NCBI GenBank assembly: GCA_965219415.1
Contig: CBDCNP010000002.1
Location: 3,776,001 to 3,840,000 of the forward strand
Source of the DNA: Candidatus Marinacidobacterales bacterium
Lineage (GTDB): Bacteria > Acidobacteriota > Vicinamibacteria > Marinacidobacterales > DATDRI01
Direction of reading: 5' to 3'
DNA: 64,000 nt
Part shown: positions 1-64,000 of the stretch, piece by piece
Layout of the letters: every line of letters begins with the position of its first letter
Position numbering within the stretch: the first letter of the stretch is position 1
Made by a program: the position numbers and the translations under genes
The notes under the pieces: model-generated
Seen by the model: the letters and a program-made list of their open reading frames with translations, nothing else
The model's database searches: none
What the model was told of the DNA's origin: nothing

Positions 1-637
1 CTTCCATCAAGAGATCCCAGACGCGCTCGGCGTGATCGCGGGGAACCCAAACCTCGTATCCCAAATCGCCCGTGAACCCGGTTCGGCTTACCCAGGTGGG
101 AACGCTTCCAAGATTGGTGCGCGCGATCCAAAAGTACTTGAGATCGGACAGATCGGTGCTCGACAGTTCCATCAAGATCTCTCGCGAGCGCGGTCCTTGG
201 AGAGCAAGCGCGCCCACTTGCTCGGAGAGATCTTCTATCTCCACATCCATTCCAACCGCGTTCAACTCGAACCACCGAAGCGTGGGGTCGGCCGCGGTTG
301 CTCGGAAGGTGGTCTCGTCGAGGCGCTGAAAGGTGCCGTCTTGGATGACTTTGCCTTGTCGATCACACCAAGGCACATAAAGGACCTGCCCCACTTTGGC
401 CTTGGCTGCGTTCCTGGTGATGATGCGGTTGACCAGCTTCTCCGCATCCCGGCCGCAGATCTCATATTTGAAGAGCGGGGAAACGTCGATGAGGCCTGCG
501 CCGTTCCGCATGGCGTGGTACTCGGGGTCATGAAAATCGTCGTAGGAGCCGGGAGCGAAGTAGCCGGACCAATGGCGCCAGTTCATGCTTGTGCAGAGCG
601 CGGAAGTCCTAGAATGAAACGGTGTTCCTACCGCCAT
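1..637 (-). CDS. Aminomethyltransferase (GcvT/folate-binding family), N-terminal part, runs off the window start
   Basis: Manual minus-strand translation from ATG at 637: MAVGTPFHSRT...NWRHWSGY...RNGAGLIDVSPLFKYEICGRDA...GKVIQDGT...LALQGPRS...VSRTGFTGDLGYEVW. These are GcvT-family motifs. The ORF is missing from the track because its stop lies outside the window. Confidence 0.9.
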   Translation of the reverse strand, partial: MAVGTPFHSRTSALCTSMNWRHWSGYFAPGSYDDFHDPEYHAMRNGAGLIDVSPLFKYEICGRDAEKLVNRIITRNAAKAKVGQVLYVPWCDRQGKVIQDGTFQRLDETTFRATAADPTLRWFELNAVGMDVEIEDLSEQVGALALQGPRSREILMELSSTDLSDLKYFWIARTNLGSVPTWVSRTGFTGDLGYEVWVPRDHAERVWDLLME

Positions 638-744
638 GATGTATTGGCTCCGAGGATGGTCATTCGAAGATTCCTTCGTGCAACTACCTGGTCCGACCTC
701 GCTAGGAGCGGCAGTCTACGTAGCCGATTTCCTGTCGTCAACTT

Positions 745-1440
745 CAAAAAGTCGCGGAGCGCCGCCGATTCTTTCTGTGTTGCCCAGATCGATTCCCGAT
801 TGAGGTCGACCAGGTAACGGTTGTTGTTGGTTAGGATGCCCCAAGGGGGATTGTGCTCCATCGCCAGCGGATCCGGATTACCCGCTGGCCCGGCTGCAAA
901 GGAGTTCGACCACGAGGCCCATCGCTCGTGGGAGCTGGGATTCATGAGGGGGGTGAGAACAACTACCGCGCCTTCGAGGAGGCGCTTCGTCTCGCCGTCG
1001 GCCGCCGCCGCAAGGTGATAGGCCATCATGAGCGCCGACTCCAATCCCGCGGTCTCGTTCCCGTCGGTGCTGCAGTTGAGCCACACCGTCACCGGTGTCT
1101 TCTCGATGAGAGAGGAAGCATCTCCGACCGAAAGTGTTCTGGGATCGGTGAGGCGGGTGTTGGCAGATTTGATGTCGTCCAGGCGTTCTATGTTCTCCGC
1201 GCTCGATACGACGAGGAAACGAAGCTCTCGGTTTTCGTAATCCGATCCGTAGGTGCCGGAGAGGACACGCGGTGAGGCGTGGGCGAGCGCGGAGAGGTAA
1301 CGCTCCATGCCGGCGTAGTCGGTGACCCGAGCACCGAGCGGATATCCCAGCACCGAGTCGGGAGTAGGAATCCTCGCATCGTAGTCCTGAGCGTGCGCTA
1401 CCATCGCCGAAAGCACGAAGACGAGTAGCAGCTTACCCAC
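745..1440 (-). pseudogene. N-terminal half of a secreted M14 zinc carboxypeptidase; truncated and inverted relative to its C-terminal half
   Basis: Signal peptide, IPTPDSVLGY, STDGNE (usually HGNE), NPSSHERW and DLNRES are M14-like. Similarity stops after ESAALRDF at about 745. Confidence 0.8.
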
Positions 1441-1450
1441 GTTCAGGACC

Positions 1451-2190
1451 TCAGCGGTTCGCTTGGATGGTTCCCCAGTCCTTCAAGATCTCACGGCTCG
1501 CATTGTAGCCGGGAGCACCGCTGACCCCACCGCCCGGGTGAGTTGCGGCGCCGCAAAGGTAGAGGTTGGTCATCCGTCGATGCAAAAGCGTACCCGCGTT
1601 TCGCCAAGCTCGTTCAGAGTTTCACTGAGCGTATTAATGACCGCGTCGCCGAACGCTTCGCGTTTCTCCTCCCAAGTACCTTCCTTCAAATGGTAGGGGG
1701 CGTATTGCACGAAGATCGACATCACATGCTTTCCAAGGAGGCGCCATTGATGGATCGATTACCGAGGGAATGAGGATATCCATGTATGGTTTTCGCGAGA
1801 AGTCCCCGTACTTGGCATCGCGTGTTCCTACGTTGTTAGCCTTCTGCGGCCCGAGATTATCGAAGAGCTGGATCTCCCCAATCACGGGCTACAGCTCCTA
1901 TCTCTCGACGGCACCTTCACCCCTCTTCCCGACGGCGACTACCTCGCCCGCTGGGGCGATCACGACAAGACGCGCCAAGAACTGGTGCGCCACTCCCGAA
2001 AAGACGCCGAGGCTTACGACCAGTTTGGCACGTTGATGTACCACCTTTCGCGGGCGGTGCGGACCATGCCTTCCACCGTGCCCCCCGAGCCAACCTTGAC
2101 GTCGTTCATGCGGCTAATGCTTTCGCGACCCGCACCGAAACCCGCGGGCGGAAGCCCGGGTGACCTCTTGGGGTTATTGAGGCTCGGCTT
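1451..2190. pseudogene. Fragments of phytoene-dehydrogenase-like FAD oxidoreductase gene(s) in both orientations
   Basis: Minus 1575-1451: NLYLCGAATHPGGGVSGAPGYNASREILKDW, the family C-terminus. Minus 1822-1620: DAKYGDFSRKPYMDILIPSVIDPSMAPP.KHVMSIFVQYAPY. Plus 1823-2094: CSYVVSLLRPEIIEELDLPNHGLQLL...DAEAYDQF. Confidence 0.8.
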
Positions 2191-3786
2191 CACTCTCAAA
2201 CTAGCCGCCGAACAACACTTTCAAGCCTCTTTAGCGGTGATCGAGAGCTCGGTCGGCGCGCGGGAAGAGCTGATGGAGGACTTCGCCACTTTCTGGCGCA
2301 GTGCCCGCGCCACGGAGGAGCAAGCCTTTCTCCTCGAGCAAGGGAGTGATCTCACACGCGCCGACCTCTTGGTCGAAACGCTCCTCGCGAATCGGGTCGA
2401 GGTCTTCAAAAGCAAGAAAGAGTTGAGCCTCGCCAACGTCCACGACTATCTCGGGCGCCAATGGAACGAACGAAGTTTCCCGGCTGGAGGGTACGTCGTT
2501 CCGGTCGCCCAACCCCGAGCCCGGCTGGTTCTGACGATGCTGCGAAAAGATTTCGAGCTTCCCAAGGTGACCCGCGAGGCCGCGAGGGAGTTTCGCCGAA
2601 ATCAAGAGAAGGCCGGCTTCTACAATCCTAGTATCGGAGCTACCGGCTACATTTTTTACGACGTCACCGCCTGGTCGATGCCTTTGACGTTCAACGTTTC
2701 CGCCTATTGGACGACGGCGCCGGTAGTCGGTGATCTCGCGCCGGTTGAGGCTGTCGAGCGAGAGCCGCCGCCTCGATCTCCTGAGGCACAATACGGCTAC
2801 GTTTTCCAAGGCCAGAGCAACGCTTCGATGGTCCTCATCATCGATCTCATCCAGCAGGGTGTCGTGGCCCATGTCGCTTACAGCGATTTCCGTGTCCAAG
2901 GGCGAGACTATTCGCGCGGCTCGATCGTGATCCGCAAGGAGCGGAACCCGAACGTCGATATGGAAAAGCTGCTGGGAACTGCGTCGCAACGTCACGGTGT
3001 CCGTATCGATGCACTCGACTCCAACTATTCAGAAGCCGGTCCGAGTCTGGGGTCCGACCAGTTCGTTTTCGTCAAGCGACCGAAGATCGCCGTTCTGACC
3101 GGCGACCCGGTGAGCGTTCGTTCTTTCGGAAACACTTGGTTCATCCTGGAGCACTCGTATGAGCTCACCTTCACCGCGATCTACAAGGAGCAGTTGAACG
3201 AAGTCTCCTTGGATGAGTACAACGTCCTCGTCCTCCCGGAGGGCTATTACGATGACCGAACGTTTTCAGAGGAATGGATCGAAACTCTGAAGGCCTGGAT
3301 CCGCCGTGGTGGAACGCTCGTCTGTTTCAGAAGCGCATCCGCGTGGGTTTCCAAATTGGATGCGGAACTCACCTCCGCCCGCATGCGCTTGCCAATCTGG
3401 CCAGCGGACGCCAAGGAAGGTATCAAGCCGCGGAAAACCGCGGCGATTCCCGGCGCGATTCTGAGGACGGTACCCGACCAGCACCACTACCTTAGTTTGG
3501 GCTATGACGGTCCGACGCCGGTTCTGGTGCGCTCGAGCCTCGCCTTCGAGCCAGATCCATCCCTGGCGACCCCCTTCACGTTTACCTCGTCGGCGAGAAA
3601 CCTCCTGCTCAGCGGATTCGCCTACAACGATTCCGTCGAGCGTCTGGCCGGGACCCCTTATGTATAGAGGAACGAGTCGGCTCGGGCCATATCGTCTTGT
3701 TTCTCGACGATCCAACTTTCCGCATTTACTGGTATGGCCTTGCGCGTCTATTTTTGAACAGCATCTTGCTGAGCCCCAGTTTTTGA
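2191..3786 (+). pseudogene. C-terminal half of the M14 peptidase (ends in a GATase-like domain); frameshift near 3665
   Basis: TLKLAAEQHFQASL..., FPAGGYVVPVAQPRARL, FYDVTAWSMPL, LKAWIRRGGTLV, then in a shifted frame G.GHIVLFLDDPTFRIYWYG...PSF*. Fused in frame to an oxidoreductase fragment in ORF 1985..3667. Confidence 0.8.
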
Positions 3787-3796
3787 GGAAGACCCC

Positions 3797-5813
3797 ATGA
3801 GAACACTCTGCTAGCGTTCCTGGCTCTTGTTGCAGTCGCTCCTTTCGTCGCCGCGCAGCCGCAGGGCCGCAATTTGACCGTAGACGACTACTTTCGCATC
3901 CAACGTATATCTGATCCACAGGTAAGCCCCGACGGTGAATGGATCGCATACACCATAGGCTCGACCAACCTGGAAGAAGAAAAGGCCGAGACCCGCATCT
4001 GGATGGTGCCGGTCGCCGGCGGCGATCCCATTTCCATGACCGCGTTGGGGAGCTCGGCCTCGCGACCGCGTTGGAGTCGGGACGGCAAGTATCTCGCGTT
4101 CTTGTCTGCGCGCAACGACGAGAAGAAGCAAGTTTGGACTCTTTTCCGTCATGGGGGCGATGCCGTGCAAAGGACTAAGGTACGACAGGGCGTCGACTCC
4201 TTCGAGTGGTCCCCCGATGGGAGCCGGATGGTCCTCATCATCAAGGATCCGAAACAGGAGGAGCCCGAAGAGAAAGACGCGAAGGACGAGAAGAAGACTC
4301 CGAAGCCATGGGTCATTGATCGCCTTCAGTTCAAGCAAGACTACATCGGCTACCTGGATCGTCGCCGTACGCACCTCTACATTTTGAATATCGACACCGG
4401 AGAGCAAACACAGGTCACCTTTGGCGATTTCGACGACTCGCAGCCCGCTTGCTCACCGAACGGCAAGCGTATCGCTTTCGTGAGCAACCGTACCGAAGAA
4501 CCCGATAGTAACTACAACACCGACATCTGGGTGGTGGATAGCGAGAATCTAGATCAACAACAAGAACTTCTTCGAATCACAACAAACCTCGGACCCGATC
4601 GCTCGCCTGCCTGGAGCCCCGATGGCCAGTCCATAGCCCATGTTGCCGAAACCGATGTCGAGGCCATGGTGTACGCGACGCCGCATCTAGCCGTTGCCGC
4701 TTCAAACGGCGGGAAGACCGATGTCCTGACCCAGAGGTTGGACCGCCACATCGCAAGTCCCCGTTTCTCGATGGATGGTCGATCGATTTACTTTGTTCTC
4801 GAGGACAGTGGCGAGGCGAACCTCGCGAGCATTCCGGCCGGTGGAGGTCCAGTGACGCGTGTCGTCCAGGGGCCTCGCGTCGTCAACGCGTATTCTCTAG
4901 GGCGAGGCGGGGCAGTCGTCGCGCTGGTCAGCGAGCCTCATTTTCCACCAGAGGTGTTCACCCTCGAGGAAGGGGAACTCGAGCAGATCACCCACGCCAA
5001 CGAAGAGCTATTGGCCGAAGTTCGTTTGGGTGAGACCGAGAACGCCCACTTCAAGAGTAAAGACGGTACCGACATCGAGGGCTTCGTTACTAACCTTCCG
5101 ATTTTCAGCGAGGTGTGCGGTATCCGACCCTCCTTCGCATCCACGGGGGACCGATCTCGCAATACGACTTTGGATTCAGCTTCGAGACACAGCTCTTCGC
5201 GGCCAATGGCTACGTCGTGGTCCGAACCAACCCTCGAGGATCCTCGGGCTACGGTCAGGACTTCTCGCTCGGAATCTGGCAGAGCTGGGGCGAAAAGGAC
5301 TCCGAGGATGTGCTAGCCGGTGTCGACTACGCGATCGAGCAGGGCTACGCGGATCCGGATCGGCTCGGCGTCGGGGGATGGTCGTACGGAGGCATTTTGA
5401 CCAACCACGTCATTGCCCGAACCGATCGGTTCAAGGCGGCGATTACCGGAGCCAGCGAGACTCTTTACATCGTCAACTACGGGCACGATCACTATCAGCG
5501 CTGGTGGGAGCGGGAGGTGGGACTTCCTTGGGAAAACCGGGAACTGTGGGAGAAGATGTCTCCGTTCAACCAGGTCGAGAATATCGTCACCCCTACTCTA
5601 ATCATGGGCGGCGAGAAGGATTGGAACGTGCCCATCAATAACTCCGAGCTTCTCTACCAGGCACTCAGGCGACTCGGGCGTACGACGGAGCTGGTGGTCT
5701 ATCCGAATCAGCACCACGGCCTGCGCGTGCCGTCCCACCAGAAGGATCGATTCGAGCGCTACTTGAGTTGGTACGGCAAGTACGTAAAAGGTATGGACGA
5801 AGCCACTAACTAG
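3797..5813 (+). CDS. S9 family (prolyl oligopeptidase/acylaminoacyl) peptidase, frameshifted
   Basis: PD40 propeller repeats (PQVSPDG, WSPDG) and catalytic domain with IHGGP, NPRGSSGYG, GGWSYGG, D and H (HHG). Split over ORFs 3874..5316 and 5115..5813; signal peptide from ATG 3797. Confidence 0.92.
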
Positions 5814-5820
5814 GATGGAG

Positions 5821-5860
5821 AAAAAATAGCGAGGGAGCCGCCGGGCGGCTCCCTCTTTTT
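5821..5860. terminator. Probable bidirectional intrinsic terminator
   Basis: A-run, GAGGGAGCCG-loop-CGGCTCCCTC, then TTTTT, between convergent genes. Confidence 0.8.
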
Positions 5861-5871
5861 CTATCTTCCGA

Positions 5872-6357
5872 CTACTCTTCTCCGGCGCTCGGCGGAACCA
5901 TCGGTACCCGACTAAGACCGGCCGTGTACAGCCACTCGCCGTCTTTCTTGACCAAGACTTCGGTGTACAACCCTTCCGTTGGTGGGCCCCCTTCGGCCGG
6001 AAGGCCACTCATCGTCCATGCACCATCAGCGATGGCAATGGTGGGTCGGATGAAGCGAAGGGAGATCTGCTCGAATTCGAGTTGAGCACCCTCTGGCAAC
6101 TCGGCAAACCCTTTTGCTTCCCCTTCCTCGATCGCCATACGCCCGCTGACGGTCTCGCCCATGGCACCAACGCCAGAGGCATCCTCCGTATAGAGTGCTG
6201 CGATGACCTTGGCGTCGCGGTTGCTCCAGGCTTCCCGGTAGCGGTCATCCAACTGGGCGATGGCTTCCTCGTCCGCTGCGGTGTCCTGTGCAACGATGAC
6301 ACTAGTCAACGACACGACGAGCCCCAAGACCGTTATCACTGAAAAGAAAGTTCGCAT
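5872..6357 (-). CDS. Secreted SnoaL/NTF2-like (DUF4440, SgcJ/EcaC-type) protein
   Basis: Signal peptide; AW..RDAKVIAALYTEDA...GRMAI...GLYTEVLVKKDGEWL. Confidence 0.85.
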   Translation of the reverse strand: MRTFFSVITVLGLVVSLTSVIVAQDTAADEEAIAQLDDRYREAWSNRDAKVIAALYTEDASGVGAMGETVSGRMAIEEGEAKGFAELPEGAQLEFEQISLRFIRPTIAIADGAWTMSGLPAEGGPPTEGLYTEVLVKKDGEWLYTAGLSRVPMVPPSAGEE

Positions 6358-6399
6358 TGCTATCCCTCCTTATGTGGGATCCATCCTTAGAAATCGAGA

Positions 6400-6921
6400 C
6401 TATGTCGTGCCAGGAGCCTTGACCGGGATCCAGGAACGGAGACTGGTGATGAGCCACTGGTCTCCCTCTTGGACGAGGATATTGGTGTACAGGCCCTTTT
6501 GCGCCGGCATCTCTTCACCCTCGGCGCCGGTGATACCGGAGACCTCGAAACTACCGTTGACGAGGGCAACGCCCTCTTCCAACTCGCGGGTGCTGGTCGT
6601 GTCGATCGAGATGGTCGTGCCGGCATAGATGGTCTCGAACAGAATGGCGTACCGCTTCGCTATCTCCTCGCGCCCCGAGTACATCTCACCGTCCGGCCCC
6701 GAGCTATCGGCGTCCGCGGTGTAAAAAGTCGCGACACTAGCGCCATCCCCGGCATTCCAAGCTGCCTCGAAACCGTCGATGAGCGCCTCCTGCCCCGCTT
6801 CGACGGAAGACTCCATCGACTCTTCCGCCGGGGCCTCTTCGGCAGGTTGCTCCGCCGCTGGTTGGCAGCCGATCAATACGGCGACAGCGGCGAAGGTGAC
6901 AAGAAACAACAAGTTACGCAT
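6400..6921 (-). CDS. SnoaL/NTF2-like (DUF4440) lipoprotein, tandem paralogue
   Basis: Lipobox LIGC; AWNAGDGASVATFYTADA...GREEI...GLYTNILVQEGDQWLI. Confidence 0.85.
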   Translation of the reverse strand: MRNLLFLVTFAAVAVLIGCQPAAEQPAEEAPAEESMESSVEAGQEALIDGFEAAWNAGDGASVATFYTADADSSGPDGEMYSGREEIAKRYAILFETIYAGTTISIDTTSTRELEEGVALVNGSFEVSGITGAEGEEMPAQKGLYTNILVQEGDQWLITSLRSWIPVKAPGTT

Positions 6922-7020
6922 GGTCCCCCCTTTTGGGGGACTCGAAACGTTCCCCCTAACCCCCCATGGCGAAGCTGACTCTACGCTCCCGTCGCTCCTT
7001 AGTCAACTCCTGTAGAGTGC

Positions 7021-7713
7021 CTAGTTTTCCACCGGCATCTCGAAGCTATCTCCCTGCTTGGGTACGACACAATCCCGGCAACCCCGCACCCGCTCACTCG
7101 CCCTGTGGTGGTAGATCACTTTCTTCTCACCCGGTAGCTGTTTACCCGCCCGCAGTGTGCTATTCGCAAGCCATGGAGTGACGAAGAGAACGTCCACATC
7201 GCTATTCTCAACGAGCGCCTCGTCGCTTTCGGTGTCACCGACGAAGTACAGGGTTCGCCCGTGCCACGTGACGCGATAGGAGTAATGTTCGAAACCTCGG
7301 TGCGGTGTTCTGACCGGTTGAATACGAATGGGTCCGAAACGGACCTCGTCCTCGAGATCGATTGAGGGAACGTCGGGCAGCTTGCGAGTTACCTCTTTCG
7401 GTGCCACCAACGTGCATCCGAGTTGTTCCACCAACGTCGGGTCGAAGTGATCCAGGTGACGATGAGTAATGAGGCAGACCGCATTCTCCCTTCGGTAAAT
7501 CTGTTTGTTGGGATAGGTCATGTACCCGGCGTAGCCGGGCTGGTAAGGGAAGTCACTAAGAAGAGTCGTCTCGCCATCGGTTATCTCGAAAGCCTGATTG
7601 CCGATGAAACGGAAATGAAGCGACTCGGCTTCCGTCGCACGCATGAAAGCGAGGACCAGACCTACGCCTAGGAAGAAGGACCCGATCAACGTCCTGAGTG
7701 GTGGCATCAGCAT
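7021..7713 (-). CDS. MBL-fold metallo-hydrolase (secreted)
   Basis: LITHRHLDHFD motif and LYFVGDT. Confidence 0.85.
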   Translation of the reverse strand: MLMPPLRTLIGSFFLGVGLVLAFMRATEAESLHFRFIGNQAFEITDGETTLLSDFPYQPGYAGYMTYPNKQIYRRENAVCLITHRHLDHFDPTLVEQLGCTLVAPKEVTRKLPDVPSIDLEDEVRFGPIRIQPVRTPHRGFEHYSYRVTWHGRTLYFVGDTESDEALVENSDVDVLFVTPWLANSTLRAGKQLPGEKKVIYHHRASERVRGCRDCVVPKQGDSFEMPVEN

Positions 7714-8468
7714 TTCGCCAGAACACCGCCATCGGCGACGAGATCGATTCCAGTGATGAAGCTAGCTTGATCGGCAAGCAGAAACAGAGCCGCAAAGGAG
7801 ATATCTTCGGGTCGGCCGACCCGACCCAATGGTGTACGGGACGACATGGCCTCCATTCTCTCGGGATCTCGATAGATCTCCTCGGTCATGGGGGTTTGCA
7901 CCGCACCTGAACAAACCGTGTTAGATCGAATTTGATAGGGGGCATACTGAATGGCCAAAGAACGGCTCAGAGAGATGAGTGCCGCCTTGGACATCTGGTA
8001 GGCATCCAAAGCACCGCCATCGAAAATATTCTCCATGTTATGAAGACCGGTGATGCTGGCGATATGAACTATCGCCCCTTCTTCCTTCAACATGTGCGGA
8101 AGACACGCCTTCGTAGCAAGGATGGCGCCGTAAAGATTGATCTGCATCGTACGGTTCAACACTTCCATGTCCTGTCCTACAATACCGCCATCGCGATCGA
8201 GAAGCGCCACCCCGGCAGCGTTCACAAGGTAGCGGGGCGGGCCGAGTTGGCCAGTAACTCGCTTAATCGAGGCGGCGACGAAGTCGGCATCCGTTATATC
8301 ACCGCGGTAATAGTGCCGTCCTTCTCTAGGCTCGGCGATTGGATCCGGTTTCTTGTCCAGTATCGCGACCAACACACCCGACTGCTGCAGATCGGCGGCG
8401 ACGGAATAGCCGATACCTCCCGCCCCACCGGTGACGACGGCGACTTTGCCAGAAAAAGTTGGTTTCAC
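7707..8468 (-). CDS. SDR family oxidoreductase
   Basis: TGGAGGIG, LVNAAG, YQMSK catalytic YxxxK, ITGIDLVADGG. Confidence 0.95.
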   Translation of the reverse strand: MKPTFSGKVAVVTGGAGGIGYSVAADLQQSGVLVAILDKKPDPIAEPREGRHYYRGDITDADFVAASIKRVTGQLGPPRYLVNAAGVALLDRDGGIVGQDMEVLNRTMQINLYGAILATKACLPHMLKEEGAIVHIASITGLHNMENIFDGGALDAYQMSKAALISLSRSLAIQYAPYQIRSNTVCSGAVQTPMTEEIYRDPERMEAMSSRTPLGRVGRPEDISFAALFLLADQASFITGIDLVADGGVLAKC

Positions 8469-8485
8469 GCTATTGGCTCCTACAT

Positions 8486-9361
8486 TTACTGGGATTCTTC
8501 CGCGTCGGCGGAAACGAGGGTCGCAAGCACGGCACGCAGCAAATGTTGACGGTCCTCCGGCACCAAAGTCGACAATCGGAGGGGTTGATCGGCTCTCCGA
8601 ACCCGCAGGTTAGACGACTCTCCTATGCGGGTCGTGCCGTCGAGACGTTCCACTAGGGCGCGCATCGCATCGGCGGGCGCGGCGAAACGTGCGCGCAGGG
8701 TCGGCTCTTGCTTCCACTTTAGTAGAAACTCGGTGACGCGCTCTTCCACGAACCGCGTCTCGCTCTCACCCAATAGGGCGAACACCTGCGCCGTCTGTCT
8801 TTCGAACTTTCCGAGCGCCTTATACGGAAGCGTGCCCCAGGATCCGGGAGTAACTACCGAGTAACGTCTCGATGGACGCTACCTTCAGCGGAACAAGCCA
8901 AGAATCCATGACCCGCTTCAACTTCGCCTGCCGCTCGTGGTCATCTAGCGCCGACAAGGGTGGCTCGCCATGTGCTCGTGGCTCAGGAAGGTGTGGCTCT
9001 CCAACGCCTCGAGCACGTCGGAGAGAAAATCCGACGGCCGATAGTACTTGTTGGTCAGACATAGGTTCACACTAGAGTTGGCGATGGTCTCGAGCTCGGC
9101 AGTCTCGACGGCATTTCCCAAGTTGAACAACCGGTCTAACTGGGAACGGAACGCGCCCGCATCGGCGTACGCTTGGCGCAACTCGGCATCCTGACCCGTT
9201 CGGTCCCGGTAGTGACGGAGGCTGTGCTGAATCTCCCGCCGGTGATACCACCGTTGCGCCTTCTCCGCGAGCTTCTGACCAATCTTCAAAGGCCTGACTT
9301 TCGCTATTCTACCAGCCGAACTATAGTAGGCAGCCTGCTCGAGAAACAAGCGCGGGGGCAA
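8486..9361 (-). CDS. Hypothetical protein, frameshifted across three ORFs
   Basis: Overlapping minus ORFs 8945..9361, 8820..9062 and 8486..8785 read as one helical protein; no recognisable motif. Confidence 0.5.
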
Positions 9362-9376
9362 ATAGGAAGGAAGGTC

Positions 9377-10209
9377 ATGAGGTCAGCACTTGTTTCCTTG
9401 TTCATCTTGTTCGCTTTCAGTTTCCGTGCTCGGGCGCAACTCGCCGGTGCAAAGGAAGGCCCGGTCGCCATGGGCCACCATCATTTCTTCGTGACAGACG
9501 TCGATGCCCACCTGAAACTGTGGACGGAGCTTCTCGGCGCAAAGCCAGTCAAGCTGGCCGAGTACAATGTGTTGAAGCTCCCCAACCTCATCATTTTTAT
9601 CACCGAGAACCCACCAGCGGGCGGCACCAAGGACACCATCGTGAACCACGTAGGATTGCAGGTGCGGGAGCTCCGGCCTCTGATCGCGAGGCTGAAGGCG
9701 GCCGGCGCCGATGTAGCAACCAAGAGAGTGGTCCCTCCAGCCGAAGACGACATCTTCTATTTCGAGGACACCGACTCGTACCTCGCCTTCGTGATGGGTC
9801 CGGACGACACGAAGGTGGAGCTCATCGAGAATCGGTCACTTGACGCTGCCATCGCCAATCACCACATCCACTTCTACACCCAGAGGTGGACGAAATGAAA
9901 GACTGGTACGCCCGGCTCTTCGGTGCGACACCTAGTAAACGCGGTGAGTGGGAGGCTGCCGATCTACCAGGGGTCAACCTGACATTCACCGCCACGAAAG
10001 AGCCGGTGCTGGGCATTCAGGGACGTGTACTCAATCACATCGGCTTCGAGGTTCAGAACCTCGAGTCTTTTTGCAAGAAGCTAGAGGGCCTGGGCGTGAA
10101 GTTCGATCGTCCCTACCGCGAGATCCCCGAGCTCGGCATCGGCCTAGCGTTTTTGACCGACCCTTGGGGAACCTACATCGAGCTTACCGAAGGGCTCGAC
10201 GAGCTCTAG
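9377..10209 (+). CDS. Secreted VOC/glyoxalase family protein, frameshift near 9885
   Basis: MGHHHFFV, VNHVGLQV, NHHIHFY, LNHIGFEV, LAFLTDPWGTYIELTEG. Confidence 0.85.
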
Positions 10210-10241
10210 AGTATCCGACGGCCAAGCCTCGTCTCGGTCAA

Positions 10242-12705
10242 TCACTCGATACGCAGCGCGACCAGCGGGTCTTACGCGAGACGCCCGGTAGGCCGGAGCG
10301 TAGCACGCAACGAGTGCGATCATCGCGAGCAAGGCGGCGGCTCCAGCAAAGCTCAGCGGATCGGCTGGGCTCACTTCGTAAAGAAGTGTCGCGAGAAACC
10401 TCGCCAGAACGAAAGACACGGCGAGCCCTACCCCTGCACCCAGCACGACCAGTTTCATTCCCTGTGCCAGCACCCTTTTCCGAACCTGACCGGGTGCCTC
10501 TCCGAGCGCCATCCGTATCCCGATCTCTCGCGTCTGCCGGCCGACGTAATAAGAGATGACGCCGAAGATCCCGAGCGACGTGAGGAGCAGCGCCGCGGCT
10601 CCGAAGATCCCCATCAGGGTGAGAGAAAACCGAGACTGGGCAAGGGCGTCCTCGACGTAGATCGCCATCGGCGTCAAATCGTTGACAGGAACGTCGCGAT
10701 CGAGCCGTGCCACTTCGTTTCGAATGAGCGGGTGCAGCACTGCGAGATCGCCCTCGGCACGCAGTGCCACCGAAAAAGAACGACCCGTCGGATCGGGAGA
10801 ATAGATCTGAGGCCGGACATCGGCTCGAAGATCAAGGAGGCGAACATGCTCTACCACGCCGACTACTTCCGCGAACGGCTCGTCGCTTCCGGTGGGTCCG
10901 ATCTGAAGCTGCTCTCCCACCGCGTTGCCTCCCGGCCATACCCGTTCGGCCAGAGTCGTATCGATGACGATAACCTGCCTATCGTTCTCGGCATCCTGCT
11001 CGGTAAAGAAGCGCCCCGCCATCAGACGTGAGCCTAGACTTCGTAAGTAATCCGGTGACGCTCCACGACGATCTGCCGTCACACTCTCCCAATTGCGCGC
11101 GGTTTCTTCATCGTAGGCGTACGGTTGAAGAGAACCGCTTCCGATGAGTGGGAGCTGAGAGGTGGCACCCACGGAAACGACTCCTGGCAAACCCAACAGT
11201 TTCTCCTTGAGCTCTCGGTAGAAGACTCTGCGAGGGGCATCCTCCTCATACTTCGAGCCAGGGAGCGACAGGTTGAACGTGATCAGCCCTTTTGGCTCGA
11301 AACCCGGACGCACCTGCTGGAGCGAAGCGAAGCTCCGGATCATGAGCCCGGCGCCAATCAGGAGCATCAGAGAAAGCGCTACTTCGGCGACGACCAACAC
11401 GTTCCTCAAGCGATTGTGGCCGCCGGACCCGGCGCCCCGTCTCCCTTCTTTCAAGGTGCTTACCAAATCAACCCGGGCACCTTGAAGCGCCGGAACGAGA
11501 CCGAAAACGAGCGCGGTAAGAAGACTCACTGTCGCGGCGAAGAACAAGACCGAACCATCGATGCCGATCTCCGGCAGTCGCGGGAGATTCGAGGGGCCAA
11601 GCGCCACCAGTGCTGAGAGACCGGCATGGGTAATCGCCAATCCAAGGGCCCAGCCACCGAGTGCCAACAGCAGGCTCTCCATCAAGAGTCTTCCGGTCAT
11701 GCGCAACCGACTCGCACCCAAGGCGGACTGAATTGCGAACTCTTTCTCTCTCGCCGTGCCGCGCGCCAATAGTAGGTTCGCCACGTTGGCACAAACGATG
11801 AGCAAAACGAACGCCACCGCCCCGAGAAGCGCAAAGAGAGCGGGTTGTGCGTTCTTGACTACGTCGTAGTGAAGAGGCACCACACGGATCCTGAGGTTCG
11901 ACGACTCGTGTACGGCGTGCTCGGCCCTAAGTTCGGCTGCGATGCCGTCCATCTCCGCTTGCGCCTGCTCGAAGGTAACTCCTGGCTTCAGCCGACCGAA
12001 GACCGAGAAAAACGTGTAGTTTCTCGGCGGCATCTGGCCGTAATCGACCTGGAGCGGGACCCAGACGTCGGAATGTTTGAGCATGAAAGCCTCAGCGGGG
12101 AGGAGGAGTCTAAATCTATCTGGCAGAACCCCGACCACCGTATGGTCGACGTGGTCAATCTGGATGGTGCGACCCACCAGCTCGGAATCGCCTCCGAACC
12201 TACGCTGCCAGAGACCGTGGCTGATCATTGCGACCTTCGGACCGTTGGTAACTTCTTCCCCCGGCTCGAAGTGCCGCCCAAGCACCGGGTCGACACCGAA
12301 GAGGGGAAAGAAGTTTGCGCTAACGGGTGAGAGGTCAATCCTTTCCGGCTCGCCTTCTCCGGTCAAAATGCCGGTGAGCCCAGTGATGCGATCACCCGAG
12401 GCGGCGGCGAACTGCTCGAAGAGTTGGCTCTTGTCTTGGTAGTCGCGATAGTCGAGGGGATGGACCGCCGGTAAGGACTGAGCGCCCTGGCCGAGATCAT
12501 TCCAAATGACCGCTAGTCGGTCGGGTGCGGCGTAGGGGAGCGGTTGCATCAACACACCGTGAACAATACTAAAGATGGTCGTGTTGGCACCGATCCCGAG
12601 GGCAAGCGTGATGACGACCAGAGTCGAGAAGCCTGCATTCTTTCTCAAGGCTCGGACGGCGTACTTCAAATCGCTGAAGATGGCGTCTAGCATCGTCTCC
12701 CCCAA
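10242..12705 (-). CDS. ADOP-family ABC transporter permease (MacB/FtsX duplicated)
   Basis: DLKYAVRALRK, LALGIGANTTIFS, LLIVCANVANLLLAR, REIGIRMALG. A 1-nt insertion hides the C-terminal RVDPLVALRIE* ending at 10242. Confidence 0.95.
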
Positions 12706-12755
12706 GGGTTCAAAAAAGGATTTTCGCGAAACTACTCCCTCTCCTTATACGACAA

Positions 12756-12781
12756 TACGCGAAGCGGATCGGAAAGTTTCA
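12756..12781 (-). promoter_or_regulatory. Candidate ECF sigma factor (SigW-like) promoter for the ADOP permease
   Basis: TGAAAC-N16-CGTA, about 50 nt upstream of the start. Confidence 0.6.
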
Positions 12782-12839
12782 CCGATCGCTCATAAATCGG
12801 TTCAGTCCCGCAAAACCTTGATTCGAAAAGGTGTTTCAT

Positions 12840-14454
12840 TCATTTTGTCGGGAGGGTCACGACAAATGTCGTTCCTTTACCGAGCTCGCTGACCACGCGG
12901 AGCTCTCCGCCTAGCCCTCGAACAATCTGCCGTGCCGTAAAGAGACTCCAGTTCCCAGCCGAGATACGGCCGTCGGCGATCTGAAAAGCCGGATCAAAAA
13001 GACGAGCCACCTCATCCGGTTCCATCCCATCCCCACTATTCTCAATCCGAATCTCGATCCGCTCTCCTAAAGCCTCGGTCGAGACAACGATTTTCCCTTC
13101 ACCGTCGCTGGGCCGGTAAGCCTCAATCGCATATCGAAGCAAACTCGCGAGGCTGGCGCTCAATGATTGTCGCTGGCACCGCGGCGAGTGCCACCACGTC
13201 CGATAAGAGTTCGTTCAAATCGACTTCCTGGACCTCCGCGCGATCCAGATTCGTGAAACGTTGGATTCGTGAGATGACTTGCTCCATCCGCTCCAGGGAT
13301 GCGTCCAACGACTTCCGGAGATCCGCCTGCACCGCCTCCAGACGCTCCTGCTCGTCGGGCGGCGCCGAGCCTCTTCGGGCTGCCGCTCGCACTAGAGTAT
13401 CGACCGTGCTTTTCAAGGTCCCGAGAGGAGTGTTGAACTCGTGGCTCAAGGCCGCCGCCAACCGACCAAGACTCTCGATGTTCTCGGCGATCAGCATGCG
13501 CCGTTGCATTTCCCACCGCTCGCGCTCGATGCGAATGCCTGCGACGTTGGCCATGGCGGTCAAAAGGTTCAGATCATCCCCGGTGAACTCTCGTCGACGA
13601 TCGACGGAATCCAGATACACCAATCCGATGACACGATCTTCTGTTTGAAGCGGGACCGCGATCAGGGAGTGCACCCCCTGATCGACGACGGTTCGGCTAC
13701 CCTTCAGCAACTGGTCCTGACGCGCATCGCGGACCAAAAGAGAGGCCTTTTCCTTGAGCACCTTGTCTCTTACGCTGGTGCTAATGCGGAGCTCCGCGCC
13801 GCGGGACGCTTGCACCACCAACCGGTCCGCCTCATCGAGTGTCAGCAGCACCCCGCGCTCGGCCCCGACCGCTTCCAACGACAGATCGAGTGTGATGCGG
13901 AAGAGCTCCGGCAGCGGTCGCCGTATTGCTAACTCTCGACCGGCCCGTACCAACACCCATAGTGCACTGACTCGAGGTACCGGAGCGGCGCCGGCAACGA
14001 TTTGCCTCTCGGAACGTTCGGACAACAAGATCTCTTTCAGAGACGTGCTTTCGGCACTCAACGGCGTCGCGTCGGTCGGCGGCTCGAATTTCACACTGCT
14101 GGGGCCGGCGCCCGGTCCCTTGAACGTCATCGTCACGCCGCTTGCGGCGATGCTATCCCCTGGCTGGAGGTAGTGCCGACTCCGAACGAGAGCACCGTTC
14201 ACAAACGTTCCGTTCTTGCTCGCCAAGTTCTTGACGAACCACTGATCCCCTTCCTTTTCGATAGTCAGGTGCCGGCGAGAGAGACCGTCATCTTCTGGGA
14301 AGGAAAGCGTGTTGGTTGCCGACCTCCCGACGGAGATCGCACTGTCCTCGAGACGGATCGCACTCGTACGGCCGGACTGTGTGGTGACGAGAAGCTCGTG
14401 GACGAGTTCCCCGCGACCAAGGGTCCTCGCGTTCGCGTCCGGTGACTCGGTCAT
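12840..14454 (-). CDS. FHA-GAF-histidine kinase-like protein, frameshift or short deletion near 13170
   Basis: FHA (VGRS, LSRRH, SKNGTFVNG), GAF (SLIAVPL..IGLVYLD), H-box LSHEFNTPL, and HATPase in ORF 12840..13163. Confidence 0.85.
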
Positions 14455-14615
14455 TCCGCTTCGCTCTCCTCGGCGGTTCCGGCGGCGACCTAGAAGAAAG
14501 AGGCTTCACTCCGGTTTCCTTATGACGAGAGGTTGAGCGAGCCTATTATAGATTTTGGGCCTGCTTCCCGGCAATCAGGGCGCAAGCAACAGAGCGGGCC
14601 GCTTTCAAACGGGCT

Positions 14616-16367
14616 TCAAACGATCAGGCGCACGCCGCCAAGCTCCGCCAACCCATACAAGAAGTGGTCCCCGGGGGAACCGATGAACATGAAATTCGCC
14701 GGAACGTTCCACTCCTTGGACAGTTCCTGGATGAGCTTGGGGCCGAACTTGCCGTGCTGCACCACGAACTCGATATCGATCTCCGGGTAGGCCTCGTCCA
14801 GGAACTTCAGGTCTTTCTTGAGCCGCGGGGGAACCTCGCTCTCGTCCTGAACGACGGTGACGACCTTGATCCGGTTGGTGTGTTCGTTGTTCCGGACGTA
14901 GAGCAGGGCCTCGTTGAGGTTGTGGAGCTGCTCACCGCGGGTGAAGAAAACAACCTGCTGCGAGTTGATCTCCTCGATCTTGATACGGATAGCCTGAGAA
15001 ACGGCGGTCGTGGTGTCGCCGATACTCTGGCTGATGCGTCTCAACATGAAGAGACTCGCCTTGAGCAGCCCGATGCGTCCGAGCATGATGTAGACCACCA
15101 GAGCCGTGGGTATGAAATAAATCAAGAACACACGGAAGTAAGCAGGGTTAGCCAGAAGATTCCCGGCCAGCCCCGCCAGTACCGCGAGGATCCCGACGAC
15201 CAGAGCGGGCCAAGAAGCCCTCGATGGACGAGGAAGGCGCGCCCTTTTGACCTTCAAGAGGATGTTGCCGACGCCGAAAAGTGCCATGACCGCGAGGAAA
15301 GAGATGGTATAGACGCCGGCGACCTTGGTCAGCTCACCCTTGGTGATGAAAATGACCGAGGTGCTGATCAGGAAAAACGTAATAATGATGAAATGGTTCG
15401 TCCCTCGACGATTGGTCTTGAGAAAGACTTGCGGAAGCCCACGGTCCAAAGTCATGCGCCTCAACAATCCGCCAACGCCAACATAGGATGTCAAGACCGC
15501 GCCGCTTAGAACGAGTCCCGCGTCGAGAGAAATTAGCCAAGCGAACCAAGGGCCACCCGCGATATCACCCATATGGGACAAGAGCGCTTCTTTGTGTGGC
15601 TCGACCTCGGGGATAGGCACTAACGCCAGCGCCAGAAAGGCGATGGCCGGATTGAATATGCTCACGGCGATCCACATGTTCCGAAGTGTTTTGGGGAAAA
15701 CATTCTCCGCCTGCTCTTCGACAAAGTTGGCAGAGCTCTCGAAACCCGAGATGCCTAGCATTGCCGCGGCGAACCCGAAGAACAAGGCTCGGGGGAGGCT
15801 CGCCGTAGGGGTCTGGAAATTAGAGACCAGCACATCCAGACCATTCGTGACAAGAAAGATGCCCCCTACCACTAGGAGTAGGGTCAGCGTCGTCAAGTGG
15901 GTGATGAAAATGGCGACAGCGACCTTCGCCGATTCGGTAATCCCCATGATGGTCAGCACCATGAAGACGGCGAGCAAAACAACGGTGGCAGGAATGACAG
16001 GGATCCTGTGCCACAACGAGTGAATGTAGTGCATGGCCTCGCTGGCCGAGATCACCGCGGTAGCCATGTACGACAAGACGGTGAGGCAAGCGGCCAACGA
16101 CGCCATGCGCTTGCTGGTGGTGTTGAGAAGCGCATTATAGGCACCACCATTTAGCGGTAGGGCGCCCACCACCTCGGCATAAATTCCGCGAAAGAGGTAA
16201 AGGACCGCGGCCACCAAGAGCAAAACGAGCCACGCCCATTTGCCAGCTGCGATGATCGCCAGCGCGGAAACGTAGAGGCACGACGAAGTAATGTCGTTGC
16301 CGCAAATAGCGGTAGCCGGGAGCTCGCCCAGGCCTCCGTGTTTTCTCTCGGTGACGTGCGCGGCCAC
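14616..16367 (-). CDS. APC family amino acid permease
   Basis: AICGNDITSSCLYV, PLNGGAYN, GISGFESSANFVEEQ, multiple TM segments. Confidence 0.92.
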   Translation of the reverse strand: MAAHVTERKHGGLGELPATAICGNDITSSCLYVSALAIIAAGKWAWLVLLLVAAVLYLFRGIYAEVVGALPLNGGAYNALLNTTSKRMASLAACLTVLSYMATAVISASEAMHYIHSLWHRIPVIPATVVLLAVFMVLTIMGITESAKVAVAIFITHLTTLTLLLVVGGIFLVTNGLDVLVSNFQTPTASLPRALFFGFAAAMLGISGFESSANFVEEQAENVFPKTLRNMWIAVSIFNPAIAFLALALVPIPEVEPHKEALLSHMGDIAGGPWFAWLISLDAGLVLSGAVLTSYVGVGGLLRRMTLDRGLPQVFLKTNRRGTNHFIIITFFLISTSVIFITKGELTKVAGVYTISFLAVMALFGVGNILLKVKRARLPRPSRASWPALVVGILAVLAGLAGNLLANPAYFRVFLIYFIPTALVVYIMLGRIGLLKASLFMLRRISQSIGDTTTAVSQAIRIKIEEINSQQVVFFTRGEQLHNLNEALLYVRNNEHTNRIKVVTVVQDESEVPPRLKKDLKFLDEAYPEIDIEFVVQHGKFGPKLIQELSKEWNVPANFMFIGSPGDHFLYGLAELGGVRLIV

Positions 16368-16394
16368 GTTTCTAGAGAGAGCCGTGACGAAGCA

Positions 16395-17013
16395 CTATAC
16401 GGGTTGGCGAAAAGCGAAGACGATGTAGACGAAGCCCGGGGCCGGGCGTCCCTCGTGACTCCCGGCGCTGAAGGTCCATGCCCTGGCCGCCTGGAGTGCC
16501 GCACCGTCGAATCCCGTAGATCCACCTATCGTCTTAGCGGACATCACCCGAGCCGGTGTCTCCGACTTCGACCTCGACGAGCACGTATGCGCTACCTATG
16601 GCATTCGGCGGATAATTCGGGACTTCGAGCGAGGTTGGAAAAGGAACCTCTTCGGAAGGCTGCGCGTCGACTTTCTTGGGCGCGTCGGGTTTAGGAAACA
16701 TCAGCATGGCGGGCCGGAAGACTCCCGCTACCAATACGTGACTGTCCACCCGTTGACCCCCGCCACGTGCAGGATTGAATGTCCAGCGACTAGCGGATGA
16801 CCGAAGGACGTCGGTAAAGGGTTCGACGTCCACGAGGTCGCGAACGTTCGTAACTGACCCGCGCGCGTCGACCGTTAGCTCCACGCCGACCACCGCCGCG
16901 GCCGCAGTCCTATATGGTATTTCTCCCACTTGTGCGCTAGCTACCCGAGCCGGCTCGAACCTCTGCGTCGCAGTTAGCACCATCGCAAGAGAAAGGACAG
17001 TCGTTCTCAACAT
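16395..17013 (-). CDS. Energy transducer TonB-like protein (two TonB-C domains), frameshifted
   Basis: VELTVDARGSV...WTFNPAR; YPPNAIGSAYVLVEVEV...FDGAALQAARAWTF...VYIVFAFRQPV*. Confidence 0.75.
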
Positions 17014-17170
17014 GTTTGCCTCCGAGTGTTTGGAAACAAGGTACCAGAATTCGATGTGGGTGTAAAAGGGCGAGTACACCAGTTTCCATTTCTCTCTCCG
17101 GCTCACGGTCATTTGGATGTGATACCCTTCGCCAGCGCGTCGACGAAGTAAAAAATGTAGGAGACAGACC

Positions 17171-17815
17171 ATGAGCCGAATCCGACTCAAATCGCAGCCC
17201 GTTCTCGCCTTCCTGTTAGGCGTCGGTTTCGCGAACCTCGCACCGGCACAGATGCCCACTATTGGACGGATCGGTTCGGTAACCGCGCGCGGCTTCTGGG
17301 CGGTGCCGTTGTAGGCAGCGTGAGAGATCTCAGTGCTATCTACTACAACCCCGGGAGCTTGGCCTTGGTGCCAACTGCCGAGCTTCTCTTGGCCGGGGAA
17401 CGTCCTCAGCTACACGCGCTACGACGCGACATCGGGTCCCGAACAGCAGAAGCTCTCCTCTTCGACCTTTGGCCTGAGCCCCTCTTTGTTCGCGGGTGAG
17501 GTTCCGAAAAAAGTCGTGGGCGACAACCGAATCGCCTACTCCTTCATGACCCGTCAGCAAACCAAACTCCGACTCCAAGGCCGAGGCAGCACTAGTGGAT
17601 CCGATTTCGATGTCCCGAACCTCAATGTTCTCGCCGACAATCTCCAGGTCGAGCAGGACATGAGCGAGCATTGGTTCGGAGTTAGTTATTCGAGAAGGGC
17701 CACCGCATACGTCGACTTCGGGGTCACGACCTACCTCGCGGTTCGCAATCAGGCGATGCAAACGCTGAACTTCGCGACCGCACTCGGGAACGGAAACCGC
17801 GCGGGCGTTGCTTTG
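17171..17815 (+). pseudogene. FadL/OmpP1-like outer membrane protein, N-terminal fragment
   Basis: Signal peptide, then across frameshifts HYWTDRFGNRARLLGGAVVG...SAIYYNPG; breaks off at about 17815. Confidence 0.6.
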
Positions 17816-18106
17816 CTCACCTTGAGACTCCACCTCGATGGTTGTGAGGAAAAACAGGGCGCACTGCGCGTGATTCCGGCTTCTCACAACTTCGGGAGGC
17901 TGCCAACCGAGAGCATTCCCCAGTTCACGCGGGGCTCTCACGAGATTTGCTGCGTTCCGAAAGGTGGCCTACTCGCCACGAAGCCGCTCCTCCTTCATTC
18001 TTCTCCCGCGTCGGTCACTGGCGGACATCGCCGGGTCATTCACCTGGACTTCGCGGTCCGCACGCTGCCCACTCCTTTGGAGTGGCACGAAAAGTACCGC
18101 TGGTAA
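17816..18106 (+). pseudogene. Phytanoyl-CoA dioxygenase (PhyH) family C-terminal fragment fused to the previous fragment
   Basis: LTLRLHLD...GALRVIPASH...PLLLHSS...HRRVIHLDF; the N-terminal HxD region is absent. Confidence 0.75.
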
Positions 18107-18139
18107 ATCTACAGCTTTAGCGCCGCGCGCTCCCGTTCC

Positions 18140-19231
18140 ATGGACCCCATCGCGCACACTCTCGTCGGCGCTGCACTCGCCCAGACTCGACTCGGGCGCA
18201 AGACCGCCTATGGAACGGCCGCTCTCGTTGTTGGCGCCAACCTACCCGACATCGACGGCGTGTCAATGCTCGTCGGTCTCGATCCTTCGCTTCTCTTTCG
18301 TCGCGGTTGGACGCACGGCATACTGGCGCTCGTCTTACTCCCGTTGGTGCTCACGGGATTCTTCGTTCTTTGGAATCGTCTGAAGCCACTCTCGTCCGAC
18401 GAGACGCCTCTCCGAGCGGGCATCCTTCTCGGCTTGTCCTACTTCGCGATCGCGACGCACCCGACTCTCGACTGGCTGAACAATTACGGCATGCGTTGGC
18501 TCATGCCCTTCGAGGGCCAGTGGTACTACGGCGACGCACTGTTCATCACCGACCCCTGGATCTGGCTCGTGCTGGGAGGTGTGGTCTTTCTGTTCCGTTC
18601 GCAGAGGTTGGCGAGCCTCGTCGGCTGGGCGACTCTCGCAGGGATCTGGCTGTTGCTTCTATTCGGCGTGCCCGGGCTGTGGCCGGCGAAGGTTCTCTGG
18701 TGCATCGGCCTCATCATCGTCATCGCGATGCGCGTCCGACGCGTCGGCCACAGAGAACCTGCCGCGAATCGCCTCGCCCTCAGTGCTATTGCCATCGTTT
18801 TCTTCTATATCGTTGCGATGTACGGCACCGCGCGGTACGCCCGCTCGGCGACAGAGAAAAGCCTTGCCGACCGCGGAATTCAGGTGGAGAAAATCATGGT
18901 GGCCGCGGTTCCGGTTACGCCGTTCGTCAAGGACGTCGTCGCCCAAACGCCGCAAGGCTATCGGTACGGCAAGGCGCGGCTATTCCCCCGATTCGAGCTC
19001 GAGTTGGCTCCCCCAACGCTCCCGCTACTTGAAGAATCCCCTGCCGTGCAAAAGGCGATCGCATCGCCGAACGTACGTGGATTCCTGAACTGGGCCCGTT
19101 TTCCCTTCGCAGACGTCGAGGAAGACTTGTCGGGATTCACCGTCTACCTGTTGGATGCAAGGTACACGCGCTCGAGGTCGGTAGGGTTCGGAGCGGCTCG
19201 CATCGAAGTCTCGAAAGATCCACTCGACTGA
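18140..19231 (+). CDS. Membrane metal-dependent hydrolase (YdjM/YfhP-like)
   Basis: MDPIAHTL, GANLPDID, RRGWTHG, THPTLDWLNNYGMRWL. Confidence 0.88.
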   Translation: MDPIAHTLVGAALAQTRLGRKTAYGTAALVVGANLPDIDGVSMLVGLDPSLLFRRGWTHGILALVLLPLVLTGFFVLWNRLKPLSSDETPLRAGILLGLSYFAIATHPTLDWLNNYGMRWLMPFEGQWYYGDALFITDPWIWLVLGGVVFLFRSQRLASLVGWATLAGIWLLLLFGVPGLWPAKVLWCIGLIIVIAMRVRRVGHREPAANRLALSAIAIVFFYIVAMYGTARYARSATEKSLADRGIQVEKIMVAAVPVTPFVKDVVAQTPQGYRYGKARLFPRFELELAPPTLPLLEESPAVQKAIASPNVRGFLNWARFPFADVEEDLSGFTVYLLDARYTRSRSVGFGAARIEVSKDPLD

Positions 19232-19403
19232 AACGTGGCTCGACCGGGAGAGGCAAAGCCTCTCTTCAACTTCCGACCCAATCCCCTGGCTGTCCTGACG
19301 ACGACGAGATGGCCCCTCCTCGGACCGGCGTACGTTTGGCGGAATTCGCCCCAATTTGCCGAATAGGCTATGTATTTACCGGGTTTGTGTGATAGAAACG
19401 TTC

Positions 19404-20651
19404 ATGCCACCAAGAAAAAAAGCCGCTACTCGTCCATCTCGTAAACCTAAATCCAAGACCCGGACCAAGAAAAAGAGCGTGAAGCGGAAGACCGCCAAGT
19501 CACGAAAAAAGGCCGTCAAGAAAGCGGTCAGGTCCAAGAAAAAAGCCACGGCCAAGAAAGCGGCAAAGCGCAGGAAAATCAGCACCAAGGAAGCCCGGAG
19601 AAGGACGGGCCGGAAGAAAACGAAGACGGCGAGCGGAGTACCTCAATACCTACTTTCCGTCGACGTCGAGAACATACGTTGCTTCGGACCGACGCAAACC
19701 CTCCAACTTTCTGGGGCTCGGCCAACCCCCTATGCCTGGACCGTGATCTTTGGCGACAACGGCTCTGGCAAAACGACACTCCTCCAGGCGGTCTGCGGTA
19801 TCGCATCGACGCTCCAGGACCGTAAGGAAGTGCCGTCGTTCATCCGATACAACTGGCGGCCTCAAAGACGGACCACCAAGCCGGCTCAGGTTACCGCACA
19901 AGTGCTTCTTCGTCCACGGGAGGTCGCCCCGTTTACCGTGCGTTACGCACCGGAACGACGGCGAACCAGTCCTCCGCCCCGGTGGGATTTCGACCGCGAC
20001 GGCATGCTGAGCTACTGCGGCTACGGTGCCTCTCGCCGGCACGGGCAGGCCGCGGATTCCGGCCGTAAGCCGCTGGAGTCCTCTGGGGACGAAAGCCTAT
20101 TCATCGACGACGCGGAGCTACTCAACGCCGAAGAGTGGTTCCTACAAATGAGCCACTTCGGCCCCGCCCGTCGCCAGCTCCGGGAAGCTCGCGCGGCAAA
20201 GAAAGTGCGCGACCTGCTCGCGTCCATCCTCCTCGACGTCTCCGACATCCGTATCGCTTCGCGGCAAGGCCGCGCCGCCGTCGAGTTCAAGACACATTAC
20301 GGCTGGGTACCGTTGAAGGAGCTCAGTATGGGCTACCGCACGCTGATCGCTTGGGTCGTCGATTACGCTCGCCGCCTCTACGTCTTGAATCCGCGGAGCT
20401 CGAACCCCCTCGCGGCCCCCGCCGTCGTCTGTATCGATGAAATCGATCTCCATTTGCACCAACGATGGCAACGTAACCTGATGACGTTTTTATCGGAGAC
20501 CTTTCCGAAGACACAATTCATTTGCACGGCACACAATCGTGCCGTGGCCCAGGCCGTTCCCCGCGACGCCAACCTCGTTCTGTTGCGGCGCAAGGGAGAC
20601 CACGTCGAGATTCATAACCATGCCGCGGAGCTCCTGGAGGGCGTGCGTTGA
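19404..20651 (+). CDS. ABC-type ATPase (AAA_21/PtuA-like) with N-terminal Lys/Arg-rich histone-H1-like tail
   Basis: About 75 aa basic tail, VENIRCF, Walker A GDNGSGKT, YGASR, LSMG, Walker B IDEIDLHLH, QFICTAH. Confidence 0.88.
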   Translation: MPPRKKAATRPSRKPKSKTRTKKKSVKRKTAKSRKKAVKKAVRSKKKATAKKAAKRRKISTKEARRRTGRKKTKTASGVPQYLLSVDVENIRCFGPTQTLQLSGARPTPYAWTVIFGDNGSGKTTLLQAVCGIASTLQDRKEVPSFIRYNWRPQRRTTKPAQVTAQVLLRPREVAPFTVRYAPERRRTSPPPRWDFDRDGMLSYCGYGASRRHGQAADSGRKPLESSGDESLFIDDAELLNAEEWFLQMSHFGPARRQLREARAAKKVRDLLASILLDVSDIRIASRQGRAAVEFKTHYGWVPLKELSMGYRTLIAWVVDYARRLYVLNPRSSNPLAAPAVVCIDEIDLHLHQRWQRNLMTFLSETFPKTQFICTAHNRAVAQAVPRDANLVLLRRKGDHVEIHNHAAELLEGVR

Positions 20652-20815
20652 TTGGACTCGACGTCGAAGACGACTAGCCTGAACAATAGTTAGACAGCCC
20701 TCCCACCTAGGCCTCGGGTCGCAAGAACGGCACGATGCCTCTGCGCCGAACTGCAACTATCATCCCACCGGACGTCACGAGAAGAAGGGCACGTTTGCCG
20801 GATCGGCAAAGAGCC

Positions 20816-21132
20816 CGTCCTGTGCCAAAACTCGGCCCTTTTGAAAGACCATGGCTGTAATTTAATGCACCGTAAAGTCTTAGCGTCATTTTACCAACAC
20901 TTAATGGCGGAAGCACCCATGAGGTCTGTGTGAGCAGCAGGGCTGCCCGATCGAACAACGGCTGCCTGACCAACAGTAGGATTTGCACATGGTACGTCAT
21001 GATGGATCCGAAGATAACACCCTCGGGCCAGACGATTGTAAAGCCCACAGCCCTTGGCACCGTCGCAAAACACAGACGCTAAGCTGCTGATTTATCGGCT
21101 ATTTCAAGAGGGCCGAGTTTTGGCACAGGACG
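20816..21132 (-). mobile_element. MITE-like internally deleted copy of the element at 26858-28285
   Basis: Terminal IRs CGTCCTGTGCCAAAACTCGGCCCT; retains the transposase start MMTYHVQILLLV on the minus strand. Confidence 0.85.
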
Positions 21133-21483
21133 CGGTTGGCGCTCGAGAACGATCCGCAACGCTCGAACATGGATTTCATCTTAGTGCGCCGTCGCGGCGC
21201 CCCGCCGTTGAACATCGACGGCCTGCCGATCGTGAAACTGCCATGGGGACGTATCACCGCGATCGATCTCAACGAGGGCGAAATCGTATGGCAGGTGGCG
21301 CACGGAGAGACGCCAGACAACATTCGCGAGCATCCGGCCCTACAGGGTGTGACGATCCCCCGAACCGGCCAGGTGGGACGCATCGGTACACTCGTCACGA
21401 AGACTCTCGTGATCGCCGGCGATTGCACGCTATTCACGACACCATCCGGTGAGGAGGGTGCCATGCTGCGCGCCTACGATAAG
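21133..21483 (+). pseudogene. C-terminal fragment of a PQQ-dependent (quinoprotein glucose) dehydrogenase
   Basis: GLPIVKLPWGRITAIDLNEGEIVWQVAHG...LVTKTLVIAG...MLRAYDK; starts at the element end. Confidence 0.8.
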
Positions 21484-21617
21484 GTGCATCTCTCCTTGTT
21501 CCTTGAAATTCAGAACTGCTCTGAGTTCGTAAACCGTCATCGGGCGAGATGCGCGCGGCACCGGCGATGGTGCCTTTCGGATCATCGCCTGTCGGGAGAA
21601 TGAGGCGGCGTCTAGCC

Positions 21618-21746
21618 CGTCGTGTCCAAAAATACAAACGAACTCTAAGACCCGCGCGCCGGTCCGGCGCCGAGTTCATCTATCATTATCGTGGAGAGCG
21701 CAACCATCAAGGGCTTGGCAACGCGTTTGTGTTTTTAGACACGACG
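21618..21746 (+). mobile_element. 129 bp MITE-like remnant of a related rve element
   Basis: IRs CGTCGTGTCCAAAAATACAAACG / CGTTTGTGTTTTTAGACACGACG around [17 protein letters not shown], which matches [13 protein letters not shown] in the 26986 transposase. Confidence 0.8.
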
Positions 21747-21846
21747 CGGCTCACGCGATAAAACGGACGAACACTATGGACCTAATTGCGAGGCGGCTAG
21801 GAGCCGGATGCGGCAAGATCCTGCCCCACGATTTCTTTGGCGTCAG

Positions 21847-22137
21847 CTACCTGGTCGACGGTTTGAGGATGTTACCTTGATTGTCCATCACGCCGATGGT
21901 GCTGTCACCGTAACGTTTCAGCGCACTTTCTATAGCCTCCTTGTTAGTTCCGGCGATGTAAACCGGTCCTCGATGTCCGCTGAGCTGGCGACCTGCATCC
22001 GGCACGGTGTCGGGTGTTTCGATCTCGATCGTGATGTCGGGCGTCTTGATGTCCGGCCCCTTACCTTGGTTGTATCCAGTGTTGTACTTGTTAGCAAGTC
22101 GATTTGCCGTGGTCTTATGAGACCGGCTTTCTGACAT
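21847..22137 (-). CDS. 96 aa hypothetical protein, possible minimal PD-(D/E)xK-like nuclease fold
   Basis: RBS AAGGAG before ATG 22137; SH...GPDIKT...IEIET motif. Confidence 0.7.
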   Translation of the reverse strand: MSESRSHKTTANRLANKYNTGYNQGKGPDIKTPDITIEIETPDTVPDAGRQLSGHRGPVYIAGTNKEAIESALKRYGDSTIGVMDNQGNILKPSTR

Positions 22138-22333
22138 TGGTATTTCTCCTTTCACTCCAGAACACGAGGCGAGTTGGGTTCTGCTAACCAAGCTTGCATT
22201 GGGCTCAAAGACACGGGATTATCTGCTAAAAGTGCAAGAGCTACGAAAGCGAGCAGCGGCTACGCGTCGAGCATTGACCTGACCGCACGGTTAGTATCAC
22301 ATTGTATCTTAGTAACTAGGTGCCTACAAGGGC

Positions 22334-22543
22334 TGGTTGAAGCCGGCGGAGTGGAGCGGAGCCGGTTTCAACCAAATCGTTTCCGGCGCCGGCAGTCGGT
22401 AACCCAACGAGCTGTGGGGTCTGAGGTAATTGAACTCTTGCCGCCACCTTTCGATCAATACCTTAGCCTCCTCGCCTGCAATGGTCCGGCCTCGCTGAGG
22501 CCAGACTCAACTAAAACACTCTCCGGAAAATCTGAGGGGTTCA
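22334..22543. mobile_element. IS3-family end remnants
   Basis: GCCAGACTCAACTAAAACACTCTCCGGAAAATCTGAGGGGTTCA resembles IS3 (IS51-group) right ends. It truncates the adjacent gene. Confidence 0.5.
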
Positions 22544-22955
22544 CCCTTTTCGTTTGTGATTTCTCCTTTGGGTTCCTCGGTGTTAGCGAATGGCCACAAT
22601 AGTACTCGTTGCCATACTTTGGGCACCGTTATACTGTTTTGCCAGTCCTTTACTTCTTCTTGAAAGCTCTCTTTAAAGTACATGTCTGAAATGCGGCTCA
22701 CCAGTGCTAGCCAACATTTGCTATCCGGATGTGTCTCTTTCCATTCGATGGCCTTTGGCGTCTTCTTCTCTATTGCGTCCACGATTGCTCTCTGCACCTC
22801 TACTCCGGGTATGCATCCTTCGTAGCTCATTTCGATACCTATTCGTGGCACTTGTGTTTGCTACTCTGTTTTGGCCCATATTGATCGTCTGATTTGGCCC
22901 ACCCGTATCGAACCGTTAGTCTTCCCGGGGCGAAGTCCCGGGAAGGAGGTGTCGG

Positions 22956-24509
22956 TTGGAAAGGGGTGCCAAAGTGCGACTGTTCGAGCAGATGAGGCGA
23001 GAGTACGAACGCGGAGTTGGAACGATTCAAGGAGTTGCAACGAAGTACGGTGTTCACCGACGAATGGTGCGACAGGCCCTGGAGAAGGCTGTGCCACGGG
23101 AGCGTAAATGTCCAGAACGGGCGTCACCGAAACTGGGTCCAGTGGTCGAGTTCATCGACGGGATTCTGGAAGGAGACAAGCGAGCCCCGCGCAAACAGCG
23201 TCACACGGCTCATCGAATCTGGAGTCGTGTGATTGAGGAGTATCCGGGACATGAGATAGCGGAACCAACGATACGTCGCTACGTAGGTCGTCGGAGGCGA
23301 GAGCTGGGGTTGAAGGACGCCGAAGTGTTCGTGCCCCAGAGTTACGAGTGGGGCGGTGAAGGCCAAGTGGACTGGTACGAGGCTCACTCACGGATCGGAG
23401 GGCGAGAGCAGAAGGTCTACGTGCTGGTGGTTCGGAGCATGGCAAGCGGAGGGGCGTTGCATCGAGGGTATCCGCGTCCGACGCAGCAAGCGTTTTTCGA
23501 AGCGCACGAGAAGGCGTTCGAGTTTTTCGGCGGGGTGTTCCACCGGCTGCGTTACGACAACCTATCGCTGGCGGTGAGGAAGATCCTTCGGGGTCACCAA
23601 CGTGAGCAAACAGAACGGTTCATCATGTTTCGCTCGCATTGGAGTTTTGAGTCGGAATTTTGCAATCCGAGCCGTGGAAACGAGAAAGGCGGTGTGGAAA
23701 GCGAGGTCGGCTACTTCCGCCGCAATCACTGGACGCCGGTCCCTGAGTTCACGGATTGGGAAGAGCTGAACGACTACCTGCTGACGTGTTGCCGCAAGGA
23801 GGAGAAACGTCACATCTCCGGCAAAGCACATACGGTTGGTGTTGGGATGGAGTACGAACGCGAGCACCTGTTGCCACTGGCGACGCAGGGTTTCGAGCTC
23901 GAAGAAAGACGAATCGGTCTGGTGGATAAGAAGGGTTGCGTCCGTGCGGGCACGAACTGGTACTCGACGCCGCTCAAGCGCGGCCAACGTGCGGTGGCCA
24001 AGCTGATGCCGCTTGAAGTTGAGGTCTGGCACGAGGGACGCCGGGTGGCGCGTCACGAACGCTGCTACGACCGCATGAAACAAGTACTAGATCTTGAACA
24101 CTACTTGGACGTCCTCGAGCGCAAACCCGGAGCCTTAGCCGGGTCGACGCCTCTGGCGCAGTGGCGCGAGCAAGGACGGTGGCCAGCGAGCTACGATGAA
24201 GTGTGGAAGCGATTGAATCGTCGTCACGGCAAGCAAGAAGGCACGCGTCAGATGATCGAACTCGTGCAGCTTGGACGCCGACACGGTTACGACCAGCTAA
24301 GAGATACGTTGCGTGTGGCGCTTGAGATCGGCTGTATCGATGCAGACGCGATTCGGCACCTTGTCGAGTCTCCATCGCTTTCGCGCGCGGCATCGTCAGA
24401 GCTAGTCCAATCTCAACTCGGTGAGCTGGCGCGCTACGAACGTCCTCTACCTCACGTGGGTCACTACGACCGACTCGTGGATGAGCAGGCACACGAGGTA
24501 AGTCGATGA
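22956..24509 (+). CDS. istA: IS21 transposase IstA
   Basis: [30 protein letters not shown]. Confidence 0.95.
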
Positions 24510-25277
24510 GACAACCCGTCGAGATTCAGACGATCCAGCAGCATTGCAAGACGCTTCGGATGCCAACGGTGTCAGCTCAGTTCCACAAGCTCGCAGAACA
24601 AGCTAGCCGCGAAAAACAAACCCACGTGGGTTATCTGGAGGTTCTGCTCAGCTCTGAAGTCGAAGAGCGAGAACACCGAACGGTTCAGAGACGGCTGAAG
24701 GAAGCACAGCTGCCGAGAGCGAAGACGCTCGACGAGTTCGACTTCTCGCTGTCACCGAAGCTGTCCGCTCAGCGAATCCGCCAACTCACTGAGGGTAGAT
24801 ACCTCGAGCGGGCAGAGCCGGTGATTTTTTCTCGGCGATGCCGGCACTGGCAAAACCCATCTCGCCACCGCGCTGTGTGTAGAGGCCTGCCAGCAGCGTC
24901 GTCGAGTGCGGTTCACGACCGCGTCGAGGCTCGTCAACGAACTCGTCGAGGCCAAGGAGGAGCTCCAGCTTTCTAAGGCTATTCGCAAGCACGCCCGCTT
25001 CGAACTGCTGTGCATCGACGAACTCGGCTACGTACCGCTCGCCGAGGTCGGTGCCGAACTGTTGTTTCAGGTCGTCTCCGAACGATGTGAGCGCGCCGCG
25101 ACCGTCATCACCACTAACTTGCCGTTCTCGGAATGGACGCAAGTGTTCACAAACGCCCGGCTGTGCAAAGCGCTACTGGACCGGCTCACCGACCAGGCTC
25201 ACATCCTCGAAACCGGTACCGAGTCCTATCGCTTCCGTCGCTCGCTCAAAACCCGGAAAAAGACGGCAACATCATGA
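24506..25277 (+). CDS. istB: IS21 helper ATPase IstB, frameshift in a T run near 24828
   Basis: KTLDEFDF, (FL)[32 protein letters not shown]. Confidence 0.95.
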
Positions 25278-26120
25278 CAGAACACGCTTTGCTCCGGTTT
25301 CACTCGAGGCGGCCTTCACTTAGCTCCGGCCGCAACAGAGGAAAGGGGCACTTATTACTTCTCTTCGTGTGTAATCAATAACTTAGGGTGGGCCAAATGA
25401 AATGATCAAAGTGGGCCAGACCGGGTGGACAAAAACAGGCACTAGCCCTCGTTCTGACTGCGTCTGATGCTGAACCTGCACTAGACCTAGTCGTACTCCA
25501 CACTCCAGGTCTATAAACGGCTTCTCGTAAATCGGCTGACCTGGTTCAGCGTACCGTGCAAGCGCTCTTCTTGCCTGGCGGACCAAAACCCGTTTCGACG
25601 GTGCCTCTTGAAGATTGTATTCGACGACGATGTGGCATCTGCCGTAGCTGGTATGAAATGGTATTCCTTTTCCTTCTAACATTCCCTCTAAGATTTGATG
25701 AACCCTCTTTTCTAGTGTGTCCGTTGATGTCGTGCCATCCGGTCCAAGTGTCTTGAGTGCTGTTACTTCTACTGCTAGGTCTTTCCCTACTCTGAAGTCG
25801 GGGAAGTGGTTTCGGTCTCGCTGCACATCCTCATAGTGTTTGCGGAGCCAGTTCTCAACCCGTGTTTCGCACCATTCTGATTCTGTGCCCATCTTTCTTG
25901 TTGCTGTCTCTCTGCACGGCTTTCATGTTGCCGGTAGCCGCCGTTCCTTGAGTTTGATGAACAGTTGCGCCTAGTTCCCGGCTCAGAGGGCTAGGTAGAT
26001 TCCGAGTAGGGATATATCATGTCTCCATGACCAGATTCCGGGTTTCGGTTACGGTCCTGTGTATGATCACGCACTAGGAATGCCGCCCGAAGGCGTCACC
26101 ACCAGCCGCACCTTGGGGTC

Positions 26121-26789
26121 GTGGTGAAAAGCTGGTGGGATCTGGGCGATTGGAGCGGGTATCGCGGCAACGAGCTTGCTCTTCACGAGGTTAACTGCCC
26201 CTTCTGCCACGAACGCGGAAACTTCTCTTTCGCCCACCGCGCCGACAAGAAAAAGCCCAACGCATCGAGGGTCTTGCACTTCGACACTCTCAAGTGTGGA
26301 ACCTGCGCGGGATACGTGATGGTGCTTTGGTCCACGAACAATTTCGGTGGAATGCACGACTTTCGTGTTCTGCCTTGGCCGCTTCGCCGCCAAAAGGCCC
26401 CGGAACACTGGCCCGACTCGGTAGGCCGATTCTGGCTCCAAGCTCATCGAAGCTACGCGGACGAGAACTGGGATGCTGCGGCTGTCATGGCCCGGAGTGC
26501 TGTTCAAGCGGCGCTGAGAGCACACGATGCCCAAGGCCGGAACCTCAAGGAGGAGATCGATGATTTAGCTGAACGTGGACTCCTGCCCCCTCACATGAAA
26601 GACTGGGCACACGAGTTACGAGAACTCGGCAACGAGTCCGCTCATCCAATCGCCGAAGGGAACAAGCCATCACGAGGTGATGTACAGGATATTATTGAAT
26701 TCCTGGATTTCTTGTTCCAATATCTCTACAACCTTCCGCACGAAATCAGGCAGTATCGCAAACGGCGTGCTAACGAGACTACTAACTAA
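26121..26789 (+). CDS. DUF4145 (HEPN-like) domain protein with N-terminal zinc ribbon
   Basis: CPFC...CGTC; AAAVMARSAVQ...NLKEEID...AHELRELGNESAH (RxxxNxxAH). Confidence 0.85.
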   Translation: MVKSWWDLGDWSGYRGNELALHEVNCPFCHERGNFSFAHRADKKKPNASRVLHFDTLKCGTCAGYVMVLWSTNNFGGMHDFRVLPWPLRRQKAPEHWPDSVGRFWLQAHRSYADENWDAAAVMARSAVQAALRAHDAQGRNLKEEIDDLAERGLLPPHMKDWAHELRELGNESAHPIAEGNKPSRGDVQDIIEFLDFLFQYLYNLPHEIRQYRKRRANETTN

Positions 26790-26801
26790 CGTGGTCTTGC
26801 C

Positions 26802-26825
26802 CGTCGTGTCCAAAAACACAAACGC
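26802..26825 (+). repeat. Solo terminal repeat of the CGTCGTGTCCAAAA element type
   Basis: CGTCGTGTCCAAAAACACAAACG matches the ends at 21618 and 21746. Confidence 0.8.
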
Positions 26826-26857
26826 TGTGCCTTCTATTTCATTCATCCGCGGGCACC

Positions 26858-28285
26858 CGTCCTGTGCCAAAATTCGGCCCTTTTGAAATAGGCCATAAAT
26901 CAGCAGCTTAGTGTCTGTGTTTGCGCCGGGGCCAAGGGCCGTAGGCTTTACAATCGTCTAGCCCGAGGGTGTTATCTTCAGCTCCATGATGACGTACCAC
27001 GTGCAATTCCTACTGCTCGTTCTAGCTGGCTGGGTCAACCGCCAGCAGCAGGATGTGATCGACTACCAGCAAGAGGAGAACCGTGTGCTCCGAGCCGGGC
27101 TTCGGGGCAAGCGTCTCAGTCTCTCGGACGACGACCGGCGCAGGCTCGCCGTCAAGGCCCAGGCTTTGGGCCGCGAGGCGCTGGCCCAGATTGCGTCCGT
27201 TGCCACACCCGCTACGCTTGTGCGCTGGTACCGCCACCTCATCGCAGCCAAGTACGATGGCAGCAAGAACCGGAGCCCAGGCCGACCTCCGACGGCGAAG
27301 GACATCCGTGAGCTCATTGTGCGCGTGGCGCGGGAGAACCCGACGTGGGGATATACGCGCCTGCGAGGCGCACTCAAGAACCTCGGACATGAACTCGGAC
27401 GCAACACCATCAAGAGGCTCCTCGCCGAGCACGGTATCGCTCCTGCGCCGGAGCGGGGCAGGAGCATGTCGTGGAGCACCTTCATCAAGGCTCATTGGGG
27501 TGCCATCGCTGCGACAGACCTGTTCCCCGTCGAGGTGGTGAACCCGTTCGGGCTCGTCCGCTACCATGTCCTGTTTGTCATCGATATCGCCACTCGCTGC
27601 GTGTGCATCGGTGGGATAACGTCGGACCCCAACGGGGAGTGGATGAAGCAGGTGGCAAGAAACCTCACGGACATGTGGGATGGTTTCCTCCTTGGCAAGC
27701 GATACCTCATCCACGACCGGGACCCGCTATTCACCGAGGCGGTACGTGGGCTGTTGAGAGATTCAGGCGTGAAGCCCCTTCGCCTTCCCGCTAATAGTCC
27801 GAATCTGAACGCATATGCGGAAAGATTCGTTCTCTCCATACGTGGAGAGTGTCTCGACCGCTTCGTACCTCTCAGTGAGCGACACCTGCGCACAGCGGTA
27901 AGCGAATACGTCGTGCACTATCACACAGAACGGAACCACCAAGGTCTCGGCAACGAGCTCCTCACACCTCTGCCGGCAAGCGCGAATGACGCTGGCCCCA
28001 TCGTGTCGCGAGAGCGACTTGGGGGCATTCTCAACTACTACTGCCGTGCCGCGTAGATTGTCGCCGGCGACGGTAGCCACTCGGCGGGCTCGACAGGCGT
28101 AGCGTGGAAACCGCTTCAGGAACACGCTTCGATATTCGCTCTCGACTAGGAGGTCATCTGCATGGTGACGACCCGCCTGCCCAAGACGATTGTAAAGCCC
28201 ATGGCCCTTGGCCCGGTCGCAAACACAGACACTAAGTTGCTGATTTATGGCCTATTTCAAAAGGGCCGAGTTTTGGCACAGGACG
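26858..28285 (+). mobile_element. Single-ORF DDE (rve; IS481/IS3-like) element with ~102 bp terminal IRs
   Basis: IR-L 26858-26959 and IR-R 28184-28285 differ at about 6 positions by eye; they enclose the transposase. Confidence 0.9.
26986..28056 (+). CDS. Integrase-core (rve) DDE transposase
   Basis: [47 protein letters not shown]. Confidence 0.92.
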
Positions 28286-28486
28286 GGGAACAACGCGTTC
28301 TTTCTGAATCACGTTATTGCGTCGGTGGCCCGGCAGCGACAGAGTGCAGAACCTCCACCGAGGCGAACACGAGTTCGCAGGACCTCAACTCCCATGGCTG
28401 TCTGCCCGTCAATACGCGATCTTCTTTTTTGCGGATCACACCTTGGCCTAGCACTAGAAACGCGCGTTTGATAAGCTCGCAACACT

Positions 28487-29105
28487 TTGACGGAGAGACG
28501 AACCGACACACTGATCGTCCTGATGCTGCTAGCATCCGGAGGGGCTTGCAGCGACTTACGGAGAGAGCGCGCTGTTTCCCTTCTCGCTCCTTCTCAGCCT
28601 TCCAGGGAAGTGGAGTTGGAAGGAAAGTCCCGAACAGCGTTGGACGGCTCAAGGTGGGTGTCCCCGCTAAAGGTACCGCCGAACGCAGTGCTCCAGTTCT
28701 CGATGGCTGTATTAGGCACACCCAGTGCCGGTCTGCCCGAGACAGAGTTTCTGATCGAGATCGAAGTCGATGACAAGCGGAGCCGCGCGTTTCGCGAGAC
28801 CCTTGCTGCACAGGAGGGGAATCGTTGGAACGACCGCATGGTTGATCTCACTCCGTGGGAGGGGAGAGCGGTTTCGTTGATATTCACGGCGCAGCCTGTG
28901 CTGGACGCCTCGGGCGCGGTGCATCGGCAATCACTGGCTCCGGTTTGGGGCGACCCGGTTCTTGCGAACGCCCGGTTGGGGCAATCGGTCGAACTCTTCA
29001 ATGATTGGCATCGCCGACCCCGCCGGACGTACTCAGTAGGCGATACGAAATTCAGCCACGACCGCGGCTTCTATGAGACCCCTTTCGAAGTGACCCTCAC
29101 TACCG
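28487..29105 (+). pseudogene. Fused orphan fragments: sulfatase-associated N-terminal domain plus a short CotH/Fn3-associated-like piece
   Basis: Lipoprotein-like start, W.DRMVDLTPWEGRAVSLIF, VWGDPVL; then KFSHDRGFYETPFEVTLT; cut by the element end at 29106. Confidence 0.5.
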
Positions 29106-30515
29106 CCTGTGCATCGTCAAAACTGCTCCGCCCACGAAATCAAGGACTTACGCTCCGCTTGAATTCCGGGCCGAAGACGGCGAAACTCCGCCGCTATGCT
29201 CGACGTTGTTGTCTTCCTCGTCTCACTTGGCGTCCGTGCCATTCGGGTGATGTGTCGGCACCGCGCCGACCTGGTGTTGGAGAACGTTGCTTTGTGGCAG
29301 CAAGTGACGGCGCTGAAGAAAGAGCGCCCACGCCCACCGCTCGACGACACGGAACGGGCTTTCTGGGTTGCCCTTCGAGGTTCGTGGCCCGTGTGGGCGA
29401 GCCGCCTGCTCATCGTCCACGCGGACACCGTGGCCCGTTGGCATCGCGACCGATTCCGACGGTACTGGGCAAAGATCTCGCAGCGCCGCCATCCCGGTCG
29501 GCCTCGGATTGATGCCGAGATTCGCCGCCTCGTCCGCACGATGGCGCAAGACGGCTGGGGGGCGCCACGCATCCATGCTGAGCTCACCAAGCTCGGTTTC
29601 ATCATCTCCGAGAGCACGGTGTCGCGATACCTGCCGCGGCGTCCCGCGGAGCCCGACCAGCTGAAGCGATGGATGGCTTTCTTGCACAACCATAAAGACG
29701 ATATCGCCGCCATGGATCTGTTCACCGTGCCCACCGCGTCGCTCCGGCTGCTGTATGGCTTCTTCGTCATCGAGCACGGTCGTCGGCACATCGTTCACTT
29801 CAACGCCACGTTCCACCCGACGTCTGCTTGGGTTATTCAGCAACTGCGTGAGGCGTTTCCCTACGACACCGCTCCGAGACATCTCATCTTCGATCGCGAC
29901 TTCATCTTTAGCGCTGCGGTCATCGAGTTCATCAAGGCAACGGGCACAAAACCCGTTCGCACTTCGTTTCGCAGCCCATGGCAAAACGGAACCGCGGAGC
30001 GGTGGGTCGGCAGCTGCCGTCGCGAGCTCCTTGAGCACGTCGTGGTTCTCGGCGCATGTCATCTCATCCGGCTCGTGCGAGCTTACATCAGCTACTATCA
30101 CGAGGACCGTTGCCACTTGGGGCTGAACAAGGACACACCGAGCTTGAGAGCGGTCACGCACCGACCGTCTCCTACGGCGAAAGTCGTCGCACTGCCGCGA
30201 GTCGGTGGACTGCACCACCGATACGAGTGGCGAGAGGCAGCCTGAGTCAGCTTGGTCGCTCGCGTTACTCGGCTGGTCGCCGAGAAGTTCGTCCTCAGCA
30301 CCTTCCCTCGCGCGCTGACCACGCTCTCCAGCATGTGCTCAAGGGCAGTCCGGGCCTGGAGTCCAGTCCCGGACTAGTAATAATGATGGACACGGGACCA
30401 TGCCTGCATGATTTCGTCGTTTGTTCGCGCTCGGCCCTGGGCACGGCCGCAAACACAGACTCTAAGTTGCTGATTTATGGGCTATTTCAAAAGGGCTGAG
30501 TTTTGGCACAGGACG
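29106..30515 (+). mobile_element. Second rve-type element with hybrid ends
   Basis: Left end CCTGTGCATCGTCAAAACT; right end 30432-30515 nearly identical to IR-R of the 26858 element. Confidence 0.8.
29196..30245 (+). CDS. Integrase-core (rve) DDE transposase, divergent paralogue
   Basis: LENVAL, WGAPRIHAEL, AAMDLF, IFDRD, QNGTAERW, GGLHHRYEW. Confidence 0.92.
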   Translation: MLDVVVFLVSLGVRAIRVMCRHRADLVLENVALWQQVTALKKERPRPPLDDTERAFWVALRGSWPVWASRLLIVHADTVARWHRDRFRRYWAKISQRRHPGRPRIDAEIRRLVRTMAQDGWGAPRIHAELTKLGFIISESTVSRYLPRRPAEPDQLKRWMAFLHNHKDDIAAMDLFTVPTASLRLLYGFFVIEHGRRHIVHFNATFHPTSAWVIQQLREAFPYDTAPRHLIFDRDFIFSAAVIEFIKATGTKPVRTSFRSPWQNGTAERWVGSCRRELLEHVVVLGACHLIRLVRAYISYYHEDRCHLGLNKDTPSLRAVTHRPSPTAKVVALPRVGGLHHRYEWREAA

Positions 30516-30692
30516 GGAAATTGGGTCAGGGCTTCATTCGGTTTCCCGTTAACGCTAGTCGCCAAGGGGCAAGCCCAGGGCCAACTACGACGACGAAGAC
30601 GCGGGAGGTGAACAAACCATAAGCACTATTTTGTGTATCCTTTGTGTACCAAAAGCACCTCTCTTCCGAGCATTGCCGTAAGTCATTGAAAA

Positions 30693-30769
30693 TGGCGCGC
30701 CCTGGGCGATTCGAACACCCGACCTACTGATTCGTAGTCAGTCACTCTATCCAGCTGAGCTAAGGGCGC
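30693..30769 (-). tRNA. tRNA-Arg(ACG)
   Basis: GCGCCCTTAGCTCAGCTGGATAGAGTGACTGACTACGAATCAGTAGGTCGGGTGTTCGAATCGCCCAGGGCGCGCCA: cloverleaf, anticodon ACG, CCA end. Confidence 0.97.
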
Positions 30770-30808
30770 GCCCTAGACACCGAATGCTAACAAAGGTTTC
30801 GCGGGTGA

Positions 30809-31680
30809 TCAAATCCCCACCGACGGCTCGCTCATTCCATCGGTTAGATAGGCGTGCGCCATGTGGGGTGTGTTGAAGGCAAATCCCAGGCTTCCGTCGG
30901 GTGCAGTAATGATGATGCCGCCTCGTCCCTCGGTACGCATCTCGAGGAAACCGACGGCTTGGCGGGCTGCTTCCGGGGCGGGAACTCCGGAGCCCAAAAA
31001 CTCTACGGCTCTCCGTGCCATCAACACGCGGATAATCCCTTCACCCCATCCCGTCGAGGTCGCTGCACCGAGCCGATCATCCGCATAGAGACCGGAGCCG
31101 ACGAGCGGGGAGTCTCCCACCCGACCGGGAAGCTTCAGGAGCGATCCCCCGGTGGAGCTTGCCGCGGCCACATGCCCTTGCGAGTCTCGCGCCACCGCCC
31201 CCACGGTGTCGCCCGGCCCGAAGCTAATCGGATACTCATTTTGCCTCTGCTGTTTACTATGTTCTTTAGCCTTTTCCCAACGCGCGCGTTCACGTTCGAC
31301 GATTAGAGATGACGGCGCGCAGGTGGAAATTCCCTGAGAACGAGCGAACTCGACGGCGCCTGACCCGACGAGGAAGACGTGAGGCGAACGATCCATGACG
31401 CGTCTTGCCAATTCCAAGGGATGCACGATGCCTTGCACTGCCGCGACTGCTCCGACCCCGAGGGTGGCTCCTTCCATGATCGCGGCGTCGAGCTCTACTT
31501 CTCCAACCTGGTTCAAAACCGCGCCGTGATCGGCATTGAACGCAGTGTCATCCTCCATGAGTCGGACCGCTTCCCCCACCGGCGAATCGGTTTCGAAGTG
31601 CTCGGTGGTGGCGGCTCTTCGGTGGATGGATCCCGGTTTCGAACGAGAAAAGACGTGTCATCGAGAATAGCTATCGTCAT
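30809..31680 (-). pseudogene. Isoaspartyl peptidase/L-asparaginase (Ntn hydrolase) with a rearranged 5-prime end
   Basis: AVRLMEDD, ELDAAIMEG, GDTVGAVA, STGG, PGRVGDSP, TGWGE. The HGG motif is missing and codons around 31582-31628 are inverted. Confidence 0.88.
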
Positions 31681-31737
31681 GCCCTTCAAGGGTCCCGGCG
31701 CAAGCCGCTCCGTCGGCGGCGTCAGAAAAAAGGGATG

Positions 31738-31812
31738 TGGTAGCGCTACGGGGAATCGAACCCCGGTTTGATGGCTGAGAACCACCCGTCCTAACCCCTA
31801 GACGATAGCGCC
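31738..31812 (-). tRNA. tRNA-Glu(CTC)
   Basis: GGCGCTATCGTCTAGGGGTTAGGACGGGTGGTTCTCAGCCATCAAACCGGGGTTCGATTCCCCGTAGCGCTACCA. Confidence 0.95.
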
Positions 31813-31998
31813 ACCAAGAAGGCTCGGATGAGCCAAGCGAGGGCAGGCTAGCATAGGGAGCAGACACTGTCAAAGTAAGCGCATACGCAAGGTCTAGGTT
31901 GGTGAGGCCCCGGACCTATGCTAAAATAGCTTGTAAATCCTGACAATTAGTGGTTTTTTCCGTCCTCACCAGGCGGTTTTCGAGCGAGAAAACCGGCA

Positions 31999-34579
31999 AT
32001 GCTAGGCCGTCTTAAGAAGCGTATCGAAAACTTGATGGGGGACACCTCCGCGGTGACGGCGGAGCCCACCACGGAAGTCCCCGACCCCTCCTCAACACAC
32101 GGGTTCGTCAAAGCGTCTCGGCAGCGGCCCAAATGGCAGCCGGATCCCGAGGTGGCCGAAAAACTAGCCCGCCGGGAAGCTCAGCGACGGGAGGTGAGGC
32201 TCCTCCTAAAGGAAAGGATTCACAATCGCAGTGTCGTTCTAATGAGCGAGCTACGGAACCATCTCCTTTCAAAGATCCACAACTCCCTGGAGGAACATAG
32301 TGGTCCGAAAACACTCAAAGGCATTCTCGAGATCACTTTGGATCCGAACTTCATTCGAACGCTTGACAAGAAAATCGACGCTGTGGCGTTCAAGCTCATC
32401 GAAAGACTGAAGAGCGAGTTCCGAAAAGAAGAAGAAATTGATCCGCTGTTGCCGATGTCGAAGACTCTCGTCGGGGAGCTCAGGACATACCGAGACCAAA
32501 TTGTTCGGACTCACCTACTCGACCAAGTAGAGGTCTTCGCTTTGCCGCAACTAGGGGAGGTCTTTCCAGAAGGTGGGGCGTCACCCGAGCAGCTGAAGCT
32601 GGGTATCACAAACTATTGGAAGTCTTGCCACGATGCGGTCGACCTTTTTTCACGCCGTCGAGATGTCACTCCTGAACGGTACCAGAGAAGGTCTTCGAAT
32701 TGACGCCACCGTTGTCCGAGAACGACTCCTCGCCGCGCAGTATCGCAATGGCTATCGCGCTCTCGGAGTTCGCCTAATTGAGGAGTATTCGCAAGTAGCT
32801 CAGCTTCAAATGTCGAGAGGCAATCGCCTCGATAAAATGCGTCCCCAAATCGACCGCCAAGTCGTGGAGGGGATCATCGTTCCCCTGGCCTTCTTCATCC
32901 GCGACCGCGCAGAGCCGGAGCCCCTGGAAGCGCTGCAAAGTCGAGCCGAGCTCTTTCGTGACATCGTAGACAAGATGGCCACTAGCGGGGATCCCTTCAG
33001 CCGAACGGCGGAAGCCCTGAAGCCCCTCTTGAGAAGAAGCATTGAACAAACCCGCCCTCTCGTGCTGGAGGCCTTTTCCTACCTTGCCGCTCCCATCGAG
33101 AGTCTAAAACCAACGGAAGTGCATCGTGCGACGGCCCTCCTTCACATGTTCGAGACACTCCTGAGACCCGATCTCGATGAGAAGGCGCTCCAAGCGGTCG
33201 AGCCGAAGGAGTTCGCGGTTCTCGCGAAGTCCGTGACTCAGCAATTTCGACCGACCGGCATCGGGGCCTACGACCGTCAGCAATCCATCGGCGCCCATCC
33301 GGTGCCGGTCGATCTCCCGACCGGCCTCACCGCAATCGGCTACCACCCGCACAAAGAGAACCGCCTCGAACTCTTCAGGAAAGAAGTCCGGGAACTCATC
33401 GAGACGGGCACGGCGCCGGATCTCCGCAAGGCGCTCGACTATCTCCGGCGTTTTCGTCGAGCGGTCGAGGAGCAACGCGTCAAACGAGGCCTAGTGGACA
33501 CCGAGACATCGCCCTACGTCGGCGAGATTTGGTTGAAGGAGTCCGAAGACATGGTCGGCATTCTTTCTTACGATGGTCCAGGGTTCGGCGAAGTTCCCAT
33601 CGAGCAGATGGTTCGTAAGCCGACCGGGGGAAACCATGCCGAGGTAGAACAAGCGCTCCGCCGGCAGCTCACGAATCAGGCGCTGATCTATAAAGCCTTC
33701 CACAATCTGTTCGTCGGCGAAAAAGACGTCGCTCTCTCCCACCGTCGGACCCTTCCCACTTATCTCAAGACTACCTACGAGAAGATCGAACCGAAACGAA
33801 ACACGCTGCTCATACACCTCCGCAACGCGCGTCTGCTCCTCAGGCGCATGGAGGAGTTTGCGGCGATGATTCTGGAGTCTCACCCTTCTGCCAAGAACGA
33901 TACCGTCGTTCAAATACTTACCGGTCTCGGCCGTAAAGTAGATCAGTTCCTGGCGGGAGTGGACAAGTCCTCATCCTCGAAAGATCTTTCACGGTTCGCC
34001 CGAGAGCACGAGCTCGTACTCAAGTACTTGAACACTGCCATCCTGCAGTCCGTCAACCCCTGGCTCGAGCGTCAGACCAGTGAGCTCGCAACCGAGTTCG
34101 AGTTCCGCGAGGAAGAAGTGGTGGAAGCCATTCGAGTGGCGGCGTTGGCAAATAAGATGGACTGGGAAGGCGTCACCGAGTGTAGGGTCAATCCGATCCG
34201 AGGCACGTTGGGGTGTCGGGCACTACTCAAGCTCAGAGATGGCGCATCCAAAGTGGTTCTTTGCGAATTCGATCGACGTTACCAGCGTTGGAAGGTCATC
34301 CACTTCGCACCGCTCGTCATGGACGTGGTCCGCGAGGAATTGGTTCGCCTCGGTCGTATCCTGCCACAGAAGTTCGACGAGAAGTTCGAGCAGGCGACGT
34401 TCAGTCTCGACGAACCGGCTTGCCGTTTCATGTTGAGGAAAGACGGTGTCACCCGTGTTGAAGCTACCTTGATTCTTAGAGCCCACCCCACCGGTCACGA
34501 ATGGCAGGTGGTCTACCTCAAATGGGACGACGAGGTTCTCATTGATCGCGCCAATCCTCTCGCCGAGCAAACCGCCTAG
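31999..34579 (+). CDS. Large hypothetical protein (~860 aa), frameshift in a T run near 32650
   Basis: ORFs 31999..32703 and 32633..34579 overlap and read continuously; candidate TGnTAAAAT promoter near 31919. Confidence 0.75.
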
Positions 34580-34629
34580 GTTCTTTGTTTTTGATTGGTT
34601 GACCTCCCCTTTTCACCGTATGATGCGGG

Positions 34630-37270
34630 GTGTCCCATCAATCGCCTCCGGCTTCCCCTCTTGGACACAGCGGTAGGTTTCTCCTTCTCCTTGCCTTCTT
34701 CCTAAGCGGCACTGCGGCTTTAGTCTTCGAGCTCATTTGGACGCGGCTCCTTCTCCTCTCCCTCGGGGCTACGTCGGCGGCGGTGGGTGCCGTCCTCGGT
34801 GCCTTCATGGGCGGCATGGCGATCGGAAGCGCTCTCGCCGGACGCAGTCTCTTCCTCGCCGTGATCCCATCATCACTTTTGCCCTGCTAGAGGGGTGGGT
34901 GGGACTCTACGGACTCGCTTCGCCCTATATGCTCCGTCTGGTGGGTTTCGTGCCTGCCGGACTCCAGTTCCCGCTCGCTCTGATCTTGCTTCTACCGGCG
35001 ACGATCGCGATGGGTGCTTCGCTCCCCATCCTCTCTCGCGCCTTCGGGCAGCACAACGACTGGCCGGCAACGGAGGTCGGGCGTCTCTACGCGGTCAATA
35101 CCGCGGGTGCAGTCCTCGGCCCGTTACTCGCCGTCTTTGCGTTCTTTCCGTCGGTCGGTCTCACGAGCACTCTCCACCTCGCAGCAGCAGCCGATCTCTT
35201 TGTGTTCGTCGGCGTTTTCGTCGGACGGAAGGCCTTGTCGGGCCTGTCGGGACTGACCGCAGCGGCGCCGACCGAGATCCTACCCGAACGCAACCGACCG
35301 GCGTTCATCCTTCTCGCAGCGATGGCGGTCTCGGGAGCGTCCGCCATGGTTTACGAAGTCGCCTGGGCCCGAACGCTCTCTTTGGTCTACGGCTCATCGA
35401 TCTATGGTGTCTCCATCATGCTCTCTACCTTTCTCTTCGGGATCGCTAGCGGCTCTGGCCTCGCGTCTTTGTTGCTGAGGGGAAGAACAAAGCCGGTTCC
35501 CTATCGGGTCACCACGTGGCTCTTGGTCGGATCGGCGGTCGGCGCCTTCCTGAGCCTGCTAGTTACTCGCAACCTCCCATTCGTCTTTCTCAACCTGTAC
35601 CGTTCGGCGCCTGATCGAGATCTCACTCTCTTCGCGACGCAGTTCGTGGTCGCGGCGGCGCTGATGCTCCCGTCGACGCTGTGCCTAGGAGCGATGTTGC
35701 CTGCGGTGATCGGCGCTCTTCCGGCGTCCAAGAGTGACTTAGGCCGGCGCGTTTCCTGGCTCTACACCGCGAACCTCGTCGGCTCTGCGACCGGCGCTAT
35801 CCTAGCCGCCGGCGTGTTACTCGGAAGCTTCGGCATCGAGCTCTCGGTCCGGGTGGCGTCGGTTGCCGCGCTAGCCGTTGCGGCGTTGCTCGCGGTGAGC
35901 TCTGACGGAAGGCGCTCCACCGTGCCCCTGACGGTTTCGATGGCGGCGTGCCTGATCATTCTCTCATTCGATCCCACTGGGGAGCTTTTAATCAAGAGTT
36001 TCGGCCTCTACATTGAACCGAAAAACCCTTCGCGTGATGCCTCTTCCCTCCGTGAGCTGGTCAATTCGCACCGGCTCCTTTATTACCGTGACGGTCCTAC
36101 CGCTACGGTCGCGGTGCAGCAGGTGGACCGCTTCATGCTTCTCAAGATCAACGGCAAGACCGACGCCTCGAACGGTCCGGGGGACATCACCACCCAACTG
36201 TTGCTCGGACATCTCCCGTTCATGGTCTCCGACGCGAGTCGGATCGCTGTCATCGGTTGGGGAAGCGACATGACTGCGGGAGCCATCCTGACCCATCCCG
36301 TCGAGTCGGTAGATGCTTTCGAGATCGAGCCTGCGGTGATCGAGGCCTCCCGATACTTCGAACCCTCCAAATACTTCAAACCCGGCAACGGGCGACCGTT
36401 GGACGACGAACGCCTCAACTTGGTCATGGGAGATGCGCGCACTAGACTACAACGCTCTTCAATAGTCTACGATCTGATCGTCTCCGAGCCCTCGAATCCC
36501 TGGATCACAGGAGTTTCAAATCTTTTCACTCAGGATTTTTTCGAGATCGCTTCTTCCAATTTGAAACCCGACGGAATACTGTGCCAGTGGTTTCACCTCT
36601 ACGGCATGTCCGAAGAGTCCACGCGTTCGCTGCTGGCCACGTTTCGCAGCGTGTTTCCACACACTTTGGCTTTCAAGGATCGTGATCTCATCCTTCTCGG
36701 TTCCAAGAGTCCGATCCGCCTTTCTATGTCGCGCATACGTCGAATGCTCGCAGAGAGTGCTACTCGAAACAGTCTTTCGCGCGCTCAAATCGACTACCCA
36801 ACCGACGTGCTGGCGGCGCTCCGTCTCGACGCAGACGGAGTCGCGGAGTTCTCTCGGAATGCGCCCTTCAACACCGACGACAATATGCTGCTCGAGCTTT
36901 CAGCGCCGCGCAGTCTGTACCGCGATCGCAGCGAGGCCATTCGCGCAGAGTTGAACCGTTATCCGCCTTCCGCCATGGACGTCCTCACCGACCACGAATC
37001 AGAAGGTGACATCTTGCTCGAGCTGGCCGCCTCGTACTTCACCGATGGAAGGAAAGAGCAGGCACTCGAAGTGTGCGAACGCGCACTGGCGATTCACGAC
37101 TCCTTCGAAGGACAGAAGTTGCTGGGTCAGACGCTGCAAAGCATGGGGCGAACCGACGAGGCCCGACGCGACGGGCATTGCAGAAGGCCTTGCATCGCGA
37201 GGACGGCGACGCCCAGGGAAGGAAGTTCGTCCAAGCTCTCCTACGCTCGCTGGACACGACTTCCGATTAA
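34630..37270 (+). CDS. Fused membrane domain/spermidine synthase-like protein with C-terminal TPR, frameshifted
   Basis: FFLSGTAALVFELIWTR, LYAVNTAGAVLG, LKINGKTDAS, EIEPAV, GDAR, YDLIVSEPSNPW. Confidence 0.9.
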
Positions 37271-37299
37271 CATCGCTTCCAACTAACAACCGGCTTTAG

Positions 37300-38441
37300 G
37301 TGATGAGAGCTTCTTACTGGCTGATCGCACTGATGGTCTTGGTGCAGGGAGGTCAGGGTCTGACGGCGCGGGGCCAATGGATCTTCGACAGCAAGGGCCA
37401 ACCGCACGACTACTCTTGTGATGCGCTTCGCTTCGGCCTCCAGCCATCCGGACTCGCGTGGGATGGTGAGATCCTCTGGGCGGTGAGCGATCAGAGCTCG
37501 AGCTGTCCGGGATGTCTTTTTTCGCTCCGTCCGGGCTCGGGAGGATCCAGGCGAGATGCCCTTTTTCTAGACGATGATGGGATTCGGATCGTGTACCAAG
37601 GCCGGGAACTCGTCGTCGACGGCGAAGGGATCGCTCTGTTGAATAATTCAGCGGACGAGCTTGTCTTCGCGGTGGTGCTGGAGGAAGGCTACGAGAAGCA
37701 CATCGGCTGGGCAACCGACGAGCGAAGCCCCGGCGCGGCGTTGGTGATCCGCGTGAACCGTGAGTCGCGCGCCGCAACGGTGTACGCGGTATGGCGTTTC
37801 GAGCTTCCAGAAGGGAAGGCGGTCCGCCCCTACAAGGGGGACAGGAACCGACGGTTCGAAGGCATTGCCGTCGACCGGAGCTCCAGGCGAGGTTACTTGG
37901 CCTACGAGCAAGATGAAAACGGTTCCCCCTCGACTTTTCACTTTCGAGCTTCCCCCCTAGCCGGCCGACTCCGGGCACGGAGGAGATTTCGGTCTTGCTC
38001 GAAGCGGTGACTTTCAATGTCGATTCGGTGACTCGCGGAGCTCCAGGCGTTGCGATGAATTTCAACGACCTGGCTTTTCATTCTCCGAATCACCTTCTCG
38101 TTCTGTGTCGGGATCGCCAGTTACTACTAGTCCTGGAGCTCGTTGACCCAAAGACCGCTCAACTCTCCGCCCAAATACCCCTCGACCTGCGCTCTCCTTT
38201 GAACCAAGAGATCGTGTGGGGAAGTCCGGAGGGAGCCGCTATCGCCGAGGAAACGAACACTATCTTCATCGTTAGTGATCCGGATCCCAGGTGCGGCGGG
38301 AATTGGAAAGCGGCCACGGCGAGTGAACTCGACACGCGCCAACGCGTGGCTGAAGCGTACCTTTTTTCCCAGTTCGTGCCGCTTTTGTTCGAGCTCGAGC
38401 TATCTGCGATGGGCGAGGATTTCCCTGTAGAGGTCCAATAG
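37300..38441 (+). CDS. Secreted beta-propeller protein (esterase-like phytase/SdiA-regulated-like), frameshifted
   Basis: Signal peptide; QPSGLAW, WAVSD, DGEGIA, FEGIAVD, SPEG repeats. Confidence 0.6.
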
Positions 38442-39665
38442 ACTCCCGACTCTTTCCGACCAACTGAAGTCCGATTCTACGCGGAGCCTTCCCACCTTCC
38501 CGAACGAAGCCAATTCTTCCCCGAGAGACAGGGCACGAACCATTGCCTCCCCCAGCGCCTCTACCTCACCCGGAGGAACGAGAAACCCGCTCTTGCCTTC
38601 TTCGATCTTGTCCGGGATTCCACCGGCGGTGGTTGCCACGACCGGCTTTCCATGCGCCATGGCCTCGAGAGTCACCAAAGAGCTTCCCTCATAGAGTGTC
38701 GGATGGACGAAGAGGTCCGCACGCCCATAGAGGGCGGATAGCTCTTCATCGGAGACTCCTCCGGCGAAACGAGTGCGGTCGGTAAGTCCCGTTTTCTCGA
38801 TCCGCTCTCGTAAACTGGACTCGGTCGGGCCGGATCCGACTAGGACCCAGACCCAATCACTCGGAAGTCTCTCTCTGACTCGACCCAAGGCATCCGCCAG
38901 CACTGAGAAACCCTTGTAGGACTCGAGACGCCCAACTGAAAGCAAAACGGGCATGGAGGGTTCGAGACCCAGGCGTCGGTAAAGCGCTTCGGTCGCCTCG
39001 TGTGAAACCGGACGATCGATTTCCTCTAGGTCGATCGGCGTTGGCAGGATAGCAGCCTGAGCAGGCTCGATACCGAGGTACCGGCGAACTTCCTCCATCA
39101 TGACTTGGTCCGGTACGATGACTCTCTCGGCGCGGCGGGCCGCGTAGCGTCCACCCGCTCGCAATGGTAAATATCCGACTCGTTTCAGCCCCTGGGCCTT
39201 GAACTCTTCCATGCCCACCGGATGGACCACCATCGGCGGATCGTCCCTTGTTCGCGAGAGCGCATAGCCGAAACCGGCTGCTCCTTCCGCCTGAACGATG
39301 TCAGGCATCTCAGTGGGCCCGGCCATCATGCGGCGAGCCGCACGGACGCTCCAGGCGAGATAATTGGTGCTCCGATCCGCGATCACGAAACCAGATCGGC
39401 GAGGCCAAGGAACGATCCGGTAAGGTACGAAACGAACCCGCGCGCCCTCGAGAAGTTTTTCTCCTATAGAAGCCGCATCTGCGGGTGGAGCCGGGGGGCC
39501 AGCCGTCGAAGCCGGAGGATCAGCCGGCGGAGCCGGGGGTGACGTATAGAGCGTCACCTCGACCGCGTTGCGGACCAAGTGTCGCACCATCGCGCCCACG
39601 TGCCGCTCGAAACCTCCCACCCCGTGAAGAGGGTGAGCGACGCGGGAGATCACTGCAACTTTCAT
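38400..39665 (-). CDS. GT4 glycosyltransferase
   Basis: GGFERH, VGRLESYKG, EGSSLVTLEAMAHGKPVV. Confidence 0.93.
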   Translation of the reverse strand: MKVAVISRVAHPLHGVGGFERHVGAMVRHLVRNAVEVTLYTSPPAPPADPPASTAGPPAPPADAASIGEKLLEGARVRFVPYRIVPWPRRSGFVIADRSTNYLAWSVRAARRMMAGPTEMPDIVQAEGAAGFGYALSRTRDDPPMVVHPVGMEEFKAQGLKRVGYLPLRAGGRYAARRAERVIVPDQVMMEEVRRYLGIEPAQAAILPTPIDLEEIDRPVSHEATEALYRRLGLEPSMPVLLSVGRLESYKGFSVLADALGRVRERLPSDWVWVLVGSGPTESSLRERIEKTGLTDRTRFAGGVSDEELSALYGRADLFVHPTLYEGSSLVTLEAMAHGKPVVATTAGGIPDKIEEGKSGFLVPPGEVEALGEAMVRALSLGEELASFGKVGRLRVESDFSWSERVGSLLDLYREILAHRR

Positions 39666-40864
39666 CGTTCGTCGATTACCCGACGGTAGAGCTCCTCGAG
39701 GCGAGGGAGAACGACTTCCTTGGAGAACCGATCCCGCGCCCTTCTCGCGGCCCCTTCCTGCAAGCGTGAAGCGAGCCCGGGGTCGTCGAGAACGCGTTTG
39801 AGGGCGGCGGCCAATTCGGAAACCGTGCGGCCCAAGAGACCGCTTTCTTGGTCGACTACCATCTCGTGACTACCCCCGGTAGGCTGCACAATCAGAACTG
39901 CCCCCACGCCGAGGCCTTCCAGCAACACGCGCGAAAGAGGCTCCTCCCATCTGGACGGGAAAAGGACAGCGGAAGCCCGTTTCATGAGCAGAAGAGCCAT
40001 GTCCTCGCTCACCCAACCGAGCAGGTGCGCGTCGACTCCCAATCGCTTCGCTTCTTCACGCAAAGAGCGCTCCAGGCGACCGCTCCCGGCAATCAGGAAG
40101 GGCAAATTCACACCAGACTCGTGCATGATCGAGAGAGCACGATCCGGCGCTTTGTTCGGCTCCAGCTTGCCAATGAAAAGCACGAATTTCTCCGGAAGCA
40201 TGGGCGAGGATTTCGCGAGAGATTGCTCCATCGTTTCGAAGTCGACCACATTCGGCATCACGGAAGCGTTCGTTGATGGGAGCAACTTCTGCACATGATC
40301 GCTCACGGCAACGACCGCCGCCGCTTCTCGGAGGGTCTCCTGTCGCCGAGCGATCTCGGCACCCACTTTGAGAGGAAGCAAGGGTGCCACCGGCCAGAGA
40401 AGTGGATAGCGTCGTCCGACACAAACGACTCGCCGGGCGTAACTGCAACCCGGGCAGCGAACTTCACCCGAAAGCATCGTGGACCAAATGCACACCGGCC
40501 AGTAGTCGCGTACGGTGACAACGACGGGCAAACCGGTTTGGCGGCTAGCACGGATCGTGGCACCCGCGGAAAGCCAATGCTGCGCATGTGCTAGATCGAA
40601 CCGTTCATCCCATCCTTCCAAGAAGGAAGCTAAGTTCGCCTCCCGGCGGGAAGCACTCCCGAATGTTGCCGGTCCTACGCCGACCTCGATCACCTTCGTT
40701 CGTTCCCATTCTTTCTCTTCCTGTTTCGGACGATCCCATGGCTTGCTGACCACGACCGTCACATCATGTCCTCGGCGAGCAAGCGCCCGGGTCAGTACCG
40801 CTGTGGACTGACCGCTTCCTCCCGCTCCAGGAGGAAATGCGTCGGTTGTGATGAGGATCTTCAC
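39662..40864 (-). CDS. GT4 glycosyltransferase
   Basis: GTG start at 40864 (MKILITTDAFPPGAGG); FIGKLEPNK; EPLSRVLLE. Confidence 0.9.
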   Translation of the reverse strand: MKILITTDAFPPGAGGSGQSTAVLTRALARRGHDVTVVVSKPWDRPKQEEKEWERTKVIEVGVGPATFGSASRREANLASFLEGWDERFDLAHAQHWLSAGATIRASRQTGLPVVVTVRDYWPVCIWSTMLSGEVRCPGCSYARRVVCVGRRYPLLWPVAPLLPLKVGAEIARRQETLREAAAVVAVSDHVQKLLPSTNASVMPNVVDFETMEQSLAKSSPMLPEKFVLFIGKLEPNKAPDRALSIMHESGVNLPFLIAGSGRLERSLREEAKRLGVDAHLLGWVSEDMALLLMKRASAVLFPSRWEEPLSRVLLEGLGVGAVLIVQPTGGSHEMVVDQESGLLGRTVSELAAALKRVLDDPGLASRLQEGAARRARDRFSKEVVLPRLEELYRRVIDER

Positions 40865-42042
40865 GCTGCGGCACCCGCGGTGACTCCGGCAAGGACTCGT
40901 TCGAGCGCTTCGCAATGCACCTGCCAACTGAAGAGGGAAACGATCCGCTGCCGCGCCGACTGTCCCATAGCTCTGGCTCGCTCGGGAGAGCTCACCAATT
41001 CGCCGATCGCCTCGGCGAGCCGCTCGGTGTGGTTCTCCGGAAACAAAAGGCCTTCCAGCCCCGGCCGTACGATCTCTCGCAACGGCTCGATGTCGAGGGT
41101 TATCACCGGAAGCCCGCTCGCCATGTACTCGAATATCTTGAGCGGCGACCAGTAGAAACCGAGCTGCAGTTGTCCGTGAAGCGACGGTTGATAGGGAGCA
41201 ACGCCGATGTGGGCGCGTGCCAAATAGTGAGGCATCTCTTCGTACGGCACCGCGCCGGTGCAGTGAATACGAGACAACACCCCGAGCTCCTCGGCGTGCT
41301 GCTTCACCCTGGCAAGCATCGGCCCCTGGCCTATTAGTAGGAAGAACGCGTTGGGGGCGCGCTCGAGAACTCTCGCCGCAGCCCTTACCAAGAGCTCCGC
41401 TCCATGCCACGGACGAAAGCTACTCGAGAAGACGACTACGCTAGCGTCACCGGGGATAGGGAGCTCCCCTGACGAACCGGAGGCCGTCACACTGGGGTGG
41501 AAGACGTCTACGTTCGCTCCCCAATGAACGGGATGGACCTTTTCTCGAGGCACCGAGCGAGGGATAATCGTGGGAAGAGGAGTGACCAGCGCCGAAGCCT
41601 TTCGACAAAGATCTTCGCGCACGGCTTTCAAAGAACCGAAGAGCACGAATCGGTCGAGCCATGACTTGGCTGAGCCCGGGTGATCCACGGCCGGAGAGTT
41701 CACTTCGAGCACCGACGGCACGCCGCGGCGATATGCCGCGCGAACACCCTCGCCGCCGAAGTTATAATAGCGCTCCAAGACGACCTCGACCCCGAGTCTA
41801 TCGATCAGCTCTCCGACCGTTTTCTCCGCTGTCCAACGGAAGAAACGGTGAGGCAAGAACGGTCGCGCCGGATGAAGAGTGAACTCCGTTTCGGTACTAG
41901 GAGACGGTCCGTCACCCCTTCGAGCAACGACATGCACCTCGTGACCTCGGCTAGCCAGCCCGCGCGCTACCTCCAACACGTGGACCGATCCCCCCGTCGA
42001 TCCAGGAATCGTTTGGTCTGTGGCGACGTAGAGAAGTTTCAC
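40861..42042 (-). CDS. GT4 glycosyltransferase
   Basis: GGSVHV, FRPWHG, SPLKIFEYMASGLPV. Confidence 0.93.
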   Translation of the reverse strand: MKLLYVATDQTIPGSTGGSVHVLEVARGLASRGHEVHVVARRGDGPSPSTETEFTLHPARPFLPHRFFRWTAEKTVGELIDRLGVEVVLERYYNFGGEGVRAAYRRGVPSVLEVNSPAVDHPGSAKSWLDRFVLFGSLKAVREDLCRKASALVTPLPTIIPRSVPREKVHPVHWGANVDVFHPSVTASGSSGELPIPGDASVVVFSSSFRPWHGAELLVRAAARVLERAPNAFFLLIGQGPMLARVKQHAEELGVLSRIHCTGAVPYEEMPHYLARAHIGVAPYQPSLHGQLQLGFYWSPLKIFEYMASGLPVITLDIEPLREIVRPGLEGLLFPENHTERLAEAIGELVSSPERARAMGQSARQRIVSLFSWQVHCEALERVLAGVTAGAAA

Positions 42043-42054
42043 AATTTCACAATT

Positions 42055-43224
42055 TTACAGAGCACGGAGGAGCAGAAAAAACGGCCCGGTGCGGACGCGT
42101 CCGAAAAGAGCCACATCGAGGCGAAGAAGTGACGTAGCTAAGGCGAGAGGTGCGTGGGCCCACCGCCCCACGTTAGGCCGCTCCGCGCTCGGCTCGCTCG
42201 CGCTTTCGGATGACGATGCGTTCGCCTTCTGACCACGCCGCCACACGTTGTGTTCCACAAGCGGAAGGAAAAGATCCTCGATCACGGCCTTCATGACGAC
42301 GTTGTAGTAACGGATACTCTCGATACGAAACCCGGAGTCCGCCAGGATACTCTCGAGCTGCTCGTAGCTCTTGAGCGCGTTTACGTGGTCGGACTTGCGG
42401 TCGCGCTCTGGCTTATTGTCCACCAGCCCCTTCCCGTCGAGCCACGCGACGAGACGATTCACCCCGCGCTGAAACCCAGCCAGGCGCGAGCTCATCATGA
42501 CGTGAGAGTAGACGAAAAAGAGTCCTCCGGGACGTAGAATGCGACGCGTCTCGGCGAGCATGGCGCGCACGCCGTCTTCCGGTAAATGTTCCATCACGTC
42601 GAGCGAGTAGGCCTTGTCGAAGCTACCGGTGACGAATGGAAGGCGGCGAATGTCGCCACGCGTTAGATCGACCGTGGCGGCGGCCTCCGCGGCAAAGTGC
42701 TCTCCCGCATCGATCCCCACCATCTGCGCGCACCTCGCTCTCTTGAAGAATACGACGCGACCGTTCCCGCAACCGACATCGACCACGCGGTCTTTCGTCG
42801 AGAGCCCGAGCATGCGCGTCATCATATCCGTCTTGATGCGGGCAGAAAGAAAGAGCGGGCGCAGCGGCCCGGGACGATGATGAAACTCCTCTTCGGCATA
42901 CTGGGTGAGATCGGAAAAGGTCCCCTCGGGAGGTCGCATGTCGAGGAAGCCTTGTTCTTTCGAGAAGGAATACGAGGAGCCGCAACATGCGCAACGCGCG
43001 CCGCCCTCGTCGAGCGTCAGCCTCCTCTTGGACACCATGCCGTCGGGACATCTCCAGACCGCAGAGTAGTGCGCCAAGCATAGAGCGTGGTCAGGCCTTT
43101 CGAGGCCTCCCAAGGCCTCCACCGCCTCGCGGCACGAGCCTTCCATATCGGCTGATGTGGTGCGCGACGGCGCCTCGATGCAAACTGGGCACCGCGCCAA
43201 CGAGAGGAGGTATTCCGAGATCAC
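42055..43224 (-). CDS. Class I SAM-dependent methyltransferase with Cys-rich N-terminus
   Basis: VVDVGCGNG, GDIRRLPF, DVMEH, ILRPGG; N-terminal CPVC and CACC. Confidence 0.9.
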   Translation of the reverse strand: MISEYLLSLARCPVCIEAPSRTTSADMEGSCREAVEALGGLERPDHALCLAHYSAVWRCPDGMVSKRRLTLDEGGARCACCGSSYSFSKEQGFLDMRPPEGTFSDLTQYAEEEFHHRPGPLRPLFLSARIKTDMMTRMLGLSTKDRVVDVGCGNGRVVFFKRARCAQMVGIDAGEHFAAEAAATVDLTRGDIRRLPFVTGSFDKAYSLDVMEHLPEDGVRAMLAETRRILRPGGLFFVYSHVMMSSRLAGFQRGVNRLVAWLDGKGLVDNKPERDRKSDHVNALKSYEQLESILADSGFRIESIRYYNVVMKAVIEDLFLPLVEHNVWRRGQKANASSSESASEPSAERPNVGRWAHAPLALATSLLRLDVALFGRVRTGPFFLLLRAL

Positions 43225-44618
43225 GGCTCCTCCTGCCCACCGCCGGAAAGTTCTTCCCGCTCCGTAAAGTAACGACCGATTGCCGACACGATGCGGGGAG
43301 GCACTTCGTAAACATGGTTATGGAGCACTTCTCGCCAAACGATCCGGTCACGATTCATTAGCCCGAGTCCGAACTGAACCATCAGCGAAAGGTTCCACAG
43401 GATGAAGAGACCCACCGCGGCATAAGAGCCGGCACGCCTAAGGAAAGGGCGCAGCGTCTCCATCACCAGCCCACCCCAAACCGCGAAGATGACGGTCGTG
43501 GCGACGAAACGCCGGGCGCCGAAGGCTCCCGCCATAGTCCAGGAATCCACCGCCCCCGAGATGTAAACCTGAGACAGGAAGCTCACCGCAAGCACGAAGC
43601 CTGCGCCGACCTCGCGCCGAAAGAGGAGTACCGCCCCCACGAAAAAAAGCACCAGCAACGGGCTCCAGAAAAGCAGGCCGTGCTCGCTCGAGAACAGCAC
43701 TTTGAAAAAGTGCGGCGAGTTCCAATACATCTTATTTGCAACGTGCGGCGAGGGAGCGGGGCGACCATAAAGGATTTGGTATACGAGTAACTGCGGCGCG
43801 AAAACGAAAAATGCGGCGGCACCGAAAGCCAGGACCCTTCTCACACGACCAGTTAGATCCGTTTCGAGCCGAGGAGACAGTGCCGCCACCAGAGCCGCCA
43901 CCGCGAACAAACCGTCCTGCTCGCGGATCAGCGCCATGAGCCCGGCCGAAACGCCCCACAGTGCCCAACGACCTAGCGAGCCCTCCGTTACCCACGGCCA
44001 AAGGCTGAAAAAAAGGGCGACCGCAAAGAGCGAAGCCGCATGGCTCATGCCCGGGGCGACATACATGTAGAAAGCCACCGGAGTCCCCCACCATAGACCC
44101 ACGACCGCTAGGAAGCAGGATTCCGCATCCGCGTAGCGACGTGCCAGCCGGTAGGAGAGAATGAGACCGATCGATCCGTAGATTGCCGAGGCCAGTGTCA
44201 CCGCCCATCGATAAGCACGTGAAAGACCATCGGGTTCGACCTCGGCACCGAACGATTGTGCCACCGAGGTCCCAGTGTGAGCGACCAGATAGAACGGTGC
44301 CCAGAGTAAAGCTGTTCCGATGGGGCCGAAGTTGTTCTTGAGCCCGGTGGGGGTCTCTCGATCGAGGAACGTCTCCTTGAAACCTTGGCGGCCTTCGGGA
44401 TCCTCCAGATAGAAGTACGTGTACTCGTTCGTGAAATCGAGATCCTGATCGAAGAGGATCGAGTGCAGGTAGGAAAAATACTCTACCGCGTCCGATTCCG
44501 CGATGCGGGGAGTTACCAGCACCAGCGATGCCAGCAGTAGGAGAGCCAGCAGAAGCTCGGCTTTTTCTCGGAAGGGTCGGAAAGACTTCAAAGCTCCTGT
44601 TTGAACCTCAGCCGCCAA
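43221..44618 (-). CDS. Polytopic GT-C-like (ArnT/PMT-like) membrane glycosyltransferase
   Basis: SDAVEYFSY, PIGTALLWAPF, MSHA, IREQD, HGLLFWSP, FGARRF; many TM helices. Confidence 0.75.
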   Translation of the reverse strand: MAAEVQTGALKSFRPFREKAELLLALLLLASLVLVTPRIAESDAVEYFSYLHSILFDQDLDFTNEYTYFYLEDPEGRQGFKETFLDRETPTGLKNNFGPIGTALLWAPFYLVAHTGTSVAQSFGAEVEPDGLSRAYRWAVTLASAIYGSIGLILSYRLARRYADAESCFLAVVGLWWGTPVAFYMYVAPGMSHAASLFAVALFFSLWPWVTEGSLGRWALWGVSAGLMALIREQDGLFAVAALVAALSPRLETDLTGRVRRVLAFGAAAFFVFAPQLLVYQILYGRPAPSPHVANKMYWNSPHFFKVLFSSEHGLLFWSPLLVLFFVGAVLLFRREVGAGFVLAVSFLSQVYISGAVDSWTMAGAFGARRFVATTVIFAVWGGLVMETLRPFLRRAGSYAAVGLFILWNLSLMVQFGLGLMNRDRIVWREVLHNHVYEVPPRIVSAIGRYFTEREELSGGGQEEP

Positions 44619-45750
44619 CCGCCGCTTTGTAGAGACTCAAGTATGTTTCCAACGCCGCCTCGGGGCGGAACCGTTCTTCGATGTGTTGCAAGGTCTCCGC
44701 CGTGGAGCGGCGTGGCGCGGAAATCGAGGCCAGGACCTCGCGTGCCAATGCGCCCGGGTCACGCAGCGGAACGAGTTGCACATCGCCAGGAAAGAGCTCC
44801 TTCAACTCCGTTCCGCCGGGATGCTCCGCGGAAACCACCGGTGTGCCCGACGCGAGAGATTCCGCGGCCACGGTGGGGAAGGCTTCGAGAACGGACGGCA
44901 ACACAAAGAGATCGGCTGCCGTGTAATACGCGGGCAGCTCTCGATTGTCCACCAGTCCCAGAAGCTTGACCGCCTGGGCCAACTCCTTTTCCGCGATGAG
45001 TGCTTCCAACTCGGCGCGCGACTCGCCCTCGCCGGCGATCCACAACTTCGCAGAAGGAAAGCTTTTTAGAATCTCCGGCATCGCCTCGACCATGTAACGC
45101 TGGCCGGCCAGTGGATGGAGCCTCTTGACGTTCAGGATTAAAGGACCCGAGTCGGCACCCAGCTCCCGCCGCGTGTTCTCGCGCTCTTCCGCACCGACAA
45201 CGCGAAACGCGCGATCCACTGGCGGATAGACTACCGACCGATTGGAAGGCTCCACTCCCAATTCGATCGACCGCTCCAATAGACCCCGGCTGTAGTAGGT
45301 CACGTGTGCGGCGCGACGATTCATCCAGAGGAATGGATCAACGGGACGCTTGCGACGGAAGTGCCAGATCTCGGTTCCATAGTGCGTGAGAATAAACGGC
45401 CGTCCATGTTGCGAAGCGAGGGCCGCCGAGACCTGGTTCATGAACGTGTTGCTATGGACGTGCACCACGTCCGCACGCGAGATGGGTTTTCGCGCCTTGG
45501 CGAAAACCGTCGACGCGGTCGATAGCTGCGAAAGCTTGAGCTTCTTGCTCCAGCCGTGAGTTCCCGGCCGGTCGATGTAGACGACGTCCGACCGTCCCGA
45601 CGTATTGACCGGCTCTCCGTGTCGAGGCCGAAAAGCCACGAAGCTCACTTGGTGCCCGCCTGCCACCAAACCGTCCCCGAGCAACTGCGGTAGGAGCGCG
45701 TTGGCGGCGAGATCGGGTGGCAAATGGGGCGTCACCATACAGACTCTCAA
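44608..45750 (-). CDS. GT4 glycosyltransferase
   Basis: TTG start at 45750 (MRVCMVTP); KRLHPLAG; EAFPTVAAESLASGTPVV. Confidence 0.9.
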   Translation of the reverse strand: MRVCMVTPHLPPDLAANALLPQLLGDGLVAGGHQVSFVAFRPRHGEPVNTSGRSDVVYIDRPGTHGWSKKLKLSQLSTASTVFAKARKPISRADVVHVHSNTFMNQVSAALASQHGRPFILTHYGTEIWHFRRKRPVDPFLWMNRRAAHVTYYSRGLLERSIELGVEPSNRSVVYPPVDRAFRVVGAEERENTRRELGADSGPLILNVKRLHPLAGQRYMVEAMPEILKSFPSAKLWIAGEGESRAELEALIAEKELAQAVKLLGLVDNRELPAYYTAADLFVLPSVLEAFPTVAAESLASGTPVVSAEHPGGTELKELFPGDVQLVPLRDPGALAREVLASISAPRRSTAETLQHIEERFRPEAALETYLSLYKAAVGG

Positions 45751-46694
45751 GCCCGCTCTCCCCACTCCCGGTGAAACTCGCGGAAGGTCCTTCCAGCGGC
45801 GCCCCTCTCGGCTAGGAAGCGGAGCAGCGTCGATAGATTCTCGTAGAAAGTCTCGACGTCCTCCGGCGTGCTGTTGTAAGGGCTTCCTCCCGGAATCAAC
45901 TCGCTGGAGTGGAAGATGATGTTCGCCACCGGCATCTTGGCTTTCAACAAGTGCTCGGCTAGCCACAGCATGTCTTCGGTCTTCGAATAGGACGGTCGCA
46001 GCCATATCGGTCGGACGATACGCAGAAGTCGTAGCACTCGACGGAAGGTATAGGCGGGGGTAAAGTCCGCGTAGGCGGTTTCTAGCCGATGAGGTAGCCT
46101 TCGATTGAGAGCACTGGTGATCGGTATCTCTAGGAGTCGACTCGCTCCTGCACGGCGCGGATCCCCGCCGCTAACAAAGTAAGGCTCGAGACGAGCACCC
46201 GCGAACGAGGGCCCTCCTTTCGTCCGCTCGTTGAAGAAGGGATCGACGCTCGAGTCCACCGTATACCCTTCTGACTCCAAGGCTCCGACGTGGGATCCGG
46301 TAAAACCATTCCGGCCCGAACGGTAGGAAACTGGAGATTCCCCGGTCACTTCTCCAACCGCTTCGGTCAAGGCGCGAAGCTGAGAACGAAATTGCTCCAG
46401 GCTCAGATTGAGCGGAAAGAGATGGCCGTCGCTCGGCGGGGGCGTCGTCCACGGGTGGTGGTGAGAACCGATCTCACATCGACCCTCATGGGCAAGGTCC
46501 CGGAGAATGGAACGGCTTACCGGATCCTTGGCGACTTCATAGGTGACGAGATAGGTAGGTCGAACTCCATACTGATCGCACAGTTTCTGTAGCCTCGGAA
46601 GCTCGGTAATGTTCCGAAGCATGATCTTGTCACGGCCCGCCGCGCTCCACTGGTCATCCGCCTCGGTGTCGACACCGAGCAGAACCCGCGTCAT
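45747..46694 (-). CDS. Polysaccharide deacetylase-like (WalW-type) protein
   Basis: GVDTEAD, RPTYLV, EIGSHHHPW, YRSGR, DSSV, FHSSEL. Confidence 0.85.
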   Translation of the reverse strand: MTRVLLGVDTEADDQWSAAGRDKIMLRNITELPRLQKLCDQYGVRPTYLVTYEVAKDPVSRSILRDLAHEGRCEIGSHHHPWTTPPPSDGHLFPLNLSLEQFRSQLRALTEAVGEVTGESPVSYRSGRNGFTGSHVGALESEGYTVDSSVDPFFNERTKGGPSFAGARLEPYFVSGGDPRRAGASRLLEIPITSALNRRLPHRLETAYADFTPAYTFRRVLRLLRIVRPIWLRPSYSKTEDMLWLAEHLLKAKMPVANIIFHSSELIPGGSPYNSTPEDVETFYENLSTLLRFLAERGAAGRTFREFHREWGERA

Positions 46695-47812
46695 TGATGT
46701 CGATCCTGATCGGAATCCCCGAACGCCACATGCCAACGGGAGGTGTCACGGAAAAAGGACTCGCTCGCGTACTGTTCGCGGATCCGCAAGCAGAACTGCA
46801 TGGGGCTCCCGATCTCGAAAAAACCCTTGTAACGAAGTCGCCGCGCGAGGCGTTGATCGAACGTGAAACTTTGAAGCCGGGCCACCCGATTCTTTCGTCC
46901 CCACGCCGCGGCACGATCGAGTAGCGCGTCGAGCACCGTCCGATCTTCAGGGTGCGCGAACAAGTCTACGATCAGCCCCAGTCGAACACCGCCTGCCTCA
47001 GCGGCGCGAAGAACGATAAAGCCCGCCACTTCCCCGTCGCGCAGCGCTTGAAAGATCTCGTAAGACACATGGGGAGCACGGTGGTACTTCCATTCCAGGT
47101 AAGTCGCCTTCCGCTCGGCAACGAAATCAAAGCCGGGGGAAGCCTTTTTCCACAGGCGATCGAAACCGTCACCAAACGCTCCTTCGAGCCGCTGCACGTC
47201 GACCCCTTCTCGGGATGTCGGCGATGTCCCGCCGGCTTTCCGACCGCGAGCCGGAAACGCGGCGCCCAAAAAGGTCTTGGCCAACGGCGAGACGAGGCGG
47301 GCGGGTAGAGATCCGATCCGTCGCGCGAAGAGCATGGCGGGATCGAGAATGCGTGTGTAGCAGGGGACGGGTCCCACGTCGTGCCATTGGAGCTTTTGGA
47401 AAAGAGTGTAGGATGCGAGGGATAGCCCCAGGCCAAGCGATGCCTCGACATTCTGGTCCCAGTACAAAAATAGCCGGGAGCCCACTCCCTTTCTTTGCAC
47501 CGAAGAACGCACCATCACGTCCATGCCCCAGGATGCGCGCACGATATGGTCCTTGACCTTGAGGCGGACCGGCATGGATGCGTATTGCCCTAGAACCTCC
47601 CCACCCTCTTTGGCCACCCAGATCTCAGGCCCCTCGTCCGGGCAATGGGGGTTCTCCTGGTATTGCCACTGCCAGCGCCCGCGGTTGAGTCGCGCGGCCT
47701 CGGTACCGAAAACCTCGGCGTACATGCCCTCGAGGGCTTCCTCGTCTTCGGGTTGTCGCCGGCCGATCACGATCTCGTCCCGAGCGCGGGTAGATCCGTT
47801 GCCTGAGCTCAT
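46691..47812 (-). CDS. GNAT-family N-acetyltransferase (tandem GNAT)
   Basis: WQWQYQENP, DVMVRSSVQRKGVG, YLEWKY, GDSD C-terminus. Confidence 0.85.
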   Translation of the reverse strand: MSSGNGSTRARDEIVIGRRQPEDEEALEGMYAEVFGTEAARLNRGRWQWQYQENPHCPDEGPEIWVAKEGGEVLGQYASMPVRLKVKDHIVRASWGMDVMVRSSVQRKGVGSRLFLYWDQNVEASLGLGLSLASYTLFQKLQWHDVGPVPCYTRILDPAMLFARRIGSLPARLVSPLAKTFLGAAFPARGRKAGGTSPTSREGVDVQRLEGAFGDGFDRLWKKASPGFDFVAERKATYLEWKYHRAPHVSYEIFQALRDGEVAGFIVLRAAEAGGVRLGLIVDLFAHPEDRTVLDALLDRAAAWGRKNRVARLQSFTFDQRLARRLRYKGFFEIGSPMQFCLRIREQYASESFFRDTSRWHVAFGDSDQDRHQ

Positions 47813-47890
47813 CGTGAAACAGTGGATGTTAGCACAGCGACCCGAGAGACCGCATGTAAGCCCTGCTAAAGAAGAGTGATAGACGCCGAG

Positions 47891-49262
47891 GAGCTACCCT
47901 CAGAAGGTGTGGAAATAAAGTAAAGGCGGAGTAACCTTCCGCGTCACGAAACACGGCGTGAAGGGGCCAACGGAAGGAGACACCGCCATGAAGGAAAAGA
48001 CCACAAGACGACGGAGCTCGTCAAGGGTGGCTTGGGAGTCGCTGGAGAAGTGGGCGAGGCTCGAGATCCAGGATTGGGTGCAGGAGCTGATGGTAGCCGA
48101 AGTCACGGAGCTTCTCGGGCGTGAGAAATCGGAGAGACGGAAGCCCGTGGACACAACGGCGGGCTATCGAAATGGATACGGTAAGCCTCGGAAGCTGACG
48201 ATGAGCGTGGGCACGGTGACGGTTCGCCGGCCGAGAGTAGGGGACGTGGAGGAGAGGTTCGAAAGTCGAGTGCTTCCGCTGTTCAAGCGTCGGAGCGAAA
48301 CGGTGAGCGAGTTGATTCCGGAGCTGTACCTGCATGGACTAGCTCACGGAGATTTCGATTTGGCGCTCCGCGGGCTTCTAGGGGAGGACGCTCCACTTTC
48401 TCCCAGCACGGTGTCGCGGCTGAAACAGAAATGGCAGGGAGAGTACGAGCAGTGGCTAGCTCGCCCACTGGACGAACTCGAGCTCGTGTCCCTGTGGGTA
48501 GATGGCGTGTACGTGAAGGCCGGCCTTGAGAAGGACAAGGCGGCGGTGCTAGTTGCGGTTGGTGGCCTGTCCGACGGGACGAAAATCGTCCTGACGCTGG
48601 AGGCCGGGCATCGAGAATCCGAAGCGTCATGGTCGTCGCTGCTACGGAGACTGAAGAAGCGCGGTCTGAGATGTCCCCGTTTGGTGATCGGTGACGGTCA
48701 TCTCGGCATCTGGGCCGCGACCCGAAACGTATTTCCAGGAGCTGAGGAGCAGCAGTGCTGGAACCACCGAATCCTCAACGTACTGGACCGGATTCCGAAA
48801 AGGGACCAGGCGCAGGCCAAGCCGCTGTTGACGGCGACCCCCTACCCCACCAGCCTGCAGGAGTGCGAGACGAAGAAGGCCAAGTTCCAGGATTGGTGCT
48901 TGCGCAAGGGTCTTCCGGGGGCCGCGCACGTGCTCGACGAGGACTGGGAGCGGATGGTCAGCTTCTATTCCTTTCCCAAGCCTCACTGGCAACACCTTCG
49001 CACGAGCAACGTCGTGGAGTCACCGTTCGCTGCACTGAGATTGAGAACGGATGCGGCCAAAAGGTTCAAGAAAGTCGAGTCCGCCACTGCGACAATCTTC
49101 AAACTGCTTCTGGTTGCGGAGAAGAATTTTCGCCGGCTCAACGCACCGGAGCTGATGCGAGAGGTTCACCTGGGCGTTCGATTTGAAGATGGAGACAGGG
49201 TAACGGAGTCGTCGAAGGTTGCTGCTGCCTAAACTTTTTTACACACCTATTGACAAGAGCTC
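47891..49262 (+). mobile_element. IS256-family insertion sequence
   Basis: IRs GAGCTACCCTCAGAAGGTGTG / rc GAGCTCTTGTCAATAGGTGTG; flanks GACGCCGAG and GACGCCTAG (9 bp, 1 mismatch). Confidence 0.9.
47958..49232 (+). CDS. IS256 (mutator-type) transposase
   Basis: YRNGY, WVDG, IGDG, QCWNH, RTSNVVES. Confidence 0.95.
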   Translation: MKGPTEGDTAMKEKTTRRRSSSRVAWESLEKWARLEIQDWVQELMVAEVTELLGREKSERRKPVDTTAGYRNGYGKPRKLTMSVGTVTVRRPRVGDVEERFESRVLPLFKRRSETVSELIPELYLHGLAHGDFDLALRGLLGEDAPLSPSTVSRLKQKWQGEYEQWLARPLDELELVSLWVDGVYVKAGLEKDKAAVLVAVGGLSDGTKIVLTLEAGHRESEASWSSLLRRLKKRGLRCPRLVIGDGHLGIWAATRNVFPGAEEQQCWNHRILNVLDRIPKRDQAQAKPLLTATPYPTSLQECETKKAKFQDWCLRKGLPGAAHVLDEDWERMVSFYSFPKPHWQHLRTSNVVESPFAALRLRTDAAKRFKKVESATATIFKLLLVAEKNFRRLNAPELMREVHLGVRFEDGDRVTESSKVAAA

Positions 49263-49341
49263 GACGCCTAGCCCCACACACTCTGCGCCGTGGTAGGGAC
49301 GGTTGGAAAGGCGTCACTATTGCCTGATAAGGTAGCCGGGT

Positions 49342-49623
49342 ATGCACTGTCTGATGGGATGTTTGGCTCTTCTGACTCCTCGCCTGGCCATTCTCCTGGT
49401 GTTTTTCTTCAGCAACTACATCGGTCGCGCCTATGAGACGGCGCTCTGGCCCCTCCTAGGCTTCGTCTTCATGCCCTTGACGGCCCTCGCGTACGCGTGG
49501 GCGGTTAATACCAATTCCACGGTGACGGGGATTTACTTGGTGGTGGTAGTGATTGCCGTTCTGATCGATTTGGGGCTTGTCGGAACGAGCGCGTCGGCTC
49601 GGCGAAGAAGGGGGAACTGGTAG
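49342..49623 (+). CDS. Small membrane protein
   Basis: Three hydrophobic segments, WPLLGFVFMP, basic tail. Confidence 0.75.
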   Translation: MHCLMGCLALLTPRLAILLVFFFSNYIGRAYETALWPLLGFVFMPLTALAYAWAVNTNSTVTGIYLVVVVIAVLIDLGLVGTSASARRRRGNW

Positions 49624-49673
49624 AAAGGGACAGGCCAGTCGAGTGACCAGCGTGTCCCCGAGATTCGGTAATT

Positions 49674-49895
49674 TTAGTCGTGAGTGACGGTTAACTGGTA
49701 GATGGCGTTATCGGCCATGACCCGGATCTTGTCGTCGATCATGATGCGCCGGACATACGAGATGTCGTTGTGGACGCCTTCCACTCCCTTGACCTTCTTG
49801 GCGGCCTCTTCGGCGTCAGTCCGCAACTGCGTGCTGATGGCCATGCCCTTGAGGTCGACGACATTACCCGAGCACGCCACCGATGTAAAGCGCTG
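49674..49895 (-). pseudogene. Orphan BON-domain fragment
   Basis: GNVVDLKG...AEEAAKKVKGVEGVHNDI...DDKIR. Confidence 0.55.
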
Positions 49896-49900
49896 TCCCG

Positions 49901-50767
49901 TCATTGGTTCTCGAGGACCGGCACGCCGAGCACAACCGACAAGACGATGGACAACACGGTGAGCGCAATGCAAACGAGCGCCACCAGCAGATGGTCTCCC
50001 CTCTCCGGCAACAAGGGATCCAAGAAGCGTGCCGTGTAATATCCACCGGCGAAACCGCCCGCGTGAGCGTAGTTGTCGACACCGGGAAAGACCAGCCCGA
50101 AGATAAAAAGGATCACCGCGTAGCTCACCGCCTGTCGGCCCAGGAGACTGCTCCCTCCGCGCTTTCCATAGAAAACGAGCGCCCCGAGCAAGCCGAAAAT
50201 AGGAGCCGAAGCCCCTACCGTGAAAATAGCACCTCGCAGAAGGGGGAAAGGGAAAGCTCCGAGGTAGTATCCGGCGAGGCTGCTGAGTACGAAGCCGGTG
50301 ATCGAGGACACGGTGTAGATGACGACCAGGCGGGCCGGGCCGTAGGCCTCCGCAGTCGCGGGAGCCAGTTGGCGCACCCACATCATGTTGAAACCGATGT
50401 GAATCAAGCCGCCGTGGAGCCAAGCCGCACTCAGGACGGTCCACCACCGACCATACTCGAAGACCGGCGCCGCCCCGCTTGCTCCGAAGAGAAAGAGCGC
50501 GCGGACGCCCGGCGACAAAAAAGACAATGCGCCGCCGGTTCTAATGCTCGAGGGATCGATCAGAAGCGTCGCCACGTAGAGCGTCACGCATCCCGCGAGC
50601 ACCATCTGCGTGAAACCCAGATCCATGCCCAGCCGACGCAGCATCGGAGCATAGCCCCAGAGGCCCGGGTTCCACCGGCTGCAATTCATGCAGCGCTCGT
50701 CGTTCACGCCCACCAAACTGCCGCAGCCGGCGCAGAGCACCGATCCGGTCTTTTGTGGTCCCCACAT
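49901..50767 (-). CDS. Rhomboid intramembrane serine protease with N-terminal zinc ribbon
   Basis: CxxC...CxxC, HGGLIHIGFNM, VGASA (normally GASG), AHAGG. Confidence 0.92.
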   Translation of the reverse strand: MWGPQKTGSVLCAGCGSLVGVNDERCMNCSRWNPGLWGYAPMLRRLGMDLGFTQMVLAGCVTLYVATLLIDPSSIRTGGALSFLSPGVRALFLFGASGAAPVFEYGRWWTVLSAAWLHGGLIHIGFNMMWVRQLAPATAEAYGPARLVVIYTVSSITGFVLSSLAGYYLGAFPFPLLRGAIFTVGASAPIFGLLGALVFYGKRGGSSLLGRQAVSYAVILFIFGLVFPGVDNYAHAGGFAGGYYTARFLDPLLPERGDHLLVALVCIALTVLSIVLSVVLGVPVLENQ

Positions 50768-50769
50768 AG

Positions 50770-50836
50770 TTGCTATCATTATGTTCCAAAGGGCTGCTAT
50801 GGCCGAACGAGTTGTGTAGTCGTTGCAGCCGGTGTG
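50770..50836 (+). repeat. Diverged direct repeat of the Nudix gene promoter and first ~12 codons (partner 55344-55413)
   Basis: TTGCTATCATTA-TGTTCCAAAGGGCTGCTATGGCCGAACGAGTTGTGT-AGTCGTTGCAGCCGGTGTG vs TTGCTATCATTAGTGTTCTAAGAGAGCCGTTATGCCCGAACGCGTTGCGTTAGTCGTTGCAGCCGGCGTG. Confidence 0.88.
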
Positions 50837-50888
50837 ATCTGAGGAATCTGGCAGGCCTTCAGCCCGTCAGCCTACCGGTCGGACGTTC

Positions 50889-51777
50889 TTATTGGGCGTC
50901 TTGGGCTACCCACTGCGGATCCGCACTTGTCCGCCCCCGGATTTTCTCCGCGGAAACCGTTGTTGCCGGCCGCCGAGAGATCGGAGACAACCTGTCCCGA
51001 GCCTTCGTCGAAGCTCCAATAGCCCACCAGAGCGGGGGAGTCTCGATCCACGCCGGAGTCGAAAACCTCGTTGATCTCACCGTCAGTTAGAACGACGTTC
51101 CACATGGCGGGCTCGTCTATGAGCCCGGGGAAAAACCAAACCGGAGGTTCCCGCCCGCCGGGGGGCGGTCCGATCGTGCCGAAGGTGCACCCGACCGACA
51201 ACACCTGGAAGTTGTTCGAGGAAGGGACGCCGGTGCTCTGGCAGCTCGCCTCCCTGTTTCCATCGACGTAGACGCTCAACTCGCCGAAACCACTGCGTGT
51301 GACGGCGACGTGGTGCCAAACATCGTCGGCCACGAAGAGGTTGCCGCTGCTGCACGAGCCTGACGGCGTGCAGCTGTTCGAGGGATAGCAGTAGTTGTTT
51401 TCCCTCGAGTCCTCGAGCATGACCTCGAGGGTTCCGTCCGGCAGCACGTAGAGCTGCCAACTCAGATTGAAGGAGTTGTCATCCTCGCCCAGGGCGATGA
51501 CCGAGGCCCGCCCCTGCGGCGGTGTGAGCTTGATCCAGGCACCGATGGTGAAGATTTCCGTGGGGAACGACGGGTCGTATGGCACCGTGACGCGATCGTC
51601 GGATCCGTCGAACCTGAGCGCACTCGCGCCTCCCGGGACCGCCGGAGCGTTCTCGACAGCGTCCGGCTCCTCGACGACGTCGGGCCCGGTCGGCCCGGCG
51701 TCATCCGCGTCGTCGCCACATGAGAGGAGCGCAATCGCGGAAAGTCCAATGAAAACTACGAGACAACGTCTATGCAA
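50889..51777 (-). CDS. LamG/concanavalin-like domain lipoprotein (frameshift near the C-terminus)
   Basis: Lipobox LLSC; ALRFDG, FTIGAWIK, WHHVAVT, GLIDE, VGYWSFDEGSG. Confidence 0.85.
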
Positions 51778-52043
51778 CGTTCACCTCTACGGCTTCTCCC
51801 GCTCCGGCCGCTGACTCCTAAATCTCTCGATGCGCTCCCTCCGGGAATGCAGGCCCTCCGGGTTGAGCCAATCGTTTTACGAAGCATGTTCCACACTCCT
51901 CTCCGCGTTCTCGCTGGTACATTGTAGCCAGCTAGAACCCTCTGGCTCATCAAATTTTCGTAAAGGTTCTGTTAAGAATGTAAAGGAGGGCGAACTTTAT
52001 TTCACCAAGCTTTTCCGCTCGTCTGAGACGTCCGCTCGGCTTC

Positions 52044-53678
52044 CTATTGAATCGTGACCATCGCCGGAGAGGAGCATGACTCGTTGCCGGCCGCGTCAGT
52101 GGCGCAGATCCGGTAGGTCAGCGTCTCCGCCGATGGGGTTTCGATCCCTGCTCGCCAGAGGAATTCTCCGTACCAAATCATCGGCAGCTCACCGGTCTGG
52201 CTGTCTGCCGTCCAGCGCACGACAACGGATTGCCAATCGTGAGGCATGGTGGGGCTCTTGTTGTCGTGGACTCGGGCGCGAATGCTCAGCGTCGCACCGA
52301 CTTCGGAACTCTTGATCTCTTCTACGAGGGATATGACAGGCGGTGCTGTGTCGACCGGGATATTCGTGCCCAAATACACTTTGTCCTCGAAAGCACCTTG
52401 GTCGATCTTCGCGATCGTCTCGCCCTGCGCCTGAACGACGTCGAGTCTGTGATCCCCGTTCAGATCGGCAACGGCGTGGTGAAGCGTTCCGTCGGTGGGC
52501 CTGCCGCCGTAAAAGACATCCGGGGCCTGCCGCAAATACCCTACGCCGTCGTTGAGAAGAAGCCGGTCGGGACCGGTCAGGGATGCTATGAGCACATCGG
52601 CGTCCCCATCGGAATCGTAGTCGAGATAGACGGCAACGTTGTCGTCGTAGCCGGGGTTTTCCTCATCCGGCCAGTGGGTCGGAGAGACGTCGACGAATCC
52701 CCCACTCCCGTCGTTGAGAAAGATGTGCTGGCGGTGAGTGTACCTACCTAACCCTCCGGAAGCTTCTCCGTCATTGATGGTTATCAGGTCAAGAAACTCG
52801 TCCCCGTTTAGATCGATCGCCTCGAAGTCGTAATTGTTCTGGTACTGCGGGAGTTTTTCCCTCGAAACGTCGGTGAATCTCCCGTTCCCGTCATTCTCGA
52901 AAAGGAGGCTGCTCGCGTTGAAACGGGCGGTCACGAGCACATCGAGGTCGTAGTCGTTATCGACGTCCACCAGCTCACACTCCCAGGCGAGCTTAGCCGA
53001 GACGGGGGGCATCCGGTCCTCGGTCGCATCCTTGAAATGGCCGCTTCCGTCGTTGAGCCAAAGCATCGACCGCCCGCCATCGTTCTCTGCCGGGTCTCCC
53101 AGCCCCCAATCGGACAACAACACGTCCAGGTCACCGTCGCCGTCCACATCTCCGAGCTCGAGGTCCGAAACACTCGCTTTCAACTGAGGGAGGTGACCGG
53201 CAGTGACATCGGTAAAGCCTCCTTTGCCGTCTCCCAGATAGAGCCTGCTCTGATCCTGGAACACCGTTCCGATGATGATGTCCGGATTGCCGTCCGAGTT
53301 GATGTCTCGTGCCTTGATGACGCGCGAAAGCCATCGCTGGTCACCATAGATCGATTCGCTTGCATCGGTGAACGTGTTGCCCGGCCCTTGGTTTAGATAG
53401 ACACGGCTCATCGTCGGGTCCAGGGGTTCATGGTTTGTGCCGCCCATGGCAAAAAGCAGATCGGGTAAACGGTCCCCGTTCAGGTCGGCGATATCGACCC
53501 GGTTCGTCCAGTACTCGGTGACACCGATGGTTTCTGCAGTGGCATCTTTCCAGAGGTCGGCAGGGAGCTCCTCGATGCTTTGCCGCGCCGGTTCGGCAGC
53601 ACACCCGACCATAGCGCCCAGCATCAAGGAAACACCGCTTAGAAGCACGTATGTGTGAGTTATTTTTCTCATCGTCAA
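52044..53678 (-). CDS. FG-GAP/VCBS repeat lipoprotein
   Basis: Repeated DLNGD/DVDGDGDLD/NDGSG.F.D motifs. Confidence 0.9.
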   Translation of the reverse strand: MTMRKITHTYVLLSGVSLMLGAMVGCAAEPARQSIEELPADLWKDATAETIGVTEYWTNRVDIADLNGDRLPDLLFAMGGTNHEPLDPTMSRVYLNQGPGNTFTDASESIYGDQRWLSRVIKARDINSDGNPDIIIGTVFQDQSRLYLGDGKGGFTDVTAGHLPQLKASVSDLELGDVDGDGDLDVLLSDWGLGDPAENDGGRSMLWLNDGSGHFKDATEDRMPPVSAKLAWECELVDVDNDYDLDVLVTARFNASSLLFENDGNGRFTDVSREKLPQYQNNYDFEAIDLNGDEFLDLITINDGEASGGLGRYTHRQHIFLNDGSGGFVDVSPTHWPDEENPGYDDNVAVYLDYDSDGDADVLIASLTGPDRLLLNDGVGYLRQAPDVFYGGRPTDGTLHHAVADLNGDHRLDVVQAQGETIAKIDQGAFEDKVYLGTNIPVDTAPPVISLVEEIKSSEVGATLSIRARVHDNKSPTMPHDWQSVVVRWTADSQTGELPMIWYGEFLWRAGIETPSAETLTYRICATDAAGNESCSSPAMVTIQ

Positions 53679-53719
53679 GGCAAAAGGCTGTCTAGAGCTC
53701 CCCTGTACGATTTGCGAAT

Positions 53720-55198
53720 CTATTTGATGAGATAAAGCTCCTTTTGCGAAGGAGAAAAATACTCGATCCCACTTTCGGTGGCAATCGCCTGCTCATGATT
53801 CCAAAAGAGCAAATATTGGTCTTTGCTTTCGTTGGAAGTAGGCGACGGCATATAGAAAAAATATTCTATGACGAATTGGTGATTGGGTGAGAGGGGTATG
53901 TCATGAGTCCAATCCGGACCATAAGAACCCATCCTGGGGCCAAACATATTGCTATGCTTCCTCTCACGCGCTCCTTTTCCATAGCCATGGAGGTCGATAG
54001 AAAGCAGGGTTTTTTCAAGATCAAGACCTATGGAATAAACGGGGAAATTGTTCTTTGGCTGAAACATATGCAATTGGGGATCCACAACGATAATCCCTTC
54101 AGCATCAAATTGCCGCTTGTAGTTTTGCATTATCTCACGAGGGGTAAGTCCCGCCCTCACGGTCTCTGCAAAAATCTCGTCGATTTTCAGATATTCTGCC
54201 CAGAGTTCCTTGATTTCTGGAGGCGGTTCCGTCTCTCCGTCACGGAGCACATAGGCGTACATTCCCTGGCTTGGTGCTGCAACGATGTCGCCACCCTGGA
54301 CCACACTGTTTTCCCAGCCTGCACTTCTTCCCCTTTGCGATAATCCTGTGCTCATGCGACGAAAGACAACTACATCCGCCTCATAATCCCCGGTTTCACC
54401 CACCTCGCGAGTTTTGGTTACACCAGGCTTGATTCCAGTAAAGGCTTTCTCTACAAGTTCAACTTCGTCCTTACGGAGTTTCTTGAGCAGTTCAATTTCG
54501 CTCGGCGCCGTTCTCTTAATGTAATCCATCATCACATATTCAGAGGAGACGAGCCTCTTGGCATATTTATCTCCGAGCTCTTGGGTCAATAAGAGGTAGT
54601 CTGTATGCGAAATGCCGTCTTGTGCCCTACTGGAAGTCGCCCACGTTCCCAGGTTTTCCCTGTAATTTACAGCAATACGTTTGGGGTCGCGCGCTTCAAC
54701 AAATTCTCTGAGGCCCTTAAATCGGTAATCATATTCTGTCATCGGGCTTGCTACCGGTTCCCCCACAAAAACTGGCTCGTGGATTATGTCGTAGGCTCCA
54801 CTTTCTTCAACCAACGTCTTTCCCGCTCTGCCCTTTCACGCTGTGTAGCTCCCCAGCGACGTCCGAGAACGGCGCATTCGATCTTGTCATCGCCACGGTC
54901 CGTGAAGACGAAAACACCCGAGGTACTGCCCAGCTCTTCTGCACCAAAGGGATCAGGAATTGCCACTCTCATCACATGAATCCACATGTCGATATTGTTC
55001 TCTCTCATGGCTGGGGGCAGATCGAGATCAAACTTTTCCAGGCGAATCTGATTGTTCCATTCCTTCATGCTGGAGTTCTTCCTGAGCCTGTGCTGTGGCT
55101 TGAACCTGAGCAGAAAGGCCGACCAATAGAAACAGGTACAAAAAGCTCAACGAAGTCGTCCGTGAACTCAACAAAATTTTCTGTTTCTTTTTCACCAT
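53720..55198 (-). CDS. Secreted Xaa-Pro aminopeptidase-like (M24-related) protein, two frameshifts, lower GC
   Basis: Signal peptide from ATG 55198; IRLEKFDL.LP.AMRENNIDMWI; RDPKRIAVN; DGISHTDY; HEQAI. Confidence 0.7.
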
Positions 55199-55374
55199 TA
55201 CCTCCATGACTGCTAGGCGTATCTAGCACGACGCACTTGCACCGTGCAACTTGTTCACCCGAAGTAGCTGACCGGGCCATCCTTTCGAGTTGTTACTTTT
55301 GGTTACTCGGTATCTGGACCGAGTAGGTCACAGAACCCTACAATTGCTATCATTAGTGTTCTAAGAGAGCCGTT

Positions 55375-55773
55375 ATGCCCGAACGCGTTGCGTTAGTCGT
55401 TGCAGCCGGCGTGCTGTCGGTCGACGGAAAGATCCTGGTCGCTCGACGCAAAGCCGGTACGCATTTGGAACGCCGGTGGGAGTTTCCGGGTGGCAAGCTC
55501 GAGCCCGGAGAGGCCCCCAAGGAGTGTTTGATCCGCGAGTTTCGCGAAGAGCTCGACGTCGGGATCGAAGTCGGTGAAGTCTTAGAAGTGATCTTTCATC
55601 GCTATCCAGAACGCAACGTCCTTTTGCTGCTCTACGCCTGCCGGCTCGTCGAGGGAGAGCCTCGTGCCATCGGCTGTGAAAAACTGCTGTGGCTAGAAAA
55701 GAAAGAACTCGAGCGCTTGGACTGGGTCCCCGCCGATCGCGCCTTCGTACGCCGCCTCGCCTCCGAAGGCTGA
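55375..55773 (+). CDS. MutT/NudG-family (d)NTP pyrophosphohydrolase
   Basis: Nudix box WEFPGGKLEPGE...CLIREFREELD; PAD C-terminal motif. Confidence 0.93.
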   Translation: MPERVALVVAAGVLSVDGKILVARRKAGTHLERRWEFPGGKLEPGEAPKECLIREFREELDVGIEVGEVLEVIFHRYPERNVLLLLYACRLVEGEPRAIGCEKLLWLEKKELERLDWVPADRAFVRRLASEG

Positions 55774-55852
55774 GAACAACTTTCGTAGTAGGAACTATCA
55801 CCGGCGGCACCGATTCCTCTTTGACCAGGGCGTCGAATTCCGCGAGCTCCGT
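55701..55852 (+). repeat. 152 bp direct repeat copy 1 (Nudix 3-prime end plus VPS10 gene 3-prime end)
   Basis: Colinear with 58111-58262, about 12 mismatches by eye, no indels. Confidence 0.95.
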
Positions 55853-55988
55853 TTCGCATGTCGGTGAAAGGAGTAAGCGGCAAGTTGAGCTGCCAGAGAT
55901 AGGGAGGTCCTCGAGCGACGCGCTCAGGCCGATGGCGAGGATGAGGGCGGAAACCGTAACTTTCAGAACGACAAGCACAAAGCTGTCT

Positions 55989-56895
55989 CTACAAGGTGAG
56001 CACCAGCGAGAACTTCACTACCGTGTCCAGCTTCTTCCTAGGTACCACGGCGGATCCGATTTGGATGCCACCGTTGCTCGGGTCGAGATCGAACAAGTCG
56101 ATCTCTTCCAAGGTCGGAGAGTTCTGATACAGCAACTGAAGCGAAAAACGTAAGGCCAGGACCGAGGTGACGTTGGTGGCCACCGCGTTGATGGTGTTGA
56201 AGCGATTGTCGCTCGCGTCACTCCCGTAGACGAAGAAGATGAAATCGCTGTCGAAGCGGGTGTTCTCTACGAACTGGTGCATATATTCCCAAGAGAGACG
56301 GACTTCCGAGAGGTTCGCGTCCCGCTCGGGATCCTCGATCTCGTCGATACGTCGCGTATAGGTGATCGTATAGTCGGTCTTGAACCGGAGGTGATCATCG
56401 TCTCTCCAGGGGTTGTCGACACCGGCGTAAACGACCGTCCGGTTCTCGATGCCGGCGTTGGAATCACGGTCCCACCCCGCGCCGGCCACCCAGAACCACC
56501 GCTCCGTGATATCTCGGTCGTACCTTCCCGACAAGTAGTACCGCTCGACGTCGAGCTCCCGTGAATCGTCCTCGATGATCTGAAAATCATCCGGCGTCCC
56601 TATGGCGAACGGATCGTCCCACGGTCCCCGTTCTTAGCGCACCGCCGCGGAACGAAAGCTCCGCATTACTCCAAGCGCGAGTCAGCAAGTCGTCGAACGT
56701 TAATGTCGAGGTCGAAGAGTTCCCCGACGTGCGGACGAACCCGAAATCGGCGGCGTTGGACCAGCCGAGCTTCCTCTCTTCGTCGCGGTTCGGCTGGTCG
56801 GTCGCGATCTGGGCCCGGGCCTGGAGAGCCCAACCGAACGCAAGAACGGTTAAAAGCATGAAGCGCCTAACTCTCCTCATCCGACTTGCTTTCAA
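55989..56895 (-). CDS. DUF481 outer-membrane beta-barrel protein, frameshifted
   Basis: WSNAADFGFVRTSGNSSTST; GRYDR; LALRFSLQLLY; C-terminal SLVLTL. Confidence 0.8.
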
Positions 56896-56904
56896 CCGAT
56901 CCCC

Positions 56905-57270
56905 TCAGGCCGAGCTATCCTCCCCAACCCGATACAGGTGGACGTCCCGCTGCGGGAAGGGAATGCCGATGCCCGCCTCGTCCAGCGCAGTTTTCACGGC
57001 ACGAATCGTCGCCTCCTTGACGGATAGGAAGTCCGCCTTCGACGCCCACACCCGCACTTGCCAATCTACCGAGGAAGCGCCGAGCCCGGTCAAGACGACT
57101 TGGATGTCCCTTTCCGAGGATCGACCGGGGACGTTGGAGGCGGCCCGCTCCAGTACGTCTCGGGTGCGGTCGACGCTCGCGGTGTAGTCGACCCCAACGT
57201 CGACGTCCGCGCGGCGAATGGAATGGTGCGAGACGTTCTCGATAGTAGTGCCGAAGACGGAACCCTTGAT
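56905..57270 (-). pseudogene. MscS mechanosensitive channel C-terminal fragment
   Basis: RRADVDVGVDY, LGASSVDW, GIGIPFPQRDVH; TM part absent. Confidence 0.8.
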
Positions 57271-57472
57271 GAGAAGTGTGCAAGAGCGCGTAGTGCGAGA
57301 AATCCGCATGCTGCGTGCGACGTGGTGGGCGCTGGAAACGGGCTCACGGTGTGGCTAGTGAGGCACTCCCAGAGGAAATGGGGAGCAATGGATAGGCCAC
57401 CCCTATTTGGTACCGCGCCAGCCCTCGACCCAACCAGGCAGTCATCAACTTGCGGACGTTTTCGTAGACCGA

Positions 57473-57758
57473 TTAGCCCTTCGCCATCGCGTTCTTGATG
57501 AGTCCGATGATGGCGAGGAGGACTCCCCCACCGACACCGGACCCGGCGACGTTACCAATGATGTTGCCGATATCCATTGCGGAACCGCCGCCACCACCCA
57601 GAACGCCGAGGGCGCCGAGTATCTGTCCTCCCAGACCGCCGCCCACGATCCCGACAACGGAGTTCAACAAAGTGCCTAAGCTAAGATTCTTCATCAGGGC
57701 ACCGGCCACGTTACCACCGACCGCACCGCCGATAAGGTTTCATGATTAAGCTTTCCAT
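57473..57758 (-). CDS. Small Gly-rich membrane protein, frameshifted at the N-terminus
   Basis: GGAVGGNVAGALMKNLSLG...GIVGGGLGGQIL...GVGGGVLLAIIG; RBS GGAGG. Confidence 0.75.
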
Positions 57759-58027
57759 TTAACATTCCTCCCAAATGAATGAAGGGCGCTGATACATCAT
57801 ATTACTGTCACGAGGTCAACGGTCACCCCCGCGGTCGCTAGCGACCCAGCGTTCCCGCCAAACACGACGACATTGAGGAAGGCTTGAAGCATCGCGTTTT
57901 CACACGCGGACGGATTTCGATGAAGGCGGTGGGAGTGTCTGTGTCCGTCGAGATGTGAATGTGAAGAGCCACTCCAGCCGTCTCGTGTCGGGGTATCGAA
58001 CGAGTGGCGTGGTCGGAAGCCAGTGGC

Positions 58028-58114
58028 TAGGGCTCGGGTGGCGAGCGCAATTCGCTGTTTCGCTTTTCGAGATGAGCCAAGATTTTGCGGATCACCTTAT
58101 GCTCGGTAATGAAG
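58028..58114 (-). mobile_element. C-terminal remnant of an IS91/Y2-type rolling-circle transposase
   Basis: FITEHKVIRKILAHLEKRNSELRSPPEP* resembles the typical I.D..VIRKIL.HL....R.PP tail. Confidence 0.55.
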
Positions 58115-58262
58115 GAACTCGAGCGCCTGGACTGCGTCCCCGCCGATCGCGCCTTCGTACGCCGCCTCGCCTCCGAAGGCTGAGAACGTCTTACGTAGTA
58201 GGAACTATCACCGGCGGCACCGCTTCCTCCTTGACGAGGGTGTTGAAATCCGCGAGCTCCGT
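58111..58262 (+). repeat. 152 bp direct repeat copy 2
   Basis: See 55701-55852. Confidence 0.95.
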
Positions 58263-61200
58263 CGCGGTGACTTTCTCGAGAGCGCTCAAATGCTCTGACA
58301 GCTCCGCCTTCAGCTCCTCGTATCGATCATACGAGCCATCGGTCGGCTTGGCCTCGGAGCCGATCACAATGCCGTACAAGTAAACGATTTGATTGTCTAA
58401 CATCGGCGGGAAGTTGAGCGGATCCTGATTGCTTTCCAACTTGGTTTGATAGAGTTTTTCCTCGATGGCAGTTAGCGCTTCGCTCACCCGTTTTGCCGCT
58501 TCTTGGATATTGTCTCCGCGGCCTGCTTTGCTCAAACGCTCCGCCAAGTCGTCGACCTGTTTGCGCGTCTCCCGTATCCGTGTCACCGCTTCATGGGCGT
58601 CGACCACCAAGGCTCGGATCTTCATTGCCAAGTCGAACTGCTCTTGGAAGTCTTCCTGCGTCGTTGCAAGCCGGGGATCCTTCTTCACTTCGAAGGTCCG
58701 AGTAGCCGTCCACTCGCCGATCGTCATCCTCACCTTGTACGTCCCGGGTACGGCTCGGGGGCCCTGTTTGGTACCCCAAATAATGGCCCCTTCGGTCACC
58801 TCCGTCTCCGGGTAGCGCAAGTCCCAAACAAATCGGCTCATCCCCGCATCGGTTGAAACCTTTTCCTCTCGTCCTTCATCGAAGAAAGTCTCAGGCTCTG
58901 CCTCCTCTTCCTCGGTGCTGGAAAACGACCGCACGACCTCGTCGGCAGCGTCGAGGATGTCCAGAGTGACCTCCTCCTCCGCTGAGTTCTCCAGATAGTA
59001 GTAGACGGCTGCCCCGTTCGGTGGATTCTCGCCGATCCCGGAGCGACGCCGGGTGCGGCCGGCACGTCCCATACGGTACGTATCCCGAGTAGAGAATAAA
59101 AAGGCTTCGATGCCCGTCACTTCGTTCGTCAGCTGCTGCAGCGTCGTGAGATCGTCGAGGATCCAAAACGACCTACCTTGGGTCGCAACGACCAAGTCGC
59201 CATCCTTCACTTGCATGTCGGTGATGGGAGTAACGGGCAAGTTGAGCTGCAGGGATTGCCAGGTTTGGCCATCATTGAAGGAAACGTACATTCCGAACTC
59301 GGTCCCGGCGTAGAGCAGGCCTTGACGACTCGGGTCCTCTCTCACCACGCGAACGAAGTGGTTCGACGGGATCCCGTTTCGGCCGTTGGTAAGAAGCTCC
59401 CAGGTGGCGCCGAAATCATTGGTCCTGAAGATGTACGGACGAAAGTCATCCGTCTTGTATCGCGTTACCGCCACGAAAGCGCATCCCGGAGAGAACACGG
59501 AGAGCTCGAGCATATTGACCTGGCCCCACTCCGGCATCGCCTCGGGTGTGATGTCTGCCCAGTTCGACCCGCCGTCCCGCGAGAGTTGCACCAGGCCGTC
59601 GTCGGTACCGACCCAAAGAAGTCCCGCTTGATCCGAAGATTCCTCCAGAGCAAAAACGGTCCCATAGACCTCGACGCCGGTGTTGTCCCACGTTAGGGGG
59701 CCTCCGGAATAGTCTTGTTTCTCCTTGTCGTTGCGCGTCAAATCTGGACTGATAACCTCCCAGCTCTGGCCCTCGTTGGTCGACTTATGAACCACGTTCG
59801 AAGCGTGATAGAGCACTTCGGGATCGTGCGGTGAAATCCGAATCGGGGCGTTCCACTGGAAGCGATACTTCATATCGCGCGGAGCATGCCCTAACTGGAG
59901 CTGCGGATAGTCAAGGATGTTGCGTCGATAGCCGGTCCGGTGGTCGTAACGGGTGATCGTCCCGCCATAGCTTCCCGCGTAGACGATGTTGGTATCCCGT
60001 GGGTCCACCGCGATGTGGCCGCTCTCGCCTCCGCCCACCGGGTACCAGTGCTGGATGGTGATGCCTCCGGAGGCGGTGCGGCTCGGGATGGAAACGGTCG
60101 AGTTGTCCTGCTGGGCACCGTAAACGCGGTAGGGAAACTGATCGTCGACAATGACTCGATAAAACTCGGCCGTGGGTTGATTGGTTTGCGTCGACCACGT
60201 CTTTCCGCCGTTGAACGAAACGTTGGCTCCCCCATCGTTGCTATTGATGAGAATCTTCGGATTTTTCGGATTGAGCCATAGATCGTGGTTATCCCCATGC
60301 GGCACCGGTATCGCCTCGAACGTTTTGCCGCCGTCCACGGATTTGTAGAGAGCGGTGTTGAGTGCATAGACGGTGTTTTCGTCTAGTGAATCGGCATAGA
60401 CGTGCGTGTAGTACCAGGCTCGTTGTCGATGTTTACGATCCTTGTTGATGAGTCGGAACGTCTCCCCGCTGTCATCGGAGCGGAACATGCCGCCTTCCTC
60501 CGCTTCGATGAGCGTCCAAACGCGTTCCGGGTTGGCCGGTGATACCGCCACCGCAATGCGGCCGGTCATGCCTTGGGGCAGTCCCTCCGTCAATTCGGTC
60601 CAGTCGTCTCCACCATCAGTGCTCTTATAGAGACCGCCATCCTCGCCCCCGCTGATGAGTGCCCATGGCTTTCGGGCCACGCGCCAGATCGCGGCGTAGA
60701 GAATCCTCGGGTTCCGCGCGTCCATCGCCAGATCGACGGCTCCCGCCTGGTCGCTCACGAAGAGAACCTTCTCCCAGCTCGTGCCTCCGTCGCGGGACCG
60801 AAAGACGCCGCGTTCTTCGTTGGGTCCGAAGATGTGGCCGAGCGCCGCGACGTAAACGAGATCCGGATCTTTAGGATGGACTCGAATGCGACCGACCTGC
60901 CCTGCCTCGCGAAGACCGATGTGGGTCCAGGTCTTGCCGGCATCGGTGGAGCGATAGACCCCATCACCCGGCGACACGTTCCCCCTCGGGCATGCGGAGC
61001 CCGTGCCGACGTAAACGACGTTGGGATCCGACTCGGCAACTGCGATGGCCCCGATGGAACCGCTACCGAAAAAAGTATCGGAGACATTGGTCCACGTCTC
61101 GCCCGCGTCGGTGGTCTTCCAGACGCCTCCACCGGTTGCGCCCATATAGTAAGTCTCGGGATCGGACGGGACGCCAGTGACCGCTGTCACGCGCCCGCCA

Positions 61201-61346
61201 CGAAAGGGTCCGATGTTTCGATACTGAAGCGCACTGAAGAGCGCCGGGTCGTGGGTCGGCGGCACGTCGGCTTCTGGTGCCGTCGACCATGCGATCGATG
61301 CGGAGAGAAGGGGTAACGACACCCAGATCGAGATCCATTTCTTCAT
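58191..61346 (-). CDS. VPS10/sortilin-like BNR-repeat glycosyl hydrolase-like protein
   Basis: YRNIGPFRGGRV; many S.DGG.TW Asp-boxes; signal peptide; helical C-terminus. Confidence 0.93.
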   Translation of the reverse strand: MKKWISIWVSLPLLSASIAWSTAPEADVPPTHDPALFSALQYRNIGPFRGGRVTAVTGVPSDPETYYMGATGGGVWKTTDAGETWTNVSDTFFGSGSIGAIAVAESDPNVVYVGTGSACPRGNVSPGDGVYRSTDAGKTWTHIGLREAGQVGRIRVHPKDPDLVYVAALGHIFGPNEERGVFRSRDGGTSWEKVLFVSDQAGAVDLAMDARNPRILYAAIWRVARKPWALISGGEDGGLYKSTDGGDDWTELTEGLPQGMTGRIAVAVSPANPERVWTLIEAEEGGMFRSDDSGETFRLINKDRKHRQRAWYYTHVYADSLDENTVYALNTALYKSVDGGKTFEAIPVPHGDNHDLWLNPKNPKILINSNDGGANVSFNGGKTWSTQTNQPTAEFYRVIVDDQFPYRVYGAQQDNSTVSIPSRTASGGITIQHWYPVGGGESGHIAVDPRDTNIVYAGSYGGTITRYDHRTGYRRNILDYPQLQLGHAPRDMKYRFQWNAPIRISPHDPEVLYHASNVVHKSTNEGQSWEVISPDLTRNDKEKQDYSGGPLTWDNTGVEVYGTVFALEESSDQAGLLWVGTDDGLVQLSRDGGSNWADITPEAMPEWGQVNMLELSVFSPGCAFVAVTRYKTDDFRPYIFRTNDFGATWELLTNGRNGIPSNHFVRVVREDPSRQGLLYAGTEFGMYVSFNDGQTWQSLQLNLPVTPITDMQVKDGDLVVATQGRSFWILDDLTTLQQLTNEVTGIEAFLFSTRDTYRMGRAGRTRRRSGIGENPPNGAAVYYYLENSAEEEVTLDILDAADEVVRSFSSTEEEEAEPETFFDEGREEKVSTDAGMSRFVWDLRYPETEVTEGAIIWGTKQGPRAVPGTYKVRMTIGEWTATRTFEVKKDPRLATTQEDFQEQFDLAMKIRALVVDAHEAVTRIRETRKQVDDLAERLSKAGRGDNIQEAAKRVSEALTAIEEKLYQTKLESNQDPLNFPPMLDNQIVYLYGIVIGSEAKPTDGSYDRYEELKAELSEHLSALEKVTATELADFNTLVKEEAVPPVIVPTT

Positions 61347-61412
61347 AGTACGACTCCCTTACATAAGACGAGCTCAGCTGGCTAGCTCGGGGTGTATCAG
61401 AAAACCCCCCGC

Positions 61413-62553
61413 TTAGGAAGCGACGATGATGCGGGGTAGGAAAGGGTTAATTCGGGCCAGAACCTCATAGGGGATGGTCCCGGTCTTCTCGGCGAGCTCT
61501 TCCACAGCGATCTCTGCCTCGCCTTGCTTTCCGATCAGAACGACCTCGTCGCCAACAGAGGCCCCGGTCGCGGTTACGTCCAAAACGACCATGTTCATCG
61601 CCACCCTTCCTACCATCGGAGCCGGTTGCCCGCGGACCAGCGCGCGCCCGGAATTGGAAAGCCTCCCATCGAGTCCCGTCGTAGTAGCCGACGGGGATCA
61701 CCGCTACCTGCATAGGTCGTGTTACTTCGTACGTGAGGCCGTAGCCGATGAAATCGCCCGCCGCCACGTCCTTGATCTGAGCGATGCGCGTCTTCCAGGT
61801 CAGAACCGGCTGCAGCGAGATCTGCTTGCCGCGCTCGCGGAATGCGAGCCGAGTCTCTCGGGAAGGCCAAACTCCGTAAGCGCCGATTCCGACTCTCACC
61901 ATGCTGAAATGAGTTTCGGGATAGAGGAGAGCTCCCGCCGTTGCCGCGGCGTGAATGAGACGCGGCTCGATGCCAGCGCGTTCCGTGATCTCGAGGGCCT
62001 CACGAAATCGTCGAAGCTGGAGCTCGGCGAAGGAAGGATTCAACGTGTCTTCGATGTTCGCAAAATGCGTGTACATTCCTTCGACCCGGAGGCCCGACAG
62101 CTTGTCCATCTCTCCCGAGAAAGCTTCCAGCTCCGAGACCGGAACTCCCAATCGGTGAGTGCCCGTCTCTATTTTGATGTGTGCCAGCGCGGTGCGATTC
62201 GCTTCGCGACCCGCTTCGGAGAGACTCTCGGCTGAGTCGATCCGAAAAACCACCTGGTGGAAACCGTGGCCGACCACTTCCCCGGCCCGGCTCTCCGGGG
62301 TGTAACCGAAAATGGCTATCGGCTTTCCGATACCCAGACGATGAAGCGCCAAGGCTTCATCCAGAGAGTTTACGCCGAGCCAATTGGCCTCCTCGGCGAC
62401 GAGCGGTGCGACTTCCGAAAGGCCATGACCGTAAGCATTCGCTTTCACGACGACCATGAGAGCACACTCAGGATCCATCAAATCTCTGAAGGCACCGACG
62501 TTCGCGCGCAAGCGTTGGCGATCGATCTCGATCCAAGAAGTGGCTTGAGTCAA
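61413..62553 (-). CDS. alr: Alanine racemase, frameshifted near 61670
   Basis: VVKANAYGHG, HIKIETGTHRLG, YTHFA, VRVGIGAYG, IGYG, PVGYYDG, VGRVAMN, TIPYEV. Confidence 0.95.
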
Positions 62554-62560
62554 CTTTCCC

Positions 62561-63763
62561 TCACTCGGGAGCTCTTTCCATTACCGCCTCCACCAATGGC
62601 TTCATGGTGAGTGTTTGGATGACTAGCGAGAAGAAAACCAAAAAGGCTGCGAGAACCAAGAACTCGGTGCGAAACGGAACATTCGAAGGCATCCCCAAGA
62701 CCAGGGCGATGGGAATCGACCCCTTGAGCCCACCCCACCACATGACATGTGACCAAGAGAACGGATATTTCTGTGGCGTCCTGCTGACCATGAACCAAAC
62801 CGGATAGACGGTCAGCGCCCGGGACGCGAGGACGATAGCTATCACCAAGAGCCCGGGCACGAGGAATTTCGGGAGGTCTGGAATAAAAGCCTTCATCTCG
62901 AAGCCAATGAGCAGAAACAAGAGTGCGTTGATCAGGAAATCGATCACCTCCCAGAAGTTCTCCACCGTGTCCCGCGTTTGTTCCGACATCGAGAACGCAC
63001 GGCCGTAGTTGCCGATGATCAGTCCGGCCACTACCACGGCGATCACTCCCGACAGATGAAAGACCTCCGCCACCAGAAAGCTTCCGAAGACAAGTACCAC
63101 GGTCAGGGTCACTTCGAGCAGGTGATCGTCGAGTCGCTTCATGGTCTTGTATGCGATATAACCCAAGGCCAAACCCACCGCCGCCCCACCGGCGACCACC
63201 TCGATAAATTCCAGTGCCGCTCCCGTCGCAGTCACTTCCTCCCCGCCGTAGAGCGCCCCGTAGATCACTCCGAACAAAACGACACTCGTTCCATCGTTGA
63301 AGAGGCTTTCGCCCTCGACGAGTGCTTTTAGTCGTTCCGGGGTCTTCACTTCGCGGAAGACCGCCAAGACGGAGATGGGGTCGGTCGCCGCCACCATGGC
63401 CCCGAAAAGCATCCCCTTGAGCCAAGGCATTCCCATCGCGTAGTGGAGCATGCCACCCATCAGAAGCGTCGCCACGATGAGTCCTGGAACGGCAAGCGTC
63501 ACGATGGGCAGAAGGTTGCGCCGCAACTGCTCCAGATCCATATGCAGCGCCCCTTGGAACAGCAAAGGTGGCAGGATGATCAGAAGGACAAGCTCCTTGC
63601 TTAGTTTCACCTCGAGGTGGAAGGGCAGGAAACTGACCCCTATACCGACCAAAACCAAGGCGGTCGTGTAGGGTATATGGATCCGTTTGACCGCAATCGC
63701 GACAACGCACGCGAGAAGAAGGATCTCGACCAGATTCTCTAGTACGATCTCGGTCTCACCCAA
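62561..63763 (-). CDS. CPA1 Na+/H+ antiporter
   Basis: LPPLLF, ATDPISV, EGESLFNDG, WGGLKG. Confidence 0.95.
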   Translation of the reverse strand: MGETEIVLENLVEILLLACVVAIAVKRIHIPYTTALVLVGIGVSFLPFHLEVKLSKELVLLIILPPLLFQGALHMDLEQLRRNLLPIVTLAVPGLIVATLLMGGMLHYAMGMPWLKGMLFGAMVAATDPISVLAVFREVKTPERLKALVEGESLFNDGTSVVLFGVIYGALYGGEEVTATGAALEFIEVVAGGAAVGLALGYIAYKTMKRLDDHLLEVTLTVVLVFGSFLVAEVFHLSGVIAVVVAGLIIGNYGRAFSMSEQTRDTVENFWEVIDFLINALLFLLIGFEMKAFIPDLPKFLVPGLLVIAIVLASRALTVYPVWFMVSRTPQKYPFSWSHVMWWGGLKGSIPIALVLGMPSNVPFRTEFLVLAAFLVFFSLVIQTLTMKPLVEAVMERAPE

Positions 63764-63790
63764 GGCGGAAACCCGTTCGTTTCACCGTCA

Positions 63791-64000
63791 TCAATGGTAA
63801 CGCTCCAGGAGACAATAGAGATAGTTTCCGAACCCCACCACCGTTAGGTAGCCGAGCGCGACGACGCCAGCAAGACGACCGCTCCACCTTCTCTGAAACG
63901 CACCCGAGATGAAGCTTCCCGCAAAGAGCGCCAACAAAGGCAAAACTTGAAGGACGTAACGCACCTCGAGCGCCGTCGTCAGGTCCAAAAAAAAGAACAC
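63791..64000 (-). CDS. C-terminus of a membrane protein (partial)
   Basis: Hydrophobic segments with an RY.L...P motif; starts beyond the window end. Confidence 0.55.
   Translation of the reverse strand: MFFFLDLTTALEVRYVLQVLPLLALFAGSFISGAFQRRWSGRLAGVVALGYLTVVGFGNYLYCLLERYH

Follow-up and report, generated by a model that had tools for sequence, protein, structure and literature searches.

Annotators, like IS and MITE finders, delimit elements of the IS3, IS481 and IS1202 kind by a terminal TGT/ACA together with a fixed target duplication. IS30, with an rve-type enzyme, has ends that start with TGT, very short duplications of 2-3 bp and a defined target preference; it targets IR-like sequences and gives rearrangements via joined ends. 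IS630/Tc1 elements duplicate a TA target. According to the IS1202 preprint (bioRxiv 10.1101/2022.12.17.520857), the IRs of IS3, IS481 and IS1202 begin with TGT. The IS481 duplications listed in PMC10045372 are 2-15 bp, mostly 6 bp.

The window, which is the whole stretch of 64,000 nucleotides analysed, contains a 9.7 kb stretch in which seven or more small mobile elements, each a separate unit, have piled up: a 317-bp MITE, a 129-bp MITE, an IS21, IS-A, IS-C, a split 178-bp MITE and solo ends. The features of this pile-up and of its borders are as follows.

19356-20651, + strand: PtuA-like ATPase gene (Septu-type defence), left border; PADLOC PDLC00304 PtuA 307 bits, Pfam AAA_21
20816-21132, no strand: 317-bp MITE with two A ends and 31-nt IRs; 14 genome copies
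21133-21484, + strand: PQQ-dependent dehydrogenase gene, internal fragment of 352 bp that covers positions 482-565 of the 595 in the Pfam PQQ profile
21618-21746, no strand: 129-bp MITE with two B ends (CGTCGTGTCC...); 8 full copies
22853-25437, + strand: IS21-family element with TGT...ACA ends; 6-bp duplication GGCACT at 22847-22852 and 25438-25443
26121-26789, + strand: DUF4145 protein gene; Pfam 3.2e-19, PADLOC PDLC04109, 41 bits
26802-26825, + strand: solo B end
26826-26857, + strand: E-type repeat (TGTGCCTTCTATTT...), first 32 nt, interrupted by IS-A
26858-28285, + strand: IS-A, autonomous IS of 1428 bp with 104-nt IRs beginning CGTCCTGTGCC; 11 full genome copies
26986-28056, + strand: IS-A transposase, 356 aa, HTH_32/HTH_21 plus rve_3, one continuous ORF
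28286-28441, + strand: F-type repeat unit of ~155 bp ending ...GCGGATCACA, adjoining the right end of IS-A
29108-30392, + strand: IS-C, IS of 1285 bp with canonical TGT...ACA ends; 48 full genome copies
30393-30517, - strand: 178-bp E-A hybrid MITE, of which the 125-bp A-end part is present; 38 complete copies elsewhere
30693-30769, - strand: tRNA-Arg(ACG) gene, right border of the pile-up

The pattern CGTCSTGTS occurs nine times in the 64-kb window, where 3.95 +/- 1.84 occurrences are expected, and this number was reached in none of 100 shuffles. Five matches are A-type ends (20816+, 21132-, 26858+, 28285- and 30515-) and three are B-type ends (21618+, 21746- and 26802+). Eight of the nine related ends counted in the earlier note therefore stand as CGTC(C/G)TGT at their positions; the remaining one, at 29106, is the TGT terminus of IS-C, the two C preceding the TGT at 29108 being IS-C flank. 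The ninth match to the pattern, at 6311-, is unrelated to any of these sites. A repeat finder paired 20816-20846 with 21102-21132 (31 nt, 97%), 26856-26959 with 28184-28287 (104 nt, 94%), 21717-21746 with 26802-26831 (30 nt, 90%) and 20814-20846 with 30485-30517 (33 nt, 97%).

The last pair consists of the two outermost ends, and on their inward-facing match the earlier note had suggested that 20816-30515 might be a single composite transposon. The two ends are indeed complementary at 97% over 33 nt, but we regard this reading as hardly credible. The end at 20816 pairs with 21132 as the 317-bp unit with its 14 copies and 30515 is the A end of the 178-bp unit with its 38, so each outermost end is part of its own small element, and the IS21 inside came in separately as an independent insertion. 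Each non-repeat piece inside either occurs once or has paralogs of its own, and no unique piece recurs elsewhere with the same linkage. In a composite transposon two IS copies carry the intervening DNA along with them, which is recognised by the same unit elsewhere and a single duplication flanking it all; no second copy was found. Because the genome contains 437 A ends, matching ends 10 kb apart are expected. The island is probably a dump of independent elements in a saturated host genome, in which the CGTC(C/G)TGT ends belong to single-ORF ISs and their non-coding derivatives. It probably formed as elements inserted, one after another, into what had been a defence-gene region next to tRNA-Arg. 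No partner gene was found after the PtuA-like gene, and the DUF4145 gene is a resident or cargo gene; a PD-T7-4 match of the latter was weak.

The autonomous elements resemble IS481 in several respects. Like IS481, IS-A has a single ~350-aa ORF without frameshift in an element of 1.2-1.4 kb, an rve-type DDE core, D-(66)-D-(35)-E, with K/R at +7, and a TGT motif within its IR, and its best NCBIfam match is NF033577 (E 3.4e-27). The single-ORF organisation in ~1-1.4 kb was found for both window elements (356 aa in 1428 bp for IS-A, 349 aa in 1285 bp for IS-C). However, the NF033577 scores of 95.7 bits (IS-A) and 82.1 bits (IS-C) are far under the cut-off of 224. Unlike IS481, the TGT of A and B ends lies at IR positions 6-8 instead of 1-3 (IS-C does begin with TGT), the IRs of IS-A are 104 nt, the ends lie at a strict AYCC half-site, and no direct repeat of 4 nt or more flanks IS-A or IS-C copies. 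With IS3, IS-A shares the transposase core (NF033516, 78.3 bits vs. a cut-off of 160), and homologs are labelled 'InsO family'; but IS-A has one ORF instead of orfA/orfB with a programmed -1 frameshift, the ends here do not start with TG and no 3-5 bp duplication is seen. The N-terminal paired HTH (HTH_Tnp_Tc3_2; NF033545 over residues 56-159) is that of IS630/Tc1-mariner, whereas the catalytic domain is rve_3 and not DDE_3. The Pfam and NCBIfam searches gave no match to IS30 models. The ISs with CGTC(C/G)TGT ends measure ~1.2-1.4 kb, and their transposase combines an HTH front like that of IS630/Tc3 with an rve DDE core of the IS3/IS481 kind.

The family of elements proposed in the earlier note, with autonomous members, MITEs and cargo, was borne out. 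Besides IS-A in the window, the genome has IS-B (1348 bp), lying outside the window. Compared with the IS-A transposase, that of IS-B is 53% identical and that of IS-C (349 aa, rve_3, 29196-30245) 32% identical. PF13683 rve_3 (cut-off 26.5) scored 37.0, 40.8 and 34.4 bits with IS-A, IS-B and IS-C, respectively. All 10 aligned transposases share D178, D244, D246, E279 and R280, and the column +7 after E279 is R or K in each of them. By their spacing, D178, D244/D246 and E279 can be assigned as the putative DDE triad. At least 7999 of 8000 scored candidates were transposase homologs with E<1e-5, many of them 356-357 aa. At least one form carries cargo: an element of 2.5 kb, present in 5 copies, that includes a serine recombinase gene.

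The MITEs are many. Units of 317, 129, 123 (A/B hybrids, 8 copies) and 178 bp are non-coding, shorter than 400 bp and multi-copy, and carry the IRs of a resident autonomous element. In these respects, and in combining two end kinds in hybrids, they resemble bacterial MITEs derived from ISs; they differ in that no target duplication is seen, that 305 of 437 A ends lie outside simple pairs, and that the hybrid ends of the E-A MITE are common to two transposase lineages. The right 159 bp of the 317-bp MITE repeats the left end of IS-A in inverted orientation. One copy of this MITE (C2:63452-63768) is 100% identical and four more have 1 difference. Around the solo B end, the E-type flank of IS-A has 340 genome hits, and the other copies run on into GAACTTGATTAG; at C3:3946742-3948395 an E-type end and the IS-A right flank are found 1652 bp apart. 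The F-type repeat on the right has 13 copies (84-98%) beginning at most 3 nt from the IS-A boundary. In the split E-A MITE, IS-C occupies the expected place of the E-end part; intact E-A MITE sequence before 30393 was present in many contigs from all four runs.

Genome-wide, 437 A and 235 B ends (672 in total) were found, with 128 adjacent inward-facing pairs. The suggestion that such elements accumulate at one site was too narrow, as 407 of the 437 A ends are spread over contig C3, almost all of them in its 2.5-5.7 Mb part. CGTC(C/G) is kept in 97-99% of the A ends, and TGT occupies positions 6-8 of A and B ends. Flanks were aligned with uninterrupted paralogs, one-sided references drawn from repeated DNA only, and the alignments stopped exactly at base -1 in 275 of 329 cases. 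This agrees with the earlier proposal that the CGTC(C/G) outside the TGT belongs to the element. The comparisons show that CGTCC is element sequence and not target, the mobile DNA beginning at its C, five bases outside the TGT. They also show each end to sit directly 3' of a target half-site, (G)A-Y-C-C, which is present in the uninterrupted target copies. Among 211 such references, position -4 was A in 62%, -3 C/T in 77%, -2 C in 85% and -1 C in 65%; beyond the junction, +2 was G/C in 92% and +3 T/C in 82%. The sequence after the junction weakly resembles the element tip (consensus C-G-T-C-C, 34-55% per position), a likeness to IS30 as that family is generally described. The flanking dinucleotide of the 437 A ends was CC in 330 and GG in 18, and no GGRT was found at a fixed distance upstream of A ends, where the information content is at most 0.06 beyond -7.

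We examined flanking direct repeats of at least 4 nt at full copies. None was found at IS-A (0/11), the 317-bp MITE (0/14), the 178-bp E-A MITE (0/35), the 129-bp MITE (0/8) or IS-C (0/48); the window copy of the 317-bp MITE has the flanks gagcc and cggtt. For the 128 end pairs, direct repeats within 40 nt reached the same maximum length as in the shuffled control, and IS-A copies in other genomes likewise lacked a duplication (0/21). The absence of a visible duplication reported for the window thus holds genome-wide. The IS21 element served as the control. It scored 217.7 bits with NF033546 (cut-off 160) and has TGT ends, IstA at 22956-24509 and IstB_IS21 in two pieces, split over two frames (24506-24976 and 24906-25277). 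All six full IS21 copies have 6-bp duplications, inside the 4-8 bp range of that family, and 4 of 4 testable copies have contiguous empty sites with a 6-bp overlap; the paralogous empty site of the window copy is at C3:3910505-3910638, and contigs of runs X15, X18 and X1 connect 22846 directly to 25438.

Among copies with both flanks repeated, contiguous empty sites were found for 0 of 48 A/B pairs, 0 of 13 E-A MITEs and 0 of 20 IS-C copies, and the observed flank classes were those of a null of mismatched flanks. This shows that the two flanks of one copy are no more related than the flanks of different copies. Near-identical copies at different loci also have no duplication, as for the window MITE with 0-1 differences to five copies and for an IS-C pair differing at 1 of 1285 positions, although gene conversion may homogenise copies, so that '100% identical' need not mean young. 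No true empty site with both flanks, orthologous or paralogous, was found for A-, B-, E- or C-type elements, so that the no-duplication conclusion is drawn from filled sites and from comparisons of one side. The empty-site comparison also came out negative for the case in which CGTCC would be target sequence with an ordinary duplication.

Could these be ordinary IS481-type elements whose short duplications and flank contiguity were later erased by recombination or gene conversion among ends? The 672 homologous ends exist, the flanks of a single copy act like random pairs, a recently acquired gene is broken into at least 4 dispersed pieces, and the IS1202 preprint (bioRxiv 10.1101/2022.12.17.520857) accounts in this way for occasional missing repeats. 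With hundreds of ends recombining heavily, original flank pairs could have been split. Yet a repeat was kept in 0 of 116 non-IS21 full copies vs. 6 of 6 of IS21, in 0 of 21 copies from other genomes, and, by eye, in 0 of 10 distant low-copy elements whose IR boundaries are clear. A staggered attack on one site further needs end-adjacent bases that are alike on both strands, against the excess of CC over GG and the absence of GGRT at any fixed upstream distance. We consider erasure doubtful.

Other readings fit less well. If the outer CG were a 2-bp palindromic target duplication, paralleling the TA of IS630/Tc1, the element would start with TCCTGT in a target A-Y-C-C-CG-G-G-R-T. CG is present at both ends in ~97% of A ends, complete copies have ACCC...GGGT flanks, and residues 56-159, in the N-terminal part of the transposase, hit the IS630 model (8e-13). 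This reading nevertheless fails its tests and is quite improbable: uninterrupted references go on with CG in only 54 of 226, mostly as CGT rather than CGG, CG precedes the E side of the 178-bp E-A MITE in 0 of 38 copies, and TGT would remain three bases inside the end. Assembly artefacts, with a metagenome assembler jumping genomes at repeats, are a very improbable source of the odd junctions, even though the genome is a MAG with an estimated contamination of 8.45% and co-occurring relatives have the same IS at 96-98% identity. IS21, the longest repeat here, shows perfect duplications in all six copies and empty sites in all four testable ones; contigs of independent runs pass from unique DNA into A ends at 100% identity (X15 records 9 and 15; X18 records 17 and 22); and the pattern recurs in the 21 copies of other assemblies and in distant low-copy relatives.

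We favour a mechanism in which the ends are joined singly. The transposase would bind the outermost 30-50 bp of the IR and cut at the outer C. Target joining would depart from the usual scheme, in which both ends attack one site in concert and with a stagger; most likely each end is joined separately to an AYCC half-site. We propose that, with separate joining, transposition itself would make deletions, inversions and gene fragments. The PQQ dehydrogenase piece beside the 317-bp MITE may be an example. It is truncated at both sides and 98% identical to its counterpart in genome G008, from another family, where the gene is intact (666 aa). The intact gene reads ...GATTACA|CGGTTGG vs. ...CAGGACG|CGGTTGG in the window, which again marks CGTCC as element sequence. 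More of this gene is found on C3, with pieces at C3:4900408-4900827, from C3:2645388 on and from C3:4900829 on. Flank exchange by recombination among more than 600 homologous ends probably contributes further. The 39 partner junctions found have no single offset, so no specific pathway (inversion, deletion) is demonstrated, and a model of deletion between half-sites was no better than the null (6 observed vs. 5.8 expected). It is possible, and we put it forward tentatively, that this large rve clade, with its thousands of homologs across many phyla, uses a pathway new for DDE ISs, with an outer cut 5 bases off the TGT, ends joined singly and with no target duplication to the asymmetric AYCC, and every event a rearrangement, be it a deletion, an inversion or the capture and scattering of gene fragments.

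The group extends beyond this genome. IS-A copies at 96-98% identity occur in other genomes, and such copies in genomes of different families point to recent horizontal spread. At distant loci (54-85% protein identity), 15 of 25 had IRs with CGTnn before TGT or a variant, in records labelled Myxococcota, Gammaproteobacteria, Rokubacteria, Verrucomicrobiota, Bryobacterales and others. This shows a CGTnnTGT end layout common to transposase relatives in several phyla, including relatives at 54-65% identity, and it speaks further for CGTCC as element sequence. Full-text literature searches with four end motifs returned, among the matches listed, only unrelated papers. The end group is widespread and apparently poorly described, though a catalogued relative whose ends are described may exist. 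A clade that breaks both end rules would be mis-delimited or missed despite thousands of metagenome transposase homologs. If the ends really join singly to AYCC, these elements would directly cause deletions, inversions and gene fragmentation, and this would help to explain the scrambled, pseudogene-rich genomes of some host-associated bacteria.

The pattern CGTC(C/G)TGT(C/G) occurred nine times in the 64-kb window as compared with 3.95 ± 1.84 times in shuffled sequences, and none of 100 shuffles reached nine. The count is far above chance, and eight of these matches are sites that an earlier note had listed as related ends. A repeat finder identified the eight noted ends as tips of much longer inverted repeats: 31 nt for the pair 20816/21132, 104 nt for 26858/28285, 30 nt for 21746/26802, and 33 nt for 20816/30515, the outermost pair. 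The remaining one of the nine ends in the note, the "variant" at 29106, is of a different class; a separate 1285-bp IS, here IS-C, has its TGT terminus there (29108). Two types of CGTC(C/G)TGT end, A and B, are distinguished below, and E-type denotes another repeat end. The island contains the following features.

19356-20651: PtuA-like defence ATPase gene, left border of the island
20816-21132: 317-bp MITE with two A ends
21133-21484: PQQ dehydrogenase gene fragment, 352 bp
21618-21746: 129-bp MITE with two B ends
between the 129-bp MITE and IS21: two small ORFs without family
22853-25437: IS21 element, 6-bp duplication GGCACT
right of IS21: ORF without family, then DUF4145 gene
26802: solo B end
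26826-26857: another repeat, first 32 nt only
26858-28285: IS-A, 1428 bp
28286-28441: repeat unit, 155 bp
between the 155-bp unit and IS-C: stretch of about 670 bp with paralogs elsewhere
29108-30392: IS-C, 1285 bp
30393-30517: A-end part of the 178-bp E-A hybrid MITE
30693-30769: tRNA-Arg, right border of the island

The suggestion that the whole region is a single composite transposon was not upheld. There are 14 genomic copies of the 317-bp unit and 38 of the 178-bp unit, and this together with the layout indicates that both outermost ends belong to small elements of their own. Of the non-repeat pieces in between, some are present once only and others have separate paralogs of their own. 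The IS21 target is uninterrupted in a paralog (C3:3910505-3910638), and contigs from three sequencing runs join 22846 to 25438; IS21 therefore came alone, as an independent insertion. The island is an ordinary pile-up within an extraordinary genome.

A paralog with 98% identity to the segment 22275-22852 plus 25438-26058 lies at C3:3909954-3911147. In the window IS21 copy, IstB (24506-25277) is split over two overlapping frames, and the base at 24825 is missing from the contigs of three of the four runs. The ORFs around the IS21 insertion, 21847-22191(-), 22507-22851(-) and 25383-25892(-), encode 114, 114 and 169 aa and had no match in Pfam or PADLOC. No gene for a partner nuclease lies downstream of the PtuA-like Septu ATPase gene, and the 317-bp MITE begins 165 bp past the stop codon of this ATPase gene. 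Rfam matches were two tRNAs only.

The window corresponds to C3:3776001-3840000 of the source genome (8.05 Mb, contigs C1 to C3), which contains 437 A ends with at most five mismatches in 31 nt (407 on C3, 29 on C2 and 1 on C1), those on C3 almost all within 2.5-5.7 Mb. The spread is very uneven: the 2.07-Mb C1 has a single A end, and on C3 the initial 2.5 Mb hold about 20 and the stretch from 2.5 to 5.7 Mb about 390. B ends number 235. Only 128 inward-facing adjacent pairs were found (57 AA, 28 BB, 23 BA and 20 AB). Hybrids such as the 123-bp A/B units indicate that A and B ends function together, and the 178-bp MITE joins an A end with an IS-C-type TGT-terminal end. Full-length copies number 11 for IS-A, 48 for IS-C and 6 for IS21.

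Other DNA is associated with these ends. A 2.5-kb element that pairs an A end with a B end encodes a 553-aa large serine recombinase (Resolvase and Recombinase domains), with the gene intact in three of five copies (C3:3531849-3534354, where it lies at L124:802-2463; C1:1119685-1122188; C3:2978832-2981330; C3:3482286-3484784; C3:5101020-5103525). Because conservation runs beyond the B end in four of the five, the full element may be longer. An IS3-like element of 1257 bp, with ends TGAAGTGACCCC..., was found at five places (C3:4197173-4199861 and at four further A ends), each time at the same position, about 31-34 nt into the inverted repeat of IS-A; the junction reads GAAATAG/TGAAGTGACCCC and the outer flanks differ. 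A 4-bp overlap indicates that it makes its own duplication; either it targets the IS-A repeat or the pair moves jointly. At three loci (C3:4216963, 4270755 and 5092643) another A end comes directly after the initial 113 bp of IS-A, ...GGCCCGAGGG/CGTCCTGTG, so that the left end is repeated head-to-tail.

The five bases outside the TGT, noted earlier as conserved, proved to be element sequence by three comparisons. The flank is present uninterrupted elsewhere in the genome for 329 of the 672 ends, and in 275 of these the alignment stops exactly at the last base before CGTC; the uninterrupted copies go on with CG in just 54 of 226 distinct cases (genome-wide CG frequency 0.104). The intact PQQ gene of a relative, G008, is 98% identical and reads ...GATTACA/CGGTTGG where the window reads ...CACAGGACG/CGGTTGG. 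We also surveyed 25 distant loci encoding transposase relatives with 54-85% protein identity, from Myxococcota, Gammaproteobacteria, Rokubacteria, Gemmatimonadota, Verrucomicrobiota, Bryobacterales, Phycisphaerae and others by record title. CGTnn precedes TGT or a variant in the inverted repeats at 15 of them, often the same at both ends, as in the tips CGTAGTGTGCC (L085), CTCGTAGTGTGCC (L093) and CGTATGGTCCC (L100); three were ambiguous and seven had chance-level repeats only. One MITE copy starting with CCTCC has an "empty" paralog, CCTCCTGGACGG, that would make CGTCC target sequence, but its right side does not carry on, and a one-off junction involving 7 nt of microhomology is the better explanation. 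A passage of a bioRxiv preprint (10.1101/2022.12.17.520857) describes the inverted repeats of IS3, IS481 and IS1202 as starting with TGT, a three-base domain recognised for cleavage; the CGTCC ends are thus a real departure from these families. A full-text search for the end motif and a literature search on Acidobacteria, sponges, IS and MITEs gave nothing relevant among the matches listed.

HTH_32/HTH_21 and rve_3 domains were identified in the 356-aa protein of IS-A. Its best NCBIfam models, IS481 (95.7 bits, cut-off 224) and IS3 (78.3 bits, cut-off 160), both score below cut-off, and its IS630 match is limited to the N-terminal HTH part. The product of IS-B, a 1348-bp element with two B ends at C3:5128244-5129591, has 371 aa and shares 53% identity with the IS-A protein; for the IS-C protein, identity with that of IS-A is 32% over 281 residues. 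When these three proteins were aligned with seven database homologs, D178, D244, D246, E279 and R280 were invariant and E+7 was always K or R, matching the IS3/IS481-type DDE signature by residues assigned from spacing. The protein family is very large: at least 7999 of 8000 scored candidates were homologs of the IS-A transposase with E<1e-5. Many are 356-357 aa long with about 65% identity, and the only names given to them in their sources are "transposase InsO family" and "putative transposase". A PDB sequence search gave no match at E<=0.01.

The absence of a visible target duplication, noted earlier for the window, extends to the whole genome and to other assemblies. No abutting direct repeat of 4 nt or more was found in IS-A (0/11), the 317-bp (0/14), 178-bp (0/35) and 129-bp (0/8) MITEs or IS-C (0/48), and shorter matches were at chance level; all six IS21 copies, the control in the same genome, are flanked by a 6-bp repeat. 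The longest direct repeats within 40 nt of the 128 pairs were distributed as in shuffled pairs. Direct repeats were also absent from all 21 non-redundant IS-A copies of other assemblies and, by eye, from ten distant elements with clear boundaries. The 21 candidate repeats of 9-35 nt around single ends are accounted for by tandem or nearby repeat copies. A 2-bp CG duplication is contradicted by the uninterrupted references and by the 178-bp MITE, where CG precedes the TGT-terminal side in none of 38 copies. The window 317-bp MITE is identical to C2:63452-63768 and one base off four other copies, one IS-C pair has 1 difference in 1285 positions, and the 178-bp MITE has two identical pairs; these copies lie at different loci, all without repeats, and in some cases are as alike as those of IS21. 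Such copies are suggestive of no duplication, although gene conversion could maintain their likeness.

The sequence in front of the ends is non-random: ACCC precedes 133 of the 437 A ends (genome frequency 0.36%). Before the 235 B ends, A is found 137 times at -4, and C 150 times at -2 and 141 times at -1. In the 21 IS-A copies elsewhere, the left flank is A13 C12 C20 C15 and the right G15 G15 G18 T18. Since the AYCC bases are also present in uninterrupted references, they are target. The logo of 211 such references reads (C/G)-G-A-Y-C-C before the junction and N-S-Y after it and is symmetric about no point; positions +1 to +5 weakly resemble CGTCC. A staggered attack, whatever its offset, by both ends at a single site would make the end-adjacent bases alike on both strands, but the flank dinucleotide at A ends was CC in 330 cases vs. 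GG in 18. Blunt attack by both ends would give references continuing GGRT, and GG starts only 10 of 226.

For copies whose two flanks both lie in repeated DNA, we asked whether these flanks are contiguous elsewhere. They were in none of 48 testable A/B pairs, 13 178-bp MITEs and 20 IS-C copies, and in all four testable IS21 copies, with a 6-bp overlap. The flank classes of the first three equal a null in which a left flank is paired with another copy's right flank. Three methods gave no clean paralogous empty site for A/B elements, the apparent matches being intact flank-repeat copies nearby. No two-sided empty site was found for any A-, B-, E- or C-type element, and the no-duplication result rests on filled sites and one-sided comparisons. 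No orthologous empty site was found in relatives, where the flanks are mobile themselves or non-syntenic; a comparison covering 160 kb of another genome, G001, gave only five shared segments of at least 1.5 kb and no informative one. Run contigs, which break at repeats, contained no empty site or circle junction for A-type elements. The share of words present in runs labelled as sponge, sediment or brine metagenome was 0.06-0.24, and no habitat is assigned. When elements were removed in silico to restore frames, the three frame classes were equally common in this GC-rich DNA.

As an illustration of the outcome, the PQQ gene lies in at least four pieces at three loci, 98-99% identical to the intact G008 gene, and several pieces stop at A-type or E-type ends, after ...GTCAGCC, ...CCAACCG, ...GTGCCCC and ...CCACCT. 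A 4.5-kb segment with PQQ dehydrogenase and neighbours is 98-99% identical to that of G008, a member of another family (C1:292500-297000), and was not detected in the seven same-family genomes searched. In the source genome it is broken, dispersed and partly duplicated (window 21133-21484; C3:4900408-4900827, 4900829-4902964 and 2645388-2648852), which looks like a recent transfer and then fragmentation. Within one segment that elsewhere matches G008 at 99% identity, 239 bp at C3:2645873-2646111 (L133:1986-2224) stand in place of 370 bp from an MBL-fold gene (L135:10958-11327). By eye these 239 bp are five 40-50-bp pieces of the same 370 bp with order and orientation changed, and no mobile element lies at the joints. 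A search of 30 related genomes gave IS-A matches (E<=0.001) in 13. Eight of these, which represent two families of the order, carry complete or partial copies with 91-100% identity, mostly 96-98%. Among five related genomes screened for the 317-bp MITE, two contain it in abundance, with at least about 50 and at least about 40 matches listed. This identity across families and the MITE abundance point to recent horizontal spread.

Given a mobile-DNA boundary, an abutted half-site, no duplication and unrelated flanks of one copy, we infer a joining other than the usual concerted staggered attack by both ends on a single site. Each end would be joined by itself to an AYCC half-site, and movement and rearrangement would be one and the same event. 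We lean toward this reading, which taken as a package with the boundary, half-site and lack of duplication is reasonably probable; its strong form, a pathway not described for DDE insertion sequences in which every transposition is also a rearrangement, is rather doubtful. The main rival, ordinary insertion followed by recombination or conversion among the more than 600 homologous ends, accounts for the shuffled flanks but leaves unexplained the strand asymmetry of the flank bases, the absence of repeats in low-copy relatives and the total lack of surviving repeats, and we regard it as unlikely.

No single specific pathway was demonstrated. The 39 partner junctions of one-sided junctions have offsets scattered from -36 to +30. 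The window IS-A flanks are 1652 bp apart in a reference, which fits deletion between two half-sites, but this class is not enriched (6 observed vs. 5.8 in the null). The genome is metagenome-assembled, with a contamination estimate of 8.45%; the IS21 control, independent-run contigs crossing unique DNA into ends, and the agreement of other assemblies argue against an assembly artefact. The CGTC(C/G)TGT family is IS481/IS3-like, but its TGT is sub-terminal, it shows no target duplication and its half-site, AYCC, is asymmetric; its transposition pathway merits experimental study.
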